DNA from: Zootoca vivipara
Lineage: Eukaryota
Assembly (NCBI RefSeq): GCF_963506605.1
Contig: NC_083283.1
Coordinates: 46,252,001-46,316,000, forward strand
DNA: 64,000 nucleotides
Direction: 5' to 3'
Shown: one piece after another, positions 1 through 64,000 of the stretch
Position numbering within the stretch: the first letter of the stretch is position 1
Layout: the number at the start of each line of letters is the position of its first letter
Notes under the pieces: generated by a model
What the model saw: only the letters and a program-made list of their open reading frames with translations
Databases searched by the model: none
What the model was told of the DNA's origin: nothing
Made by a program: the position numbers and the translations under genes

Positions 1-230
1 ATATAGAGCGGTTTAACACACTTATTTGGCTAGAAAGAACATCAAGAATACGTTAGGAAAAGGAAAAGCCCCACACTGCACTTTAATTTTCTGGTGGAAT
101 ATTGTGGTGTGGCAAATTGAATGACATTGACAACTGTGAGTCTGACTTATTCTTGTAACCTAACATTTGTGTCTAAGTAGCTCTGTTTGCGTAGTAGCAG
201 CTAACTTGAGATTGTCACCTTTGTTTCTAG

Positions 231-357
231 GAACAGTGGCCCTGGAAGCTTAAGAAGCAGCCAGTATGGGGCATTCGGGAATATGGAAAAGATCAAGGAA
301 CCTAGGCCACTTAATGATAAAGCATACATCCAGCAATGTATCCGACAACTCTACGAA
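231..357 (+). CDS. NDC80: NDC80 exon (1st in window)
   Basis: ttctag|G...GAA|gta; [42 protein letters not shown]. Confidence 0.93.
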
Positions 358-3300
358 GTACTTTTAAACAACTTATATTTGGCCTGGGGTTGGAATATTT
401 AGCTGATTTTAGTTGCCCCTGATTGATGCACCTTAGGAATCTCATTGTAAGATAAAAAGGGTAAAAAATACCCTAGTGTTAAATACTTTGATATATATAT
501 ATTTTAAATGGAAGGTGCTTGGTGCTGTTCAAAGATGTATTCCTTTCTTTTATATTGGTGGGGGGGAATGCCTTTTCTAAGATGCCACCTTCTGAAAAAA
601 GGATTTTTAAAAAAACAACATCGTGCAAGACAGAAGTATTTTTGCTTATACAGTACAAGTCTTTGTAGAAAAATTCATTTAACTTGTATGCTTAGCTTTA
701 TTTGAGTGGTGGCCCTAATTTGGATTGTGTGGCTTCATGAGGCTCTGGCATGAAATATATCATATATACACTATGTATAAGCTGCTCATAGATCTTTACT
801 GTTATAAGAGGTATAATTTTTAAATAACTAAATGTGATAGAAATATAACTTTCCCCCCTCAGTTTCTTACTACAAATGGATATGGTCCTCCTGTCTCTTT
901 GAAGTTGCTCCAGGCTCCATCTACTAAGGACTTTGTGAAAATCTTCACTTTTATTTATGGGCAATTTTGCCCTTCTTATGAACCTCCCAGTTCTAAGTTT
1001 GAAGAAGAAATTCCAAGAAATTTTAGAGAGCTTGGGTAAGTACCAGGATAATATACTATACAGTGGTACCTCTGGTTACGAACAGGATCCGTTCCGGTGG
1101 CCCGTTCGCAACCTGATAAGGCCGCATCCTGAAGTGTGTCTGTGTAGGCACGTGACGTAATTTGGTGCTTCTGCGCAGGCGCAAAGCGTGATTTAGCGCT
1201 TCTGCACATGCTCATGCACCAAACCTGGAAGTAATCAGTTCTGGGACTTCCGGGTTTGGTCCATTCGCAACATGAAAAGACGTATCCTGCAGTGAACATA
1301 ACATGAGGTATGACTGTATGCACATTTTTATCAGCATGGAAACGTTGTCTACACTGCTAAAACAGGAAACTGACATGTGGGCCGAACTTCACCCACCAGA
1401 TTGTTTAGGGGAAGCCACACCCACCCTCCCTATGTAGGGAAGAATTTGGAGATTCCCTTACTGGAGGTCAATAATAGGATAATGATTGCATTTGCAAAGT
1501 AGCAACCCCAATTGTGGAAGTCACTACAAAGGATTCAAATACAATACATGCATGCACATAGCATCGTAAAATCATTAAATCCACTCCTTTATTTCGTTAG
1601 TTCAACACAGTCATAAAACATTATTTCAGCAACACTAATTAGCCCTTTACACTTTATGGCATGCTGTCAGGTGAAAGCACCATCACACTCTGACCCTCAA
1701 ACCGAGGGAGGAAGGAGCCACTAGCTGCCAGAGCCAAGAAACATATTACAAATCTTCTCAATGGACCTCATCCTATTGATTTAATCTTTTATCAAGGGAC
1801 AGTTACCGTACCTCTGTAGCTCATGTTTTCCCCCCTTCTGTGCCCAATACAAAGCCTGTAGGCATAATGTATGGCATTTGTTTTAATCTGAAATAACTAC
1901 CATTGTGTAGTCCACTGGCTCATTACTCATAAACCACTGGTTCACATTAAGAATACTATTTCATATTTGTCAAAAAGGTAGAAATACGATCCATATCCAT
2001 GTAGAAAGGATAATTGGCTGGATCTAGACACATCAAGGAAGCATTTCAGTTAAACACATTGTGAACTTTATGAGAAATTGTGTTGGCAAAAATGGAACTC
2101 GACAGCACCATCTGGCGTCACTGTTACAATGCATACATATACAGTGGTACCTTGGTAATCAAACTGCTTGGCTCCCGAACACTGCAAACCTGGAAGTGAG
2201 CTGGTTTGTGAACGTTTTTGGAAGCCGAACGTCTGAGGCAGCTTCTGATTGAGTGCAGGAAGCTCCTGCAGCCAATCGGAAGCTGTGCCTTGGTTTTCAA
2301 ACGGTTTTGGGAGTCAAACGGACTCCCAGAACAGATTAAGTTTGAGAACCAAGGTACCACTGTAAAGGTAAAGGGACTCCTGACCATTAGGTCCAGTCGT
2401 GACCGACTCTGGGGTTGCGGCGCTCATCTCGCGTTATTGGCTGAGGGAGCCAGCATACAGCTTCCCGGTCATGTGGCCAGCATGACAAAGCCGCTTCTGG
2501 CAAACCAGAGCAGCACATGGAGACACAGGAAGGTACCACTGTAAAACACACATAAAACACATTTTCTTTACCAATCTAGCTGAGTCTATTATATGTATAA
2601 CTAGAGTTTCCTACTCTGTGTCAATCATTCTCTTGAAGTGTTTGAGTATACAGCATGTGGTCTATCTCACTAACATATTAGCATAATTTAACCTGGTCTT
2701 GCTAGCTTTGATAACCTGTTATCTTTTGACACAGGCATAGTCAATAGGCTATGCACAGTCAACTTAAAAGGCCAAATTGTGGATCGTAAGAAATAACAAT
2801 AATTAAACCTTGGGCAGAGCAACCCTAAATGGGGCTATGGAACAACTGAATAGTAGAGTCACTGCCACATCCAAAGCCCTGCTGCTTGTACTGGTATAGT
2901 ATGTTTGTGTGAGAGAGGCACAGATATGTGGCCTGTCTCTTACTGCAGTAGCACCAGACTGGTGCACCTAAGGAATCCTAATAGGGGACCTCTCAGCAGG
3001 AAGCAATCATGGATCCAACAGATCCTTAGCTGGCTCTGCTCCACCCCCATAATGACCTGAATCAGAGCCCATACACTGGCTACCAGTGATGGGATCATTG
3101 CTAGCAGTAAATGCTAGCAGCTTCTCAACTGACTACTTTTGGCAACCACAACAAGGTCTCTAAGGTGGCGGGGTTTTGCAGACAAATACCTCCACCATAT
3201 CCTAATCTCTAGTGGGGTTGGTGCATAATCAAAGTTGAGGAAAGAAATGCTTTTCATATCTGACTACACTTCCTAACCTTAATATTAAATAGCATATATT

Positions 3301-6300
3301 TTGGTATCTTTTAAAAATCAAAATATATTACACAACTTTCTAATATTTTCTTTTTAAATCTTTTTTTAAAAAATATTTTCTGCTTTTGTTATAGGTACCC
3401 CTTTGCATTGTCAAAAAGTGCTATGTGCACAGTGGGAGCACCGCATACGTGGCCTCAGATTGTAGGAGCTCTGGTCTGGCTGACAGATTGTGTCAAGGTA
3501 CCACAAAGTCATTGGAATAAGTCTCCAGTTACTTTTACAGGGTTTGCACGTAAATCAAACATGGAAAGCTCGGCTTTACTTTTACTTTTTATTTATTTTT
3601 TATAAACATGGAAACTAAACATTTTATATTGGTTAGGTAAACTCGTAGCCATTTTGGACTCACTGTTCTTCTGGCGATTTTGGCAGCCAGGTTCTTTGCA
3701 ACTTAAGAGTTCTAGAACTACTTTGACTTTAGGTGATATAGAGAAGGCTCGGCCAAAGCAATAAAATCTAGGTAATTTTAATACTGCATTTTCTTGGTTA
3801 CATCTATTTTTGTAAATGTGGTATTGACAAGAGATTTGTACAGCTTCATTGCTGTTACTAAGGAAACCTACATACTCCTGTATAAATGTAAAGAAATCTA
3901 CTTTGCACCTTTATACACTAGTCTATAGCAGCAGCTAGGTATCACCTGTATTCTGTTGAATAGTACTAATTCCTGAGTGTTAATATATGATCTTCTCTGT
4001 CCTTTTCAGTTGTTTTCTTGTTTGAAAGAAAACATGCCATCATTTGATGAAGTGCAGACATTGGAAGGAGAGACTGAAGATGGAATTGTACATAACAAAG
4101 TATGTGACATGAAATATCAGGAAATGTGCTATTTTTGCAAGAGCACAAAAAAGCAATGTTCAGGTCTAAAGGAAGAGACAGCTTCTCTTCCCCTCCCTCT
4201 TGATTTCCCCAACTCTGCCCAAAGTTCCTTCATCTGTGAGCCTACACATAGGCACAGAGTTTAGAACATTTTGAGAGAAACAGAAAATTTCTACTGAGGT
4301 CTACTAATCTCATGCTTTAATTCCTGTTACTAGGCAGGGATGAGTATTCATCTGAGAATTTTATAATTCCATTTGTTTCAACACTGTATCATTACCACCT
4401 CTTCTCTGCTCTCCCCCCACACAGTGGTATACGTATTTCCAAAATACAGTGGTGCAGAAGATTTGCACCAATTCCTAAAGCACCCCCGCCAGTGTAGTTA
4501 GGAGACAGAATTATGCGCCTAATGTCCCTCAAAATACAAAAAAAATTATTTGTTTGAAGTTCCATTAAAGCTTTTGTTAAAATGCAGCTGATTCCAGGAA
4601 ACGTAGAAATAACTTGGTTGCTCATCTTGGGTTATTTTATAGACTTGCTACATAATACAGTTCTGATTGGCCTCTGCTTCTTTGGTTAAAAATCCCTATA
4701 ATGAAACTGACTTGCATAACTTTATTTGCAGCTTTTTTTAGACTACACTAAAAAATGCTATGACCATTTTATGAGTGGTGAAGACAGCTTTGAAGAATTT
4801 GATGCTGAAATATACTCCAAATTAAGTAAGTACAGTAGTTTTCATTTAAAAACTAAATAGAACTCAGTGGATGCAAATGGTAATCTTGTGGTTTCTTTAG
4901 CACTTTTCTGTAGTTAACAAATTTTTAAAAAATTGTTAACCCATAGTGAACTTGTTGACTATAATCAACATTCATTTAGTTAAATGGAAGAATTGTATCT
5001 CAAAACCTTCTCGCTTTGCCTAGCTCCCTTTTCTGTGAACCAAAGTACTTATATCTAGCCTCTAGAAGTCATATGGATAAAAACAGTCCAATCCAGTCCA
5101 GGTATCTTTAGGAAATCCTATCCCTGGTTAAAGTAATCATTGATTATATATAAAAAATAAACAATTTGTGCTTGATAAACTATAGTTCCTGCATTCTATC
5201 TGTCTTTTCTGACAGGCATGGGTTAGCTTTTAGGTCATTGGGGCATTCTAGTGAGTAGTCCATAGGTCTTTAATATTAAATATTGCTACACATGGAGTAA
5301 TGTGAGTAAGAGTATATGATGCTTGATTAAATTTTAGCAAAAATATGGGGACTGATTTTTTTTAAAAAAATGTCCCATAGAGGTGGTGGTGGGAATGGTA
5401 TTAGTGACTCAAACAGCTTCAACCATGCATCAAGTCTTCCTGTGCACTATGTTTTGACAGAATTATGTGATGAATTAGTTAAAGCTTGGCACGTGGGTGG
5501 TGCTGTGGGTTAAGCCTAGGGCTTGCTGATCAGCTCGGTGGTTTGAATCCCTGCGAGCTCCCGTTGCTCGGTCCCAGCTCCTGCCAACCTAGCAGTTCGA
5601 AAGCATGTCAAAGTGCAAGTAGATAAATAGGTACCGCTCTGGCAGGAAGGTAAACGGCGTATCCGTGTGCTGCTCTGGTTTGCCAGAAGCGGCTTAGTCA
5701 TGCTGGCCACATGACCTGGAAGCTGTACCCCGGGACCCTCGGCCAATAGAGCGAGATGAGCGCTGCAACCCCAGAGTCGGTCACGACTGGACCTAATGGT
5801 CAGCGGTCCCTTTACCTTAACCTAGTTAAAGCTTGATACCTTAAATTCTCTTCCTCATGCATTTGCCTTGCTTTCCATCTTTCCCTGAAATCTGTTCTTT
5901 TCTTGATGTTTCCATATATGTTGCCCATTTACATTTCCTTATGGTGTTTCCATTTATCTGGTAGTTTCCATTTCCCCTATCTGCCCAAACTATTCTAGCC
6001 TCTGTTGAACTGTAATATATTACAAATGGTCCTAGGACACGCTCTCAGACCCATGATGTAGCTTTTTTTGCTAATTGTGTACCAACATTGGATAATTGAC
6101 TGCCTGGGAGCCCTTTGTACACCACCTTGAGTTCAATGATGAAATAAAGGTGGAATATAAATGTACTAAATAAAAAGAAGTGCTAGTTGAAACTTTACTG
6201 TATTCATCACACACAACTTGGTATCTGATGAAGTGTGCATGCACACGAAAGCTCATACCAATGACAAACTTAGTTGGTCTCTAAGGTGCTACTGGGAGGA

Positions 6301-9300
6301 ATCTTTTTATTTTGTTTTGACTACGGCCAACCAACACGGCTACCTACCTGTAAACACAACTTGTATTTCATGTAAAAAAGCGACAAAGTATTCCACATAG
6401 AGAGCAGTTAGGGCAATCTATTCTGCAATGCAGCAACTTTATTCCTTCTGTACATTGCCTTGCAAAATAGCAGTGGCTTGTAGTAACATCTGCAGAAGCC
6501 AGTGTAAATTTGCTTCCTAATGTATTCTTTGTTCTGAGCTCCCTATTTTGGTATAATTGATGTGTTGAGTTATTAGCAGGTTATTTTGACTTTTTTCTTT
6601 TTCTTTCAGAGGATCTGTTTAAGATAAATGAACATCATTTGGAGGCGTTCGAAGCAGAACTAAAAACGCTGAATGAGGAGATTGCAAAGCGTGAGAAGGA
6701 GAGAGAAAGTGAACCAGTGTGTAATGGCTGTGGGAATAATATAAATACTATTTAAAATATCTTCCCCACATTTGTTTCATCTGCCATTCAGGATATGATT
6801 TCATTGCAGTATGTTAACTTATCTATTGTGGGCATTTGTTTTCTTTTTTTAAAGGACCGTTTAGTGAGTCTACGTAAACTGAAATCATCTTTAAAGGCAG
6901 ATGTTCAGAAATATAATGCTTACATGGCCAGCCTGGAATCTCGCTCAAATGCTTTTAGTCAAAAATCAAAGAATATTACGGAGGAGTTGGAGACTGGTGG
7001 TAAGGACAAAACACTGCTCAACAGTAACTTGTTGTATATCGTATTTCATTGTCCCATCTGTTTTCTAAAATAAAATATTGTGTTTATCTCTGTATCGTAG
7101 TGATCTTTTTCCAAAGGAGGGATTTGCATAGAAATTATTTGTTTTTGGACTATTGTGAGCTGGTAAACAAGTCAAGTTAGTCATATGAAGATAATTTTAG
7201 ATCTAAAATAAAGGTACCCTTAAAGTATAAAGGGCTAATTTAAAACTATAAGACAGGTTCTTTTTTGTGGTATTTCCCAAGTGTCAGAAAAAAGACGTGT
7301 GTTAAATAGCACTGAGGTTATTTATCTCTTCCCTTCTTACTTTTGCTAAGTTTCTCATTTCTTTCAATAAGTTTCAGTTTGTGAAAAAGCAGAATTCCAC
7401 TTGAGAACTCAAGTTCCAAACACTCTGGAATTCTATCCACAAATGCAAACAAAGTTTTAAGCTAATTTAAAAGAAGTAGAAATGAGTACTGTGATCTGCA
7501 GCAACATGTTCGTAACTGGTTCTGTTTTTCATTTTGTGTTCCTAACAAAGTTTTACATGTTCTTAAATTTAGCCATTGAACTGGAAGCCCTGAAACAAGA
7601 GAATGCTCAACTGAAGTACATTTGTGATAATCAGAAGCACTCCGTTGCAGATATTGAGAGGCTAAAGAGTGAAATAGAGGAGTTGGTGCAGACAGTCAAT
7701 AAAAAAACCAAGGAACTGGAGACAGAGCAACATCACTTGTGGAATGAGGAATTAAAATACGCTAGAGGAAAAGAAGAGGTATGTGAATCTACACTAAGGT
7801 TTTGAAATCAGATATTCCGGCCACTCCCAAAGTCTGCTACTTTATGCTTTATAAACTGGATGAAATTACAGAGCTTGATTCATGTGGTAGAAGAGTGATT
7901 GCTAGAATCCTAATGGTTTTGCAAGCTGCTAGAGCAGGCATCCCCAAACTGTGGCCCTCCAGATGTTTTGACCTACAACTCCCATGATCCCTAGCTAACA
8001 GGACCAGTGGTCAGGGATGATGGGAATTGTAGGCCAAAACATCTGGAGGGCCGAAGTTTGGGGATGCCTGAGCTAGAGCATGAGGTATAGCCACAATTTT
8101 GCTTTTAGTCTTTAACTTAAGCAATAGGAGTTGCAGTTCTGTTTGCCTGACACTGGATCATGTTTCAGTTACAACAGTGCATATTTTTGTTGAGAATTGG
8201 TGTACCAAAACTGACTTGATAAACTGCTGCCCGGGTCACTATAGTCTAGCAACTACTTAACTTTTTTACTGAATCACACTCTGAAAGACAATATAGAAAG
8301 GGCATTTTTTCCATGTTGAAGCACAAAACAAATTTGAGCCAAAAACGCACCAAATACTTTAGATTTTGTTTCCTTGCTCTTGTCAATTTCTCAACTGCAG
8401 TGTTTTAAAGCTGTACCTCTTTTTGTGTTTCCCCCCCTCTTTAACAGATTGAAGCCCAATTGGCAGACTTCCATAGAGGGGCTCGAAAGCTAAAACTAAT
8501 ACCTATAAATTCAGAGAACTCCAGCGGCCTTGATTTTGAGATTAAGTTTAAGCCAGATTCAGGGCCAAACTGTCTGGTCAAATACAGAGAACAAATTCAT
8601 GTAAGTGTGTGCTTATGTTTTGGTGTAGTCCTCTTTAAAAAGAGTCATACAAGGTGTAAGGGGGGGGGCGTAGATTTTAACATTGCTTAGAAGTGAAGAA
8701 CACTTAGCAGAACTAACTTGCCCTACTTGTGGACTTCCCAAAGGCTCATGGATGGCAACTGTTGGTAAAGAGGACGTTGGCTGTCCTTATGATAGAATGG
8801 ATAATGAATCAGAATGTTAGTGCATTATCTTAAATTCATTAAAATATAACTAGGTATTCCAAAGTTGTCACAGTGGGATAAGGATGCACGCAGTCAGGAC
8901 TCATTTGGCCCCTTGGGAGTATCCTATCAGTTCATGGAAATGTCTTTCACCCAGTTTTCATCTGTCTCTCCCACCCCCTTTACAATATCTCTATAATCAT
9001 TACAGGTCCCACTTAAGCACCTCATAAGCAATACTGAAGATGAAATTGAACGTGCAATAAAGAGAAAAATTGGTCTAGAAGAGGCCTTAGAACAGGTGAG
9101 TGTCCAAATACTTTGGCTCCAACCGGAAGCCACTGCCCTTCAAAATTTTAACTGTCCCCAAAACAAAAAATATAAATTAAGTAGATTTGTGTTGGTGGTT
9201 AAGTACAGGTAGCTAGTTAGTAGTGGAGGGAATAGCTGAATGAATAGTGGAATGAAGTAAAGACAGGGAACTATTGATGCCTTTAATCCCTTTTCAGCTA

Positions 9301-11697
9301 CACACTTAACTTCTCTGAACTATTGGCAGATGTAGCTCGTGCATTTTCAAACCCTGTTCTGCATATAGGCTAAGTAGTGAAGGTTTAGATTCTTGAGATG
9401 CCAAATCGGACCATATGATTGATTCTAAACTCATTCCCTGATCCTCTAAGGCAGCATGTTAGGAGTGTTCTGTCTGCCACCACTAGAAGTGTAGATGCCT
9501 AAGTAATGGACTGGATACAGAGGCTACTTTGTTCCTTTCTTCTGCTATTGATATCTTTTTATTAAATGCACATTTTAAAGGGAAGCACAATGGTAGCAGA
9601 GCAGAACAGCACTCTCAAAATGCTAAGAGAAGAAGGCCAAAAAATGGAAGATCATTATCAGCAAATAATGAAGGTAGGTAAAGTGTTGCTAAACAGGTTT
9701 GAACACTTACAAGACAGTGATTTGTTTACTGGAATGCTAGTCTGCATCTATTTATAAATATATGTTTGTAAATAATTCCTTTAAAGTGGTTACTTAGGAC
9801 AATGAATGTTTGCTTTTATGAAATCACGTCTAAAAGTGGGAAGTGGTTGACTACTTCAATTGGCAGGCTTGTGAGAGACCAACTGCTTGTGAGGGATAGT
9901 GTGTCTGAATTTTCATGAAAGTTTGAGGATACACCACAAGACTCTTCACAACCTCCACCTGGAATGGGAGCTAATTATCTGCTGGTGAAGAAAAATATTC
10001 CCTATCCTTGAGCAATATTCCAGAATTGAAACAAAGCCACTATATATTATATTCATAGCCCTCCTCCCAATTTCCTCTTTGAATAGATAGTGTCTATATA
10101 CATGTTACAACCATGTCATTACATTAACATATCCTGAAGTGATAATTCATATTGCAGAAAATTGAAGAAGAGGAAGAAAAAGGTATCCAAGAGCTGCAAT
10201 CGTTGGAAAAACATAAATATTTGCTTGAGGGTGGAGTCAATGAAGGTGTCAGTGAAGCTAAGAAAGAGCTACAAGAACTCGAATGCCAGTAAGTGGAATA
10301 GTCTATCGAGATGTAGATGTAGGATGTGTTTTAAAATATGCTAATGTATCTGAATTTTGTTTCTCTTCTGCAAGTGCTCAGTTATTTTTGAACAGTATCT
10401 ATATTGAATGAATGTGCAAGAAATGATCTAACACCAAATTTGGTATGCCTTAACCCATTAAAATCAGTAAGCATACTTAACAGTTTTGGATTGTAGTCAT
10501 GATGTATTTACTCCCCAGATACCAAGTGGTTATGAAAACAACATCGGAAGAGAAACAGAGACTGCATAAAAATCTAGAACTCTGTCTGGAACTGACATCT
10601 AGCCATCTTGTGTCTGTAAAGGTAACTAATTCTACACTAGCTTAAACTATTATTGATTTTCAACATTTGGTGATTCCTTAAATGCTTATACTTTAAGTGC
10701 TTATTTCTTCATGAGTGACCATACATAGCTTAATAAGCATGCATGTGTTTTTCATATGGAGGGGCTATAGCTCAGTAATAAAGATGTGCAAGCAGAAAGC
10801 CCCAGGTTCAGTCCCTGGCATCTCCATAAGATAGGTGATGAGAAATCCCTAAGTTTGAGTCATTGGAGTGCTGCTACCAGTCAGAACAGATAGCACTCTT
10901 AGATGGAGTAAGTGACCTGATTAGGTACATGGAAGCTTTCCAAATTCATGCAAAATGGGGGGAGATAAAATAATTTGGTACTTTCATATTATATTCCTGT
11001 TTTCCATATATGTGTTGGAATTCTGCCTGATAAAACACTACATATTATAGGTTAAGGTAGGTGTATTTCTCTGGCGGCTTAGAAAGAAGGCAAGTAGTGC
11101 ATATAACTACATTGCAGGGGATTGGACTAGATGATCCTCAGGATCCCTTCCAACTCTATGATTCTGTGCAATTACTAATTTATTAAAATCATGCTATGCT
11201 GGTTTCTAAAAAAAAAAAATCCACCACCTGTATGATTTACTGCACCAGACTGGATGGGCATGTTTATTTGAATGCAAATCTAATTGAGGGCAACAAAGTG
11301 CATTGGATTTATGCCTATAGTTCCTGATCCAACAAATGATATGCATGCAATAGCTTGTTTCTCTGTGTTGGTTTTCTTACCTGGGTCTGGACAAGAGTTT
11401 TTAGCAAGATGATGAGACACAGTCCCAACATAACTTTGATTATGTTGCTTCTCCACAATGTTTGCTTTGTTTTATAAAAGGTTGAGATTTCTCTTCTGCT
11501 GCTATGCCTTTCAAAAAAACAGTTCTAAAATCTGACCTCTTATTTTATTCTAGACCTACCTGACTGAACAAAATGCAAAAGTTGATAGGGCGTTTGGTAA
11601 ACTGATGTCTGAAGATCCATTGGCAAGCTTGAAAGAAATCCTCAATAGTTACAAAAAGAAGGTTGAGACTTTGTATGCCTCGGAAAAAGGAGAGTGA
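231..11697 (+). CDS. NDC80: Kinetochore protein NDC80/HEC1, 5'-partial spliced CDS, 14 exons in window
   Basis: join(231..357,863..1035,3395..3497,4010..4099,4732..4825,6610..6716,6855..6999,7573..7778,8448..8600,9006..9095,9581..9673,10158..10288,10519..10621,11554..11697). 1759 nt = 1 + 586 codons incl. TGA; all introns GT-AG. Peptides [19 protein letters not shown] and [24 protein letters not shown] match the NDC80 CH domain, followed by coiled coil. Confidence 0.97.
863..1035 (+). CDS. NDC80: NDC80 exon (2nd)
   Basis: ctcag|TTT...GG|gtaag; [30 protein letters not shown]...[13 protein letters not shown]. Confidence 0.95.
1061..1316. mobile_element. Tc1/mariner (Tigger-like) MITE
   Basis: TA|CAGTGGTACCTC ... 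GAGGTATGACTG|TA. Confidence 0.8.
2142..2362. mobile_element. Tc1/mariner MITE
   Basis: TA|CAGTGGTACCTTGG ... CCAAGGTACCACTG|TA. Confidence 0.85.
2367..2529 (-). mobile_element. Sauria SINE, 5'-truncated
   Basis: Reverse complement of the 3' half of the 5489 copy; 16-bp TSD AAGGTACCACTGTAAA. Confidence 0.9.
3395..3497 (+). CDS. NDC80: NDC80 exon (3rd)
   Basis: atag|G...AAG|gta; [34 protein letters not shown]. Confidence 0.95.
4010..4099 (+). CDS. NDC80: NDC80 exon (4th)
   Basis: ttcag|TTG...AAA|gtatgt; [30 protein letters not shown]. Confidence 0.93.
4732..4825 (+). CDS. NDC80: NDC80 exon (5th)
   Basis: tgcag|CTT...A|gtaag; [31 protein letters not shown]. Confidence 0.94.
5489..5822 (+). 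mobile_element. Sauria SINE, near full length
   Basis: tRNA-like head, CCTTTACCTT tail, 13-bp TSD TAGTTAAAGCTTG (5476-5488, 5823-5835). Confidence 0.92.
6218..6261 (+). ncRNA. Minimal type I hammerhead ribozyme motif (Penelope-like element type)
   Basis: TTGGTAT-CTGATGA-A-GTGTGCATGCACAC-GAAA-GC-TC-ATACCAA: stem I 7 bp, core CUGAUGA/GAAA, palindromic stem II, AGCU stem III; predicted cut at 6254/6255. Confidence 0.85.
6221..6353 (+). mobile_element. Short Penelope-like (pLTR-type) retroposon copy, variant A
   Basis: Homologous to the copies at 15577, 37012 and 58441; 10-bp TSD ACACAACTTG at 6211-6220 and 6354-6363. Confidence 0.8.
6610..6716 (+). CDS. NDC80: NDC80 exon (6th)
   Basis: ttcag|AG...CCA|gtgtgt; [35 protein letters not shown]. 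Confidence 0.92.
6855..6999 (+). CDS. NDC80: NDC80 exon (7th)
   Basis: taaag|GAC...G|gtaag; [28 protein letters not shown]. Confidence 0.93.
7573..7778 (+). CDS. NDC80: NDC80 exon (8th)
   Basis: ttag|CC...GAG|gtatgt; [14 protein letters not shown]...[14 protein letters not shown]. Confidence 0.94.
7935..8070. mobile_element. hAT-type palindromic MITE
   Basis: TIR CAGGCATCCCCAAACT; 8-bp TSD TGCTAGAG/AGCTAGAG; second copy at 27286. Confidence 0.88.
8448..8600 (+). CDS. NDC80: NDC80 exon (9th), loop region
   Basis: aacag|ATT...CAT|gtaag; [34 protein letters not shown]. Confidence 0.94.
9006..9095 (+). CDS. NDC80: NDC80 exon (10th)
   Basis: tacag|GTC...CAG|gtgag; [30 protein letters not shown]. 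Confidence 0.93.
9581..9673 (+). CDS. NDC80: NDC80 exon (11th)
   Basis: taaag|GGA...AAG|gtagg; [31 protein letters not shown]. Confidence 0.9.
10158..10288 (+). CDS. NDC80: NDC80 exon (12th)
   Basis: tgcag|AAA...CA|gtaag; [30 protein letters not shown]. Confidence 0.93.
10519..10621 (+). CDS. NDC80: NDC80 exon (13th)
   Basis: cccag|A...AAG|gtaac; [34 protein letters not shown]. Confidence 0.92.
10761..10941 (+). mobile_element. Old tRNA-derived SINE
   Basis: GGGGCTATAGCTCAGT head with B-box-like GGTTCAGTCCC; related to 57793-57968. Confidence 0.6.
11110..11168 (+). mobile_element. CR1-type 3' end fragment
   Basis: TTGGACTAGATGATCCTCAGGATCCCTTCCAACTCTATGATTCT. Confidence 0.7.
11554..11697 (+). 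CDS. NDC80: NDC80 terminal coding exon
   Basis: tctag|ACC...GAG TGA; [36 protein letters not shown]. Confidence 0.92.
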   Translation, partial: TYLTEQNAKVDRAFGKLMSEDPLASLKEILNSYKKKVETLYASEKGE

Positions 11698-11807
11698 AAA
11701 CCTATTTGAATCTTTTACAAATAACATTATGCTATGCTTAACTTTACTTTATTTCCATATATTCCAATTTAGCATGTAAGTATTTAAAGTTGAGAAAGTT
11801 TTTTTAA

Positions 11808-11813
11808 AATAAA
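11808..11813 (+). terminator. Candidate polyadenylation signal of NDC80
   Basis: AATAAA about 110 nt after the stop codon, followed by GT-rich sequence. Confidence 0.55.
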
Positions 11814-12512
11814 AAAACTGTGTCGATCCAGTACTGTGTTGTCACATCCTGTTCATTTAATGTCCTCACTTGAATGGGACTTAGCATCATGGATAGGCTA
11901 TCTGTCTCATTCACTTTTTGTAAATTGTTGCAGCCCTTCAAAAAGACTCTTGTAGGCAAATGGCTTCGTTTTTCATAATGGCATACCAAAATCAATATAC
12001 AAAACAATCTGTAGATACAAAGACTGTTCTTATACCGGCTTGGTTTTTTTTACACGTATAACTATTTCCCCATTAATACTGGGTTAAATAATTCCAAAAG
12101 GCAATTAAGGCTTGGGACCTGGTCTAGTGAGCACTATCTAAATTAACTGTTAAACTAATAGTTTGTATAGTTCCCTGAAAAGTTTAATAACATGTACATG
12201 TTTTGTTAAATTTTATACTTTTCATCATTTGTATTATCCTATTTTTGTGTATTATTGTTCCGCGTTATCCATAGTTACCTTTATTAAATAGATGTTGCTT
12301 GCTATCCTGTGCTATATGCTATGGTGGTTTTTAAAATATATGAATGATTTGCATCATGATGGCCACTCTCCTGGTCCTCAAGAAGGTCACCAAAGTTTTT
12401 CAGGGTGAAACCACTGTTACTAAGATAAGCTAGTGGAAGATGGCCATGGTTTCTTCAGAAATACCCATGACATTGTTTGTACAGAGACGTATTGAAATAC
12501 AAAGTTATCGGG

Positions 12513-12764
12513 CAGGGGTAGGCAACCTAAGGCCCATGGGTCGGATGCGGCCCAATCGCCGCCTCGATATGGCCCGCGGACCGCCCAGGAATCAGTGTGT
12601 TTTTACATGAGTAGAATGTGTCTTTTTATTTAAAATGCCTCTCTGGGTTATTTGTGGGGCATAGGAATTCGTTCATTCCCCCCCCCCCCAAAAAAAGTCC
12701 AGCCCACAACATGGTCTGAGGGACTGTGGACCGGCCCATGGCTAAAAAAGGTTGCCGACTCCTG
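12513..12764. mobile_element. hAT MITE
   Basis: CAGGGGTAGGCAACCT ... AGGTTGCCGACTCCTG; degenerate 8-bp TSD (6/8). Confidence 0.8.
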
Positions 12765-13120
12765 TTCTCTGGTATTCCTGCATATTGTACAATCATACAG
12801 GATCCTAAGGCGCTGCTCTGTGAACAAAAAGGGCCTTTAATCCAATGGAGGCACTTGCTAAAAGGATAGGGAGGATTTTTGTGTGCATTTTCTTCATACA
12901 TTAAGCTGCTCATGCTGCTTCAGAGGACGCCTACCCTTAAGCAGGTTTTGCAAGAAGGTAAAATAAGAAAAAGGGCCTCCTTCTCTAGCAGAAGTGGTAC
13001 CGGTAGATGCAGCACAATTGTCATATGCCACTTTGGGGATGGAACTGAATAGTGAACTTTGAACAACAGCCTTGCTGTGTGTGCCAAGTTGATCAGGTCT
13101 GAGATACACAGTTCGGTCCA

Positions 13121-13930
13121 GTGCAATTAAAGCACTGGAGATAATACAGGAGTTCGGACAAGTTGCAGGTTTTAAATTGAATAAGGGTAAAACCAAAGTT
13201 CTGGATAAAAATTTAACACTAGAAGAGAAAAATAAGTTACAGGAAGCCACTGGTTTGATGTTTGTTAAAAAAAGTGAAATATTTGGGTGTGAATATGACT
13301 GCGAAAAATTTGAACTTGTAGAAGAGTTTGTATTTGATATCCCGCTTTATCACTACCCTAAGGAGTCTCAAAGTGGCTAACATTCTTCTTTCCTTTCCTC
13401 CCCCACAACAAACACTCTGTGAGGTGAGTGGGGCTGAGAGACTTCAGAGAGTGTGACTATCCCAAGGTCACCCAGCAGCTGCATGTGGAGGAGTGGAGAC
13501 GCGAGCCCGGTTCCCCAGATTATGAGTCTACCGCTCTTAACCACTACACCACACTTGTATAAAGACAATTATGATAAAATATGGAATGAAAGCAAGAGAG
13601 ATTTGGATATATGGACAAATTTGAAGTTGTCTTTGTTGGGCCGAATATCAGTTGTGAAAATGAATGTTTTGCCAAAAATACAATTTCTATTTCAAGTACT
13701 TCCTATCATTGATAAGATGAATTGCTTTAAGAAATGGCAAAAGGTATTGTCTAAATTTATCTGGCAGGGATAAAGTTTTTTAGAATTAAAGTTTTAGAAT
13801 TAAGTTTAAGCTATTAACGGATTCAAAGGACAGGTGGGGATTCTCCCTGCCAGATTTGAAGATCTGTTTTGAAGCGGCAGCCTTTTGTTGGTTGAAAGAT
13901 TGGTTTATGTTGGAAAATACTGATGTTGGC
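13121..13930 (+). mobile_element. L1-clade LINE ORF2 fragment, decayed and interrupted by a SINE
   Basis: EFGQVAGFKLNKGKT, LSLLGRISVVKMNVLPKIQFLFQ and FIWQG; sequence rejoins across the SINE. Confidence 0.85.
13321..13552 (-). mobile_element. Squam3-like tRNA-derived SINE
   Basis: Reverse complement begins GTGGTGTAGTGGTTAAGAGCGG; ACTTGTA duplicated at 13314-13320 and 13553-13559. Confidence 0.82.
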
Positions 13931-14016
13931 GTATTTAAACTGAGTAATTGCGCAATAAAAAGCATTCTGAGGAGACTGCAAAGTATAATTAGGAGTTGTT
14001 TTAATTAAAAAATAAT

Positions 14017-14242
14017 AAGAAGAAGAGTTTGGATTTGATATCCCGCTTTATCACTACCCGAAGGAGTCTCAAAGCGGCTAACAATCTCCTTTCCCCTCTT
14101 CCCCCACTCTGTGAGGTGAGTGGGGCTGAGAGACTTCAGAGAGTGTGACTATCCCAAGGTCACCCAGCAGCTGCATGTGGAGGGGTGGAGATGCGAACCC
14201 GGTTCCCTAGATTACGAGTCTACCGCTCTACACCACACTGGC
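14017..14242 (-). mobile_element. Squam3-like SINE, second copy
   Basis: Highly similar to 13321-13552; (CTT)n tail. Confidence 0.82.
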
Positions 14243-14285
14243 TGTTATATTAACTACAAGAATGTTACAGAAGCGTGACCCATCC

Positions 14286-14610
14286 AGCTTAACGGTTTCA
14301 TATTCCCCACTTGGTGAGTAACATAAATAATAATCCTCGCCTGGAATTTGTTGAAAACCCCTGGCTACTAATCTTGCCTTGTACCTTACCACTTCATTCT
14401 TGTCATTCATTTTAACTTTATAAACCTACTTTGAGTCATTTACTCTCATATCTGGGGTTTGTGGTACAAGAGACCAAGTGTTATGCTCTTTTAAAGAAGT
14501 TATCTCAGAATCCATTGCTTTATACCAATTCACAGCTTGCTTGGGTAAGTTTTGAACTTTATGGTAGGTTTTTGGCTCAAAAATTGCCTTATTGGCATAC
14601 ACAGTGTTAA
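14286..14610 (-). mobile_element. Ty1/Copia reverse transcriptase fragment
   Basis: EPKTY...WYKAMDSEITSLKEHNTWSLVP...K*VYKVK...RYKARLVARGFQQIPGEDY. Confidence 0.88.
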
Positions 14611-14659
14611 ACTGTTCATTTGCCTATTTAACTAGCTTTTATGTGCTAATTACTGATGC

Positions 14660-15320
14660 CTTCTTTGGCGATCTCTCATAGCTAAGATTGTCTTCCATAA
14701 ACATGGTTTTAACAATGAGTCCCTTAAGTGACTGTGGAGGCCAATTCTGGATCCGCTCGTCCTTCCACAGTGGGGACATTGGTTTCCGGGCGGGAGTTGA
14801 TCAGAGTGTGGATTTGCCAAGCGTGCCTTCCTCTTAGCACGTTTCTCCCTTGCGTCCTGAGTTCAAGTGTCTTTAAAGCCCATGACACCTTTGGTAAAGG
14901 CTGTTAGTGCTCGCAGGCCAGTGTTTCCCAGTTGTCAGTGTTTATACTACATTTTTTTTAGGTTTGCCTTCAGTCTTTCAACCTCTTTTCTTGGCCACCA
15001 GCATTACGCTTTCCATTTTTAAGTTCGGAATAGAGTAGTTGCTTTGGAAGACGATCATCAGGCATCCACACAACATGACCAGTCCAACGAAGTTGATGTT
15101 GAAGAATCATTGCTTCAACTCTGGTGATCTTTGCTTCTTCCAGTACACTGATATTAGTTCGCCTATCTTCCCAAGTGATGTGTAAAAATTTTCGGAGACA
15201 CTGTTGATGGAATCTTTAGAGCAGTTGTCCATGTTTCACAAGCATACAGTAAGGTTGGTAGTACAATAGCTTTGTAAACAAGCATTTTGGTTTCCCTTCA
15301 AACACTGCACTTCAGTCGGG
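14660..15320 (-). mobile_element. RTE-clade LINE 3' fragment
   Basis: QLRWTGHVVWMPDDRLPKQLLYSELKNGKRNAGG on the minus strand. Confidence 0.85.
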
Positions 15321-15576
15321 ACTGATGCCTATCCCTGGGTCCACCACACCTCTTCCTACCCCTAATATATATTTGGGTCTGGCTATTTTCCTATTCTAAC
15401 ATATTGGCTCTAATAAAATTCTAACAGTATTAAAGTCAAGTACTTAGCACCGACAGATCCACACCATTTCTTGGTAGCACACATCCATATAAAAAAATAT
15501 AACAATAAAAGGTAGATAAGTTGGTTTCATTTAACATTATAATTCTTGTATAAATAAGAAAGGCCTGGATTGCCCT

Positions 15577-15747
15577 TAAAGGCCAACTAAGTTTATATTT
15601 TGGTATGAGCTTTCGTGTGCATGCACACTTCTTCAGATACACACGAAAGCTCATACCAAAATATAAACTTAGTTGGTCTTTAAGGTGCTACTGAAGGAAT
15701 TTTTTTATTTTGCTTCGACTCAGACCAACACGGCTACCTACCTGTAA
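15577..15747. mobile_element. Penelope-like retroposon copy with inverted segment, variant B
   Basis: Minus-strand segment 15577-15640 abuts plus-strand segment 15640-15747; flanked by CTGGATTGCCCT at 15565-15576 and 15748-15759. Confidence 0.8.
15601..15640 (-). ncRNA. Minimal hammerhead ribozyme motif
   Basis: Reverse complement reads GTAT-CTGAAGA-A-GTGTGCATGCACAC-GAAA-GCTC-ATACCA; stem I only 4 bp. Confidence 0.75.
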
Positions 15748-17064
15748 CTGGATTGCCCTGCTGGTGCTAGCCAAGCTGCTCTAGTAGTTTCAAAGCTGCC
15801 ACATGGTTGGATGGCACTTTAAAGTATGAGACACTACTCTCCTGCTCCAATGGCTTAATTAGAAATCCACACAGTAGAGCAGATGGAAGAAAAAGGAAAT
15901 AAGGTAACCCTAGTTAGACAATTCCTCTGGGCAATAGGGATTGTGTCAAAGATTTCATAGAAAAGCTATGATGGCAGAGGAATTTGAAGTAAGGAGTAGA
16001 TTAATGGAAGCAGTAACAGGTATAGGAACAGCAAGGAAGAAAGCAATATATTTAAGGGAGCAGCAAACAGTGATGAAGTAATCCGTGTGAAGGTAACATT
16101 TATGGTTTTAAGAACGGGAAGGCCTTGGAGGATTTTGAAAGTAAGCAAACATGTTTGAATGGGATATGGAAATAGAAAGGAAGCCAGTATAGGATTGAAG
16201 GAGTAATGCGTAACCAGGCAAAAGGTGCATGATGTGGGCAGCAGAGGCAAATCAATCTACCTTTACATTAGATTGGAAACAGACGAGTCTAGACTGAAAG
16301 GTGCTAAGACTGAAAGAAGGGCCATGCAATAGTCACCAAATTTGGTGAGAAGTGCTGCTGGGTAGCATGACATGCTGCGATTCCAGGTACAGCAGTGAAT
16401 CCAGGAGAACACTAGCATGTGAATATAAATGACCTGGTTCTTTTCCCGACATATAAGGCATTCTGCCTTTCGATCACCTCACACAAATAGGGAAATCCTC
16501 CACTGCTGTCCTCTGTCTAGGCCACTACGGCATAGGCGCGCTTATCCAACACGCATTACGAAAAGAGAAAGGACGTTTCCAGCACTGGGAAGGGCACCTG
16601 GGAGGAAACTCCCTCCCCTCAGGAGTAATTTAACGGCCAGAGGAATACCGGCAGTTTCGCTTCCCACTTTTCACGTCAGTGGCGCTCGCGCCCTTGATTC
16701 TCGGAGCTAGCCGGGTTTCGACCTCGCCAGAACAATAGTTGCTATGGTGCGTTTCACAGCGGACGTGACGTCCTTGGACTAGAACGGGCCGGAGCCCCCT
16801 TGACAGACGCCGGATTGAAACTCCCGCGAGCGCTTTCGCTTCCGGTTTTGCCCCCTCCCTCGCCCCGCCCCCTCACGTCCGAATCGTCCCCCTCTTTGGG
16901 TTTTGTTCCCCGCAGCGGGGCTCAGGGGCCCGCCCCAGTCTACGCCCCGCCCCTTTCCTCTGCCTTCGCAGCCGCTCCTCTGAGCTGGGCGAGCGGCGGC
17001 GGATGCGGGCGGCTCGGTGGTTGAGCTGAGGCGCTCGCTCGCTCGCAGGGAACTGTCAGTCAAC

Positions 17065-63493
<46,429 letters not shown>

Positions 63494-64000
63494 GTAATTA
63501 AGTGGGATTGTTTGTAATAAAATGACTTAAAATGGAATGGATTTCACTTTTTAAGAAAGGTATATTGAAGCTGGATAAAATAGATATTGGTTCTCTTATT
63601 TCCTGCTTTACAGTCAGTATTTTGAAAAAAGTGGATTTTTAAGTTCCATCTGATTGTTTGGCCATATAGCTCTATAGAGAGGCTTGAAGGGCCTCAGTTG
63701 GACCCTGGTCCTGAGGGTCACCCCAAATGTAAACAGTTAACTTGTATTTTATTTCACATTTCCATTAAGATTGGCAGCCCATTACTTGCATTTTGTTTTA
63801 GGGAAAACCTCAAATTTTATCCTGGGTTATTCCAGCAATTGCTCTTAATAAGATTCTGTCTAAATATTGCTATTAAATTGTAAGGTGTGCTGAGATTGAA
63901 AAACCTGGAATTTTTTTCCACTTGAAAAGTAAGATATGAGATATATGAAGCCTATTCCCAGTATTCAACAGCAATCATCCATAACCTTAATTACAAAGGG

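Follow-up and report, generated by a model that had tools for sequence, protein, structure and literature searches.

The very abundant 130-bp mobile element of the Zootoca vivipara genome is probably (we put it at roughly two chances in three) a small non-coding, SINE-like unit derived from a Penelope-like element (PLE) of the Poseidon/Penelope type. Elements of this kind have already been described (PMC4209133; PMC11167929; bioRxiv 10.64898/2026.07.22.740005); the particular 130-bp sequence had no match in the searchable literature. Four insertions of ~130 bp lie in the window, the 64-kb stretch of DNA analysed here (Table 1). Two are simple (6221–6353 and 37013–37142) and two are composites with an inverted arm (15577–15747 and 58441–58535). 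Searches of the window with a core pattern of 30 nt and a central block of 28 nt gave four matches apiece (chance expectation 0.00 for each), and direct repeats (target-site duplications, TSDs) flank all four insertions, as the original prediction had it. No further copy, diverged or not, was found in the window by blastn and nhmmer, and the family occupies ~0.7% of it.

Public reads place the copy number in the order of 10^5. The element was matched by 10,015 contigs, with a summed depth of 1–1.6 million as against 4–8 in the flanks. The prediction of an abundant, non-coding, TSD-flanked retroposon family holds. Its ends in these reads are sharp: GTATC (5') and CCTGTAA(C) (3'). In copy 3 coordinates, depth fell from ~3×10^5 to ~20 inside one bin at 37013, where flanking read ends are heterogeneous, and the loose, heterogeneous ends of genome-wide reads and contigs lie exactly at 37013 and 37142/37143. 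The 5' boundary is thus a defined one, as predicted, and not a random truncation. The start had been given as (G)GTATC; genome-wide it is GTATC, not GGTATC, since depth at 37012 is ~200-fold below that of the element interior and the G at 6220 is part of the TSD. The terminus CCTGTAA(C) is identical in all four insertions and adjoins unrelated target DNA. This fixed 3' end sits at an AC-rich site, +112 relative to the ATG and 125 nt downstream of C3, and has no homology to the four unrelated targets. The insertions carry no A-tail or poly(A), and their TSDs span 7–15 bp (7, 10, 12 and 14–15 bp). Some reads and contigs end at 37100–37105, and the copy at 58451 ends ~45 nt early; these ends fall in a T-run where alignments break easily. 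An optional 30–40 bp 'tail' between two alternative RT start sites is a PLE trait.

The element starts at the base of helix I of a predicted hammerhead and has an ATG within helix II; in copy 1 the frame is open from the ATG at 6239 to the element end. Plus-strand exons of NDC80 lie on both sides of this copy (Ndc80_HEC/DUF5595 at 205–399, 3315–3602 and 4720–4857; C-terminal coiled-coil exon at 10146–10289), so it is intronic and in sense orientation, in agreement with the original prediction. Each copy had also been said to open with the hammerhead motif. This is true of the two simple copies only, whereas the insertion at 15577 opens with a minus-strand arm and that at 58441 with an inverted 3' fragment. 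The inner end of the inverted arm of copy 2 is exactly the family's first base and its outer end joins the target through a 3-nt microhomology (AGG); the direct arm is 99% identical to copy 3. In copy 4, the inverted fragment upstream of the direct arm consists of 11–14 nt of the element's own 3' end. Both internally primed arms (15577–15640 and 58451–58535) terminate at family position 1, consistent with synthesis running off the 5' terminus of a linear RNA. Opposite-strand joints are numerous in RNA and DNA reads, and inverted arms, present in two of the four window copies, are a PLE hallmark (PMC8557442).

Table 1. Features of the four insertions in the 64-kb window.
Feature	Position	Strand	Description
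Left TSD, copy 1	6211–6220		ACACAACTTG; identical 10-mer at 6354–6363
Copy 1, subfamily A	6221–6353	+	Full length, GTATC to CCTGTAA; sense in NDC80 intron
Copy 1, minimal type-I hammerhead	6221–6259	+	Helix I GUAU/AUAC, CUGAUGA, bulged A, GUGUG-CAUG-CACAC, GAAA, helix III = A-GC-U
Copy 1, predicted cut	6254/6255		After C17
Right TSD, copy 1	6354–6363		
Left TSD, copy 2	15565–15576		CTGGATTGCCCT; identical 12-mer at 15748–15759
Copy 2, inverted arm	15577–15640	-	Reverse complement of element 1 to ~64; complete minus-strand hammerhead
Copy 2, direct arm, subfamily B	15641–15747 (start approximate)	+	5'-truncated within helix II; reaches canonical CCTGTAA
Right TSD, copy 2	15748–15759		
Left TSD, copy 3	37005–37011		TGGATTT; identical 7-mer at 37143–37149
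Copy 3, subfamily B	37013–37142	+	Full length, intact hammerhead
Copy 3, landmarks	37017; 37021; 37031; 37039; 37046/37047		C3; N7; ATG; G12; predicted cut
Right TSD, copy 3	37143–37149		
Left TSD, copy 4	58427–58440		TTAGTTTTTTATAG; TTAGTTTTTT(T)ATAG pattern
Copy 4, inverted 3'-terminus fragment	58441–58453	-	Reverse complement of TACCTACCTGTAA; shares GTA overlap with direct arm
Copy 4, direct arm, subfamily A	58451–58535	+	Positions 1 to ~85; stops in internal T-run, ~45 nt short of 3' end
Right TSD, copy 4	58536–58550		TTAGTTTTTTTATAG; one T more than left

An intact minimal type-I hammerhead motif (GUAU-CUGANGA-A-helix II-GAAA-GCUC/AUAC) is present in three of the four copies (6221, 37013 and, on the minus strand, the inverted arm of 15577). 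These three have the conserved core (C3-U4-G5-A6-N7-G8-A9, G12-A13-A14, A15.1/U16.1 and H17) together with PLE-specific traits, namely an extra nucleotide between 9 and 10.1 (the bulged A), G10.1-C11.1 and a palindromic 15.2-16.2 (AGCU). A descriptor combining the complete core with four independent PLE-specific features (criteria from PMC4209133) picked out 3 intact motifs, compared with an expectation of 0.005 in each shuffled window; the 58441 copy failed solely through G12>A at 58477, the G>A change noted originally. Judged from its sequence, the predicted motif has every feature published as a criterion for PLE minimal hammerheads, and the minimal dimer-type PLE hammerhead originally proposed is upheld to that extent. 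Scanning with hammerhead models gave a divided result: the descriptor found its motifs, whereas the Rfam models (Hammerhead_1 and related) had no match at the gathering threshold or at E≤10, as expected because they need a helix III hairpin. The minimum free energy fold has a helix I of 4–5 bp and a helix II of 5 bp with a CAUG loop; the structure of the whole element is not unusual (z = -0.19). Both stems had been called self-complementary. The AGCU palindrome of helix III stands, while the self-complementarity of helix II simply reflects a hairpin of 5 bp whose loop, CAUG, is itself a palindrome. Between subfamilies A and B, 1/39 hammerhead columns differ, the sole difference being the free core position N7, as compared with 16/97 other columns (Fisher p=0.04); within the family, variable sites (≥3%) number 2/39 in the hammerhead and 8/91 elsewhere, not clearly lower in the hammerhead.

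The predicted cut (6254/6255 in copy 1, 37046/37047 in copy 3) lies 34 nt inside the element. Neither end is therefore made by its own hammerhead, and the term 'ribozyme-bounded' used in the original prediction does not apply. Two raw-read RNA runs contained no pile of read starts or ends at 37046/37047, a result that covers embedded monomers in ordinary RNA-seq only, and 92–93% of matching RNA reads ran on into unrelated flanks (ordinary paired-end libraries). We saw no sign of RNA cutting by the element within introns. With helix III cut down to the palindrome AGCU, the hammerhead would need pairing with a second copy, or help from protein, in order to cleave; among the ~10^5 solitary copies scattered through the genome, that in the NDC80 intron included, it would be effectively silent.

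Hammerheads of this type were described in PLEs by Cervera & de la Pena 2014 (PMC4209133) and, as far as cited in PMC6765202, by Lunse, Weinberg & Breaker 2017. They share with the present motif the type-I topology, a helix I of 4–5 bp, a bulged nucleotide before helix II and G10.1-C11.1, and they too are massively abundant as isolated, dispersed motifs and also occur as close pairs whose members lie on opposite strands; their helix III is a palindrome and so is formed only by a dimer. The reptile motifs of PMC4209133 are from turtle and snakes only, with dispersed motifs taken as probable truncated PLEs, whereas the Zootoca carrier is a sharply bounded 130-bp unit in ~10^5 copies with a helix II of 5 bp instead of 6–8.

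A further close comparison is with Poseidon_Ac (PAc) of Anolis carolinensis (CUGAGGA-U-helix II-GAAA-CGUC/AGGAG; Frangieh et al. 2024, PMC11167929). The PAc hammerhead is at the pLTR/ORF junction, the ATG lies inside helix II in both elements, and helix III is a palindrome in each (ACGU in PAc, AGCU in Zootoca). PAc cDNA starts in an AC-rich stem-loop at +111–118 and the Zootoca copies end at +112, which corresponds to 117–124 and 125 nt from C3, respectively; just before the 3' end, both have a common string, GC(C)TTCGAC...AACAC (GCYTTCGAC...AACAC). Both target strands can prime, PAc extending both in vitro, and RNA-seq reads ending at the cleavage site were absent in the anole study too (PMC11167929). 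Outside the core and the short string, however, the sequences are unrelated and helix II of PAc is not palindromic. PAc is a 2.7-kb autonomous element in tandem arrays, whereas the Zootoca element is a single, non-coding 130-bp unit and its copies lack the +113 to +172 region needed by PAc RNA in vitro.

We infer that the element is mobilised by a PLE enzyme from a linear template. It would represent a single module of PLE RNA that begins at the helix I base, 4 nt ahead of the hammerhead core, continues through a former start codon in helix II and ends ~112 nt further on at the AC-rich site. The enzyme, a PLE reverse transcriptase/GIY-YIG endonuclease with its gene at another genomic locus, would nick the target DNA and begin the cDNA at this fixed internal RNA site without target homology; synthesis would proceed to the 5' terminus of the discrete linear RNA that serves as template. 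Inserts made in this way would measure 130 bp, end precisely on the 3' side, lack poly(A) and have TSDs that differ in length; inverted arms would be frequent when the second DNA strand primes as well. The window contains no RT/GIY-YIG ORF (its only RT, at 44553–46512, is LINE-type without GIY-YIG), no autonomous partner and no tandem copy, and a search of 1.84 billion proteins gave no parental ORF of PLE-sized length that begins with the subfamily-A N-terminus; the element is hence at most a non-autonomous PLE derivative. Since PAc RNA is needed to +172 in vitro and the copies end at +112, the copies should not be templates themselves. No master loci were seen. The element matches neither tRNA nor any other Rfam family, lacks recognisable A/B boxes and does not end in an A-rich or microsatellite tail, and Pol III termination would be expected at its internal T7 run (37094–37100). 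By comparison, the schistosome Sm-alpha/Sj-alpha elements, also short interspersed retroposons bearing a hammerhead, are SINE-like with a Pol III promoter and a canonical monomer-active ribozyme.

We tentatively entertain, at odds clearly below even, the stronger form of this proposal, in which the 130-nt unit would be a true SINE of the Penelope machinery: a discrete linear RNA with its 5' end at the helix I base, its copied 3' end at the internal RT start, and ~10^5 copies derived from few masters. A competing and unlikely explanation denies a separate non-autonomous family and takes the 130-bp units for by-products that arise from the mRNAs of autonomous PLEs, with the RT starting on a 5'-proximal site and running off at the mRNA 5' end (a transcription start at GTATC), depositing the leader only. 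The PLE RT start site lies ~112 nt into the ORF, so the enzyme can also start on the 5'-proximal copy of the site in any PLE transcript. Agreement of the 3' end with the PAc start site is compatible with this, and the discrete 5' end and the aberrant arms ending at position 1 fit a linear RNA. The subfamily A frame is open from the ATG throughout (38 codons in copy 6221; copy 58451 is open too), and in reads over the 5' boundary from two species an upstream string (...TATAAGGGTCTGGTTACTTCTGTTTCAGT) recurs that points to a longer parent. However, RNA reads with this string show transcript starts further upstream than GTATC, and the protein search returned no such parent. Moreover, subfamily B, the younger (99% identity between its two copies), is frameshifted with a stop 9 codons past the ATG, so its source cannot encode the enzyme from there.

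The hammerhead-like sequence might never act as a ribozyme, persisting through copy youth or through a protein-binding or translation-start role in the parent, in a plain short retroposon. The lack of Rfam matches and of cleavage-site read ends, core conservation within the family no better than elsewhere and the ordinary structure of the whole element (z = -0.19) are in line with this, as are the low in vitro activity of PLE minimal hammerheads (PMC4209133) and the protein-dependent PAc cleavage, dispensable for insertion (PMC11167929). We nevertheless consider it rather improbable: the core with the four PLE-specific features is expected only ~0.005 times per window, N7 alone changes in the hammerhead between subfamilies, and the homologous PAc motif cleaves, its C3G/G8C mutants behaving as for a true hammerhead. 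Lastly, animal non-LTR retrozymes (Cervera & de la Pena 2020, PMC7229834; Li, Clavereau & Pollet 2026 preprint) resemble the element as short, AT-rich, non-autonomous and hammerhead-bearing units related to PLE pLTRs, with a dimer-dependent ribozyme in vertebrates and common dispersed monomers. If the element were itself such a retrozyme, tandem master arrays would be transcribed, paired hammerheads would release 130-nt monomers, tRNA ligase would circularise them and a PLE RT, starting at the AC-rich site, would go round the circle a single time, so that inserts would be of unit length with both ends at one and the same RNA position; we regard both this route and that account of the ends as very unlikely. 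The hammerhead is presumably of the dimer-dependent kind, the inserts are exactly unit length, and a few head-to-tail junctions occur in DNA contigs (e.g. 37142->37012 with CA between, and 37051->37012). Reptile retrozyme families with a mean length of 176 bp and kinship to PLE pLTRs have been reported, and a circular PLE template was proposed in PMC4209133. Retrozymes, however, are defined by tandem arrays and circular RNAs, whereas all four window copies are solitary and tandem junction depth is 5–14 as against ~10^6 for the family. The insert ends lie away from the cleavage site, no read ends occur there, and no back-joint dominates among the RNA joints listed (standard RNA-seq would miss 130-nt circles). 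Internally primed cDNAs (15577, 58441) would not halt at position 1 on a circle, and both do.

To our knowledge, PLEs are the least understood class of retrotransposons. The Zootoca family gives an independent, in-genome view of their internal-start rule, with ~10^5 inserts ending at the equivalent RNA position; the one feature not accounted for by PLE biochemistry is the 5' end, which is as precise as the 3' end and lies immediately upstream of the hammerhead. If the unit is a true SINE, the hammerhead would be kept in the masters as an enzyme-recruiting or processing module, not for defining insert ends, and the family would show, in nature, which minimal PLE template suffices in vivo and how its 5' end is formed, whether by transcription start or at a splice-acceptor-linked boundary as in Drosophila virilis Penelope. 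Essential genes, NDC80 among them, can harbour tens of thousands of sense hammerhead motifs in their introns without visible cleavage, in keeping with the view that these minimal ribozymes stay off in the absence of pairing or assistance. For annotation, this is a major repeat family of Z. vivipara, and its class should be PLE-derived rather than unknown SINE.

All four insertions of the ~130-bp element predicted in the window, each with flanking direct repeats, were confirmed when the inserts and their target-site duplications (TSDs) were read in the sequence (see table; copies are named by their start positions). Searches with a core pattern of 30 nt and with a central block of 28 nt each gave four exact matches (0.00 expected in the window), and blastn together with an nhmmer profile run over the window gave no copies beyond the four, diverged or otherwise. 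The simple copies, 6221 and 37013, start with GTATC and end with CCTGTAA(C), and in these two the hammerhead motif opens the element as stated for every copy in the original prediction. It does not open the two composite copies. Copy 15577 begins with the reverse complement of element positions 1 to ~64, so that its full hammerhead sits on the minus strand, and continues with a direct arm that starts inside helix II and reaches the normal 3' end. Copy 58441 begins with 11–14 nt of the element 3' terminus, inverted and joined via GTA to positions 1 to ~85, the direct part stopping within the internal T-run.

Features of the window, with TSDs of the element copies
Feature	Position (strand)	TSD	Remarks
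Copy 6221	6221–6353, 133 bp, within region 6211–6363	ACACAACTTG on both sides, 10 bp	simple; subfamily A
Copy 15577	15577–15747	CTGGATTGCCCT	composite: inverted arm, then direct arm
Copy 15577, inverted arm	15577–15640		
Copy 15577, direct arm (15641)	from ~15641		subfamily B
Copy 37013	37013–37142	7 bp	simple; subfamily B
Copy 58441	58441–58535	14–15 bp round whole insert	composite
Copy 58441, direct arm (58451)	from 58451		subfamily A
NDC80 exons	205–399, 3315–3602, 4720–4857, 10146–10289 (+)		Ndc80_HEC, DUF5595, C-terminal coiled coil
LINE-type reverse transcriptase (RT)	44553–46512 (+)		two overlapping ORFs, 373 and 348 aa; frameshifted
Another interspersed repeat, 4 copies	2390–2575 (–), 5698–5793 (+), 20782–20988 (–), 23552–23791 (–)		recognised by common translated string ...RDER..P..V
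Run of 137 N	49459–49595		assembly gap or masked

In each composite copy one arm begins at the canonical 3' terminus and the second starts internally at a short target microhomology (AGG in one, an A/T run in the other); in both, this second arm terminates exactly at family position 1, the first base of the element. The two-arm layout suggests that both nicked strands of the target served as primers. Inverted arms are regarded as a signature of Penelope-like elements (PLEs; PMC8557442), and the enzyme of Poseidon_Ac (PAc), a PLE of the green anole, extends both strands in vitro (PMC11167929). A DNA transposon or MITE was ruled out by the variable TSD length and the lack of terminal inverted repeats, and a Pol III SINE by an internal T7 run and the lack of A and B boxes and of a tail. 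The two subfamily-B copies are 99% identical to each other, and subfamilies A and B are ~87% identical. At both of these young B copies the target has CTGGATT immediately 3' of the element (37143–37149 and 15748–15759), which may be a target preference or a coincidence; the target preference of PAc is ATT (PMC11167929).

Element nucleotides 1–39 read GUAU-CUGA(N)GA-A-GUGUG-CAUG-CACAC-GAAA-GCU-C/AUAC (slash, predicted cut after C17), a type-I hammerhead motif in which, as predicted, all core nucleotides are present. Helix I has 4–5 bp; helix II, preceded by an unpaired A, has 5 bp and is closed by G10.1-C11.1; of helix III, all that is left is A15.1-GC-U16.1, which forms the palindrome AGCU. 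The same features are listed for the minimal hammerheads of PLEs (PMC4209133). Such a monomer cannot form helix III and is therefore thought to act as a dimer; the minimum-free-energy fold of the monomer yielded helices I and II. A descriptor built from the PLE minimal-hammerhead criteria matched three motifs in the window versus 0.005 in shuffles, and copy 58441 was missed solely because G12 is A there, the G>A change already noted in this copy. Rfam covariance models, proposed earlier as a check on the motif, gave no hammerhead, HDV-like, other ribozyme or tRNA match over the whole window at the gathering threshold or over 6150–6420 at E ≤ 10, which is no surprise, since the motif has no hairpin at helix III. 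Only one of 39 hammerhead columns differed between subfamilies A and B (at N7), versus 16 of 97 other columns (p = 0.04), and in the reads hammerhead DNA variation of at least 3% was confined to N7 (37021) and G12 (37039, a CpG site, 10% G>A). The whole-element fold was no better than shuffles, and consensus folding of the four copies, too few sequences for this purpose, gave no covariation. The 14-nt palindrome pointed out at helix II is indeed perfect, but we attach no significance to it, as it arises simply because the loop on the 5-bp stem, CAUG, is itself palindromic. A helix II-swapped dimer (cofold –40.6 versus 2 × –11.8 kcal/mol) was likewise rejected as meaningful, because any palindromic-loop hairpin does so and such a dimer cannot unite the two AGCU halves of helix III.

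Contigs matching the element numbered 10,015 in a DNA-type run from the same organism, with a summed depth of 1–1.6 million versus 4–8 in unique flanks. This indicates a copy number of the order of 10^5; as read depth is not copy number, the figure gives no more than the order of magnitude. It agrees with four copies per 64 kb. Read depth fell away within one bin at both element ends, and heterogeneous loose ends accumulated at 37013 and 37142/37143. The family ends are precise, the first base being the G of GTATC, and the defined 5' boundary anticipated near GTATC is upheld by the collapse in depth and the loose ends at 37013. A few head-to-tail junctions were present in the DNA contigs, at a depth of 5–14, indicating that tandem copies are rare. 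Element 31-mers were found in three further organisms. In two raw-read RNA runs, 92–93% of mapped reads ran on into unrelated sequence, with both strands seen, and read starts or ends accumulated at no position, including the predicted cut of copy 37013 (37046/37047). The RNA signal is best explained as read-through of host transcripts. Several A>G (first mate –) and T>C (first mate +) changes at 37048–37077 reached 10–49% in RNA runs X21 and X22 (for example 37065 A>G, 27% and 49%) and 0.02–0.2% of depth in DNA run X1. One possible explanation is that double-stranded RNA from inverted copies undergoes ADAR-type editing; another is expression of a few variant loci, as the similar counts at neighbouring sites would suggest.

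Minimal hammerheads in PLEs, massive single dispersed motifs, opposite-strand pairs, dimer dependence and PLE-derived non-autonomous units in reptiles have all been published (PMC4209133; PMC11167929; bioRxiv 10.64898/2026.07.22.740005). Four 19–20-nt strings of the element sequence retrieved no paper in the searchable literature. Comparison with the PAc consensus, made by eye over short motifs and not by program alignment, revealed the same organisation: the PAc terminal repeat (pLTR) ends ...CUGAGGA, ATG opens helix II, and GAAA-CGUC/AGGAG follows (PMC11167929), the helix III palindrome being ACGU in PAc and AGCU in the element. Reverse transcription of PAc begins in an AC-rich stem-loop at +111–118 of the ORF (PMC11167929). 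In the element, the ATG sits in the helix II loop (37031) and the insert ends at +112 (37142); from C3 to the end there are 125 nt, versus 117–124 nt in PAc, and GCTTCGAC...CAACAC ahead of the element end echoes GCCTTCGACAACAC of PAc. The reading frame from the ATG is open to the element end in subfamily A; that of subfamily B is frameshifted and stops early. The element thus matches the part of a PLE that extends from the hammerhead to the RT start.

Linked RT and GIY-YIG ORFs, which had been proposed as something to look for, were absent from the window; the sole RT there is of LINE type (Pfam RVT_1, E = 1e-21 and 2e-7) and is ruled out as partner to the hammerhead element by its lack of a GIY-YIG domain. 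No parental PLE ORF was found by HMMER with the 38-aa ORF of copy 6221 against 1.84 billion proteins; the only matches were an unrelated repeat protein and four spurious short ORFs of ENA contigs. Proteins P0002, P0003 and P0004 (ENA contigs of 511–566 bp) are spurious ORFs across family copies in other assemblies: that of P0004 reads across an inverted arm and then a direct copy, and in P0002 and P0003 an antisense tRNA-like stretch (…EPGSPDYEST.LNHYTTL) directly precedes the first codons of the element (VSE.EC-MH). Element patterns matched nothing among metagenome contigs.

In the mechanism we consider most likely, a PLE enzyme encoded elsewhere would nick the DNA, and the element RNA would be copied into cDNA from its fixed AC-rich site as far as its 5' end. 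Because the two independent internally primed arms also end at position 1, we favour as template a linear RNA whose 5' end is discrete, rather than a circle. The description of the unit as ribozyme-bounded had to be abandoned, because the hammerhead is predicted to cut 34 nt further in (6254/6255 in copy 6221) and so cannot make the element 5' end. Boundary-crossing reads contained a recurrent upstream string common to two species, ...TATAAGGGTCTGGTTACTTCTGTTTCAGT before GTATC (also given as ...CTTCTGTTTCAGT); the loose-end consensus upstream of 37013, absent from the window, was ATATAAGGGTCTGGTTACTTCTGTTTCAGT, with an agreement of 0.55–0.58 in two RNA runs and similar in another species. As a lead, the string resembles a TATA box ~29 nt upstream together with a 3' splice site that stops one base short of the boundary, and it hints at a longer variant or a parent of the element. 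In Penelope of Drosophila virilis, the 5' edge of helix I coincides with the end of an intron (PMC4209133). PAc RNA needs the region up to +172 in vitro (PMC11167929), which the copies lack; they are therefore probably unable to act as templates from the moment of insertion, and expansion of the family is probably due to a few master loci.
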